NCBI GenBank assembly: GCA_002104945.1
Contig: MCFH01000020.1
Location: forward strand, 620,001-684,000
Length of the DNA stretch: 64,000 nt
Source of the DNA: Piromyces finnis finn
Lineage: Eukaryota; Fungi; Neocallimastigomycota
Direction of reading: 5' to 3'
Program-made: the position numbers and the translations under genes
Part shown: piece by piece, positions 1 to 64,000 of the stretch
How the letters are laid out: every line of letters starts with the position of its first letter
Position numbering within the stretch: the stretch's first letter is position 1
The notes under the pieces: model-generated
Database searches by the model: none
The model's input: the letters and a program-made list of their open reading frames with translations, nothing else
What the model was told of the DNA's origin: nothing

Positions 1-37
1 ACATAGTTATAATTTTAATTTAATTTATCTTCGTATT

Positions 38-39
38 TC

Positions 40-74
<35 letters not shown>

Positions 75-84
75 TGTAGTAGTA
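38..84. repeat. (TAG)n microsatellite
   Basis: Direct reading of a gtagtagtag run with one interruption. Confidence 0.9.
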
Positions 85-677
85 TTTAATATTTTAATAA
101 TTTTAATAACCCATATGGATATGCTTTTATTTTTTAACATCGTCATTCATTTTAAGTTTGTTTTTTAAAAAATTATTTATATTTTATTATTTTTATATTT
201 ATATCCACTAGCTATATTTTATTTTTATTATTCATAATTAATATCATATTTATATTATTTATATTCGCATTTCTTATATAGTACGCGCTGACTAGTAATT
301 ACGCATTTACTTTATAAATTTTAATTTCTTTTTTTTTTTTTTTTTTTTTTTTATAAATATATATATATATATATATAAACTACTTTTTTTTAATAATTTA
401 ACAACAAAAAAAAAAAAAAAAAAAAAATTAATATTAACATTATAATTTTAATATTAATACTTAGTTAAACCTAACTCATAAATTCTTTTAATTATTATTA
501 ATCATTATTTTGTATTATCATAAATGATAATCTGTAATGATTGATATTATATAATTAAAAAAAAAAAAAAATACCCTTTTTTTTTTAAATATATATAAAG
601 TAGTAAAGAAAAAAAAAAAAAAAAAAAAAAAAAGGAAAGGATAAAAAAAAGAAAATATTTAAAAAAAAGAAAAAACC

Positions 678-783
<106 letters not shown>

Positions 784-1080
784 TATAACAAAAAAACAAA
801 AATAATCAAAAATTATGTGTATAATTATTGAATATTGAATTGTCATCATTTATTAATGATATTTTCATTTTTATTATTAAATATTTTATTTTATTAAAAA
901 AAAAAAATAGATAGAATAAATATATATATATAAATTGGTGTGTATTTTTTTTTTTTTTTTAAAAAATATTTACTATATTTATTTAAATATTATTTTATTG
1001 TTAAATTTTACTTTCTTAAAATTTTTTTTTTTTATTGATCTTTTTGTTTTTTTTTTTAAAAAAAAATCCATTAAAATATT

Positions 1081-2102
1081 TTAAGGAATAGCTCCTATTA
1101 AACCATTATTTTTAAATACACATTGACAATTACATCCCGCAGGACAATATTTATTTTTCTCTTTAACAAACCAATCTCTTATATGATTCATATGTCCACC
1201 ATGATTACATATCATACAAAAGTTTGTTAATCCTATATATAAAAAATTTATATTAAAAAAATAATATATATATATTTTTTTAATATTAATTATTATTCTT
1301 ATAATAGTTATCTTATTTTTTGAAATAAAGTGTTCTTACCTCTAACTGGTAATCTACAAATAGCACAGATAGAACCACGTTTACTTTCATTACAACGCAT
1401 ACAGAAAAATCCTTTGTTATTTGGGATTAAATCTTTTTCACAATGAGAACATTTTATGGTAAGTTCTATATTTTGTAAATTATTGATTATTTATTATAGT
1501 AAATAGGGTAATATATATAAAGTTATTAATTATTATAAAATGTTTTTTTTTTTTTTATTGTAAATTTATTTATTCATTAATTAAAGGTATAAAGAAGAAA
1601 TATGAAATGCTTTTATAATTACCAAATGGTGGTGATTCAGTTTCGTTTAAATGCTGTTCTGTAACGAATTTTAATATTTCAGCTCTTTGTTTTAAATATC
1701 CCCATGAATATAAAATTTCTGCATAAACTATTCGGTAGCAATCATACAATGTTTGTTTATTAGAATCGATTAATGGAATATAAATATCACTATGGAATTA
1801 TTAAAAAAGTTATAAAATATACATTATTTGTTTAGAATAATAAAGTATAAATATAATAGTTTATTTTAACTAAAGATTATAAATTTTATTTATAATACTG
1901 CTATTATAACATATTTTATAACACATTTATTTTATTATTCTTAGTAATTACCCTCCTTCTTCATCATCAAATTCACCATATGGTTGAACACGACTCATGG
2001 TAATTTCACTTGTCATATTTTTCTAATTTATTATATAATGAATATTAAAAATAATATTTTAGTTAAAAGTATTACTATAAAATTTAAATTTAAAATTTAT
2101 AT

Positions 2103-2136
<34 letters not shown>

Positions 2137-5100
2137 CGTTTGTTACATTGTGATTTTGAGTAATTATTTGACCTCCCATATTTCCAGTCATAATGAGATT
2201 ATTATACGAATTTATTGGGTTAATTTGATTAAGATTTGAATTATTTGTTAAACTATTAGTATTATTATTAATAGTGTTATTCATTTCAATAGTACTTAAT
2301 GAAGAATTATCATTAATTATAGTATTTTCATTTTCTTTGGAATTATCAAGTTTTGAGACAGGTTGATTTGCATATCTGTTAATATAACTATTGTAATTTG
2401 TAGTGGTTATGATTGGATTTCTAATCATTGTTGATTTTTGATTTAAAATGTTTTCTTTTAGTAATGCATTATTATTTATTTCACTTGAACTTTTGGTTGG
2501 ATGAGGGCGAGGGGAAGGTTTTACATTTTGTCCATTAATTTTCATCATCTTTTCATTTTCTTCAATTATAGAAACTGGAATTGGATTGTTATAATCCATA
2601 GATGAGTTATGATTCGCAGGTGAATGGAATTGTTGTGATTTTGACATCGGCAATGGTACTTGCATTTGCATATTATTATTATTACTGGTATTAGTACTAC
2701 CATTATTATTATTGTTGTTGTTGATATTGTTATTATTATTATTGTTGTTGCTGCTGTTATCACTGCTATTGTTATTATTATTGTTATTATTAATGTTATT
2801 ATTATTGTTGTTGTTGCTAGATCCATTTGACATATAATATGGATGTGATGGTGGTTGTAAATAACTACTTTCATTTGATATCATTTGTCTTCTTATGCCT
2901 TCATTATAATTTCCTGTTGGATATTTATTAATAAATGGTCTTGTATTTATAAAACCAGGATATGACATATTCATATTTACTTGGTTATAATTATTATTAT
3001 TTACATATATATTTTGATTTATGGAAGGTTTTGGGGTATGATTATTAATATTTGTTATATATTGAACCATATGTGGTTGAAGAGAATTATTTGGTAAATT
3101 CTAATTTATAAAAAAAAAATATTTTTTTAAATAATTAATATTAATTTTAAATGAAATGAAATGATAATCTTTAGTTATCTCTACTTACATATTTAATAGG
3201 CATTTCTATTACACCTCTATTAGAAGTTGGTGATTTTACATTCTCATATTCCATATTCTGTCCTGTAGGAATTTGATTTCCCTAAATATCATTTTTTTTT
3301 ATGTTAGTATATGTAATTTAAATATAGAGTAGAAACTATTAATGTTAAGTGGTTATACCTTTTTAGGTTTTATCATTCCCATTGGAGTAAAGGTAGTAGC
3401 GGGATGACCATCAACCATATTACCAGTACTAAATGGACTATAACTACCTTCATAATCTAATTGACTATTTAATAATAAAGAATTTCTTGATTTTGTTATA
3501 TTATTTTGATCATTTGTATAACTATTAAGTTGCATTTGATGAACTTCTATTTCTGATACCTATAAATTTTATTAATTACCATTTAATTAAAATCTAAAAA
3601 CTTTTAATGATATAAAATAGCTATCTATAATTTTACTTTTACTGGTACAATTATATTTTCATTTTTATATGGGATTGTAAATACACAGGATAATAAAGCC
3701 AAGGTTTGAACGTCACCTTGCTTTTCTAGATATGAAAATCTTTTATATTCATATATCACCATTTTAGAAATATTTAATAATAATAGTAATAATGGTAAAT
3801 ATATATCACTTACATAGTATTTACTAAATGTCTTCCAAATGGATGTAATTTCCAAGAGATTGATGTTTTTTCTTCAACAACATGATGACCATTAAAATCA
3901 TTTTTTGATATTATAGCTTTTCTATACTTTGAAAGAATTAAACCAACAATACCCCAAATTTTTACAAGATCAGGTCTATTATTCTTTTTTGCTGCTCTAC
4001 AGTTTTTCATACATATAATAACAGCATCGTCACCTTGAAGGCTAAATAGTTATATTTATGAAAATAAAATTTACTATTAATAACTCAATTTAATTAGCTA
4101 TTTATTAAAAAATAAAAATAGATATGTCATACGTATAATCTTTAGCTAAATTTTTATTAATTGGAAGTAGACATTGAATATCTTTAACAAATATTGATGC
4201 ACCGAAATATCCTGAATCATCTTCTTTTTTGGATTTTTCTTTTTCACTTGAATTTTCTTTCTTATCTAAAGAAAATACTGGAACGTCATTATAGTTCATA
4301 TCATCATCAATAGCTTCGTTAATAATTTCTTCATTTGTCTTAAATGATTCATTATAACTACTTAATGTTGAATGAGTTATTGATTCAACCAAGCCATTTG
4401 ATGATTTTGAAGTTGATAAATTAATACCTCCTGAATATTGATAACCATGATATCTTTTATTCATAACAATAGGAGTTGTTGATTCACTATCATCGTATTC
4501 GGTATCGTGTGATGAAGGAGGTTGTGATATTATACTTAAATTATCACTTTCTACATTAGAGTCATTATCAACATTTAAAAATTCCTTGTCCTTAGAATTA
4601 TTATTTGGATTTTCTTCCATATTCATCATATTATTTGAAAGAAATGATGGATGGTTTGAAGCACTATTTATTGGTGGATCTATTGGTGAATTAGCTTCTA
4701 ATGGGAAAGTTTCATTATTAATTACTGAATCTAATTTGTTATCTAATAATGATGTTAACAAAGAGCCTGATGGAATATCTGGTTTTGCTTTAGTATATTG
4801 TCTAACTCTTCTTAAGAAATTTGAAGTTGAGGCTAATGCAGGTTGAAGGTTTGTATTCGGCTATAATTATATTTTTTAATATTAAATGTAATTTATTATT
4901 TAATAATTTAAACTTTATGTTAATCATTTTTTGAAAAAATATTAATAATATATGTATATAATATAATAATGTACTTTTTTTAAATTAATAATAAAGTTTA
5001 AAATATTTGATGCCGTTAAAAAAAAAAAAAAAAAAAAATAATGTACTTTTGGTTTATAGAATAAACTTGGCATTGGTGCTTCCTCTTGATCTTCTTCGTC

Positions 5101-8100
5101 CATGTCAAACCATAAATTTAATTTTCCATCATTACCATCATCTACTTTATCTATTATATTATTTTGATTAATAGCACTTGAAGAAGTAATTATAGCATCA
5201 TCTGTACGAAGTGGTTCTTGATTAACACCATTACCGGTTAAGAAAACTTTTGGGTATCTTACTAAAATGAAATTTCTATAACTATCATATAGGTCAAATG
5301 TTTTTGGTTGAGTTGTAAATTGTGTAGTTTGTAAAATTGGTTGTTGATTATGCGTTCCTAATGTATGAGTTGTAAATTTGGTTTCTGATGGATGAGGAAG
5401 AGGCGAAAAGAAAACAATTAATTTGCCTGTAGGAGAAAAGCGTGCACCACATAAACATGGGTATGGTACATTTTGTGTACTAGAATAATTAAAGTGGTTT
5501 TCATTTTTGGAACTCTTTTTCTTGAATGATTGTTTATTTTCTATTGATGATAAATTATCAGACGATGAAGTTGATATATTATCTATGTCATCTTGATTAT
5601 TTGTAAATGAATAATCATCAAAAAAGCTAACATTTCTTGGATAAGTAACCTCATCATTTTCAGTTGATATTCTTAAAGTGGACGATGCATCACCTGACAA
5701 TAAAAATTGAATACTGGCTTCTAAACATGGGAATGATTTTTCTGCGTATGTATTGGCAATTTCTTCAAGTTTCTATTAAATGTAATTATATAATGGAAGA
5801 GGATAAATTAAATTTAAATTAAATATATATATAATTAGTTTATTTTCATTGAATTTTATTAATTAATATAATATAAAACTCGAATTAATACACTTGTCAT
5901 GAAATTTCTATTTGCCATAGAAATCATTCCTGTTTTTTGGATTTCAAAGGTTGGTGGGGCTTTGTTTGGATATTGCGGAGGAAATTGAATATTTACTTTT
6001 ACAAATACTGCTGGAATACCCGGTTTAACATAACTCTCAAAGTGATGTAATGTAATAGTACATGTACGATATGTAAAATTTACCTTTTTTTTTTTTTTTA
6101 AATTAAAAAAAATATATTTATATTATTATTATATATTAAATTATGGATAATCTAAAAAAATGTATGAATTTTAGAATTTTACCTTTTCAAACCTAACACT
6201 TGGGAAACGTTTTGAAATCCATTCAATTTCATCTTCTAGACTCGTTGGTATATATGTTTCTCTTATTTGATCTTTCTTTTCTATATCATTAGTTATTCCT
6301 GTAAATATATCATCATCTTCTTGAAAGTATGAGCCATCAAAGTCTTCTTCTTTCATAACAGATATATTATTCATTGATTTATTCCGATTAACAGCTAATG
6401 CTATGTCTTGGGAATCAACATTTAATTTTGGTAAAGCTGGTGGTTTTGTTTCTGAAATAGAAAATGACATAGATAATGATGATGAAAATGAATCAATATT
6501 TGTATTTAATTGACTTGGGGTATCTATTTGTGTTTTTTGTTGTTGAGATGATGATTCATTACTTATTTTTATATCATCTGATGCACCATTATTTGTTATT
6601 GAAATCATATTTCCATCTTTTAAATTATCATTTGATTCCGAATTATCATTTCCTAATAACTTTTATATTTTTTAAAAATTATTATAATAATATAAATAAA
6701 TTGAGTTAGTAATGAAAATGGTATTTATTACAGTGTTATATTAAGATTTTTTAATATTTATATAAAATACAAACTTTTAAATTTTTTGGATTAACAGGCC
6801 ATAATTTCAATGTTTTATCTTTTGACCATGTAACCAGTTGATAATTTACTAAATTCAATAATAAATTAAAATTTATAATCATATATCAATAATCTGAAGT
6901 TTTTGATACAAGAAAAATACCAATATAAATATTAAAGTTACCTGTATCATTTTGATTTTCCTTTTTAGATCTCCATAAAAATTCACGAACAACGTCATTA
7001 TGTCCACTAAATGAATATACTGGTGTATTTAAATCATTACGACTCCACATTAAAAGTTGTGAATCATTTCTTTGAGGCATAGTTATAATTAATTCACCGA
7101 ATGGCTATTAAATATTTAAAATGTATATCTTAAGTCATCTTACTATTAATAAAATATAAATTAATTATATATACTTACAGCATAACGAGCTCTCCATACA
7201 GGAGTATTAGTTGTTATTACACCTTTACAAGATTTTGGATTATTTATGTCCCAAAACTTAATTTTATATTTATATATTTAGTAAATCAAAGGATTATTAA
7301 TAATTGGCTTTATCTTATAAAAAGGAAGATTACCTTAACAAGTTTATCCTGACTACACGTCAATATTTCATTTTCTTTTGAATTATGCCAATCTATACCA
7401 TAAATTTTATTCATATGTGCTGTTATTGTTGTTACTGGAGCTGAACCTTTCTGTGTATTAGAGTTATTAAATTTTATTTTATATTAATAGTGAAAAAAAT
7501 AGGATATTACTTTATTTTATTATAAAAATTATAATATTTACTCTTATATCCCAAATTCTTAAATCAGAATCATGTGAAGAGGCAAGTAACCATTCATTCT
7601 TTTTATTAAACTTTACTTGTGTAGCTCCAGCTAGTAATATTACAATCAACGACAAATTTAATTTTTTTTTTTTTTTATAAAAAAAATGAATAAATTAATC
7701 TTCATTTTTTCATATAACTTAGAAATTTTGAGAATTTTTAAGTTATTATATATACATATTTTTTTTTTTTAAATGTTACCTGTCCATGCACAAAATGAAT
7801 TCACTGGTTTTTTATTTGGACTTTTTAAATCCCATATATGAATATAGCTATCCAAAGAACATGTTGCTAATACATCAGGATTAAAACCACTCCAATTTAT
7901 ATCACTAACAGCACGCGTATGTGAAGATAGTACAAATTCAATATGTTTTGAAGATGATGAAGATGAAGTTGAATTTAATGCTAAATTCCAAATTAATACT
8001 TTTTGATTTGACTATTAATAATGAAAATGTTTTTCGTGGTATTGTTGTATTTAGATATTAAAATAAAGAATAATATATGAAATTGATTTTTTATATAATA

Positions 8101-8616
8101 TTATCAATAAAGTTGAGAAAATTTAGAAACATCTTTTCAAAATTTTATTTTATTTATTTAATAAAATATATTTTATATTTTTTATATTAAATTTGTATTA
8201 TTCTATCATTACAGTTGAAGCTATCAAATTTTGTCTTTCTAAATGTGGATTCCATTGGACATCAGCAACTTCCCATTTTGTTATATGTTGTAATACTCTT
8301 GGCATTTCATATGGGGCTTCAAGATTTAAAATAAACATACCTTTTTTACTTTATTTTTTATTATAAATTTAGTATAAATTAAGAAGTTATTTGAACAATA
8401 TGAATAATCCAGTAATATAATATAAAAATAAAAAAAAATTCATATTTAAAATATTTTAAATATTTACGCAGCTAAAACAACATCTCTTGAATTTGGTGAT
8501 ATACTGACAGTAGTAACTGGTTGTTCGAAATGCACAGATAAAGATTGATATATTGTAGAGGTATTGGTTGAATTTAGGGATGTTGCTGAAATGTTTTTTT
8601 GATTTACATTAGACAT
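1081..8616 (-). CDS. MTC5: WDR59/MTC5/SEA3 (GATOR2/SEACAT subunit): N-terminal WD40 repeats, RWD domain, long Asn-rich insert, C-terminal RING; multi-exon
   Basis: ATG at 8616 (MSNVNQKN). Spliced exons give WD40s (WEVADVQWNPH, HTRAVSDINW, AGATQVKFN, FSGHNDVVREFLWR), RWD (VNIQFPPQYPNKAPPTFEI), NVPYPCLCGARFS, WKLHPFGRHL, GDVQTLALLSCVF, YAEILYSWGYLKQRAEILKF and RING (CAICRLPVRGLTNFCMICNHGGHMNHIRDWF...CPAGCNCQC), with TAA at 1083-1081. Accounts for ORF-track pieces 2090-7080. Confidence 0.92.
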
Positions 8617-9492
8617 TTTTAAAAATTACTAATTCCATTAAAATTAAAAATTTAATTTAAAATATTTATGATAAATAAATGATAATTTTAGTTTAATATA
8701 GTGTTAAAGTTTTATTTTGTTTATCATTATAATATTTAAATGTAAAACTGTAGAATGGATATTTTTTATTACATTTCTTTTTATTAAAATATATAGGTTT
8801 ATTTATATATATATATATACTATATCAATTTTTATATTTTGTTTTTCTATACTTTAAATATAAAAATACATATAAATAATAAATACTTTTCTATTTCAAA
8901 AATGAGAAGATTAAATTTATTTCATTGTCACTTTTAAAAACAAAATTAACTATATTTTGTAATTGGAAATGCAATTTTATTTTTAAAACTTCTTTTTTTT
9001 TTTTTTTATTATTTTTATTGCTATTATATTAAATTCTTAATAAAAATTGTATAGATAAAATTTGTTAAAATTTAATAGAAAAAAAATATATTAAATTTTT
9101 GTATCACCAAAACTAATATATAAAATATATAAAATAGAAATAAAAAAAATTTTAAATAAAATAATATTTCTATAATGAAAATGATACTAAAAAAAAGGTA
9201 TACAGGACATATTAACAAATTACAGAAAAAAAAAAAAAAAATAAAAAAGGATGTATTTTAAAATTTAATTTAATTGATAAATATATATATATTTAATTGC
9301 ATGGTATAATATTTTTCCTTTAATTACTAATATCAATGTAAAAGTAAAAAATATAGATAAAAATTGAAATTGAATTTAATAATAGTACATAAATATTTGA
9401 CTTAAATGTAAATAATAAAGGTATATTAATATATAATCATCCATAGATAAATGGTTCAATATATATACGGTTTTCCCTTAAAATTGTAATTT

Positions 9493-11472
9493 TTATACAA
9501 TTACTTCATTACTATCAGTTTTGTTAATATTAATATACATCTTCTTTTTTCTTTTTATAGGGAAATTTCTTATCCTATATAATTTAAAATGTATAAATGA
9601 GTATAAATATATATCTAAAATAGAATATAAATTATATATATCTGTTAATATATAGAATTTGTACTTTGGATTCATTTCTAATTTCCTACTCAGATTTTCA
9701 TATTTCTTCTTTTGGTTATAATACTTTGATTTTTGGTTTTGTATTTCATCATTTAATCGTACAATTTCAACTTTGTAATCTTCAATTTGAGATTGATACA
9801 TATTTAATTCCGATGCAAGACTCTAAAGTATAGTGAATTCATATTTTTATTTTATTTAAAATAAATAATTTAACAAAAGACAAATATAAATTTTAAATAT
9901 ATGTAATATGTAATAGAGATGTAATTACCTTGCTTTCATTAATTTTTGATTTCAAAGATTCTCTATAATATCTTAATTGTTCCATTGTTTTAACGCCAGG
10001 CTGTCTTTCTAGTATTTTTTTTAATTTCTCATACATTTTGTTTTTCTCTTGTAATTCTTGTTCTTTTCCTATTAAATCTTCAGTATTTCTTAATAAACGT
10101 TTTTGTAAACTTTGAATCTTTAATATTAACTCAAAACTTTCTGGGTCACTACCGCTTAATTTTCTCCAACGATGAACATTCATTGGTGTTTTCAATTCAT
10201 CTTCCAATACTTTCATTTTAGTATTAGTAATGACTGCTTCATTTTGTAATGAAAATATTTCCCTTTTTAATTTTTCTGAGTTTTTAGCTTCAAGAGAAAG
10301 TAGACTTTTTTCTCTTCTCAATTTTTTAACTTCCAATTTTAATACTCTAATATCTTCAATTCTATCGTTATAGAAGAATTCACCCTTCACTAATGCTGAT
10401 TTTTGAAGTTTAAGTTTTTCGTATAGTAATGAAATTTCATCATTTCTCATTATGATTTGATTTTGCATTAAATTCTAAATTTAATAATTATAAAATTATT
10501 TTAATTTTTTTTTTTTTTTTATTAAATACAAAAGTTAATAAAACGAAATTCATGAATCTTAATAAACATTTGTATTATATGCCATACCTTTTCTTTAATT
10601 AAATTTTCATAATCACTCAAAATTTTTTTACGTTCTTTTTCTAATTCTATTAATGTATGTCTCATATTTTCTTCAGTAGATTGCTTTATAATGATAAATA
10701 AAAATATTTATTGTTAAAAAATTAACTCTTTTCTAATTAACTAATTATAATTACAAAAAAATTTGTCATACCAAATTTTTAATAAACATTTTATTATTCA
10801 ATAATTCATTTTGTTGACCTGAAATTTGATTTAATAAACTTTCTTTTTCTTTTTCCAGTTTTTTCTTTTCAAAATTAGTTTTCGCAATTACTATTTTTAA
10901 TAATAATAACAAAAAAAAAAAAAAAAGAAAAGAAATTTTATAATTATATTAATATATTTTTAATATTCTTATAAAGAATAATGTATTATTACCTATTTCT
11001 TTCATTCTAACTTCTTCTTTCATATTATCGATTGTATGGGAATTTGATTTATTTTTTCTTTTTAATTCTAATAATTCATCATTGGACTCTGCAAGTTTTT
11101 TTGAATAGTTGTTTCTGTCGGTTTTAACATTTTCATATAATTTCTATATAAATTAAACAATAAATAAAAATTTAGTTATTTATTTGAATAAATCCAAATT
11201 ATAAAAATAAATAAAAAAAAAAAAAAAATGAACAATATACCATGCAATCATCATATTTCCTTTCTAATGTTGAATACTTTTTAGCTGCATCTTCAATATT
11301 GATTTTTAACATTTTGATACTAGCTTGTTTGTCATTTAAAGAATTTTTCAACGATGACTGAACTAAAAAATTATTATCTCTTTCTTTTTCTAATGAATAG
11401 ATAATCTATTATTTTATATTATATATAAATATTTCCAAATTATTTAAAAATCTTTATCAGTTATTATTTTAT

Positions 11473-11507
<35 letters not shown>

Positions 11508-13721
11508 TAATAATATATTATATCTATATTTAATAAATATTATGTTTATTATATTATTGTTACTTTTCTCATTTTAGATGCTTCATCTTTATATGCTTGA
11601 ATCTCATGTTCCGTATTTTTAATAGTCTGTTCATTAACTTTAATTATACCAACTTGTTTGGTATTATTATTCAATTGGGCAATATAATTTCTATTTAATA
11701 TTTCTCTTTCTCTAGTCATTTCATTTATCTGTTTTTTTAATTTTTCACATTCTTTGTCTTTTTCTTCTCCATTTTTTGTTAAAAGCATTACTTTTTTCTA
11801 ACAATATATTAAAATTAAAATAAATATTAAAGAATGAATTATAATAATTTTTATTATACAATTACTTACATTTAAGTTTTCTTCCCTTTCTTCCTGAGAT
11901 GCTATACATTCTTCTAACATTTTTTCTTTTTTAATTAACTGATCATTATATTTTATTAATTTATCATTTTTATTTTGTAAATGGGTAATTTGCATTTCTA
12001 ACTTTTTCATTACAGATTCATTCTTATAATTTTCAGTAACTAATAAATTAATTTTTACATTTTGTTCTTCCATTTCTGCTTGTTGCTTTTCCATTGATGC
12101 TTCAATAAATTCTTTTGCTTTATCAGAATTTTTATTCTTCATTTGTTCTTTTGATAATTCTTCTTTATATCTTTCAATTAAATCATTACATGCTGATATT
12201 TCTTTTATTTTTTCTTCTGTTGCTTTTTCTTTCTCCTCAATAGTTTCATTCATCTTTTCTATTTGTCCTTCCATTTTATGTTTTTCTCTAATTTCACGTT
12301 CCTTTTCTAACCTAACTTTTATAAATTCACCCTGAATTTCTGTTAATTGTTCTGTTAATTCTTTATTTCTATCTGTTATCGATGATAAATCTGTTTCCTT
12401 TTTTATAGATTCACTTTCCAAATTTAAAATATCCTGATGTTGTTTATTTATTTCCTTCGTTAATGATGCTACTTTCTATGTAGCAATGAAAAATGTATGT
12501 ATTAGTAATGATCATTATATTGAAGATATTTATTATATATAATTTGATTTGATTTTTATATAAAAATGATTTTAATATATTATTATTAAAATTAGTTTAA
12601 AAATAAATTTATAAAAAATAAAAATATTATATTTTGTATATAAATAATAATTTACATAATAAATAATAAATTAATATTTTATATATATATAATTATTTAA
12701 TATAAAAAAAAATAAGTAAATTTACCTCCTCAAGCTCTTTCATATAATCAACACTTCCGTCATCATCAACTTGAATTTCAGATTCATCAATTAAATCATT
12801 AGGTAAATTATCCAGTTTTCCTTTTACCCTTCTTCTATATTTAACAATTTCTTTTTTTAAAAGATCAATTGTTTCTTTCTGAATTGCATCAGTTTCGTTT
12901 TTTTTTTCAATACTTTTCCATGCTTTTTCTAATTCCAAATTTAAATTTACAATATTTATTCTATCATTCCTGGAAACATTTAATACACCTTGAATTTTTA
13001 TAATACAACTATTTAGAAATCTGGATAGATCAGTACATTTATTATAAAGAGCAGTTTCATTCAATTTTGATTTAACTAATAATTTTGAAAGTTTATTATA
13101 TTCATCTTTAACCTTTGCTATAATATATTGTGAATCTTGTTGTTTATCTTCTTCATTTATAATATCATTTAATGACTTGACTGGTTCACTAGATAAATCA
13201 CCGGGATATTGTCGATTTAAAAACCCAGAAAGATCTTTCACTATATTTTCAACATTATCTTCATCTTTTAATTCATCATTAGAGCTTCTAAAATCCGAGT
13301 TTCCCTTCGACAAATCTGTTAGACTATTGTTAAATATTTTAGTAATTTCATCTAAATCCTTCATATCTTCTTCATCTTGTGGAGTATTTGGATGATAAAG
13401 TTTTCCAAGTACTTCTATATTATGAGAAGGAAAATTATTATTATTCATTACATTTAAGTCTTGGTTTTTTAAATAAGTTGTTATGGGTCTAGATTCTGTA
13501 TTGTCATCATCATACGTAATATTAATATCATTATCACTTAGTATTGAATTTAGATTATTATTTTCTTCTCTGCTATTTTCTTCACTACTATTTTCTTCAC
13601 TATTATTTTCTTCACTATTATTTTCTTCACTGATATTTTCTTCATTATTATTTTCTTCACTATTATTTTCTTCATCATAATTTTCTTCGTTATTAATACT
13701 ATCTTCTTGATTTTCACTCAT
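9493..13721 (-). CDS. CFAP58: Cilia- and flagella-associated protein 58 (CCDC147), long coiled coil, multi-exon
   Basis: C-terminal LKTPMNVHRWRKLSGSDPESFELILKIQSLQKRLL...KKILERQPG and GEFFYNDRIEDIRVLKLEVKKL match CFAP58. The N-terminal segment EYNKL...LELEKAWK...KETIDLLKKEI also matches. The last exon is inferred. Confidence 0.88.
13560..13690 (-). repeat. 15-bp tandem repeat encoding (EENxS)n in the CFAP58 N-terminal extension
   Basis: ttttcttcactatta unit repeated about 8 times; the protein reads EENNSEENNNEENISEENNSEENNSEENSSEENS. Confidence 0.9.
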
Positions 13722-14579
13722 GATTAATACGAATATTTATTTTATTTTACAAAAAAATAATTACAATTTTCTATATTAAAAATTTATAAAATATAAAATC
13801 TAAACATCTAATTTTTTTTTTTGTAATTGATATTTAACTATAATGTATAAAGAATAAAAAAAAAAGAAAAGAAAAAAATAAAATAAAAAAATAAAAATGT
13901 TGCATAAAACCTTAAATATATATGATAAACATTTATTATTTTATAAAATAATATAGGAATATAAATGGTTTTATTATAATAATAATAGTTAATATCAGTT
14001 AAAATAAATACTAAATTCTATTATATGTTAAATCCCATTTTTCATTCATTTCTTACTATGAAGTAAAAAAAAAAAAAAAGCACCGAGAATAATTTTTCTA
14101 AACTTTAAAATATAAATTTTGGAGAAATTTAATTTAATTAAATCTTATATTACCAAATATATTAATTAATTAAATTATCAAAAATTTCTTTTTATGATAT
14201 TAAAATTTAAATTTCTTCAAACTTTAAATAATATAAAAAAAAAAAGATAAAAATAAAATTTCCTTTGTAAAGAAATATTAATATTTTCCGATCAAATTTT
14301 AAAACATATTCATATTATTTATTCATATTTAACTAATTCTTTCTTTTATTATTATTACCTACTATTCAATTTACTTAATTTCTCATTTACTATTACATAA
14401 TATTCTTATAAAAAAATAAAAAAATAGTATATTAATAACTATGAAAAAATAATAATTTTCTTATGAAATAATATTTTATAGTATAAAACTTTATATGATA
14501 TAATTTTAAAATTATTATAATATTTTTATCATTTAATAAAAATTTAAAAAAATATTCTTTTCATAATAAATTAAATAAT

Positions 14580-14765
14580 AATAATTATTATTATTTAATT
14601 TATTTTTATATTATTATTATTATTATTAGTATTAGTATTAGTATTAGTATTAGTATAAGTATTATTATTATTACTCTTATTATTATTTAATTTATTTTTA
14701 TATTATTTTTATATTATTATTATTATTATTATTAGTATTAGTATAAGTATTAGTATAAGTATTAT
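14580..14765. repeat. Imperfect tandem duplication of a low-complexity unit with (ATTAGT)n
   Basis: ttattatttaatttatttttatattatt...attagtattagtataagtatt occurs twice in succession. Confidence 0.7.
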
Positions 14766-15712
14766 TTTTTTTTCTATAAAGCATGTAATTTATTAATAAA
14801 ATTAAAATAAAAAAGTGTAAAAATTTTTATGGTAAAAATAGATTTAAATTTTTTTACTTTAAATATTTTGTACTACTATATTTTGTATTTATATAACTAT
14901 AGTACTGTGTAAAATGTAGTAGTACAAAAATCATTTCATAAATTCTTTATTTGATGAACTTTATATATCTTTTCATTTTAATTAGATATTATTCATATAA
15001 TCTATTAAAAGAATATATTATATTCTTTATTATCAATAAGCAATATACATACAATATTAGTGATTATAAAAAAATTTGTGTTTTTTCAACATTTATAATT
15101 TGATTAATTACATAAAATTGGATTTTTTTTTAAAATAGATTGATTTTCTAGATACCTATAGAATTATCAAAAAATTAAATATTCTTTAATGATGTATACA
15201 CTTTTTTGATTTTTTCATCTTTAAATATATCTAATCTATTTTCTTATACACTTTTAAAAAATATTAACGTTTTTTTTTTAATCAATATAATATGAGAAAA
15301 CTTTTAATTTATTTTATAATGAGATCCTACTTTTTACAGTTACAAATAAACACAATAGAACATAAAATATTAAAATTATAACATTTAAAATTTTTATTAT
15401 TATTATAATACTTTGATGCTGTTTTTTTAATAACACACACAAAAAATAAAAATCTAAACAATTTCATATTTTTTTTTTTCTATTTTTAATATATTTATTT
15501 ACTTTTTTAATTTTATATAATCTACATTAATTTTTTTACTATAATGGTAAAAAAAAATATTAGTTATTTACAAAATCAGATATTATTTACTTTTTTATGT
15601 TTTTTTTTCTTTCCAAAACTTTTCTCTACAATTTTTTTTTTATTATTTACAATAAAAAATATTTCAAATAAATATATATCTGATTTGTGCTATTAATGAA
15701 AATTTATTTCAT

Positions 15713-16285
15713 TTAGATGGCTTGACATAAAACTTCGTACTTAATACCAACACCATCATCAACGAAGACTGGAGCTTCTTCAATATCAGCTTCTTCAGTT
15801 TGAACTTCTTCTGGAGCTTCAGTTTGAACTTCTTCTTCAACTACTTGAGTTTTAGTTTCAGCTGGTTCTTCAGCAACAGCAGTTTCGGTAGCTTCTTCAG
15901 CTGGAGCTTCTTCATTAATTTGGAAGACACCTTCATCCTTCTTGAAAAGACCAAGGTATGGGAAAACACCGAAAACCTTGCTTTCCTTGTTAACACTCAT
16001 GTAAATACCAATGTTGTTGTAGTTATCAGTGTTCCATGACTTAATCCATACATTGGCACTATTACCTTCAGAATCGGAACAAGCAGCAACAGCAGAAGCG
16101 GCATTTTCCTTGTTTTGACTGTTAACTTCAGCTAATTTACCACCATTTTCAATACAACGTTCTTCAGCCTTAGACTTGCTAGTAAGTGGAAGAAGGAAAA
16201 ATTCTTCATTCTTTTCTTCAACACACTTAGCGTTGATACCAAGGAAGGCAATAGCAGAAAGTAATAAAGCGTTAACGAATTTCAT
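15713..16285 (-). CDS. Secreted 190-aa C-type-lectin-like protein with an acidic Glu/Ala/Thr-rich insert; intronless
   Basis: Signal peptide MKFVNALLLSAIAFLGINA. CTLD-like pattern A..RC...GGKLAEV.S.N, VWIKSWNTDNY, terminal VLCQ. Many C-ending codons (ttc, aac, atc) unlike the neighbouring genes. Confidence 0.75.
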   Translation of the reverse strand: MKFVNALLLSAIAFLGINAKCVEEKNEEFFLLPLTSKSKAEERCIENGGKLAEVNSQNKENAASAVAACSDSEGNSANVWIKSWNTDNYNNIGIYMSVNKESKVFGVFPYLGLFKKDEGVFQINEEAPAEEATETAVAEEPAETKTQVVEEEVQTEAPEEVQTEEADIEEAPVFVDDGVGIKYEVLCQAI

Positions 16286-17702
16286 TTTTGATTAATTTAA
16301 TTGATTGTTAAAATATAAAATTAATAATATTTTATAAATTGATGATAAAAAAATACAATATTAAAATTTTTTTCATTTTATAAAAATTATTAAAAATTAG
16401 CTTTTTAAAATTTAAACTATAGTACTAAAAATAGACTATTACCAATAATATAATATTCGTATTAAAACGGATGGTGTATTATAATTTGTTCATTATCAAA
16501 AAAATAAAATAAAAAATAATACCTTTAAAATTATTTATTATTATAACTTCGGAGTTATTATTAAATTATATAATTATCAAAAAATTTAAAATAATAATAA
16601 AAATTATTAAAGTATATTTTATATAAAATATAAATAATAATAAAAAAAAATTACATTGTTTATATTAAAGTTAATCTTTACAATTTTTAGAGTAGTTTTT
16701 TTTTCTTTACGTATTTCCGGTCCATTCTATTTTCGTTTTTTATTTTATTTTTTTTACTATTATATTAAAACAGAATGTCAAGAAAATCTTTACTTTATTA
16801 ATCTCTCCAATAAAATTAAATGATTATTCTTTAAAATGATAATTAATCATTTTTAAGATTGCACTTTTAAAATAAAAATTTTATACTATTTTGTATTATA
16901 CTTTTAAAATTTAATAACTATGAATTGCCCGTATTTTTTAATACTAAAAATATTTTTATAATTTTCTTTTGTATTAAAATTAAATTATTTTTATTCTAAT
17001 AATTATTCCTTATTTCATTTCATTCCTTATTTTATTTTATTTTATTATTAAAAATAGGATAATATTAACTAAAGTAAAAATCTATAATTAATAAATAAAA
17101 ATTAGTATTCTAACTATAATAATATATATATATTAATATGCAGCAATTAATTTATAAACAAAAACAAACAAATAATTAAAAAAGCCATATTTTATATTAA
17201 TGCATATGTAGTTATCTATTTATAATTTTTTTTTTTTAAGAAAATAAGTTTTTAATTTATTTAAATGTAATAATAGTATTCCTTTTTCTTGAAATATCAT
17301 TTTTATATATATTATTATTTCGTTTTGATATTCCCAAAACATAATAATAAAAATTCTTTAATATATGCTCATTTGTTTTTAATATCCTTAATAAAAAAAA
17401 AATATATATATATAATTAAAAAAAAAAGATAAAGTTTAATGCTTATCACTTAAAAACAAAATCTTATTTCGTATAAAATGGTTTTTATTAACTTTTATTC
17501 ATATAATTTTTATTAATCAAATTATAATGTTATTAATAAAATAATATTAAAAAAAAAAAAAAATTAAAAACAATGTCAATAGAAATAACTTTTTAATTAT
17601 TAAACTATGTAAATATATTATAATTAATTAAATTTATAAAATATTTATTATATCTATATGATAATATGTTATTATGTAAGAGCCTTTAATGTTAAAGAGG
17701 AT

Positions 17703-19102
17703 CTATTTTAAAAGTTTAGAGATTTTTAAATAAACAGCAGCACCAACAATAATTATTATAACAAGAACTAAGACAATTAATAATAACTTTAAAATCTTTT
17801 GACTAGTGTTATATACGTATATAAATTAAAAATATTTAGTTAACATGTCTTTTTTTTTTAAAAAAAAATGATATTATTTTTTTTAACTTACTTATGTTGA
17901 ATTTGAACTAAATATCTTCCACTATTACCAATTTCATCATTTGTTTCATTTAACTATAGTAATTATTATTTATTTTTTGAAAAACATAAAGAAAATAGTT
18001 ATGATGATATTAGGAAAGTGAATAAAAAAAAAATTTTTTTTTTTGTTATAAATTAATATTTAAGCATATTTGTTTATATAGTGTTAAACTATTCTTACAT
18101 TATTGTTTATTCCCATTAATTGTTGTCTTTGTTGATGAAGTAATTGTAATGTGTCAGAACCCATAGCCTCTATAAAATTTAAAATAGGATTTAATTATTT
18201 ATTCCTTTAAAAGTGCTAATTATTATCAATATTATTATCGAAATAATAACCTGCTTCTTCGGCTAATCTTTGAGTATCTTCAAATCTAGAATTCATATTA
18301 TAAATTCTTTGTGTATTATATAATAGACGAGTACGTTGGTCCATATCAGTAATGCTATAATCAATATTTTCAGAACTATCACCAAGTAATTGTGTTCTTT
18401 CATTTACTCTTATATTTTGTTTTTCCTGGTTCTATTTAAATATAATAAATCCAATTCATTATATCGTTATCGGTTATTATTTAATGGAATTTTTTATTAC
18501 AAATAATATATTTAAATATATATATAATATATATTAAAAGATTTAATATTATTAAAATTCTGTATTAAAAAATATTATAAATATTATAGTATCATTTAAT
18601 ATACCAAAAGAGATTTGAATCTAATAATGTTATTTTTAGCATTTTTAATTTTAATATTAATTTCATTATTATTTTCATTTTTTGCTTCCGCTTTCATTTT
18701 ACTGACCTTTTTACCATTATATTATTTATATTAATTTGTATATTAATTAATAAAATTTAAAATAAAATTTCTCTTTATTTTTTTTAATTGTACAAAAAAA
18801 AAAAAAATAAATGTTAAAAAAATATATTAATAATAATGTAACAATTTGTTATTTTACAATTTCTTCAGCTTCTGCAACATAATCTTCAGCTCTATTTAAT
18901 AATTGCTTCTTTTTTTCTTTTTTAAGAAAATGAAAATATGTAGATATATAATTGAAATCAAATTAATACATTTATTTCTATTAATAAATCTATATTAAGA
19001 TAGTTTAAATTTACCGCCAGTAACATTGTGAATATTTCTTGATATAATAGCTGAAATTTCTTGGAAAAGAATTTTTAATTCTTCTTCATCATTTCTGGAC
19101 AT
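17703..19102 (-). CDS. VTI1: Vti1-like Qb-SNARE with C-terminal transmembrane anchor, multi-exon
   Basis: Exons read MSRNDEEELK..., DQRTRLLYNTQRI...RFEDTQRLAEEAEAMGSDTLQLLHQQRQQL...LNETNDEIGNSGRYL, then TM LLLIVLVLVIIIIVGAAVYL and a stop. Not in the ORF track because the exons are short. Confidence 0.72.
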
Positions 19103-19360
19103 TGTTGTGTATATATTTATTTAAAAAGAAATTACTTTTGTTTGTCTATTAGTATTTAAATTTAATTTTATTTATTTTAGTTTAATTTAGGTTTTCTTTT
19201 TTAAGAGCTTTAGGCAATAATTATAAAGGAATTTTTGAAAATTCTAATTTGAAATGTCTGGATTTTATACTTGATTTTTATTTTTTATAATTATAAAAAT
19301 TTCAAAATATGCATATACATTTATATATTTTATTTTTTTTTATTTAACTGTTTCTTTTTT

Positions 19361-19407
<47 letters not shown>

Positions 19408-19778
19408 ATCTTAATAAATTATCGCTTTAATTAAAATTATTTTATTTATATTTTCATTATTAAGATTTTTATATTTTTATATTTTTATATTTTTATATTT
19501 TTATATTTTTTAATATTTCCTCTATGATAAACAAAAATAGTTTAAATGAGATTCAAATATATAGTACGATTGCAATATGAATGCGCTTTTAATTTTATTT
19601 CATTTTTAAAAATTATTTTTTTTTTCTTTATATTTTTTTTTTAAATGAGAAAAAAAATTTTTTTTTTCTTTTTTTCATTTCTTTTTTTTTTTGAAAAAAA
19701 AACTTCAATCTTTTACCTGATTTTAATTAATAATAAATTAAAATATTTATTTTTTTTTAATAAATTAAAATTAATATA

Positions 19779-19815
<37 letters not shown>

Positions 19816-19879
19816 AATTACATTTTAATCCTAAAAGAAAATTATTATTTTAACTTTTCAACTCGTTAAAAAACGAGTC

Positions 19880-19922
<43 letters not shown>

Positions 19923-20279
19923 TATCTATATATATCTATATATATAATGGAAAGCTCTTTTAATTTTTTTATATTTTTTTTTATTATTATTTTTTTTTAT
20001 TTGTTTAATTTATTCATTCATATTCTCATTTTTATTATAAATATTTCTTTTGTCAAAATATTTTTTTTTTTTATTATTAAATGAATAAATAAAATTATCT
20101 TCTAACTTGTTTATAATTGCATTTATTATTATTTTTTTTTATTTAGATTATATAAAAAATATATATTTATTAATTGTTTAAATTATGATATGATTGTTAT
20201 AATTTTTGAATATTTGCTTTTTAGTTTTTTATTTTTATTTTTATTTTTTTTTTTAAAAAAAAAATCTAATTATGTTAAC

Positions 20280-22743
20280 TTATAATTCATCCTTTATTCC
20301 AGAATCAACCTTGGAGAAATTATTTTTGATAACTGTACAATTCATATAAAATTAAATAAATAATTAGTAAAAATATAATTTTAAAAAATAATAATAAAAA
20401 AAAATTATAATTTACCTTCTCTTTGTTCATCGGAAAGTTCAGTTGGGAATACAACAACATATTCAATGAATAATTTTCCTTGTTCACTTGGGAATTCATG
20501 AAGTGGCATACCTTCATCATAGATTTCTTGAACAAAACCTTAATATTAAAAATATTAAGAATATATTAATCATTAAAGAAATAAATATTAATACTAATGA
20601 TTTAGCAAGACATAACAAAAGGTGTATTTCTATTTTTCTTATTTATGTTATTGCTATACAAGCTATTAATACTTAATATTAATTTTTACCTGGTGGGGTA
20701 ATGCCCTTGCGTTCTAATTCAACAATATGACCGTCTAAGTGATGAATTTCTTTTTTGAAACCAAGTAAGGCATCAGATAAAGTAATAGCTATCTTAGCAT
20801 ATAAATTATCACCCTTACGAGTAAATAATGGATGTGGAACAGTCTTAATAGTGAAAATTAAATCACCTGGAGTAACTTCTGGATGTTGATCACCTTCTCT
20901 TTCAAAGACAATACGATGACCATCATTCATACCCTTTTCAATAGTAATAGAAATTGGTTCACCACCGCTTTGAACTCTTTCACCATGACAATGTGGACAC
21001 TTCTTCTTAATTGTCTTACCCTTACCACCACAAGCATCACAACTTTATTATTAATTGATATTTCGTTATTGAGTAAAAATAATGTTTGATTTAATTATTT
21101 TCATTAATATTGAAGATTTTTTTTTTCATTTATATTATATATAGTATTTTTATATTAAATATTATATAATATAATATTTAAATCAAAAAAAAAAAAAATA
21201 TTATTAATATTTGAGTTGACATGAATGAAAAATTTTTTACTGTCTTAATAGATTACTTTTAATTTTATAATAATTTCAGTGATACATACACAGTTTGAAC
21301 TTGTTGGAAGATACCTGGACCTAACATTTGACGAACCATCTTCTTACCGGAACCATTACAAGAAGGACAAATATGAACATCATCTTGAGAAGCGGCACCA
21401 GAACCACGACAGTAAGAACAGATAACTTGCTTTTTAACATCAGCCTTTTTATTTTAAAAAATTGATAATGATAAAAAAATAAAAAAAAGATTTTTATACA
21501 TAAATTTACAATAACATTTGTTATTAATAAGCTTAAAATAGTTACTATTTTTAATAATACGTAGTATTAATTATTTAAAATTACATCAATATAAGCTCCC
21601 ATATATAAATCTTCAAGAGAAACTTCTAAATCAATATTGATTTCTGGACCCTTTCTTTCTTGGTGACGAGCTATTTTATTATTTGAATATAATTATCAAT
21701 AAAATTTTTAGTGTTATGCTGTTATTATTATTTAATATAGCTTTTAACATTAAATTCGATAATTACGTTCACCACCGGTGTTGAAACCAAATCTGAATTA
21801 ATTTTTGATAATATAAAAATAAATATAATAGAAAATATTAACATGTTAATACAACAACAATTTTTTAAATTATAATTTTATAAAAAAAGTAAATAAGAAT
21901 TTAAATTTTTTAAAATTTTTAGGTAAAAAAAAATTATCATTTTGACATGAATATTCAAAGTATTTGAATTTATCTAATTTTTATAAATATAAATATACTA
22001 TGTTTTGTAATGTTTATATTTATTTTTTTTTTAAATGATATTTCAATTTAAAATTTGAAAAATGTTATAAATAAAGGAATAAATTACTGTCTGAAAATAT
22101 CAAATGGATCATTGAATTGTTGGTCACCATGTTTTAAACCTTCTTCACCATATTGATCATAAATACGTCTTTGTTCGTCATCTGATAAAACTTCATAAGC
22201 TATATATTTTTAATTTATAATAAAAAAAAATTAACAACATTTATTAAAAATAAACATTAAAATAAAATTTTTTTTTAAAAATTTTAATTATACAAAGTAT
22301 TTTCCTATATTGCTGATATTAATTTATATTTATTTTTCTTTGTTAATACTACTAATATAATGCTTATTAGAAATATACCTTTAGCTAATTCAATGAATTT
22401 TTCTTCAGCTTTCTTATCTCCTGGATTTTTATCTGGGTGATATTTTCTATATTGATGTTTTAAGAGTAATGAATATGTTGATTTAATTAAAAAATGGAAC
22501 ATAATTTATTTTTCTGTTTTTTTTTTTTTTTTTTTTTGTTGTTGTTGAAATTTAATAATGCTTATTTTTTGATAATATCAATTAAAATTCTAACCTAGAT
22601 AAAGTTTTGTATGCTTTTCTAATTTGCTTTTTTGAAGCACTTCTGTCAATACCGAGAATTTCGTAATAATCTTTAGCATTAACAAGGCTTATTAATAATA
22701 TTTGAAATACTAAAAGTATAAATAATTTTGTTATTCTATTCAT
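20280..22743 (-). CDS. SCJ1: ER-luminal type I J-protein (Scj1-like DnaJ), multi-exon
   Basis: Signal peptide, DYYEILG...[11 protein letters not shown]-domain, CxxCxGxG zinc repeats ([31 protein letters not shown]), DnaJ_C ([12 protein letters not shown]), C-terminal KDEL then TAA. Confidence 0.93.
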
Positions 22744-23950
22744 TTTGGTTTTTATATATGTTTTTCTTTTTTTAAAAAAAAAATAATATAGGTATAATTT
22801 TTGTTTGTTATTTTCTTATTATATTATTATTCCTTTTCTATTTTTTTTTTTTACAATTTTTTTAAAATTATTTTTATTTATAACATTATAATAATAAATG
22901 TTTTTTTTTTTTTTTTAATAATAATATTTTATATATTAATATATTAATGTAATATAGATATAAATAAAAGAAGGAAAAAAAAAAAAAGTTAGTAATTAAA
23001 TCAATTTAAGATGGTATTTCCACAAATAATAGAATAATATTAAAATTAAAATAAATAATAATATATTTCTTTTTTATTATTGACAATAATTAGTTGTTAA
23101 AAGGTTTACCTTTTTCTTATAATAAAATAACTTTTTTTTTTTTTTTAAAAAAAGGTTTTCCTACAAAAAAAGATTTTTATGTCTATTTTAAAAAGAAATT
23201 AAAATATTTATTTGGGTGGTGTGTGTTTTATGGTTTTTTTTTTATTTTTTATTTTTTTATTATTTTTTAATTATGATTATTTAATAAAGAAGGTGGTGAT
23301 CTAAAAATTTTTTTATATTAAATTTTAAATGGAATCCCAGTAGTCAAATTAATAAACTTTAATATTATTATTTTTTTATTTAATACGAATGAATGATTTT
23401 ATTATTTAATGTAAAGGTTTAGGCGCTCTTAAAAAAATACATGTTTTTAAAATTTTATTGGTTAATTAAGATTTAAAAATTTATAGGATTCTATAATATA
23501 TTAATAAAATTAATAAAATATTAAAGAAACTATTTATAAAAGAACGATGAACGATATAACTATTATATATTTATAAAAAAAAAGATAGGATTAAGATAAA
23601 AAAGAAGGAATGTTATATTTATTATTGATTTTATAATAAATAGTAGTATAAACGATTTTTTTTTTTACCTTTATTCTTTTCATTTAATGATATATTTATG
23701 TTACATAAAAAAATTAAGATTAATTTTAAAGAATTCTAAATATATTACAATATAATTGAATATATTAGAGATTATATTATTTTAAATTTCAAGAGAAAAT
23801 ACATAATGTAATTAGAAATGTAGATTAAAATGTAATTAAAGAAAAAATACAATATTAGAATTCATCGTCACTATTCCATAAAATTAATTCAACCCTCCCA
23901 TTTTTAGAATAGAATATATATTGGTAGACTATAATTTAAAATAAAAAATA

Positions 23951-24654
23951 ATGGATGAAGAAGAAAAGAAATTAAAAAGTAGTCATCACCACCATCGACA
24001 TAATAGAAGCAGAAGTAGAAGTAGAGGAAGAAGTAGAGATAGAAACGAAAAAAGAAATAAAGAGTTAAGAGGAAGAAGCAAAAGTCGTAGTCCAAGTCAT
24101 AGTAAAAGTAGAAATAGAAGTTATAGTAGTGATAGTCGTTCAGACGTAGAAGAAAGGTTTTCAAGACATAAAAGTCACCATAAAAGAAAACATAGAAATA
24201 AAAGAAGTAGAAGTAGAAGCGATAGTGAAAGCGACAGCGACAGTGATTGTAAATTTTATTGAATTATAACATATTTAACATATTTAAATTATTTTTGTTT
24301 AATAATAAAATTATTTAAAACTAAATTGTAAAATTTATATCAAAATTTATAATTGTGAATATATCAAAAAATATATATAGATTCTTCAGATTCTAGTAAT
24401 AGTTCAGTCCATAGTCATCATCACAGTAAATATCAATAAATTACAAATGAAAAAAAAAAAAAAAGTAATAAATTGAGTATTATTCAAATCAATTAATTTA
24501 ATTTATTTCCCAATACTTAAAAAAGATAAACATAAACATCACAAAAAAAGAAAAAGTAGAAAACATAAAAGTTATTCTAGCGATAGTGACTCCTCTTCCA
24601 GTTCAGAAGGTATTTTTAAATATTAATACAATTTAAAGTCTTTATTTGATAGGG

Positions 24655-24721
<67 letters not shown>

Positions 24722-25377
24722 GCTGTTGTTGCTGTTGTTGTTGTTGCTGTTGTTGTTGTTGCTGTTGTTGTTGTTGTTGTTGTTTCCAAGGCACAAACTA
24801 TAGATGTTAACTCTAAATATTTATATATATATTATATGAATATATTTAATTTTTACAAATTATAAATATATTATGAAATGGTGCGGAAACCATGACTCCA
24901 TGTCGAAATGAAAAAAAAAAAAAAAATAAAAATTTTAAAGATTCTTCAAGAAGAAAGAGAAGAAAGTCTAAACATAAAAAAAAGGTTTGTAATATTAAAT
25001 CATAGTATTGATAAAAAAAATAATTATATAAAATATTAATTATTGTAGTTTTTACAATTATTAATATTATGTATTTAATTTTATAGAAGAGAAGAAATGA
25101 CAGTAGCGATGATTCTAGTTCCGACACTAATGAATACAGAAGAAGTGCTATCACAGGAAAAATTATAAAATTAAAGGTATTTTTTCAATAGTAAAAATAT
25201 TATATTTTTTTGTTCAATTGTTATCTTTTTATTATTAAAAAAAAAAAAAGAGTATTAAAAGTAATATTAAAATATTTTTTCTTTTAATATTTATAGGTAA
25301 AGAAAACATCCGATGATAAAATACGTGATAAAAATAGAGGTGATTTACTAAAATTCTTAAATCAATCTTATGATTAA
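23951..25377 (+). CDS. Arg/Ser/His/Lys-rich low-complexity protein, probably nuclear; function unknown
   Basis: Exon 1 has RSRSRSRGRSR and HHHH. Further short GT-AG exons end in RRSAITGKIIKLKVKKTSDDKIRDKNRGDLLKFLNQSYD*, an ordered-looking C-terminal motif. Confidence 0.7.
24661..24783. repeat. Compound (TTA)n-(TTG/CTG)n microsatellite inside an intron of the RS-rich gene
   Basis: Direct reading of the sequence. Confidence 0.9.
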
Positions 25378-25619
25378 AATATATAAAATCTACTATTTTA
25401 TAATATAAATAATAAATATTTATTAATGTAATAGAATTAGTATTTTTTTTTTTTTTTTTTTTTTTTTTATAAATATATTTAAATAGTTGTGTGTAAAATA
25501 AAATTAATTTTTATTTTAATAATCACTTATATGATGATCATTATCATTTAAAATAAAAATGTACTTTTCCATTTAATTTGTAATAATAAAAATACTAAAT
25601 AGAAATATTTATATATGCA

Positions 25620-25652
<33 letters not shown>

Positions 25653-25993
25653 GATTTTGTTTTGTTTTTGTTTTTGTTTATTTTAATTTTTATAGATTGA
25701 AAAAGAATTTTATGTTATTATATAATACATTGTATGGTGAATGATATTTATTATCACCATTATTATAGATCTTCAAAAGTGTAAAAGTAAATAAATAAAT
25801 ATTTTTCTCTAAAAATATATATATATTTTTTTTTTCATAGTGTATCAAAATAAAATTGTATTTTTTTTTTTTTTTTTTTGTCTATTGAATAAATATATAT
25901 TTTAGAATTTTTATTATTATTATTATGTTGAAATTAAGAATTTAAAGGATAAAATAAAAAGAAAATTTTTGATGCGATCTATGATCATTTTCA

Positions 25994-27538
25994 TTATAAT
26001 TTATAGTATCTAACAAATGAGTAGGCGGATGAACCTAACAATACTAAAAATATACCAAAACCATTTAAATGTGTAATTGGATTCTTGAAAATGATAACGG
26101 AAAGAACTGTTTGAACACATGCTTTTGCTGTACCAGAAATTGTATTTGTAAGTGGAGTAGTAAATTTAATTTGTAAAAAGGTAGATATATTAATTAAAAA
26201 TCCAGTGACACCAGTAATTGTCATAACAACCCAGAAAGATGATTCCCTAAGGAAAGAAACTTTTTTAATTTCTCCAATTTCACCAGAGAACATAACAATT
26301 GGTACAAGTAAAAGAATAGCTAATGTAGTATTGTAATGTAATAAACGCCTAATTTTCAATTTACAACAATTTTTTAATATATATAAGCATTATTTTGAAA
26401 TGAGATAGTAATGTAAAATATTAACCAACATTTAAAAATAATTAATTTACGAAATATATATATATAATAATAATTATAATAAAATTAAATTATTTATTAT
26501 TTGTTAATAATAATTATTTATTCGGCTTACCATTCATTATTATCAACAACTTGGAGCTTCTTTTTAACGTAAATACCATATAAAGCAACAAATATACTTG
26601 AGCAGACACCAAATACTAAACCAAGGAATGAAAAGTGTGATTCACCATACGATCCCATTATAAATCCAATGAAAACAATACAGCAAGCATAAATTGCATT
26701 TCTTGATGTTTTATTGTGAAGAACAAAGTATGTGAGAACAATATTAAATATAATTGTTAAAGATCTTGCAACCTATATTTAATATTATGTTATTCGTATA
26801 GAATTTATTAAAGAAATCAAAAAATTAATATTATCTAATTATTTAATTCTATTTTAAATCATATTTCTATTATATGTATTACTTGATAGAATGAAACTTC
26901 TACAAAATTTAAACATAAATTATTGAATGTTAACATAGCAACATAAATAGCAGTTAAAGGTAAAATTCTCATTGCAATAGAAAATTTGAATTCAAATGGT
27001 GGAACAATTTTGAATACTCTTTTGTATAAATTACATAATAAGAAAAATAAAGATTTGATTAATTATTTTGATTATTAATTTAATTTTCATTTATCATCAT
27101 TATTATTAGTATTATTATTAAGAACATATACTTTAAATATCCACAAATTATTAAAAGAATGAAAGCAACTAAAAGTTGATACCTATAATAATATAAAAAA
27201 TTATTTTTAATTTATAAATGAATAATTTTAACTTTTACAATGTTTATATTAGTATTATTAACCTACCATGTAACAAATAATGGATATGGGAATTCAAAAT
27301 CCGCATATGAAAAGATATATTTATTTAAAAAAACCACTGACATGGAACATACCCAGTAAAATCCAATAACCGCAGTAATAATTAGGACATCTTTTTTATC
27401 AAGTCTTTTATTACTATCATTATTTATAGAAGATTTTGGAATATGATTTACTGGAAGTAAAGGTTTTTTACTCTTGTCATCATCATCTTCATAATTTTTT
27501 ACTGGTTCTAATTCAATTTTGACTTCTGTACCGCTCAT
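25994..27538 (-). CDS. GDP-fucose transporter-like nucleotide-sugar transporter (SLC35C1 type), multi-exon
   Basis: FYWVCSMSVVFLNKY, PYPLFVTWFQ, FNNLCLNFVEVSFYQVARSLT, QIKFTTPLTNTISGTAKACVQT are typical of SLC35C1/FUCT1. Confidence 0.85.
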
Positions 27539-29177
27539 AATTTTTTTCTTATTTTAATGTTTATTATGTATGTATGCTTTTTTTTTTTTTTAATAAAATT
27601 AAATAATTCATAATTTAAGAATATACATATATAAAAGTTATATTAAAATGTATTTTTATATATTTTAAAAAATTATTGAGTTTATATTTTTAAAATCGTT
27701 TTTTTTTTTTTTTTTCTCTTTGTCTAAACAAATAAACTGAAAATTGAAATTTGAGAAATTATACTATTATGATTAAAAAATTCATTTATATTGATATACC
27801 TTTAATAGTTAATTAAATATATATGATATATATGTCGAATAAAATACATATATTATTATTATTTAATTTGTTTGCTTTATATATGATATATTTTTATTAG
27901 TATTTAATACTCCACAAAATTAAAAAGAAAAATGTTTCTTTTGTATTACAAACTTTTGTTTTTTTCCTTTTTCTTTTCCTTTTTTTTTTTAAAAAGGTAA
28001 TTTTCTTGTAAATTTTTTATTTCCTGAACTCTTTATTATTTATGTTTTTATTTTTTTTTTTTTTTAGTAATGTTCTATTTTTTATTTTTTTTCTTTTTCT
28101 TTTCTAGTTATTTATAAAATGTGCTTTCTATATAATTTAACTTTTAAATATATTATTTCTTTGTAATAATAGAAAATTAATAGTGTTGTCTGATTTATTG
28201 ATTCAATTTCATTTCCAAAACCATTACTTTATTTTTGTTTTCGTTTGATTTAATGATTTTATTTTTGAAAAAATTAAGTATTTATTTTACTATAGGTAGG
28301 ATTAATTTTTTTTTTTATAATTTTTAATTAATAGGGTAAACATAAATAAATTGAATGAATTGAATAATATATTAATTAATTAATTTGTGTATAGATGATA
28401 CATTTCACTATAAATTTATTATTTTTAAAAATAATAATAATGAAAATAATGAAAATAATTTTAGCAGCAAGTTTAAAGTATAAATATTAAACATATTAAA
28501 AATGAATATTTATTTAATTACTTTGCCTTTTTTTTTTCAATAATCCATTATTATTTTAAGGTTTCTATGAATAAGAAATTTTAGAGTTTTATTGAAAATC
28601 TATATAAATAATAGCTATAGAATAAACTATAAAGATATCTAAAATGTATAACAATAATAAAATTTATCATGTTATGTTCTGTTTTTGATTAAAAAAAAAT
28701 TCATTAATATACTTTTACAAGAAAAAAAAAAAAAAGAAGTATTTATTATATAATGTTTTTTTTATACTTGGTAATAAAAAAATATTAATTTATAAAAGAA
28801 GTAGTTTTTCCTTTGCAAGTAATTGTAATGGTATAAATCAATATTCTATAAATATTCTATTCTTAAATTATTATTAATAAAATAAATTATTATGGATGTT
28901 AAGTATTATTAGAGTTTTATTATTTCTAAGTATTTTATACAATATATACAATATATAAAATATATTTGAAGCTTTAAATTCATATAAAACTAAACATAAT
29001 CACATATCATTTTTATTTTAAACACTTTATACTGATATATTGAAGAATGGATTATTTTATATTAAAATTAAAAATTTGATTAATTTTAATAGGTTCATTT
29101 TTTTTATTGATTTATTAAAATATTTTTTTTTTTTTTTTTTTTAAAGTATCCTCGTTAAAATAAAAATAAAAAAAAAA

Positions 29178-31008
29178 ATGACAGACGAAAAGATTGAAGT
29201 TATTGAAAATGGACCTTCTGTTTTAGGAACCAGAAAATAGTAAATAATATATTACTATCTAATATTATACATGAAGTTTTTTTTTTAAAAAGGAAGAACT
29301 TTTTTTTTTTAAAAAAGTTGATAGAGTCATTGAAATTTAATGCAATTTTAATTTCAAAATTTATTAAAAATTTAAATATCAAAATAATAGATTTCATTTA
29401 ATTTTTCGGCATAATTATTTTGAAATAGAAAAACAAAATTGTTTAAAAAAAATAAAGAGAAATAAAATTTCTAATATCATTTAAAGCAATTTAAAGTAAA
29501 CTATTATTAATCTTTTTGTACTTTTATGAATAATTATTATTAACAATAATACAACAATTATCTACAAATATATATATATATAAAAGTTGGGATGATATAT
29601 ATAAGAGAGATAATAAAAATTTTGAAGATTTCGGTGATATCGGTGATTCATGGTTCGGTGAAGAAAGTGTTATAAAAATGGTTGATTGGGTAAATAAATC
29701 TTTAAATTTTCAAAAATAAAATTTAAATAGTAAAATTGAAAATTTTATATTAATATAATACATATAAAATAAAATAAAATGAAATAAATTTGTAATTCAA
29801 ATATAGGTAGTTGATCATTATCCAGAACCAGAAAAAACTGTTATTGATCTTGGTTGTGGTAATGGTGAAGTTTTATTAGGTTTAGTATGTATAAATAATT
29901 TTTAATACCTATATAATAAATAATATATATTTTAAAATTGACAAACTATTCCTATTTCAATATAATAAATAAATAATCCAATTATTACATGATATATAAT
30001 TACTGTATAAAAGGCTGAAGAAGGTTTCAAGAATCTTCTTGGAATTGACTACAGTGAATATTCTATTGAACTTTCAAGAAAAATCGCTACTAAAGAAGGT
30101 TATGAATTTATTAAATTTGAAACTGTTGACTTTTTAAATGATGAAGAAGTTCAAAAATTAGGAAAATATGATATCATTTTAGATAAAGGTACCTATGATG
30201 CTATTAGTTTAAACCCAGATAATAACTTGGATGATGAAAATTCCCCAATTAATGTTTATCCAAAATCTGTCAAAAAGTTAATGAACAAAGATAGTGTTTT
30301 CTTGATTACTTCTGTAAGTTAATCATTAATATTTTATAAAAAAAAAACATATATAAATATATATAAATGATAAAATGTGTTAAAACTATGTTATAAGGTT
30401 GTTCACCTTTATATAAAACAATTCAATATTAAAATGTTTTAACAAAGGGATTTATACTAACATAAACCTTTTTATAATAATAAATTATTTTTTAATATAT
30501 CAACAAATTATTTTATTAAAAAAAAAAACTAAAACATCATGAATATATACTTATTGAAATCACAATTTTTTTTTTTTAAAAAAAAAAAAAAAACTAAATA
30601 TAATATTAATATAATATCAATATTAATAATAAAGTGTAATTTCACTGAAGAAGAATTAAAAATAAAATTCAAAAATTGTAAGTATTTTTCAAATAGAATA
30701 AATGAGTTAATATATATTATTCTAAATAATTATTAATTATTATTTGTAATAAAATATATAAACAACAATTTTACAAACTTTAAAATATATTTTTCATACT
30801 TAAAGACTTTAAAGATTTCTCAAGAGTAAAGTATCCATCAATCAAATTTGGTGGTGTAGAAGGACAAACTATCTGGTAAGTATAAAAGCTTTAAAAACTT
30901 TAACCTTATAATATATTTAATAAAATTATAAAATTAATATTCAATTTTTTTTTTCTTTTTCAATATTAATATAGTACTTTAGCCTTTAAATTAATTGATG
31001 CTGAATAA
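29178..31008 (+). CDS. EFM4: EF1A lysine methyltransferase EFM4/SEE1 (METTL10 type), multi-exon
   Basis: Exons read MTDEK...SVLGTRK, WDDIY...FEDFGDIGDSWFGE, VIDLGCGNG, GIDYS, DKGTYDAISL, FLITSCNFTEEEL, YPSIKFGGVEGQTICTLAF. Confidence 0.9.
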
Positions 31009-32720
31009 GTTGAAACACTCGACTTTAATATATATATATTTATAAAGAAATTCACTTTAAATAAAAGCAAAAAAACAAAATCTTTTTTTTGAAATATATA
31101 TAATTTATAAAATATTAAAAATCAAACAATCGATCAAAGAATGAATAAATGAAATATAGTTAAATAAATAAAAAGAATTATTTAATAAATATAAAACTAT
31201 TACTACTTTTATTCTTATTACTTTTATTATTCCTTATCATTACTTTTATTGTATTTCATTATTACCTATTAAAAAAAATGGTTCCTCCACCACCATTTTA
31301 TTTAAAATTTTAATTAATTTCATGGTATATTTCCTTTTTTTTTTTTCCTTTTTATTTTATAACTTGGCAAATTATAATTTTCTTGTGGTATAATTTTCCC
31401 TCTTTTTCAATGTAATACAAATTTTTATTTTATTTCAAAATGCAAAGTTTTCAAAATAAATTAATTAATATATTATTATAAATTAAATCAATCTATTTTA
31501 TAAATTTTATAATGATGATTATCCAATGAAATTCAATTTTCATATTTTAGAATAGAATCATATCATCATTTAAGGATAGTTAAAATAGGCCTAAACAAAC
31601 TACCAACTAAAAAAATATTACTATTTTTAATAGATTAAAAAAAAGATAATATTAGAAAAAATAAAGAGTTTGATATTAAGAAATGTTAGATGATTTTAAT
31701 ATAATTATTAATATTTTTTTATAGTCTAGTTTTAATACTCCATCCTAGTAGGGATTTACAAAATTAGTAATAATAATATTTTATTAAAAAATCACGCTAT
31801 TCCTATTAATATTTTGGTTCTTTTATTATAATTTTATATTTATTAAAGTTTACTACTAGTAAATTAAAATTAATTAAATTGTAACAAAACTATTTAAAAA
31901 AATAATTAATATTTTATTATTTTTTATCATTTACTATATAGAATGAATTTATTATAGAATAATATCATGATATTATTTTATTTTATATCTAGAAGATTAT
32001 TATTGAATAATCATATCAATTATCCTCTATATGATCATAGAGAGAGAGGAATAATAAATAACAATTCACTTTATTTAGTTATATTCCTTTATAATATTTA
32101 ATAATGCCTACTTTTATTATTTAATAATATTTAATAATTTATACTATTTGTTAATATTGTTATTATTATTTTAATAAACTCCAACTTTTTATAATAAAAT
32201 AATCCAAAAAATTAAAAAAAATAATATTTTTAATATTTTAAATTTTAAAAAAGAAACTTTAAAAATATTAAGAAAAAAAATTTTTTTTTTTTTTTTTAAA
32301 AAAAAGAGTAAAGGGAAATTTAAAAAAAAAAAAAAAAAAACACTTTTCTTTTTATTAATTAAATAAAAGCAATAAAAATAGAAAAATAGTTTATTGCTTT
32401 TATTTTTATTTATTTTTTTAAAAAAATATTTCTTTTAATACTATTATTATTTTCAATAACATGAAATAAAGAAATATAGAAATATAAAAAAGAAAATAAA
32501 TTGAACAATCTATCTTAATAAAAGCTGATAAAACGTTTTATTATAATTCAAAAATTAGAATTTAACTATTTATTTAATTTTATAAACAGTAAATAAAATA
32601 AATATATAAATTCATAATCTAATATTACTATTTAATATAATTATAAGCTATAAAAACAATCTTATTCTAAAATTATTTACAAAATATTCAATTAATCTTA
32701 ATAATTCAATACTATTTATA

Positions 32721-33738
32721 ATGGTTAACATCGACAAAATTACAAATAAAGTTGCTAAAAAAATTAACAGAGAAAATATTAGCAAATTAGGGGATAAGTT
32801 AAATAATAAATTTAACGATAATATTGAAAAAATTAGCAATAAATTAAATAACAAAATTAATAATCTTAATAATAACGAAGACGTTGATAATAATAATACA
32901 ATGTGTTTTAATGTTGATTCAAATGAAACTTTAAATGTTAATGATGACAATTATGAAGTTCAACAAGAAATTAAACCAACATTTTCTTTAGCTGAAGTAT
33001 GTAACAACATTTAATATTTTATTTAGAAAAAAAATATTTTAATAAACATAAATTTTTATGTTATTTGCAAATATATATATAAATAATAATCAATATTAAC
33101 AATAAATTTAAATTTAGGCCCCAAAATGGAAAATGGAAAATACTTGTTGTAAATGTGGTAAAAAATTTATTAAAATATTACAACCAAGACATCATTGTAG
33201 AAGTTGTGGTAATTCTTTTTGTTCTGATTGTATTACTCTTAAACAAGCACTTCCACAATTTGGTTATTTTGACCAAGTTTTGGTTTGTGATAGTTGCTTT
33301 ATTATACCCAATACTATGCCAGTATTAAAGATGCCATATTCACTTTCTTCTGAACAATATAGGGCTATTAATGATTTACAAAAATTAGAAAAAAGAGGTG
33401 ATTATATCAACCTTATTCTTCGTTTAAGGGAAATGATTAAACAAGATATTCATATTCTTTCTCATTCTTGGGTTAAAAAATGGGTTGCTAGACGTTGGAG
33501 AAATTTCTTCATAATGGAAGCATGCAGAGAGCCAAATGCTATAAAAGTTGCTTCAAGAAAAGAAAAGACCGGTTTTGCTAAATTAAGTAGTGTTATTGAA
33601 GATGAAAGACCAGTAGCACAGGTAAAATATATTATAAATCATCAATATTTATAGATGTACTACTGAAATTTCAAAATACTAATGTTTTTACATATTTATA
33701 TAAATATAAATAATTTATTATCTATAATATATTATAAC

Positions 33739-33775
<37 letters not shown>

Positions 33776-35166
33776 AAATAAATATTAAAAAATTACTCAA
33801 AATTACAAATTCAAATGTTTGACTTTAAAATTATTTGATAATAATGTTTGATTTGTGATTTGAAATCAATATATGATAATTTCACTATAAAAAATGATAT
33901 ATTAAATTATAATATTCATTTTCAACAAAATATTAGCGTATTGCTGAATATTTCTTTAAAGGAGAAGGACGAAATGAATGGATGTATGCCGATGTACCAT
34001 TAAATGGTTTCGTAGATGAAAATGATCCAAATATTGTACCACCAAGATTCAAAAAGAATATAAAGAAACTTCCAATTCCTCAAATTCCACCAAATTATCA
34101 AAGCTCAGATTTAGTTTTCTGTCCTGGATTATTTAATGGTCTCTTACCAGTGAGAGCTTTTGAAGAAGTTTTCCCAATTATGGAAACTGAATTCCAAGGT
34201 ATTAATGTTTATAGAGTTGATAGTCATCCGCTTCGTGGTTGTGAAGATAATATGAAAGATTTTGATAGACTTTTTATGAAGGGAGAAGGAAGAGATGCAG
34301 TTGGTGAAATGAAAACGGATTTACATTTAAAGGATAATGTTATTGCTATCGGTTATTCAAAAGGTATGCCTGATTTAATGACATATATGGCTAACAACCC
34401 ACAGAATACTAAAAACATTAAAGCTATTTTTTCCTATGCTGGTGCTGTTGGTGGTTCATACCTTGCTGATAATATTAATAATGTCATCGACTCTGTTGTT
34501 GATGAAGATAAGGCTGATAAGTATTTTGATAAAATAATTTCTTCAATGTGTCCTGTTATTGATTTAGATAAACTTTCTGAAAGATTTGGTAGTAATTATT
34601 GTCGTTTAGATGAAATGGAAAGTAGTCCATCTGGTGCTATTAATTCACTTACTACAGAATATCGTGCAAAGTTTGTACGTGATAATAAGGCATACTTTGA
34701 ATCAGAGGCATGGAATGATATACCCATTTTTACCATTACTGGTAGTGTTACAGAAAAAGATGTTCCGTATTTCCAAGAATCTTCTACTCGTGCTCTTGAA
34801 AAATATGATAAAAATAATGATATGCAATTAATTACTGAACAAGCACAATTTCCTTGTGATATGGTATGAATACAAATATAGATATATATATATATATTTA
34901 TATAAATAAATATAAAACTTTAAATTATTTCATTTTTTAATTTTTATTTTTATTTTTTTATTTTTTATCAAAATAATTACTAATATAAACTATTTTTATT
35001 TAAATAGAATATTCATCTTGCATATGTAAATGCCCATCATTGGGATTTAGCATTCCAACCATTCCCTAAAAAATTCCTTAGTTCTAAATTAAAGCACCCA
35101 TTCCCAAAGTTAGCATCAGCAAATGCTATGTGGTTATTATGTGCAGAATTAGGACTTGCTAAATAA
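32721..35166 (+). CDS. FYVE zinc finger fused to an alpha/beta-hydrolase (lipase/esterase-like); 4 exons, about 621 aa
   Basis: Exons 32721-32996, 33118-33621, 33937-34863 and 35008-35166 join in frame. FYVE: WKME..CCKC...RHHCRSCG..FCSDC...LVCDSC. Hydrolase: VFCPGLFNG, GYSKG nucleophile elbow, NNDMQL, AHHWD, HPFP. Confidence 0.85.
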
Positions 35167-36157
35167 TTTAAATTTTTTCTATTCTAATTTGCAAAATATA
35201 AAGTATGAAAAAAAAAAAAAATAGTTATTAAAGAATTATACAAAATTCAAAAAAACTAATCAAATCAAGGAATAACATTACTATTATATACATCAATTTC
35301 AATTTTAATTACATATAAATTATTTGACAAAAAAAAAAAAAGGCATTTTAAAAACAAACAAAAAACGAAAAACAAAATATTAAAATACTATTTAAAATTA
35401 AATATTTTTAAATTGATTTTTCTTTTTATTGTTTTTTTTTTTTTTTTTTTTTTTTATCATTATTTTCATTACTATTTTCATTACTTTGGTTTTTTTTTTT
35501 TTTTTAAAAAAAAAAAAAGTATCCAAAAAAGAAAAATTAATAGTATACTTTTAATATATAAACTATAAAAAATGTTTTAAAAATTTAAAAATTTTATATT
35601 AAAAGAAATAATAGCTAAACAAAAAAAAAAAAAAAAAAGTTATATATACCTATCATTATAAATTTGTATATTAAAAATACCTAAAAAAAAAAATAAATAA
35701 AAATTGTTATTTTAAAAATAAAATCTAGTTTTCAAAAATAATTGTATTTTGTATTTATTATAATTTGTATATATACATTTGTATATATATTATAGTAAAA
35801 ATTTTAATTAAAAATAATATTTTTATTCTGTATAATTTGTATTATAAAAATATCTTGATAAAAAATATAAATATAAATAAATAATTTTTTTGATGTTTTA
35901 TATATAAAAGGGAGGTTAATCTATCTATATATATATTATTTAAAAATCCCTTTTTTTTTTTTTTTTTTTTAATATAGTTTAAAAAAAGATTAATAATAAT
36001 AAATAAACGATGACTATTTAACCTTGTATGTAGTTTATTGTTAAGTATAGTGATAATATTAATAAAAAAAAAATTTCTTTTTTTATTATTACAATTGCTA
36101 ATAATATCATCTCCTTTTTTTTTTTTTAATTTTTGCATTTCATTGATTATATTACTC

Positions 36158-40975
<4,818 letters not shown>

Positions 40976-42225
40976 ATTTTCTTTCTTTATAAAAAAAATT
41001 ATGATAAAAAATAATTATTAAATTCCTTTTTCTTTTATTTAATATATATTAATGTATTGTTATCATAGTTTTACTTTTTTTTTTTTTATCTTTATATTAT
41101 TTAAAATTAATGGGTATAAAATATTTATTTCTGATGGATTTACTATACTTTTTTTTTTTAACAGATATTAATTCTTTTTGATATAATGTTAAAAGACAAA
41201 TAATAGAATTAAATTAAATGTTATTTATTTTATTATTGGGTATTATTATATATTAATTACAAATAAATAAAAGTTAATTAAAACAATAATTTAAAATATA
41301 TATATTTTATAAAGAAATATTAAAAATATTAAAATGTATTATTTTAAAAAAAAAAAAGTTTTTTTTTTTTTTTATTATTACCTTTTTATGTATTAAATCT
41401 TTAAAATTACACCAATAATTTATTATATTATTTAATAATTTTTTTATTAAAATATTTTTTAAAATTATGAAAAGTAAAAAAGAAAATGAAAAAAAAGTAA
41501 TATTTTTTGTAACTTTATAAAAAGGTTTATAATTTAAATTATGAAAAGTTTTTATTATTCTTTCTCTCTCTCTCTCTCTCTTTTTATTTTTTCTCATTTT
41601 TCTCATTATAATTTATTTTACATTAAAATTAGTCTTTTAAAACAACATTCACTCTGTAGATTTATCCTATTAAAAATTTTATATAAATCATAAAAGTTTA
41701 TTTATATATAAAATAAAAATTAAAAAATGATTTAAAATCTTTTTTTTTTTTTCCCGTACTTTTGATAAAATTTTTTAGGTCTATTTACCATAAAAAAAAT
41801 AATTTTATTTAGGTAAAAAAAAAAAAAAACTTTTTTGTTTTTTAGATTATTTTTTTTATTTTTTTTAAAAAAAAAAAAGGACATCTCTTTATTACAGAAA
41901 AAAAAAAAGTTTTGTAATTCTTATATTTTTACATTTATAAGGTATGTGTATATTATAAAATTTTAGAATTAAAAAAAAAAAAAATCTATCATCCAAATTA
42001 TTTAAAAGGATGAAACTATAAAAATATCTCGAATTCCTAAAATAATTATTAATTAAAAACAATTGTTTAATTGAATAAATAATTTAAATTATAATTTTTT
42101 TTTTTCAATAAAAAAAATATAAACATTAAAATTTATTGTATATTAAAATGGTATAATAATAATAACAATTAAAATGAAATGTAATTGATTTGTTGATAAA
42201 GAAAAAAAAAAAAAAATATAAAAAA

Positions 42226-44474
42226 ATGGTTGAAAAGGATGAGATAGTTATAAGCAAGGAGGAATCACTTGAAAATCCAACTTTACAAAACCCAAACAAA
42301 TCACCAAACAAATCACCAAGTAAATCTCCAAACAAATCACCAAGTAAATCACCAAGTAAATCACCAAGTAAATCTCCTGAAAAATCACCTGAAAAATCAC
42401 CTGAAAAATCACCTGAAAAATCACTGGAAAAATCACCAAGTAAATCACTTAAAGAACAATCAACTCCAAAAAAAGCATCTCCAAATAAATGTGAAAATAA
42501 AGAATCTAAAATTTCACCATTCAAAACACCAGAAAAATCTTCCCCAAAAAAATTTATAAAAAGCAATTCCCCAAAAGTGGATGACTCACCAATGCTTAAT
42601 ACTAGAAATCTTGTAAATAAATGGGAAGACATAAAAAAAGACAATGATAAATTAGCAAAAGCAACAAAATATGAAAATGTGAAATCCGAAAAAAGAAAAT
42701 CTACTTTTGGTTCAAGGGATTCATCTACAACATTCACACCAATTTCAAATTTCCTTAGTTCCGAAACAAATAAAAAGGGAATCACTTTAGATGAAACAAA
42801 ATTAAAGGATCATATACCAGAAATTACAAAAAAATTTTCAATGAAAGATAAAAGAATAAGAGAAAATATTAAAAGATTTAACCAATCTTACAATACTGCA
42901 AATATTGATTTAAGAGAAAATGAAAAAAAAATTGTTTCCGTAAAACCTACCAAAAAAGAAAAGCGTGTATATATAGAAGATGATGACGATGAAGATAAAG
43001 TTCAACGCTCAAAGAGAGTAAAAGTAAGTGAATTAGATAAAAATGGAAACACTTCTATTTGGCACAGAATTAATTCAGCAATATGTTCACTTAAGGAAAC
43101 TCTAAAATCAAAAACTGAAGAAAAAACTGTTGAAAACACTACAGGAAAAGAAAATGAAAGCTTTGTTATTACACCAACAGTTAAAAATCAGGAAATTAAA
43201 AAACTCGACCGTCTTAATGAAGGAACATGTTTGAATATATTTAATCCTTCCGTAAATAAATCTACAATACCAATATACCTAAGATTACGTAGAAGCAGTT
43301 CAAATATTAAAGAGGATAATTCAATAACAAATAATTTTGCAAAGTCTAATACCAAACCAGAATGGGTCAATAAATTATATATGGTTATTAGCAATGAAAC
43401 CTCTGCTCCAAAATTGTTTGATGTAAGTAATTATATTATATTATATTTGTAAATGACACTCGCAAAATTCACATTAACAAATAAATAATCAATGTAATTA
43501 TCATTCAATTTTACTAATATATATTTTATTATATAAATTAATATTTCTATTATAAATATTATAAATATTAATAAATAATGAATAATTAATAAAAAAGGTA
43601 CCAGTTCATTGGACTTCCCTTTCATCTGAAATGGTATATATTTTAAATGTTTCAGGTGAAGCATTAATTCAATTTAATGGATCAGATAGTCTTAACAGAG
43701 ATAAAGACTACGCTAAAAGAATTTGTAAAAGAATCAGTTTAAATGATAATGTTCCAGATATCTTTGAAATTGAGCAAGAAGAATCATATGAAGATAATAC
43801 TGTTGTATTACAACTTTTCTGGAAAGCATTAGAATTAGAAAATTATAAAAAGGAAGAAAGAAAAAAAATTATTTTAAAAAATGACGAACAAAACTTAAAA
43901 ACTGTTTTAAAAGAAAATAAAAATGAAATAGATATTGAAAAGGCAATTTATATCTACAGGTAATAATTATTTATATAAGAAATTTTAAAGTCATCCAAAT
44001 ATTTTATTTTAATTATTGGAATCTACATTATATAAATTATATTTTTTATAACGTCATCATTATATGGTTTGATTATTAATGGATTTATTATATAAAATAG
44101 AATTAATGAGCAAACCAACTCATTAGATTTAATACACAATGGTACTTTCCCAACTTACAGATGCTTAAATTCAAATACATCAATGATTTTTGATTTTGCT
44201 GGTGAAGTTTATTTATGGCAAGGAAAGAACTCCAGCTTAAATGCTAGAAGTATCGGAATTAAATTTGCACAGGTAATAAAAATAATTAATAAATAGTAAT
44301 AATTATTATTTTAAATTTTAATAAATGAAATTGTTTTATTGTTATAATTAATGAAATTAGAAAATTTTCAGTGATTATAAAAGACCATCCTGGGCAAGTT
44401 TAAGAAAAATTAATGAAGGACATGAACAAATTCTTTTCCAAGAAAAATTTAAAGATAGTTTTTACTTCTTTTAA
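42226..44474 (+). CDS. Supervillin/gelsolin-like protein with KSP-repeat N-terminus and only two gelsolin-like repeats; 3' end uncertain
   Basis: Exons 42226-43422, 43598-43959, 44101-44272 and 44361-44474 join in frame. MIFDFAGEVYLWQGK and RPSWASLRKINEGHEQILFQEKFKD resemble supervillin repeat G2 ([37 protein letters not shown]). Confidence 0.72.
42290..42450 (+). repeat. 12-bp tandem repeat encoding (KSPx)n
   Basis: aaatcacc[aagt/tgaa/aaac] units; the protein reads KSPNKSPSKSPNKSPSKSPSKSPSKSPEKSPEKSPEKSPEKSLEKSPSK. Confidence 0.92.
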
Positions 44475-44687
44475 AAATAAATCTATAAATAATTATCTTA
44501 GAGTATTTATAGTAAATTTTTAATGAACTATTTTGTTTATCTTTATAAACTAATGGTTATTTATTTTTTTTTTTTTATTTTACTTTATATTAATTGATTT
44601 TATTTCTTATATAAACTGTTGATATAAATAGTATAGATTAATTTTTTTTCTTTTATATATTTTATTCAGTTATTATAACAGAGTACA

Positions 44688-44719
<32 letters not shown>

Positions 44720-45007
44720 TACTTTTTTTTTTTAATTCCTACATTTTATTTTTCATTTTATCTTTAAATAAATAAATTTGTTATATAAAAGATATCTAAG
44801 CAAATGTAATACATTTTTTTTATCATTATTTTATTTTCAATCTTATAATAAATAACAGAAATTGTGACTTTTAAGTATAATATTACTAAAAATAACATTT
44901 GACCTTTATGTTTATATATATATTTATTGTTTTTATTTCTTTTCAATATTTTTTTTTTAAAAAAAAGAATTACTAATAAATTTATAATGAATCTATAACT
45001 ATTTTAC

Positions 45008-45048
<41 letters not shown>

Positions 45049-45049
45049 A

Positions 45050-45103
45050 TTATTTAGGTTTATTACAGTCATCAAGTATAATAGCATCTTTTTCAAACCT
45101 ATC

Positions 45104-45148
<45 letters not shown>

Positions 45149-48100
45149 TGTTAAAATATATCTATATTATTATGAATGTTGTATATAATAAATAATACAA
45201 TATTTACTTTTTAAAGTAATTTTCTGACAAAAGACCCTTAATTGAATTATGACTTAAATTTCTTTAATAATTAAAAAGATAATTAATATTTATATATAAT
45301 TTTGTATAAATTTTTCATATTAATTATCACAAATTAATAATAATTAAATGTATGGTAATAATTACAATATTTCAAGGTTTATTAAGTTTTCGATTTTATC
45401 AGAAATTGAACCGGTTAATTTATTGTTATTTAAACATCTAATAAAAGAAACATAATTTCATTATTTTATTAGAATGCTTCTTATTTCAGCTATTATATAT
45501 AAATAAATACGGAAACTTACAATTTCTTAAGCTTTATTAATTTATAGATAGTTTCAGGAATATCACCTTCAAAGGAATTAAAACTTAAATCACTATGTAA
45601 TTATTGATATTTTTTAGTATTTCTATTATTAATATCTAATGATAATTACTAAAAAATATTTAAATAAATATTTACAGAATTTCAAGATTTATTAATTTTC
45701 CTATCGAGGATGGTATACTTCCAGATAATTCATCTGATGATAAGTTTCTATATTTTGAGATTAAAATATTAAAATATAGTTAGTATAAAAAATAATAATA
45801 AATTAGGTATATAGTATAAATTTATTATTATCACATACAACACTGTTAAGGATTCAAAATGACCAATAGTTGATGGTAATATACCATTAAATGAATTATT
45901 ATTAATAATACTGTATAGTTAAAAATATTAAAGAATTAGGGTTTTTTTGTATAATACATAAAAACAATTATTGATTCTTATATATATAATATTTACATTT
46001 CTGTACTTTGATTCATTGTTTGAAGCAACCTATTTACATAAATTAGATTTAAACAATTTATACAGAAAAAGATTAATTTATATATATTAATTATATAATA
46101 TTGTGAAATTGAAATACTATAAAAAAAATACTTACAAATAAATTAATGCAAAATCTCTAAAGTTTTTATTAAAATATTCTGGTGAAGAAAACATTTTTGA
46201 TATACTATGAGATAAGGAATAATGCTCTACACAAATTAAGCGATAAAGTTCATCAAAAGAATATACCATATCATCTGGATTACACTTTGTTAAATCAGAG
46301 GAAGCGTTTGAATCAATTGGAGACTTTAAATCTAAATCATTTACCTTATTTGTAATTTTTTCTTTCAATTTTTCTCTTAACTCTTGGTATAAATATCTAA
46401 GATTTCTTCTTGATGTAAAGGTATCTTTAAATAATTTTTCATTAAATTTACCTGATTCTTTATCAACAAATTTTGTTTTTATTTCTTTAACTAATTCAGA
46501 TGAGTTCTTTTTTGACCACATTGCACTAATGTTATTATCACTTTGTTCTTTATTTCTATAATTTATTGATGTAGTATATTTTTTATGAGTTAAATCTTCT
46601 GATGATTTTCCATTATCATTATTTTTTGGTCTCTCATATGCAGTAGCATGAAGAATGTTGGATTCATCGATTTCAAACATTACATTTACACAAATTTTAC
46701 CTGCTAATTCTAAAGTAATGTTTGGAACTACTAAACTACCAATCATTTTATTAAACAATACACAAAAACTATCTCCTTCAAAAATATTGAAGGAAAGTTG
46801 GTTTTGATAGTCTACAGAAGTATAAAATGCACGTTCAAATGGTTTAGTAGTTGGGATCCTTGTACCACTTGGAATAATACATGAAAAAGATAATCCACCT
46901 GATTCTACACCAAGATTCATACTTACAACATCTTCAATTATATTTTTTGTCATATTTGTTTTTTTAACAGGTGTTTTATCGATATTTACACTTTCTTCTT
47001 GATCCTGATTATTAGCTTCCCTATCAAGTTGATCTTCTTCTTCAGGAGAGAATTTACTTAAACCTAAACTGTTGGCATAAATAGAAGCACCTCTTGCAAC
47101 AACTTCTGTATCACTCGAATGATCTAATGGTACTTTTCCATCAAAATAATTTTTTACTAAATCAATGATACTTGGAATATTTGAGGAGCCACCTACCATA
47201 ATTACACAATCGATATTTTTTTTTTCAACTTTATCCTTCAATTTTTCAAAGAAATTATCTAAGCAAACAATAATACGATCATATATATCTTTACATATTT
47301 CTATAAATTTTTCTCCCGTTAATTCGATAAAATATTCATCTTCGTCATCTTCATCTTCATCCTCCTTTTCCTCAAATCCACCTAAATCTGAAATATCAAC
47401 TTCAACAGACATACGCTTTCCTCCAGAAAGTCGTATTTTAGCTTCTTCACATTTATTATAGAGTTGATGTCTTAATTTTGGTTTCTTCTCAGCTAATAAA
47501 CCTAAATCAACATTAAATTGTTCCTTTGTTTGTTTAATAACATAATTAATAATTGTAGAAGTAATATCTTCTCCTCCTAAAAATGTATCACCACCATATC
47601 CAATAATTTTTACTGGTTCATCATTTGAAAATTTTGCTACTGTAAGATCAGTGGTACCACCACCAATATCACAAACTAAATAGGTTTTTGAATTGTTATC
47701 TACAGGGGATTGTGGATTAATACCTCGATCAATTCTTTTTTTATAAGCATAATAAATAATAGCAGCAGATGGTTCATTCAATAAAGCTAATACATGTAAT
47801 TTTGCCTCTTCCGCTGCTTTCTTTGTCTCAGCTCTTTGTTCCTGAGTGAAATAAGCAGGTACTGTTATAACGCAGTATACTTCGGGGTTTTCATTATCTA
47901 ATGCTCCACAATGTACAATATCTTCACGAATGGATTTTAATATGTCTACACTAACATCACTTGGTTTTTTAAAGCCAATTTCACTACCATCCGATTTATT
48001 GACAATTCTATAAACTGGAAAATTATCTTTATTTATTATTTCTACTGTTGAATTTTCAGCGACTTTTTTTACTATCTTATCATCATAAGATGTACCAATT

Positions 48101-48330
48101 AATCTCTTTGAATTAAATATAGTCTGTTTAGTATATTTATAGGCTTGAATTTTCGCTTCATAACCAACTAATGCACTACCATCTTTGTCATATCTTACTA
48201 CAGATGGTTTGTTTTCTTTTGCCATACCTTTTGTTTTTACTAATTGAACAATATCATTTTCATAAATTGAGGAACTCGAAAAACATGTTCCCAAATCTAT
48301 ACCCGCATATATTATTTTTTCATTACTCAT
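45050..48330 (-). CDS. Atypical Hsp70 (NBD + SBD-beta) fused to C-terminal leucine-rich repeats; 8 exons, about 872 aa
   Basis: Exon 1 (48330-46136) has GIDLGT, SKRLIG, ITVPAYF, NEPSAA, DIGGGTTD, GDTFLGGED, VGGSSNIP and an SBD-beta. A GTAAGT donor at 46135 is followed by exons 46029-45997, 45910-45839, 45747-45676, 45592-45521, 45437-45366, 45261-45208 and 45098-45050. All are GT-AG and phase 2, and the frame stays open to TAA at 45052-45050. Confidence 0.85.
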
Positions 48331-48987
48331 TTGTAATAATGTTTATAATATAAATTTTTTTTACTATATATAACTTTTGTTCTAAAGATTTTTATTTATA
48401 TTTTTATTGATATATATCAAAAAATTAAATAAAAATATACAGTATTTTATTCTTTTTATATTTTTATTATAAAATCTATTATATAATATATAATATTTTG
48501 AAAATTTTGACTTAAAGTATCACCTTAACCTTATAAATATTATGAATATAAAAATAATATAAAAATAAAATAAATAAAAATTAAAAAATGAATGAGATAA
48601 AAATTTACGAATAAAACAACATATATATATATTATTTAATTTATACATCAAATAAAAATTTTAAATAATATAAAATAAAATAATGAGCTTTTTAATAGTT
48701 AATAATCAAAGTTTTTATTTAGGTAACTTTAATTTTAAAAAAAAAATCAAAACTTCAATCATTACATTTTATATTTTTGTGATATATATATATACTATAT
48801 AATAACAAGTATTTTTATATAAATATTTTTGACACATTATTAGTTTCATTTCTATAATTTAAAAAAAAAAAGAAGTATTTTTAACTATATTCATCTATGT
48901 ACAATTGGTATAATTCATATTTTTTTATTCATATATAAAAATATACCCATTTCATAAAGTTTTCATTAAAGTTTAATATTTATATCA
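48331..48987. promoter_or_regulatory. Putative bidirectional promoter between the two Hsp70-fold genes
   Basis: 657-bp AT-rich spacer between two divergent start codons. No specific motif was identified; the function is inferred from the geometry. Confidence 0.45.
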
Positions 48988-50870
48988 ATGGATCCATTAT
49001 ATGAAAAAATAAAAAAATCAATTACTTTTGTAGCAATTGATATTGGTTCTTATTCAACAAAATCATTATCAAGTCATTCACCCCTTAATAAAACTTTTGA
49101 AAATCAAATCGATTCCGCAACAAGATATCAATTATATGATATTCCTTCCAACAATATTTATGTTAAAAATTATAATAAAGATGAAGAGCAAACCAATAAA
49201 ACCGACAGTAATACCGTAATTAGTAAAAGAGATGAAATTATTAAATATGATTATTTAAATATACGTCCTAAATGCTTAATTGATAAAATAAAACTCTACA
49301 ATGTTAATTATAGTAATACACCACAGTACTATGATAAAATAGAAAATGATGAAATTTGTACAAATGGTATTTGTATTGACAATAATTCAGGATTCATAGG
49401 ATATAAAATAAAACCACCAAATCAGAAAAATACTTATTTTATTTCATATAACTATCATTTACAAAGATATATTGACCTTTACATGAATGAATTGCTAGAA
49501 AAAATGAATCCTCAAAACCAAAATAAAAAAATAATTTTAATATTTACCATCCCCCTATTTGAAAATGATGCTAATAAAGCAACAAAAGATGAATCATATA
49601 AATATTTTCATAATCTTAATAAAAAAAGATATATTGATAGTATTAATAAAGGTATATCTAAATATAAAAATGTTATTGCAGGTGTAGTATATGTTACTGA
49701 AATAGAAAGTTTAATACAACATTGGAAAAATAATTTTGAATATCAAATGCTATCTTTACAAAATTATTGTTCAAAGCCTGAACAAAAATCTATTCCAGAT
49801 TATCAGAAAAAAGTATTATTTTTAGATTTTGGATGTTATCATAGTAAATTCTATCTTACACAACTCTCATCAAATACTCTTCATAGAGGTACCAATAAAG
49901 AAAATAAAATTGATGATAATATCATTTTGGAATGGGACATTTTAAATATTTCTGGTGAACAAATTAATAATGATATTATTCAATTATTACTAAAGAAGTA
50001 TCCAGATATTAAAAAAAGTTATAGTAAAGCCTTGGGCAAATATAAGATTTGGAGAACAGTAGATCAGGAAATTAAACGTGCTTTCACTAATCCAAATGTA
50101 AAAGACTTTTCATGTGAAATTTTAAATGCTGGTGATTATTATGATTTAATGATTAATCGAGCCGAAATTAATGATATATTAAATCCATATTACCAACTAT
50201 TAATAAATAAAATAGAAGAACTTTTAATAAAATATAGTATAGAACAAAAGTAAGAAAAAACATAGAATAATTTATTATGAATTAACCTATTTATTTATTG
50301 TTAAATATTAACAAAATAATTCTACATTTAATATTATTTAATGTAATATTATAACATTCTTTTAATATATACAATATATTATATTATAGTGAATTGGAAG
50401 TATGCATTTGTGGTGATGGTGCTTTAATATTTGAAAATTATATAATGAATACTTTAAATTCAAACCCAATAATAAAAAATAATATTCATTCAGTAACATG
50501 GAATAAAGTTAATACTCTTCATGGTAGTTTATTAAAATTACATGAAAATATTAATAAATTTGTTACAACAATTAGAAAAAGAAGAATTAGTACTCTCTCA
50601 GAAAAACGAAGTATATCTAAAATTTTATATAATCAACATTCTTTTGATGCTATTATTAGTATGGAAAGTAACTTAAAGCAAATTCTTCATCCTTCTCAAA
50701 AAATAGAATTTGGTTTTAACTCAAATTATAATACTTCCCAAAACAAACTTACTGATAAGGGAAAATTAAAAGCAGTATCGGATAGTTCTATATCGGAATA
50801 TACTACTGATGATATTATTAATTTTAAAGATATAAATGATGTTATTAATTATTTGAATACAACTATATGA
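48988..50870 (+). CDS. Highly degenerate Hsp70/actin-fold protein (probable pseudo-ATPase); 2 exons, about 580 aa
   Basis: Exons 48988-50249 and 50390-50870 join in frame (GTAAG...TAG). Hsp70 motifs appear in the correct order: VAIDIGSYS, LIFTIP, VTEIESLI, VLFLDFG, NISGEQIN, EIKRAFT...INRAEINDI, VCICGDG. Confidence 0.75.
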
Positions 50871-51156
50871 TTAAATTAGTTGTATTCAAAACCATTATAT
50901 TATGCATATATATATATATTAATAAAAAATTATATACTTTAAGTCTGTTTATTTTAAGTATTTATATATTAAAAAATTAAAAATCGATATAATTTAAAAA
51001 AAAGTTTTTAATTTATAAGCTAGATTTATTTTATTTTATTTTTTTTTTTTTTTTGAGTTTTAATGTTGAAATATTATATATCTTAACTTAAAATATTATT
51101 ACTCTAATTTTTAATAAATAAAATAAAAGATTTTTAATAGTATTATGTTTATGTAT

Positions 51157-51552
51157 TTACATTACAAAATCTACAATTGCTTTTTCATCTATAAGTTTTA
51201 ATTTCCCACTTTCATCTTCCCTTATAAATATTTTATAGCAAAATTTATATATTTCAATATATTTTTTTAAAATAACTGAATAATTTTCTACTTTTTTCAT
51301 TACACATTCACATTTGAAAGATTTATGAATGATACATTTCTCACTTAAAGGACTTAAAAAATAAGCATATATATTGCATCCCTCTTTATGAGAAATATTA
51401 TTTATAATATTAAATAAAAACATTATCAATATAAACCAATAAGCTATATTATTAAATACAAAATTAAATATAACTTGAGAATATCTCATGTCTCCTAAGA
51501 AATAAAATCCTATTATCTAAAAATGTAAAAAAAATAATTATATATATTATAT

Positions 51553-51587
<35 letters not shown>

Positions 51588-54500
51588 AATTAATATTTCT
51601 ATCTTTTTTTTTATTATTTATACATATACTTATTTATTACATTTATAATCGGTCCAAAGATAATACCAATAAAAGAAGAGGTTATGATATGTTGTACAAT
51701 TCTAAATATTAGTCTATAATTGTATATATGTATTCCTTTATAAACAGTCAATGTAAAAACAATCAATTCTAATAAGCTTAAAAAAAGATCATAATCCTCT
51801 GTTATACATTTATATGTCCAATAACCTTCATCTTTCTGAAAAATAATATTGTTTTCACTCCTACTATTTCTAAAATATGCAAATATTGAAATTAATGTAA
51901 GAGCAGCAACAAAAATTAAATATAAAAAAATCGTTTCTATAAAAAATGAGTGAGCATCGTCAATTGTAATAATTAAAAATTCATTTTTCATGCTTTCTTC
52001 CTTAGCTACTGATGAAACTGAAATGGAACTTTTTGACTTTACATATCTGATAATATTTTTTACACTTCCATTAACCCCTGTTATATGAGAAGCCCTATTT
52101 TTTTTTTTACTGTTAATTATATTTACTAGTATATCACTTTCTATGTTTTTATTATATTCGCTTGAATTTTCATTTTGTAATTTTGCTAATGATGAATTAT
52201 TTAGTGAATGTAATAAAGCATTTTCTCTGTTTAATATTGCATTTTCATCAATTAATGAATTTAGCATTATCCCAAGACTTGCTCTTTCTAATTCTTCTTG
52301 GTCTTGATTTTTAAACTCAACTCCCAATATCATACTTAAAGAAACAATCGTATAAATAATAAATACCATAATACCAATTCCAAAATGTTTGAAACAAAAA
52401 TAAAGCATCCATTGAATGTAATTGGTATAAGTAATAAAATAATTACTTATAAAATATGTTATTATTCCAACAATAAAAATAAGGATTTTAAAAATACCTA
52501 TATCATCAATAATTTGTTTATCCCGATTAATAATAATATATGCCGTAAATAATACTACAATGAAAATGCTTATACTTTCAAACAAAACTATTATCTTATT
52601 TAATTTACTATTTTTAAAATGAATATACAAAATTTATCAAATAAAAAAGCTAGTTATTAGATATTTCATGGTTAAATATGATTGTTATAATTATATAAAA
52701 GTTTTTTTTTTTTTTTTTTCAAATTATTCTAAATATAATTTACCCAAAATTAACTAATTTTTTCTTTTCACAATATTCGCCTTCCCATCCTGAAAGACAT
52801 TCACATATATTATTTTCTTTATTATTTACAAATTCATTAATATATGGTCTACATATAGCTGTCGATGAAATAGGACAGGTATCTTTACAAACAGGTATTT
52901 CACAAGACAAAATTCCATTCTTATACATTTTAATTTGGTATTTGTCACATGCTAAAATATTGATTCTAATTGGATCAAATTTCATCATTATTTCTCCATC
53001 GTAATTTTTAACTTTTACTTCTAATATATAATTGTTTGGTTTTCCAAAAATTTGTAATTCACTTAGTTCACATACACCTTAAAAAGCCAAGATGAATAAT
53101 AAAAAATTAAAACTAATGATATTTGTTAAGATTTCTATTGTATTTATATATTTTATATTTTTACCTTTTGTAAAATAGCATTCATTCCCTTTAACCATTG
53201 TGACTTTTTCATCATCATTATCTTGATACCCCTGGCTATTTATTTCTACTAAATCCAGATTTAAGCTTAACATGGAATAATATTTTATTATGTCATTATA
53301 TAATTGATCAAATTCATCATATAATGTAAAAATTAAAGGTAAATAATCTCCTGGTCTTAATTCTTTATTTTTAATATCTAATTTTTTATTTAGTGTTATA
53401 TATGATGGTTTTGAAGCATAATCATTTATATAACCACTTATTGTATTATTTCCTATTTCAAATGAATTAATATCAAATAAATTCTTATTTATTGAAAATG
53501 GTGAATAAATACCACCGCCAATGATTCCTGCACTATTATATATAATACTATTATTTTCAGTTTTTGCTAAATATAAATTACTATACTCTGAGTATATAGC
53601 CCCTCCAAAATTCTCAACAACATTATTTCTAAATATATTATTTTTAATTTGAATATTACTTAAATTATTACTGATAGTATTGTTGCTATCCTTTAAATAT
53701 AATGCACCTCCATTAAGTGATTTATTATCACTAAATATATTTGAAATAAGATTAAGATCCATTGAAACGATTTCATCAATACAGCTTATATTAATAATAT
53801 TTATATATGAATTAATTAATTAATTAATTAATTAATTAATATATTCTTTTGTTATTGTACTTGGTTATTTAAAATAATAATTAAATAATTACATTGCACC
53901 ACCATTACTTTGACAATGATTATTTGAAAATTCGGAATTTTCTATTGACAATAATAAATTGTTACTAAAATGAATACTACCACATTCCAATTTATTTAAA
54001 TTTCTATTTTCATTGAAATTTGAATTGGAAATCGATATTATTGACTATATATGTATATAAAGAGTATTAAATAATTAGATCATTCAATTTTTGGTATAAA
54101 ATCAAAAATAATATAATATATATTTTTTCGGCTTATTACTTTTGTGGATAAATCTTTAATAATTGAACCATATGATCTTACGCTTTTTATATTTACATTA
54201 TTCATATTAATTTCACTTATATCACCTTTTATTTTTATAAAGGGTCCATTTGATATACTATTTTTAATTGAAACATTATTAATATTTATAGTTTTTTTGT
54301 CCTCTCCTGAATCATATAATAAAAATGATGTTCTATCAGTGTCACCAACACATTGAATATTTTCTACTTCCATATTTTCAATATTTACATTATTTTGAAA
54401 AAATTGAAATACAGCTATGTAATTAGTTGTAATGTCTGTTAATTTAATTTTATTCAAAGAATAAAATGAATCTTCTTTAAATAAACTACTGGATAAACTG

Positions 54501-55017
54501 TTCAAAATAAAAAAAAAAGAAATGAAAAAAAAAAAAAAAAAAATAGTTATTTTTAAATACCAAATTATAATGATCATATCACAGCCATAAATTATCACAT
54601 TTTCTTTGACATTGATTGTATTTAATAAAAAAAATATATACCTTAAATTAAAAAATTGGGTATTTGATATTATAAATCTCGAACCTTTTGAATCTGATAT
54701 TGCTGGTAATGAGTTTTTATATATTGTATCTTTAAAAATAGAATCTTCGATAATAATTTTATTGTAATCACCGTGAAATATTGATATTGAATCTTTAACA
54801 ATTAACAATTAATATTAAATTAGATATTAAAAATATTAAATATATATTATATATATGAATATAGAATTATTTACTTTACCTTGAAATGTATTATTTTTAA
54901 AATAAATTGTTTGATCTTTATATAAACTTTCTTTATTTTTTAAATGAAATAGATATCCTGTTGCGGATTTACAATTTAAAAATGATGTGTTTTCTACTCT
55001 ATTTATTTATTTTTTTC

Positions 55018-55049
<32 letters not shown>

Positions 55050-56193
55050 TATTAAAGGTCAAATTAAATATACTATATAAAAAGCTTTCTATATATAATA
55101 AATTTTCTTTTTTATTTCATCTACCGTAAATTTAGATTTTCACCATTAATTAAAGGGTATAAACTTTCTATTTTAATATCCTCGAATTTTGAATTATTAA
55201 TAAAAACATCATCATGAGAATTAAAATTACCAATAAATACTACTTCATGGTTATCCATTGAATTTTTTTCTACTTCATTAAAATAGCCTATTAAGATATG
55301 ATTGATTATATAATATTAAAGATATTTTACCCGATTAAAAAAATATTATGATACTATGAATAATATTTCTTTTAATTTAAAAATATTATATAATTTACAA
55401 TTATTAATTTCTAGACGACCATATTGTAATACAAATAATCCTTTATTATTTATAAATGTACTATTATTTATTTGAATATATAATGTTTTATATAAATCCT
55501 CACTATAATTAATGACATAACGAATTTCTTTTAAAACACCTTCTATATTATTACTACATCACATTAATTAAAATATGTATACATAAAAAAATTTTACATT
55601 TTATTAAATTTTTATTTTTATATATTCACACAAAAAGAAAATAAATTAACTTACTAAAAATTACAATTATTAATAATGACAGAAGGATGAGTATGCGTCC
55701 ATTTATTTATTGCAGTATCTATTCTTATTACTCTGTAATAATTATTCTGAAAAGTGCAATTATTCAATATAAAATAGTAATTATCTGAATATACATTTAT
55801 TATCATCATTTCAACATCATAGAGACCAGTTGAACTATAGTTTTCAAAAATAATGTTTTCTATTTTTACAGTATATCCCCTACTAGGATAGGAAAAAATG
55901 AGTCGTCCTCTCGGAACTTTTCCAAAATCAAATATAGTTCCATTGGTATTCCCTATAAATGTGATGTTTGATTGAACTGTGATATCTATTGTACTTGAGA
56001 ATGAAGAAAAATCATAGAAATCATCTATAAATCTTATTACTAATTCTCCATTACTTTGAATCCCATTAACAAAATCTTTTATATTATTAAAATTTGTATC
56101 ATTGAATTTTACTTTATATTCAATAGCGTATGCTTTCGACACAAAAAAATAAATGAATAATATAATAAATAAAATGTCTTTACATTTAAACAT
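51157..56193 (-). CDS. Large membrane receptor: signal peptide, pectin-lyase-like/Pmp-type beta-helix ectodomain, EGF-like module, 7TM (class C GPCR-like); multi-exon
   Basis: Signal peptide MFKCKDILFIILFIYFFVSKAYA; FxxN/GGA(I/L) repeats (FSDNKSLNGGALY, FRNNVVENFGGAIY, AGIIGGGIY); CECLSGWEGEYC; six hydrophobic helices in 51614-52630 plus one in 51157-51489. Confidence 0.78.
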
Positions 56194-56810
56194 TGTTTCT
56201 TTTTTAATTACTTTACCAACTTCTTTATTTTTTTTTATATATTATTATTATTATTATTTTAAAGAATATATTATAATTTTTTATTATAATTATTTTATGA
56301 AAGAAAGGATATATTATTTAATTTCTCCAATTCAATTTTATTAATTATTTGTAATTTTATCACATTTTTCATTTATTCCTTTACCTAGTATAGTAAAGAA
56401 AAGGTCATTTAATTTAGTTTAAAAAAAACCTACATATGTAAAAGTAAAAATAAATTTTTTAAATATTTTAATTTTAGTATTTTTAAAATCTTGATATAAA
56501 TTATAATAAAAAAAAAAAAAAAAGGGTTTAATTATGAAAAAATAATAGAAATAAAATTTATTAAATTTAAATAAAACTAAAAACTATTTTAATTTTAAAA
56601 TTTAAAACATAATTAAAATTTATAGATTTTTGGTAAAAAATTTAATTTTATTTTTCAAAAGTTAAATTAATACATGAATATATTACAATATATATCTTTA
56701 TAAAATATTGATAAAAAGAATATATTTTTTGTAAGTTTATTATATATAAATTACTTCTAATATTCAATTTAAAAAAAAAAAATATTTATGGTATTTGTTT
56801 CATATATTCT

Positions 56811-58552
56811 TTATTCCTTTTTTACTAAAGAATTGTAATGTTCTCCAAGACCAAATGAATGTAAATGATATCTTTAATGTATATTTTATTTATTAAATAG
56901 TATTATTAGTATTATTATTTTTGAAAAAATCTTATAAATTATTTAATATTAAAAATATAAATTGAGTGAAAAATAACAAAATCTTACGAAATAAACAATT
57001 TTTCTTTATCGAAATTTGTTCCTATTTCAATTGGAGATGATTCAGCTTGTATAATAGTAATTGGATATTCCAAAGCTTGTGAAATAGCTTGTGTCTGTTA
57101 TTAACATATTAATTTAATAAAAATATAAGAATTTTATAATTTTGTAAAAGATAATTATTTTCGATTAAACTTTAAAGTATATTACTTCTAATTGACCACC
57201 CCAGAGAGAAGTAAATTCAACATCATCGCAGTATCGTTGATATTCAGCTTATATTAAAATATATTTATATACAATTCAATAAAAATTTTTATAATAAATA
57301 TTAATATTTTAATTTAAAAAATAAAAATATACTACCTTCTGTGTATAATTCACCATTTGAATTTAATAAAAATGGATAAAAATCGTCGTAATGATTTCTC
57401 ATGTAATCTGCAGCAACTCTTCTTAAATCTTTGTAGCTATACTATATAAATAATTATACATGAAATTATCAATATCAATATCAGTAATAATATATAATTT
57501 TCGTATATAATAATATGTAAAAATTTACTTCTTCTCCAACTAAAGATAATTGATGTGAAATTGAACTATATAAACTATTTGTTCAAATTTATTTTATATT
57601 ATATATTTTAAAGGAATATTTTGGAATTACGAAGAATAGTTTTTAGATTTTTTGATGCATTGAAAATAAAAAAAAAAGGAAATATTCATATTTAATATAT
57701 ACCAATGTCCATCAGCTATAATCTTTTATTAAATAAAATATGTAAACACGTTTTAATATAGAAAATTATTATTAATAATTAAATTTTAATTCCTAGTAAT
57801 GTTTTTAAAAAATATTTACTTCATGAATTTCTAAACCTAAATCATCCAATTTCTTTTGGAATGCTTCATCTTCGACTTGTCTTGTGTTAACCATATTCTT
57901 TGCTTCTTCTTCTGCTTCTTTTTGCATTGCTAATAATTTTGCTGCTTTTCTTTCCTTTTATACATTTATATATATATTATATTTCATTTTATATATATTA
58001 TATATTTAAAATATCAATAGCCTTATGTTTAATATTTTGAATTAAAAATAAAATATTAACTATAATAAATGAATAAAAACGATTTATACTTTTCTTAACT
58101 TTTGTCTATTTGGCTTTTTTTGTTTTTGTTGTGGTATTGGGAAAGTATTGGTTTTAACATCACTCTTGTATTTTTTTATATTAAAATTTGAGATTTGTAA
58201 AGTATTAATTAAAAATAATTTTTTTTATTGTACTTGAGTATTTATTATTATTATTATTATTATGCTATTAAAAGCACCATAATATACATACTTTAACATT
58301 ATCTTCTGATTCTGCATCAACATTATTTTTATTAACTTCATTACTTTCAACATTTGATTCTGAAGTATTGTTTGCAATAAATTCATCATATTCTTTTTGA
58401 TGTCTTTCCTTAATTTCAGCTTCCATTGCTTGAATTTCTTGTTGAACTTCCTTCTTTCTTTTCTTATTACCATTTACTGATTTTTTTAATTGCATTATTT
58501 TTGATTGCATATCTTTTAATTCTTTCTTTTGCCGTGCTTTTAATTCTTCCAT
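56811..58552 (-). CDS. OTU2: OTU-domain deubiquitinase OTU2/OTUD6B, multi-exon
   Basis: MEELKARQKKELKDMQSKI N-terminus; ADGHCLY; LRRVAADYMRNHYDDFYPF; WGGQLEIQAISQAL; YHLHSFGLGEHYNSL. Confidence 0.92.
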
Positions 58553-59265
58553 TTTGAATAATGAATAAAAAACTGAAAAATAAAAATATTATAAATAATA
58601 ATTATTTAATTTATCTGAAATATATTTTGTATTTTTTTTTATTTTATTTATTTTATATATGGATTATACATTTATCTATTTTAAGAAAATATGTTTAATA
58701 TCATATGATATTATCGTGATTTAATTAAATAATAAAAAAAATAAATAAATATTCATTTGACCTAATGTTCAAATTATATAAAATATGTTATTAACTTTAC
58801 TTCATTTTAATATTTTCACCCTTATGGTACACTAACTTTTTAGAATTAATATTAATTAAACTTTTGAAATATAAAAGAAGTCTATAATTAATTGGACAAT
58901 TCATTAATAAATTATAATAATAAAGTTATTTATATCTACTTTTTCTATTTTATATGGTTAATTATTTCTGTTATGTTATAATTAATATAATTTTTTTATT
59001 AAAATATTTGGATAGCTTCTGAAAATATTTTTTGTTAGTTTTTAATTTAATATATTTTAAGGAAGTACTTATTGCTCGTTTGCTTGATTTAATTGTTATT
59101 AAAAGAAAAAAGTCAAAATAATAATAATAATAAAAAAAAGAAAAAAAAAAGAAGGAAAAGTATGTATAAAAATGAAAAAATAAAAAAGATATGATTAAAT
59201 ATTTAACTCAATATAGTAATCTATAATAGTTTTCAATTAAAAAACAATTATTTTAATATTTTAAA

Positions 59266-60813
59266 ATGTCAACTAATAATCTAGAGGTAATAATATCCAC
59301 TTTCAAAAAATAAGAAAAACATTATTATTTTAATAGAGATTATCATGAACTAAACTAGTATTTTTATTTTAAATATATTATATAATTTTTATTTATAATC
59401 CTTATAATATAACTTTATTAGAACTCTAGTAATTTTGTATCATTACATGAATTAACTGTTAGTGAAGGAAGGTTAGCTTGATATAAATTTTATTTACCAA
59501 ACTTTATCCTATTATTATAATGAAAAGTTAAAATATTTAAATAACACTTTTTTTAAAAAAAATCCAAATAATATAAATACATTACATTATATAATATCGT
59601 ATATATGTTAATAAAAGAAATGAACCATCGATATCATATTCGATAGAAGAAAATCATAATTACATCAGTCGAAATTCTTCTCAAAATAATATAGACTTAC
59701 CAAGAAGTAGTGAAAGAGATAATCATAGTAAATTATTCCAATTTATTTTTAAGAAATTTAATAATAAGAAAACAAGTACGGTAAAATATGCTAAATTAGA
59801 GAATATACAACAACCAGAAATACAAGCGTCATCTGTTTTATATAATGATGAAGCAACAAGTAGTAATAAAGATCCTGCAAATAATATTAATAATGACAAT
59901 AGTAATAATATCAATAGAGAATCTACTCAAACACAAATAGTTATTAATATTAATACACGTGATGGTGTATTCTCGAATCTTAATGCAAAACCTGAAGTTC
60001 GATCCTCCAGACTTCCAGTACGTTTACTAACATTTAATAATATATTAATAAGTTATATAATAAGAATATAAATGTATTCTCAATTTCTATTTAAATTCAT
60101 TATATAAAAGAAATTTTAAATTATAGTAAATATCTTAAAATTTTTTTCTACCCTTTATTAATATTAAAAGAAATTTTTTTTTATAAAATAATGTAATTTA
60201 CTAATAAAATATAGACATACTTTGAAGTTACCGGGGATTATGCAAATGAACTAGATGATCCAAATATTGAGGTATCTATTGGTCAAGATTTTGAAGATTA
60301 TGGTGAATTATTAGTTAATGGTTTACAAGTTGGATCATGGTATGGATATTGGGGAACTATACTAGTTTCTGCTGTATTTGAATTTATTGGTTTTATATTT
60401 ACTTTTTTCTTGACATCATCACATAGTTCAAAGGTAAACTGAAAATTAAAAAAAAAAAAAGATCGAATATTATTTTATTTTTAACTTTTGTTTGTAATTA
60501 ATAATTAATCAATAGAATGGATCTGTATCCGGATTGGGTATAATTCTATTTAAGTATGGTAAAAAAAAATAAATGATGGTTTATTATAAAAATAATAAAA
60601 AGAAAAAGAAAAAATATAATACAAAATCACTAATCTTTTCTATTATATATACTAGCTATATGCAATTTTCCAATATATGATACATGGTTTATATTTTTTC
60701 TATATATTTTAGGAGTTTTATTATGTATAAAGGGATTTCTTGATTATAAAAAAATTAAAAGAATTGAAAAGATAGTGAATAGTGACCCAGAAAGATATCT
60801 AGAATCTCAATGA
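59266..60813 (+). CDS. BSD2: Bsd2/NDFIP-like Rsp5 adaptor membrane protein, multi-exon
   Basis: DGVFSNLNAKP, VNGLQVGS, FEFIGFIFTFFLTSSHSSKNGSVSGLGIIL match the Bsd2 family. The first two exons (59266, 59422) are inferred from in-frame GT-AG junctions. Confidence 0.82.
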
Positions 60814-62518
60814 AATAAAGAAATTACCATTTTAACAACAATAATAGAAATGTCATGTTGATTTTGGAATAAAAAAGAAATTACAATCATTCACAAAATT
60901 ATTAGATATTATTGAAATTCTATTGCTATTTCATATATATTAATTTTTAAGATTACAAAATACTATCTTTTTAAATATTAATATAAATATTTTTATAGAA
61001 AAAGTTTTTTAATTTAATAAAGTTTTAAAAATATATATAATTGTAAATTTATATATATTTTTACAATTACTCATCATAACTTTTAACTTTTATGTTAAAT
61101 TATATAATCATAATTATTAGATTATTATATATTTATCATCATCAATTAGTATAGAAATTTACTGTATGAAAAGTTAATAATATCTGTCCATCACCAAAAG
61201 CATAACTATTAAAAATTGTTGTTTATCATACTTTTTAATATTTAAAACCAATTATTCAGATTTTACTTTTTAATTTTTTTAAAAAAAAAAAAAGAAGCAT
61301 AAAATATTATTGTGTAACCTAAAAGTAAAAAAAGTAAACATTTGACATTTATATTAGAGAATACTAAAATTTTTTTAAATAGTATTTATATGTTATTTCT
61401 TTTTATACAGTAATTACAATAGGATTACTATTTACAAATAATTTCATGCTTTTCTATTAATATTTGTAAAGTAGGAATATTATTACTATTGAAAAAAAAA
61501 AAATAATTTTATCTTTTTAATTCAAAGTATATTTATTATTTCATAAAATACACAATTAAAACCAAGAGATAGTTAACCAAAATGAATGTTTAACTGTTGA
61601 CTTTTAATTTCAAATTGGTTGACATATGAAAATAATATATAATAAAGTTTACAATGCCTATGATAAATACTATTTTATTATAATTAAAATTAGACTATAT
61701 TAAAAAAAATCTTATTATTAATGAGATTACCGCATTTTTTTTTTATTAATAATAAATATAATTTACCACTCAAAGTTTTTCATATGTTGTTTATAATTTA
61801 TTATATGGTTTAATGTATATTAAATAAATAACCATATTGATTATTCATCTTATATATTGTTATACTATAAACTTTAATAAAATACACAATTTTTTTTAAT
61901 ATAAATTTATTAATTAATAAAGGTAAATCTTTCAATAATATATATAAATTAATTTAAATATTATTAAATAAACTTTTTTATATTATGATTTATAATTATA
62001 TATTATATCTTAATAATATATTAAAATGTATTGTTATAAAAATACTTATGAATAAAGAATTATTCATTTCTATTATATATTATTATATATGAATTTTTTT
62101 TCATTTATTATTAAATAAACTTTTATATTGTGATTATTCATTATTATTCTTAAATATAAATTTATCTTTTTAAAAGATTCTACTATTATATATATATTAA
62201 TTTTTCCTTTTAAATAACTCGATTTAATATTAAATTATATAATTTTTAAATATTTTCATTATATTTATATATATATAAATTTTTTTTTTCTTCCATTATT
62301 TATAATAATATATATACTAAAATATTTCTTTTTTTCAATTTAAATCTTTTTAAAAAAAGAAATTATTTTTGAATTTTTTTGAAAAAAATCTATAAAAAAT
62401 AATTTTTGTAAATCTTAAATTTCAAGAAAAAGCTAGTTCTTTTTTATATATATATATATAATTAATAAAATCTATACAAAATAAAATTTATTGTATTTTA
62501 TTTAGTTAACAATTAAAA

Positions 62519-64000
62519 ATGCGTATTTCAGCTATTTTCAATTCATTACTTCTTGTTTCAGGATCTTACGCCTGGAAATGGGCCAAAAAGGGAAAGGCTT
62601 CAGTTACCAGATATGGTAGTATGGGTATTTTATCTTGTAATTGTAAAATTTCAGCAATGGAAGTTGGTCCAGCTTGTGCTATCAATGAAAATGCCTATGG
62701 TGGTTATGATGGTTTAGGTTCAGGAGTTGCTTGTGGTGTAAATATTATTATATAAAATTTTATTATTGACAATGAAATTAAAATGTTTATTATCAAAGTT
62801 AAATACTAAAAAGTAATACACTACAGTATATATAAAAAGAATACATTAAAAAAATTGACAATGAAATTAAAATATTTATTATCAGAGTTAAATACTAAAA
62901 AGTAATACATTACAGTATATATAAAAAGAATACATTAAAAAAAAAAGTTTTTATAATTAGAACGAAATAACAATAGTAATACAGTAATATGATTATTATA
63001 CAATATAAATTGAAATTCCAATTGAAATAAAATATCCAAATATGCATTTAAGTTTATAAATAAAATTTAAAATAAATCAAATATGATAATTATTAATTGT
63101 AATTGTAAATGAAGCAAATGATAATTCAATATTAAAAAGTTAAAAGATTCAAAATAAGAAGCCAAAGTATAAAAAATCAAAATGAATGATTATTATATAA
63201 ATGTATGAAAAATCAAAATTAAGCCATTTTAACTGTTTTTAATACCTAAAACGTTTATTATAAAAAATAAATAAAATTAATTATACTTGTACAATTCATT
63301 TGAATAAAATAGATGTGTTACAAATTAACTCCATATGGTACTTCTGAAACTGACCAATGGCCAAAATCAGAAGCTGACCTTCCAGGACCAATGGTCTTCA
63401 AGGTTACTGGTAAATATTTAATTGGATAAAGTAGTAAATAATTGTAATTCAGTTATATTAATATTAATATAATCATTAAAAAAATATAAATTAAAATTTT
63501 TAGATATTTGTCCATACAATGCTAATCCAAAATGGTGTCCAAGTCAAGAATCTGCTCCAAAGAACAGTGTTGGTATGGAATATCACTTTGATGTAAGTAT
63601 TTTAATAAATAAATAAAACAATAATAAAAAATTTAAATTGGTATATATTTTCTAATTTTTTTTATATAAATAATGAATATTGATTTGATATATATGTAGA
63701 TTAATGTTGATTCTTGGCAACCAGAAACTCTTATCAAATGGTTCGGTAATGGTTCATTAGGTACAATGAATGTCGAATTCGAATTAGTTTCCTGTGAAGA
63801 ATGGCTCGGTTGGTCAAAGAAGGGAAAATTCGAAGGTCTTGGTGTAAGTAGTGTCAAGTGTTATAATTATTTTAATATTAAAAAATAGTTGAAAAATTAT
63901 TTAATTAAAAAAATGGCAACGCTTATATTATAACTATAACAGGATAATCCATGGTGGGGTTGTTGTCCAGCTAATCCAGTAAATATAATATTTATTAATA
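62519..64000 (+). CDS. Secreted GH45 (subfamily B/C)/expansin-like double-psi beta-barrel protein, running off the window edge
   Basis: Signal peptide; exons read ACAINENAYGG...GVACG/ICYKLT...FKVT/DICP..ANPKWC...NSVGMEYHFD/IN...FELVSCEEW..., then WWGCCPANP. Confidence 0.75.
62766..62943. repeat. Two-copy 89-bp tandem duplication in intron 1 of the GH45-like gene
   Basis: ttgacaatgaaattaaaat...aagaatacattaaaaaaa starts at 62766 and again at 62855, with about 3 differences. Confidence 0.88.

Follow-up and report, generated by a model that had tools for sequence, protein, structure and literature searches.

Two unusual genes of the Hsp70 family, here called gene A and gene B, lie head-to-head on opposite strands of the Piromyces finnis genome, within the 64,000-nucleotide stretch of DNA that was analysed (the window). 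The start codon of gene A is at position 48330 (minus strand) and that of gene B at 48988 (plus strand), with a gap of exactly 657 bp between them (Table 1). The sequence-only reading of this locus had described two Hsp70-related genes in precisely this arrangement, and since both are conserved across genera with dN/dS values of 0.05-0.2, we regard them as real genes and not as chance reading frames.

Table 1. Features of the gene A-gene B locus in P. finnis (positions in the window).
Feature	Position	Strand	Basis
Gene A, full span: Hsp70-LRR, 8 exons, 872 aa	45050..48330	-	exon 1 ORF; Pfam HSP70; GT/AG borders; translation agrees with 896-aa orthologues
Gene A ATPase domain (NBD), about aa 1-425	47056..48330	-	Pfam stretch 9-420; invariant columns common to 46 Hsp70s
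Gene A acidic interdomain linker, expanded, fast-evolving, about aa 426-470	46921..47055	-	identity, dN/dS, pLDDT
Gene A beta substrate-binding domain, about aa 471-575	46606..46920	-	second Pfam HSP70 stretch; AF2 beta sandwich
Gene A helical region, family-specific, about aa 576-732	46136..46605	-	AF2 helices 611-660
Gene A exon 2, 33-nt mini-exon (LLQTMNQSTE-)	45997..46029	-	contiguous with flanking exons in spliced transcript contig L014
Gene A exon 3, LRR1, 72 nt, phase-2 introns	45839..45910	-	
Gene A exon 4, LRR2	45676..45747	-	
Gene A exon 5, LRR3	45521..45592	-	
Gene A exon 6, LRR4	45366..45437	-	
Gene A exon 7, last, partial LRR (NLSHNSIKGLLSENYFK)	45208..45261	-	
Gene A exon 8, tail FEKDAIILDDCNKPK and stop	45050..45098	-	
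AT-rich divergent intergenic region, 657 bp, putative shared promoter	48331..48987	.	
Gene B exon 1, aa 1-420	48988..50249	+	ORF, orthologue alignment, hhalign, HMM
Gene B exon 2, aa 421-580	50390..50870	+	junction confirmed in a relative, whose transcript contigs L006 and L007 lack the intron

Gene A combines an intact ATPase domain with a beta substrate-binding domain. Its first exon encodes 732 aa and matches Pfam HSP70 with an E value of 4e-81; our model is a 100% match to the public P. finnis protein (P0001) across the 791 aa present in the public model, and its stop codon ends at 45050, where the sequence-only reading had set the start of the locus. That reading had gene A keeping its ATPase motifs and carrying leucine-rich repeats (LRRs), and both points were confirmed: the LRR exons lie in the window, and all catalytic columns that are invariant in an alignment of 46 Hsp70s are kept, including the phosphate-1 motif GIDLGT, the lysine in FNSKRLIG, NEPSAA, the phosphate-2 motif CDIGGGTTD and the adenosine motif MVGGSS. 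The ATPase domain, which carries an acidic insert (EEKEDEDEDDEDE), is predicted at a pLDDT of 84-96 in the AF2 model of an orthologue and has a dN/dS of 0.05-0.08. The linker that follows ends in NIIEDVV, the counterpart of canonical LLLLDV; it shows 28-56% identity between genera, a dN/dS of 0.3-0.8 and a pLDDT below 50 in the orthologue model, where the beta substrate-binding domain, 94% identical between genera, reaches 81-91. In the helical region the helices at 611-660 have a pLDDT of 60-74 and the remainder is low. No homologues of this region were found outside the Hsp70-LRR family; its language-model neighbours are Hsp70 C-terminal fragments (score 0.73, to be taken as a lead only), and it is possibly a remodelled lid.

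Downstream of exon 1 we identified seven small exons with GT/AG borders, corresponding to the mini-exon, five 24-aa plant-type LRRs and the tail. Other genera have six repeats: the intron at 45262..45365 is the site at which all other lineages hold a 69-nt LRR5 exon that is missing in P. finnis. Pfam LRR_1, LRR_8 and LRR_4 are present in the 896-aa orthologues, and the LRR part of the orthologue model has a pLDDT below 50. The 24-residue repeats (LxxLxLxxNxLxGxIPxxLxxL) are 35-45% identical to those of plant-type LRR proteins, that is, receptor kinases and receptor-like proteins as well as bacterial and chytrid proteins. Unlike these, gene A encodes neither a signal peptide nor a transmembrane segment or kinase, and its repeats are just five or six in number, each on its own 72-nt exon, and joined to an Hsp70. 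A literature search found no paper on an Hsp70-LRR fusion.

When gene A is set against canonical cytosolic Hsp70 (Ssa/Hsc70, PF00012), both have a complete ATPase domain in which no catalytic residue is missing, a linker with a hydrophobic-DV motif at its end and a beta substrate-binding domain, whereas identity to any other Hsp70 is only about 30%, subdomain IIB and the linker carry acidic inserts, and the C-terminus is of another kind: the family-specific helical region and the five to six LRRs stand in for the usual lid end and the EEVD co-chaperone docking tail. The protein ends in ...DDCNKPK, with neither EEVD nor HDEL, and no N-terminal extension precedes the first strand of the ATPase domain. 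Orthologues of gene A, as of gene B, were found in Neocallimastigomycota only. The earlier proposal that these are not housekeeping Hsp70s was supported; we would add that they are lineage-specific. Within the phylum, gene A orthologues are 83-92% identical across genera, with a dN/dS of 0.05-0.12, while their next-best database matches stand at about 30%. By comparison, a neighbouring gene is just 48-73% identical across the same genomes.

Gene B consists of two exons encoding 580 aa, and its spliced translation is identical to database protein P0121. Exon 1 holds a phosphate-1-like motif (FVAIDIGSYSTK), TIPLFENDANKATKDES where the canonical sequence is TVPAYFNDSQRQATKDAG, a phosphate-2-like motif (VLFLDFGCYHSK), ISGEQIN in place of canonical LGGEDFD, and subdomain IIB-like helices. 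In exon 2 an adenosine-loop-like VCICGDGALIF is followed by a tail of about 140 aa with the invariant motifs RRRISTLSEKRS and SDSSISEY; there is no substrate-binding domain. In the phosphate-2 loop DFGCY(H/Y/S/Q)S stands against canonical DLGGGT, and in the adenosine loop GDGA/S against GGST, so the altered loops of the proposed pseudo-Hsp70 were borne out, but the Hsp70 fold itself is just weakly detectable. Pfam gave no match to gene B even at an E value of 10, a sequence comparison with solved structures gave none, and hhalign against 93 Hsp70s returned a P value of 0.008 with collinear motifs and a probability of just 5%. An Hsp70 HMM nevertheless scores gene B higher than all 1936 shuffles, and its language-model neighbours are all non-canonical Hsp70-like proteins (score 0.93), the nearest being HSPA12-type and bacterial proteins, including SrfB and DUF5716-associated ones; HMMER and Pfam detected no homology between these and gene B, and they share 159 features with it, fewer than the 170 that are usual among true members of a family. 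The top 50 Foldseek matches, with E values of about 1e-8, are all Hsp70 ATPase domains, although the AF2 model of gene B is poor (pLDDT 41.7) and the Foldseek result therefore rests on a weak model. The site of the catalytic glutamate is ambiguous, since hhalign and predicted secondary structure differ. Taken together, these four weak but concordant lines suggest that gene B derives from an Hsp70 ATPase domain and that its phosphate-2 and adenosine loops have changed. Spliced gene B transcripts are seen in relatives and dN/dS is 0.12-0.21; being expressed and under purifying selection, the gene is not decaying.

The head-to-head order is also found in Piromyces sp. E2, in Anaeromyces robustus and on Piromyces-like metagenome contigs, and gene B adjoins gene A wherever a long contig allowed its position to be determined (three named genomes and the metagenome contigs), which makes a functional tie possible. 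However, the flanking genes are syntenic as well and the whole neighbourhood is kept, so the conserved adjacency that the sequence-only reading had expected is there without being special to the pair. In Neocallimastix (three assemblies and one metagenome contig) gene A is kept, with 85% identity and a dN/dS of about 0.10, yet neither gene B nor a remnant of it occurs in the 5.5 kb upstream, which gives no support to an obligate pair. Homologues of gene B were sought by a word-indexed search and a whole-library HMMER search, and no protein named as Neocallimastix was among the matches in either; a copy could be present, unannotated, elsewhere in that genus. The sister lineage Pecoramyces/Orpinomyces has kept gene B.

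The two genes may share a divergent promoter. In relatives the gap measures 1.3-1.5 kb, and among those compared the intergenic region holds no collinear conserved block, only low-complexity matches. Taking presence in assembled RNA contigs as evidence of expression, both genes seem to be transcribed in P. finnis. Each is present in two RNA assemblies, where the word shares are 0.73 and 0.66 over the whole stretch and 0.89 and 0.82 over gene B by itself, exons only being matched. Two other assemblies hold gene A and almost no gene B, and tight co-expression of the two was thus not supported.

We consider it fairly probable that genes A and B are separate, non-canonical members of the Hsp70 family, confined to Neocallimastigomycota and adjacent through inherited synteny. 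Gene A would be a cytosolic, ATP-hydrolysing Hsp70 whose clamp acts as in an ordinary Hsp70, and its LRR solenoid, a built-in adaptor, would tether it to a single conserved endogenous partner or site, making it a dedicated chaperone and not a variable sensor. Gene B would be an ATPase-domain-only derivative in which the gamma-phosphate hairpin has been remodelled from GGG-T to G-C-Y-x and the adenosine loop from GG to GD, and which presumably binds or hydrolyses ATP poorly. Its role may be to scaffold or regulate an Hsp70, possibly gene A, through ATPase-domain contact. Because Neocallimastix keeps a constrained gene A with no adjoining gene B, a partnership of the two is optional at best.

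Models for such a contact exist. Ssz1, part of the ribosome-associated complex, is an atypical Hsp70 that does not hydrolyse ATP, and Hsp110/Grp170 proteins are Hsp70-like nucleotide-exchange factors; by analogy, their mode of action could apply to genes A and B. Gene B resembles an Hsp70 ATPase domain in which the nucleotide loops have changed, and the ATPase domains of both Ssz1 and Hsp110 are among its Foldseek matches. Unlike Ssz1 and Hsp110/Grp170, it has no substrate-binding domain or Pfam HSP70 signal, it is restricted to one phylum and missing beside gene A in Neocallimastix, and no J-protein gene lies near the locus among the neighbourhoods compared. A stronger form of this idea, which we hold only tentatively, is a dedicated pair following Hsp70/Hsp110 or Ssb-Ssz1 logic: a heterodimer joined through the ATPase domains and co-expressed from the 657-bp region, with gene B as non-hydrolysing regulator or exchange factor and the LRRs targeting the complex. 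The recurrent head-to-head order, the constraint on two phylum-restricted genes and their joint presence in two RNA assemblies would all fit, but the equal constraint on gene A in Neocallimastix, the equally syntenic flanks and the RNA assemblies nearly devoid of gene B do not, and profile comparison found no similarity tying gene B to the gene A family specifically.

Gene B could also be the relic of an old inverted duplication, a head-to-head Hsp70 copy that lost its substrate-binding domain and whose function is now unrelated to gene A, or does not involve it, adjacency being a matter of history. Two adjacent Hsp70-derived genes and the clean loss of one of them in a genus would be expected under such a scenario; we find it rather unlikely, given that gene B is expressed and constrained. 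In addition, its profile matches canonical Hsp70s and not the gene A family, so paralogy with gene A cannot be shown. That gene B is an unrelated orphan with chance short-motif matches in an AT-rich, low-complexity proteome seems improbable: the empty Pfam result, the lack of a match among solved structures, the hhalign probability and the poor AF2 model would agree with it, but four independent weak signals converge on Hsp70, the motifs are collinear, correctly spaced and invariant among gene B orthologues, and in UniRef the protein carries a label for an actin-like ATPase domain.

The sequence-only reading had favoured an NLR-like module: the nucleotide switch of an Hsp70 would take the place of the STAND ATPase, the LRRs would detect ligands of non-self or stress origin, and the helper would be the pseudo-Hsp70. 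A divergent pair of which one member joins a nucleotide switch to LRRs does formally resemble the paired plant NLRs (RRS1/RPS4, RGA4/RGA5, Pik-1/Pik-2), and an anaerobic-fungal genome is reported to be rich in HSP70 genes (PMC10512342); the table text of the same paper does not list the Anaeromyces gene B orthologue among heat-shock-responsive genes. We regard this module as very improbable, since domain searches of both proteins found no STAND, death-fold, TIR or other effector domain and the pair has no integrated decoy or signalling domain, PADLOC gave no matches, each named genome has one orthologue of each gene among the search matches, and gene B is dispensable at the Neocallimastix locus. 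Between genera the LRR region keeps 82-85% identity, and its presumed ligand face shows no extra variability, 4/24 concave-face positions being variable against 15/72 scaffold positions. The per-domain dN/dS comparison that had been suggested as a check likewise spoke against a sensor, with strong purifying selection in both genes (0.05-0.2).

The first ORF of the Hsp70-LRR gene (gene A) matches the beginning of P0001, the public P. finnis protein of this gene at NCBI, with 100% identity, and its exon 1 matched the Pfam HSP70 family (PF00012) in two stretches (E 4e-81). When the gene A family was aligned with about 40-46 diverse Hsp70s, it was found to retain all Hsp70-invariant columns, including those that hold D12, K75, E186, D221, GGG-T226 and G380-G381; these columns are kept in the phosphate-1 (GIDLGT), catalytic Lys (KR-IG), TVPAYF, catalytic Glu (NEP), phosphate-2 (D-GGGT-D), GGED and adenosine-loop (GG) motifs. 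The predicted protein has an actin-like ATPase domain with the phosphate-1, phosphate-2 and adenosine motifs and the catalytic Asp, Lys, Glu, Asp and Thr of an Hsp70, and AF2, run on the 896-aa orthologue, modelled this domain at a pLDDT of 84-96. A beta substrate-binding domain is predicted both by the second Pfam stretch and by AF2 strands at residues 467-569 (pLDDT 81-91), and the linker position is occupied by NIIEDVV. Helices at 611-660, a candidate lid, were modelled with moderate confidence and the remainder, including the LRRs and the helical tail, with poor confidence, because the alignment is just a few sequences deep there; for the helical region we found no relatives outside the family, and a language-model look-up stayed below useful scores. 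Gene A ends in DDCNKPK, with an LRR tail instead of EEVD or HDEL, and it has no signal peptide or presequence, since its N-terminus extends merely seven residues ahead of the first ATPase-domain strand. The sequence-only reading, which had described a gene that keeps its ATPase motifs, carries LRRs and lacks EEVD, H/KDEL, signal peptide and presequence, thus agrees with the Pfam matches, the invariant columns and the LRR exons.

These LRRs lie in a set of seven small exons on the minus strand, 3′ of exon 1, which have GT/AG borders and join in phase 2 at every junction. The set opens with a mini-exon of 33 nt, continues with four 72-nt exons and a partial repeat of 54 nt, and closes with a tail of 49 nt. 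Each 72-nt exon encodes one plant-type LRR of 24 residues, so that the C-terminus consists of tandem LxxLxLxxNxLxGxIPxxLxxL units, the plant-specific type. The exons of the window are 83-92% identical to the LRR units of the orthologues (896 aa), among which P0002 matched the Pfam families LRR_1 (E 5e-14), LRR_8 (E 2e-10) and LRR_4 (E 1e-8), and all units are contiguous in the spliced transcript contig L014. The public model P0001 (791 aa) stops after LRR2 and misses the last four exons, for which we found good splice sites and orthologue support. A further 69-nt exon, LRR5, is present in Piromyces sp. E2, in the contigs L008/L010, in Anaeromyces, in Neocallimastix and in L014, and is missing from P. 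finnis alone, where an intron holds its slot. P. finnis has lost a single repeat cleanly and in frame, which the phase-2 structure of one LRR per exon made possible. For this species, splice junctions and expression are based here on homology, on word shares and on spliced contigs from relatives.

Coordinates of the features in the window
Feature	Position	Strand	Content
Ser/Pro/Lys-repeat-rich upstream neighbour (SPNKSPSK...)	42190-43963	+	models of 596-601 aa
Poly-T/poly-A tracts around the last exon and 3′ end of gene A	45010-45150		at least 30 nt
Whole stretch used for word shares	45040..50900		gene A and gene B
Gene A	48330..45050	-	8 exons, 872 aa; DDCNKPK-stop at 45050
Gene A, first ORF	48330..46132	-	732 aa
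Gene A, exons missed by P0001	45050-45675	-	LRR3, LRR4, partial repeat, tail
Gene A, intron from LRR4 to the last repeat	45262-45365	-	slot of the LRR5 exon
Start codons of gene A and gene B	48330 and 48988	-/+	gap of exactly 657 bp
Segment left out of the intergenic comparison	48460-48498
Gene B	48988..50249 and 50390..50870	+	2 exons, 580 aa
Gene B, RRRISTLSEKRS and SDSSISEY	~50575-50810	+	residues ~483-495 and ~551-558

Orthologues of gene A, 83-92% identical, were found in Piromyces, Anaeromyces, Neocallimastix, a Pecoramyces-like sample and metagenomes, and the matches listed included a single orthologue for each named genome. The next-best matches among 5.8 billion proteins were ordinary Hsp70s at about 30% identity, and, among the matches listed, PF00012 and LRR families occurred together in the gene A orthologues only; taken by itself, the LRR part is similar to generic LRR proteins of plants, bacteria and chytrids (35-45% identity). 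We found no description of an Hsp70-LRR fusion in the literature searched. Selection is strongly purifying: dN/dS was 0.05-0.12 in the ATPase, substrate-binding and helical parts of gene A and 0.12-0.21 in gene B, and fast evolution in gene A was limited to the acidic linker. The LRR region keeps 82-85% identity between genera, and its predicted ligand (concave) face is no more variable than the rest (4 of 24 positions against 15 of 72 elsewhere), while a flanking gene shows just 48-73% identity in the same genomes. Judged from these substitution patterns, such constraint is the apparent signature of a conserved housekeeping-type interaction and not of a diversifying receptor.

The two exons of the neighbouring degenerate Hsp70-like gene (gene B) translate to P0121 (BCR36DRAFT_404372), and the splice junction is confirmed by intron-less contigs of a relative. 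Gene B had no Pfam match up to E 10, its profile found no sequence match among solved structures, and a whole-library HMMER profile search of 1.84 billion representatives returned its own family only. Four lines, weak but concordant, suggest that it is an Hsp70 ATPase-domain derivative. Firstly, hhalign against 93 Hsp70s (P 0.008, probability 5%) aligned collinear motifs, pairing IDIGS with IDLGT, TIPLFENDANKATKD with TVPAYFNDSQRQATKD, KKVLFLDFG with KNILVFDLG and SGEQIN with GGEDFD. Secondly, an Hsp70 HMM scored 8.2 bits on P0121 over subdomain IIB, whereas the best of 1936 shuffles reached 5.5. Thirdly, its nearest language-model clusters, among the matches listed, were almost all non-canonical Hsp70-like proteins (top 0.93). 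Finally, an AF2 model built from four orthologues (pLDDT 41.7) had Hsp70, Ssz1 and Hsp110 ATPase domains as its 50 best Foldseek matches (E about 1e-8, TM 0.2-0.3), which, for a model of such low confidence, may be taken as support and not as proof. A profile comparison with the gene A family gave no specific similarity, so that an origin of gene B by local duplication is not demonstrable.

The altered nucleotide-binding loops first noticed from the sequence alone proved to be common to the four full-length orthologues: where DLGGGT would be canonical, the phosphate-2 hairpin reads DFGCY(H/Y/S/Q)S, and the adenosine loop has GDG(A/S) in place of GGS/T, so gene B has neither intact loop (DxGGGT and GGS/T). 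From these two loops we infer that ATP handling by gene B would be impaired. Past the adenosine loop there is a tail of about 140 residues, with no domain match, no predicted beta sandwich and language-model look-ups below useful scores, and gene B has no substrate-binding domain. The tail carries the invariant motifs RRRISTLSEKRS and SDSSISEY, which resemble sites for basophilic and acidophilic kinases and hint at control by phosphorylation.

The exact head-to-head spacing claimed for the two genes was confirmed by their start codons, in a region of 10-30% G+C. Conservation of the linkage, which the sequence-only reading had proposed as a check, held in part: the genes are also head-to-head in Anaeromyces robustus (gap 1.37 kb), Piromyces sp. 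E2 (1.47 kb) and at least three Piromyces-like metagenome contigs (1.29 kb), but gene B is absent beside gene A in Neocallimastix. The adjacency is conserved no more than background, since the neighbouring genes (a WAC/DDT gene, a 596-aa Ser/Pro/Lys-rich gene, an OTU gene and a NEDD4_Bsd2 gene) are likewise syntenic. The Ser/Pro/Lys-rich neighbour is syntenic across genera at 48-73% identity and has a faint gelsolin match in Neocallimastix. When we compared the intergenic DNA between genes A and B, we found low-complexity AT matches only and no conserved promoter block.

In Neocallimastix we examined three assemblies (L002-L004, 4430-10000) and a 16-kb metagenome contig (L019, 1-5482), in which the slot of gene B is occupied by 5.5 kb of gene-less AT-rich DNA upstream of gene A; tblastn found no gene B there and the gene B HMM scored no better than on control DNA. 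No protein named as Neocallimastix was among the gene B matches in either protein search. Beside this slot the OTU/NEDD4_Bsd2 pair has the opposite orientation to that in Anaeromyces, which points to loss of gene B at the breakpoint of a rearrangement. A sister lineage retains gene B, its protein P0126 being 99.7% identical to an Orpinomyces/Pecoramyces protein, and the gene A of that sample is nearer to Neocallimastix gene A than any other. Neocallimastix gene A shows no relaxation (dN/dS about 0.10), and the locus shows that gene A needs no gene B as a neighbour. In the Pecoramyces-like sample the contigs of the two genes do not overlap; a metagenome scan with gene B gave no match, and one with gene A yielded five contigs, short and mostly transcript-like, which are uninformative on linkage.

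Expression was read as word shares in four runs of the same organism labelled 'RNA?' (X1-X4). The whole stretch had shares of 0.73 in X1 and 0.66 in X2, and gene B alone 0.89 and 0.82; these shares equal the exon fraction and thus indicate transcripts of both genes that lack introns and spacer. For X3 and X4 the shares were 0.40 and 0.34 for the whole stretch and 0.11 and 0.00 for gene B, that is, gene A was assembled and gene B hardly. With regard to the proposed co-expression, these last two runs are only weak evidence against tight co-regulation, since contigs reveal presence and not absence. In the accessible part of the supplementary-table text of PMC10512342, whose tables presumably include heat-shock differential-expression lists, the Anaeromyces orthologue of gene B (JGI id 290112) was not found; the same paper reports that, of all fungi, the anaerobic ones have the largest share of HSP70 genes.

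The best explanation for gene A is a functional Hsp70 in which a conserved LRR adaptor takes the place of the tail on which co-chaperones dock, and that for gene B is an ATPase-domain-only Hsp70 relative that is probably non-hydrolysing. A regulatory contact between the two ATPase domains, which would be modelled on Hsp110 and Ssz1, is plausible by analogy. The two genes might then form a two-part chaperone private to gut fungi, an LRR-targeted Hsp70 with a catalytically dead ATPase-domain partner and a divergent promoter, serving a phylum-specific structure or client (which could be a zoospore, hydrogenosome or cellulosome component), with the partner replaced in Neocallimastix; we put this forward tentatively and consider it rather unlikely. 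That they form an NLR-like sensor/helper heterodimer, as had been proposed, is very improbable, and the 'Hsp70-NLR' reading should be downgraded: of four defining features tested, three speak against the analogy, as neither gene has a Pfam match to a STAND (NB-ARC or NACHT) ATPase, the LRRs are neither diversifying nor expanded, and the pairing is not obligate. PADLOC returned no matches.

Gene B also differs from known Hsp70 relatives. Hsp110 and Grp170 combine an ATPase domain with a beta substrate-binding domain and an extended lid, whereas gene B has, past its adenosine loop, only the tail of about 140 residues described above. Ssz1, the partner of the J-protein Zuo1, is a recognisable Hsp70 family member that is universal in fungi; gene B has no PF00012 match, and its named matches are restricted to Piromyces, Anaeromyces and Orpinomyces/Pecoramyces. 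Hsp70s normally reach their clients through separate J-proteins and through TPR co-chaperones docked on the EEVD tail. An Hsp70 with a built-in LRR adaptor, conserved phylum-wide at 83-92% identity, would exemplify hard-wired chaperone targeting, and the LRR partner, once found, would reveal what gene A is wired to. Gene B would represent an extreme Hsp70 ATPase domain that has drifted past profile detection yet is under selection, and may be useful for studies of pseudo-ATPase evolution. Public annotation describes both genes just as 'actin-like ATPase domain-containing' or 'hypothetical'.

What the first reader, a model, noticed from the sequence alone, without database searches (positions are those of the whole stretch)
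45050..48330. Hsp70 whose lid/EEVD tail is replaced by leucine-rich repeats (missed by the ORF track)
Seen: the 732-aa ORF stop lies inside a GTAAGT donor. Splicing continues in frame through IIINNNSFNGILPSTIGHFESLTV, LNLSSDELSGSIPSSIGKLINLEI, LDLSFNSFEGDIPETIYKLIKLKK, LCLNNNKLTGSISDKIENLINLEI and LNLSHNSIKGLLSEN, then FEKDAIILDDCNKPK*. Established: these fit the 24-aa plant-type LRR consensus LxLxxNxLxGxIPxxIxxLxxL. Residues equivalent to Hsc70 D10, T13, K71, E175, D199, T204 and D206 are all present, so the ATPase is probably active. There is an insert of about 35 aa before the interdomain linker. Inference: the LRRs provide target specificity or ligand sensing coupled to Hsp70 allostery.
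Basis: partly seen in the sequence, partly recalled or inferred. Interest (0 to 1): 0.82.

Follow-up and report, generated by a model that had tools for sequence, protein, structure and literature searches.

The report
Hsp70 chaperone fused to LRR domain
Anaerobic gut fungi make a conserved, very divergent Hsp70 chaperone whose usual tail is replaced by a short plant-type leucine-rich-repeat domain; the combination appears in no paper found here and its partner and function are unknown.

Summary
The window is Piromyces finnis. The 732-aa ORF (48330-46136, minus strand) ends at a TAA lying across a GTAAGT donor. Seven phase-2 GT..AG introns of 83-109 nt join it in frame to a 33-nt mini-exon, four 72-nt exons (one LRR each), a 54-nt exon and a final 49-nt exon. 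The product is 872 aa.

Intron-free contigs with UTRs from relatives (896-901 aa) match the window block by block at exactly these boundaries. In Neocallimastix californiae such a contig matches the species' own genome at 99.9-100%. dN/dS is 0.03-0.08 for the Hsp70 part and 0.08-0.13 for the LRR part. A downstream neighbour is syntenic.

The gene is a real fusion, conserved across gut-fungal genera. P. finnis has lost one 69-nt LRR exon.

- The lid is not replaced. About 160 conserved, predicted-helical residues sit between the SBD-beta and the LRRs. Only the tail and EEVD motif are gone.
- Public records already hold the fusion: complete in Neocallimastix, cut after LRR2 in P. finnis.
- The LRRs are conserved, which points to a fixed partner rather than variable ligand sensing.

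Function is inferred only. I obtained no transcript data from P. finnis itself. A first-stage note on this same stretch exists in the scan; its follow-up was withheld.

The parts
46136..48330 (-). Exon 1, aa 1-732. It holds the Hsp70 NBD, the disordered insert, the linker, the SBD-beta and the conserved helical region. The last codon is split (phase 2).
   Evidence: ORF. Pfam HSP70 E 4e-81. cDNA contigs L001 and L002 align to 48330-46136 exactly.
47056..48330 (-). Nucleotide-binding domain (aa ~1-425) with all catalytic residues. Hsc70 R171 is replaced by Ala.
   Evidence: PDB phmmer matches residues 9-420. Invariant columns. VIA Z 48.5 to BiP-ATP. Alignment.
46945..47055 (-). Lineage-specific acidic/polar insert (aa ~426-462) before the interdomain linker, predicted disordered.
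   Evidence: Alignment gap against canonical Hsp70s. pLDDT <50. dN/dS 0.25-0.77.
46606..46944 (-). Interdomain linker (NIIEDV) and substrate-binding beta-sandwich (aa ~463-575).
   Evidence: PDB phmmer second stretch 464-574. Model aligned to BiP and DnaK through residue ~596. dN/dS 0.03-0.07.
46136..46605 (-). Conserved, predicted-helical, lid-like region (aa ~576-732). No sequence match to known lids.
   Evidence: No Pfam hit. Helices. Atlas structural alignment reaching residue 758. dN/dS 0.06-0.08.
46030..46135 (-). Intron 1 (106 nt). Its GTAAGT donor creates the TAA that ends the 732-aa ORF.
   Evidence: Absent from cDNA contigs of relatives.
45997..46029 (-). 33-nt mini-exon encoding (L)LLQTMNQSTE(I). 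Part of a hydrophobic helix just before LRR1. It holds an in-frame ATG.
   Evidence: Nearly identical peptide in all orthologues. L001 aligns to it.
45839..45910 (-). LRR1 exon, 72 nt (IIINNNSFNGILPSTIGHFESLTV).
45676..45747 (-). LRR2 exon, 72 nt (LNLSSDELSGSIPSSIGKLINLEI). The NCBI model of P. finnis stops just after it by reading into the next intron.
45521..45592 (-). LRR3 exon, 72 nt (LDLSFNSFEGDIPETIYKLIKLKK).
45366..45437 (-). LRR4 exon, 72 nt (LCLNNNKLTGSISDKIENLINLEI).
45262..45365 (-). Intron 6 (104 nt). Relatives carry an extra 69-nt LRR exon here (LMLNNN.LE.EIP.S.EKI.LKK). No remnant is left in P. finnis.
   Evidence: cDNA bases 2520-2588 of L001 have no counterpart in the window. 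tblastn finds the exon in L003 and L006-L008 but not in the window.
45208..45261 (-). 54-nt exon, the start of the last (irregular) LRR (LNLSHNSIKGLLSENYFK).
45050..45098 (-). Final exon (KFEKDAIILDDCNKPK plus TAA), followed by a T-rich tract.
   Evidence: The same C-terminus and a 3' UTR are present in the cDNA contigs of relatives.

Best explanation
SHOWN. This is one eight-exon gene of Piromyces finnis (nine exons in relatives). It encodes an 872-aa cytosolic-looking protein with no signal peptide or KDEL. The order of parts is: a very divergent but complete Hsp70 core (ATPase domain with all catalytic residues, a disordered insert, the linker and the substrate-binding beta-sandwich), then a conserved helical region of about 160 aa, then five plant-type 24-residue LRRs (six in relatives) where the usual flexible tail and EEVD motif would be. 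The fusion is transcribed as one mRNA in relatives, is single-copy and syntenic, is kept under strong purifying selection in every part, and is found only in anaerobic gut fungi (Piromyces, Neocallimastix, Pecoramyces and unnamed lineages).

INFERRED. It still cycles ATP and grips hydrophobic peptide segments like an Hsp70. It has lost docking of TPR co-chaperones because EEVD is absent. Its J-protein coupling may be altered, because Hsc70 R171 (DnaK R167) is Ala in all members. The small, conserved LRR solenoid serves as a built-in adaptor that ties the chaperone to one fixed partner, client class or cellular site. Confidence is about 0.93 for the architecture and about 0.4 for the mechanism. 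The figure given here is a blend of the two.
For: Exon model. cDNA-like contigs L001 and L002 match the window at the predicted exon edges. L005 and L009 match the N. californiae genome at 99.9-100% with the introns removed and UTRs present. Many 896/901-aa uninterrupted ORFs sit on 2.9-3.3-kb contigs from JGI and Logan. Pfam HSP70 plus LRR families hit the orthologues. dN/dS by domain is 0.03-0.13. A downstream neighbour is syntenic at 58% identity. Catalytic residues are invariant. The model matches BiP-ATP with Z 48.5 and rmsd 2.5-2.6 over ~500 residues. The LRR solenoid has pLDDT 87-99 and best matches plant LRR-RK ectodomains, for example SERK1 with TMt 0.65. Concave-face LRR positions vary less (7/29) than other non-core positions (24/54), Fisher p 0.096, which is suggestive only. 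The R171-equivalent is Ala in all members.
Against: I obtained no transcript of P. finnis itself. The reads call was lost to a filter, junction and fragment searches were blank, and the four runs that hold the stretch are not on record as RNA. The deposited P. finnis and Pecoramyces models both stop after LRR2, so retention of that intron cannot be excluded. P. finnis lacks one LRR exon. The helical region is modelled at low to moderate confidence. No partner, localisation or activity is known. The mechanism rests on residue conservation and on analogy.
Confidence: 0.62

Rival explanations
1. Sensor reading. The LRR domain perceives a ligand and transmits this to the Hsp70 ATPase, or the reverse. 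The protein would then be an NLR-like nucleotide switch built on an Hsp70 core rather than a tethered chaperone.
For: The order 'nucleotide-binding module followed by a C-terminal LRR' resembles NLRs. The plant-type LRRs resemble ligand-binding receptor ectodomains. The ATPase residues are intact.
Against: The gene is single-copy per genome, and its LRR is under strong purifying selection (dN/dS 0.08-0.13), unlike typical immune receptors. There are only 5-6 repeats. No effector or signalling domain was found. No data bear on allosteric coupling.
Confidence: 0.17
2. Two genes. The Hsp70 ends at the 46132 stop, and the LRR exons form a separate small gene starting at the in-frame ATG of the mini-exon (MNQSTE...).
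For: An in-frame ATG lies in exon 2. The TAA ends a long ORF. There are no P. finnis transcript data.
Against: Continuous cDNA-like contigs in at least three related lineages read straight through the junction. Only 106 AT-rich bases would separate the two genes. The peptide across the junction is almost invariant. The NCBI model for P. finnis itself makes the same join.
Confidence: 0.03
3. In P. finnis the LRR tail is decaying. One LRR exon is already lost, and the mature product is effectively truncated (791 aa, as deposited, or 732 aa).
For: The 69-nt exon is missing. The deposited model is truncated after LRR2, as it is in Pecoramyces.
Against: All remaining exons are in frame with intact GT..AG sites. 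The lost exon is symmetric (phase 2 on both sides, 69 nt), so its loss removes exactly one repeat. The P. finnis LRR region differs from relatives mostly at synonymous sites (dN/dS 0.08-0.13). With a phase-2 GTAA donor, truncation at 'CTG TAA' is what an unspliced or wrongly modelled intron would give.
Confidence: 0.06
4. Assembly or annotation chimera of unrelated Hsp70 and LRR sequences.
For: None beyond the rarity of the combination.
Against: The same architecture appears in independent genome assemblies (P. finnis, N. californiae, N. lanati, metagenome contigs L006-L008) and in independent transcript-like contigs.
Confidence: 0.01

Closest known systems
Canonical Hsp70s (Hsc70/HSPA8, BiP, DnaK, Ssb)
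   Same: The actin-like ATPase domain has every catalytic residue. A linker ends in DV. The beta-sandwich substrate-binding domain keeps hydrophobic pocket positions. Helices follow it. The model superposes on ATP-state BiP (Z 48.5).
   Different: Only about 30% identical to any of them, with no closer relative outside gut fungi. There are extra acidic and polar inserts. The linker is NIIEDV instead of LLLLDV. The R171-equivalent is Ala. The lid has no sequence similarity. There is no G/P-rich tail and no EEVD. An LRR domain is attached at the C-terminus.
Hsp70s fused to other repeat modules (Hsp70-TPR proteins, e.g. the chlorophyte Atlas cluster and P0103)
   Same: An Hsp70 core carries a protein-protein interaction repeat domain in the same chain (row 4; P0103). 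This is a precedent for built-in adaptors.
   Different: The repeat type differs (TPR, not LRR), the lineage differs, and there is no detectable common origin. I did not study those proteins further.
Plant LRR receptor-kinase / receptor-like protein ectodomains (SERK1/2, HAESA, ERL, BRI1)
   Same: The 24-residue LxLxxNxLxGxIPxxIxxLxxL repeats are shared, at 35-45% identity. The fold match is close: SERK1 rmsd 1.8 A over 132 columns with TMt 0.65. From my own knowledge, not tested here, SERK genes also have one repeat per 72-nt exon.
   Different: There is no signal peptide, no Cys-pair N- or C-caps, no transmembrane helix and no kinase. The setting is presumably cytosolic. Some Bacteroidota proteins are just as similar, so the origin is open.
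NLR / STAND receptors (NB-LRR)
   Same: The order is a nucleotide-binding module followed by a C-terminal LRR.
   Different: The NTPase is an Hsp70/actin fold, not a STAND P-loop. There is no effector domain. The gene is single-copy and conserved. The resemblance is by analogy only.

Membership tests
Hsp70 (PF00012) | Actin-like nucleotide-binding domain with catalytic residues (Hsc70 D10, T13, K71, E175, D199, T204, D206) | tested here: met
   Pfam E 4e-81. D12, T15, K75, E186, D221, T226 and D228 are invariant in 65 sequences. Offsets to Hsc70 chains.
Hsp70 (PF00012) | Substrate-binding beta-sandwich after a conserved interdomain linker | tested here: met
   Second HMMER stretch 464-574 against HSP70A and Ssb1. 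The fold aligns to BiP and DnaK through ~596. The linker is partly altered (NIIEDV vs LLLLDV).
Hsp70 (PF00012) | Alpha-helical lid (SBD-alpha) | tested here: inconclusive
   No sequence match beyond residue ~575. Helices are predicted at pLDDT 50-80. The Atlas model aligns to a full-length Hsp70 through residue 758. The part-search of the Atlas gave TM <0.5 only.
Eukaryotic cytosolic Hsp70 (Hsc70/Ssa type) | C-terminal EEVD motif for TPR co-chaperones | tested here: not met
   The C-terminus is ...LDDCNKPK in P. finnis and ...CN(K/I)PK in relatives.
Eukaryotic cytosolic Hsp70 (Hsc70/Ssa type) | Arg at the J-domain contact (Hsc70 R171 / DnaK R167) | tested here: not met
   VLALLNEP instead of VLRIINEP in all family members. 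The role of this residue is from my knowledge of DnaK-DnaJ work.
Plant-specific-type LRR | Tandem 24-residue repeats LxxLxLxxNxLxGxIPxxLxxLxx forming a solenoid | tested here: met
   Repeat register. Pfam LRR_1, LRR_4, LRR_8 and LRR_14 hits. pLDDT 87-99 solenoid. Best fold matches are plant LRR-RK ectodomains.
Plant LRR-RLK / RLP ectodomain | Signal peptide, Cys-pair LRRNT/LRRCT caps (PF08263), membrane anchor | tested here: not met
   The N-terminus is MSNEKIIYAGIDLGT. There is no PF08263 hit. A single Cys lies near the C-terminus. No hydrophobic anchor is present.
NLR / STAND NTPase | NACHT/NB-ARC P-loop NTPase | tested here: not met
   Only HSP70, MreB and FtsA (actin fold) families hit.

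The most novel reading that the evidence does not exclude
The Hsp70-LRR protein is a new kind of ATP-driven switch. A conserved LRR reads out a specific ligand or partner and gates, or is gated by, the Hsp70 cycle. This would be an NLR-like logic built on a chaperone core, invented once in anaerobic gut fungi.
Probability: 0.12. Interest if true: 0.85.

Novelty: new variant of a known kind. Interest (0 to 1): 0.55.

Why it matters
Hsp70s normally get their specificity from separate J-proteins and from TPR co-chaperones that dock on the EEVD tail. Here the tail is replaced by a dedicated protein-binding solenoid, and the fusion has been kept intact across gut-fungal genera. It would be a natural example of a chaperone hard-wired to one target. 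It also offers a way to ask how Hsp70 allostery tolerates a folded C-terminal domain and the loss of the canonical J-contact arginine. Two practical points follow. The deposited P. finnis (791 aa) and Pecoramyces (782 aa) gene models stop after the second LRR, earlier than the exon structure supports. And the loss of a single symmetric exon in P. finnis shows how repeat number changes in one-repeat-per-exon genes.

Tried and rejected
So there is no read-level evidence.

2. Run search: four runs hold 0.57-0.70 of the sampled words. That is close to my own estimate of the exon share of the stretch (about 0.77), so they could be RNA assemblies. None is on record as RNA, so I do not count them.

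3. Exhaustive representative search with the full 896-aa orthologue: all 149 listed hits other than the query's own cluster were giant LRR proteins with summed repeat scores. It cannot say whether other Hsp70+LRR fusions exist. It shows only that no relative of the Hsp70 part scores above ~328 bits outside the family's own cluster. A query without the LRR would have served better.

4. Exact scan for the P. finnis-specific exon 6/7 junction in JGI metagenome contigs: 0 hits. A degenerate scan across junctions 1 and 2 found only Neocallimastix and L002-type cDNA contigs.

5. Word search with the junction-spanning piece of the NCBI model, looking for short fragments: nothing from P. finnis.

6. 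Full-length AF2 modelled the LRR badly because the alignment was shallow there. I redid the C-terminal part with an LRR alignment.

7. Atlas searches by features: no usable hit.

8. Literature: four searches found no paper on an Hsp70-LRR fusion.

9. A phylogeny placing the Hsp70 core among Hsp70 classes was not built. The sequences in hand lack Hsp110, Ssz and bacterial DnaK representatives, and the branch is very long.

10. I checked whether the head-to-head neighbour is a conserved partner. It is adjacent in a close relative (L006) but was not found within 6 kb in Neocallimastix.
Full report
WHAT IS THERE

The window has 16-28% GC. The 732-aa ORF is 100% identical to NCBI ORX50767.1, an 'actin-like ATPase domain-containing protein' of Piromyces finnis, an anaerobic gut fungus.

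The ORF runs 48330-46132 on the minus strand. Its TAA is formed by bases 2-4 of a GTAAGT donor (TT|GTAAGT). The exons are 48330-46136, 46029-45997 (33 nt), 45910-45839, 45747-45676, 45592-45521, 45437-45366 (72 nt each), 45261-45208 (54 nt) and 45098-45050. All seven introns are GT..AG, phase 2, 83-109 nt and 9-19% GC.

IS THE SPLICING REAL?

I lost the single read-laying run.

Evidence came from relatives instead. The word search returned three full-length clusters that combine Pfam HSP70 with LRR families:
- P0002: 896 aa, 91% identical over the ORF.
- P0005: 896 aa, identical in Neocallimastix californiae and N. lanati.
- P0007: 901 aa.

Their encoding contigs are short and carry one uninterrupted ORF:
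- L001: 2691 nt.
- L002: 2896 nt, with a 39-nt 5' UTR and a 3' UTR of about 150 nt.
- L005: 3229 nt, with UTRs on both sides.

Aligned to the window, L001 and L002 break into blocks whose ends are exactly the predicted exon ends. L005 matches the N. californiae genome locus L003 at 99.9-100% in the same block pattern, with the introns missing. So does a second contig from another sample, L009. An intron-free copy of an intron-bearing gene, with UTRs, is what a transcript assembly looks like. I could not check the sample types.

The clusters hold further 896/901-aa ORFs on 2.9-3.3-kb contigs from JGI and Logan, beside 738-aa ORFs on longer (genomic) contigs. The downstream convergent neighbour (window 42190-43449, plus strand) is 58% identical to the gene next to the Neocallimastix orthologue. 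A WSD-motif gene follows in both. The loci are therefore orthologous.

SELECTION

Nei-Gojobori estimates between the P. finnis exons and the three cDNA-like CDSs:

| Region | dN/dS |
|---|---|
| ATPase domain | 0.03-0.06 |
| Beta-sandwich | 0.03-0.07 |
| Residues 576-732 | 0.06-0.08 |
| LRR part plus tail | 0.08-0.13 |
| Insert 426-470 | 0.25-0.77 |

The LRR exons are coding sequence under constraint, not a silent fragment.

ONE DIFFERENCE IN P. FINNIS

All relatives have an extra 69-nt exon (LMLNNN.LE.EIP.S.EKI.LKK) between the exons at 45437-45366 and 45261-45208. It is present in the genomic loci L003 and L006-L008. In the window, the 104-nt intron at that position has no remnant of it. Both flanking introns are phase 2, so the loss removes exactly one repeat and keeps the frame. 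P. finnis therefore has five repeats, and the others have six.

DOMAINS

HMMER against PDB sequences matches residues 9-420 (ATPase domain) and 464-574 (beta-sandwich), and nothing after that.

In a 65-sequence alignment, D12, T15, K75, E186, D221, T226 and D228 are invariant. By the offsets of the Hsc70 chains (query 9 = chain 7, with two single-residue gaps before K75) these are Hsc70 D10, T13, K71, E175, D199, T204 and D206.

Other features visible in the alignment:
- The Arg of VLRIINEP (Hsc70 R171, DnaK R167) is Ala in every family member. From my own knowledge this residue is a key J-domain contact.
- T14 is Cys.
- The linker reads NIIEDV instead of LLLLDV.
- There are acidic or polar inserts at about residues 200-212, 316-331, 426-462 and 572-600.

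The AF2 model of P0002 is confident for residues 5-596. It superposes on ATP-state BiP with Z 48.5 and rmsd 2.5-2.6 over about 500 residues.

THE LID

I do not think so.
- About 160 residues separate the beta-sandwich from the first LRR, and they are as constrained as the core.
- They are predicted as helices at P0002 residues 610-622, 633-661, 693-708 and 723-737, with pLDDT from about 40 to 80.
- Some DnaK alignments continue into model residues 644-666.
- The ESM Atlas model of P0005 aligns 598 residues spanning 1-758 to a 617-aa full-length Hsp70, with TM 0.88 by the target.
- There is no sequence similarity to lids, no Pfam hit, and no specific fold hit for the part alone.

So a divergent lid-like region is likely but not proven. 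What is clearly gone is the flexible tail with EEVD. The protein ends in ...LDDCNKPK.

THE LRR DOMAIN

The repeats fit L-x-L-x-x-N-x-L-x-G-x-I-P-x-x-I-x-x-L-x-x-L-x-x in a 24-residue register, one per exon, with the intron inside the codon of the first Leu. Pfam LRR_1, LRR_4, LRR_8 and LRR_14 hit the orthologues.

A search with the LRR part finds plant LRR-RLKs and RLPs, and some Bacteroidota proteins, at 35-45% identity. Only the three gut-fungal clusters among the 120 listed also carry PF00012.

Folded with an LRR alignment, the domain is a solenoid at pLDDT 87-99. Its best PDB matches are plant receptor ectodomains (HAESA, ERL, SERK1/2, BRI1). For SERK1 the figures are rmsd 1.8 A over 132 columns and TMt 0.65.

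There is no signal peptide, Cys-pair cap, membrane anchor or kinase. The hydrophobic helix FRDFALIYLLLQTM, just before LRR1, spans the exon 1/exon 2 junction and is nearly invariant. That fits one folding unit.

Across the orthologues, concave-face x positions vary in 7 of 29 cases against 24 of 54 for other non-core positions. Fisher p is 0.096, so this is only suggestive.

DISTRIBUTION AND NOVELTY

Orthologues occur in P. finnis, Piromyces sp. E2 (partial), N. californiae, N. lanati, Pecoramyces ruminantium (782-aa model) and unnamed lineages.

Outside them the best Hsp70 matches are at about 30% identity. In the exhaustive library, no relative of the Hsp70 part scores above about 328 bits. 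That search was otherwise swamped by giant LRR proteins, and it does not exclude independent Hsp70+LRR fusions elsewhere.

Four literature searches found no paper on such a fusion. The proteins are already in public databases as unnamed predictions. The Neocallimastix model is complete. The P. finnis and Pecoramyces models both stop after LRR2, where an unspliced phase-2 GTAA donor gives CTG-TAA. Hsp70 cores fused to TPR repeats exist (row 4; P0103), so a repeat adaptor on an Hsp70 has a precedent.

HOW IT LIKELY WORKS (INFERENCE)

The protein is most likely an active Hsp70 that binds hydrophobic segments. It cannot dock EEVD-dependent co-chaperones, and it may respond differently to J-proteins. 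A small LRR tethers it to one conserved partner or site.

Being single-copy with conserved LRRs argues against a diversifying receptor. An NLR-like sensor logic cannot be excluded, and I put it at about 0.12-0.17.

The two-gene rival (start at the ATG in the mini-exon) is contradicted by the continuous cDNA-like contigs in relatives and by the P. finnis NCBI model. It was not tested on P. finnis RNA.

SURROUNDINGS

The divergently oriented 421-aa ORF at 48988-50250 (plus 50394-50870) is conserved head-to-head in a close relative (L006, 83% identity). It was not found within 6 kb of the Neocallimastix gene. Its likeness to an Hsp70 profile is weak: hhalign probability 13%, E 0.002, around the phosphate-2 region, and there is no Pfam hit. 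Earlier first-stage notes of this scan treat it as a pseudo-Hsp70 partner. My checks neither confirm nor exclude that.

Another note of the scan reports gut-fungal LRR families with one repeat per 69-nt exon. This hints that the LRR tail could have come from a resident exon pool. I did not test that.

Noticed in passing
window 45262-45365 (intron 6); L003 9400-9468; L006 ~8825-8893: P. finnis lacks the 69-nt LRR exon that all relatives have. It is a clean loss of one symmetric phase-2 exon, leaving five repeats instead of six. An assembly deletion cannot be excluded.
   Followed up: yes
window 48988-50250 and 50394-50870 (+): Divergently transcribed neighbour (421-aa plus 158-aa ORFs, an intron between them likely) with an N-terminal 'AIDIGSYSTK' motif. 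It has no Pfam hit and only a weak hhalign match to the Hsp70 phosphate-2 region. The head-to-head arrangement is conserved in a close relative but was not seen in Neocallimastix.
   Followed up: partly
window 45593-45675 (intron 4); P0001 and P0400 C-termini: The deposited gene models of P. finnis (791 aa) and Pecoramyces ruminantium (782 aa) both stop at the intron after LRR2. There an unspliced phase-2 GTAA donor reads CTG-TAA. Either both models share an error or that intron is often retained.
   Followed up: partly
window introns 1, 2, 4, 5, 6, 7 of the gene: Six of the seven introns are phase 2 with GTAA donors, so retention of any of them gives a stop codon straight after the exon. In the close relative L006-L008 the intron-1 donor differs and its ORF reads on for 24 codons (756 aa). 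The stop-in-donor is therefore not itself conserved.
   Followed up: partly
window 42190-43449 (+) and 36740-37384 (-): The downstream neighbours are syntenic with Neocallimastix. The first is a gene 58% identical to the gelsolin-like (faint) neighbour of the orthologue. The second is a WAC/DDT/WSD-type chromatin-remodelling-factor gene.
   Followed up: partly
window 45012-45046 and 45105-45151: Long T runs of about 35-45 nt lie just after the stop codon and inside the last intron (read on the minus strand). They also give spurious low-complexity blast hits.
   Followed up: no
window 53082-53762 (-): An ORF with a weak Chlamydia-PMP repeat hit (E 1.8e-5). The homologous position in metagenome contig L007 also shows a faint Chlam_PMP gene.
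   Followed up: no
They lie in the AT-rich intergenic region upstream of the gene.
   Followed up: no
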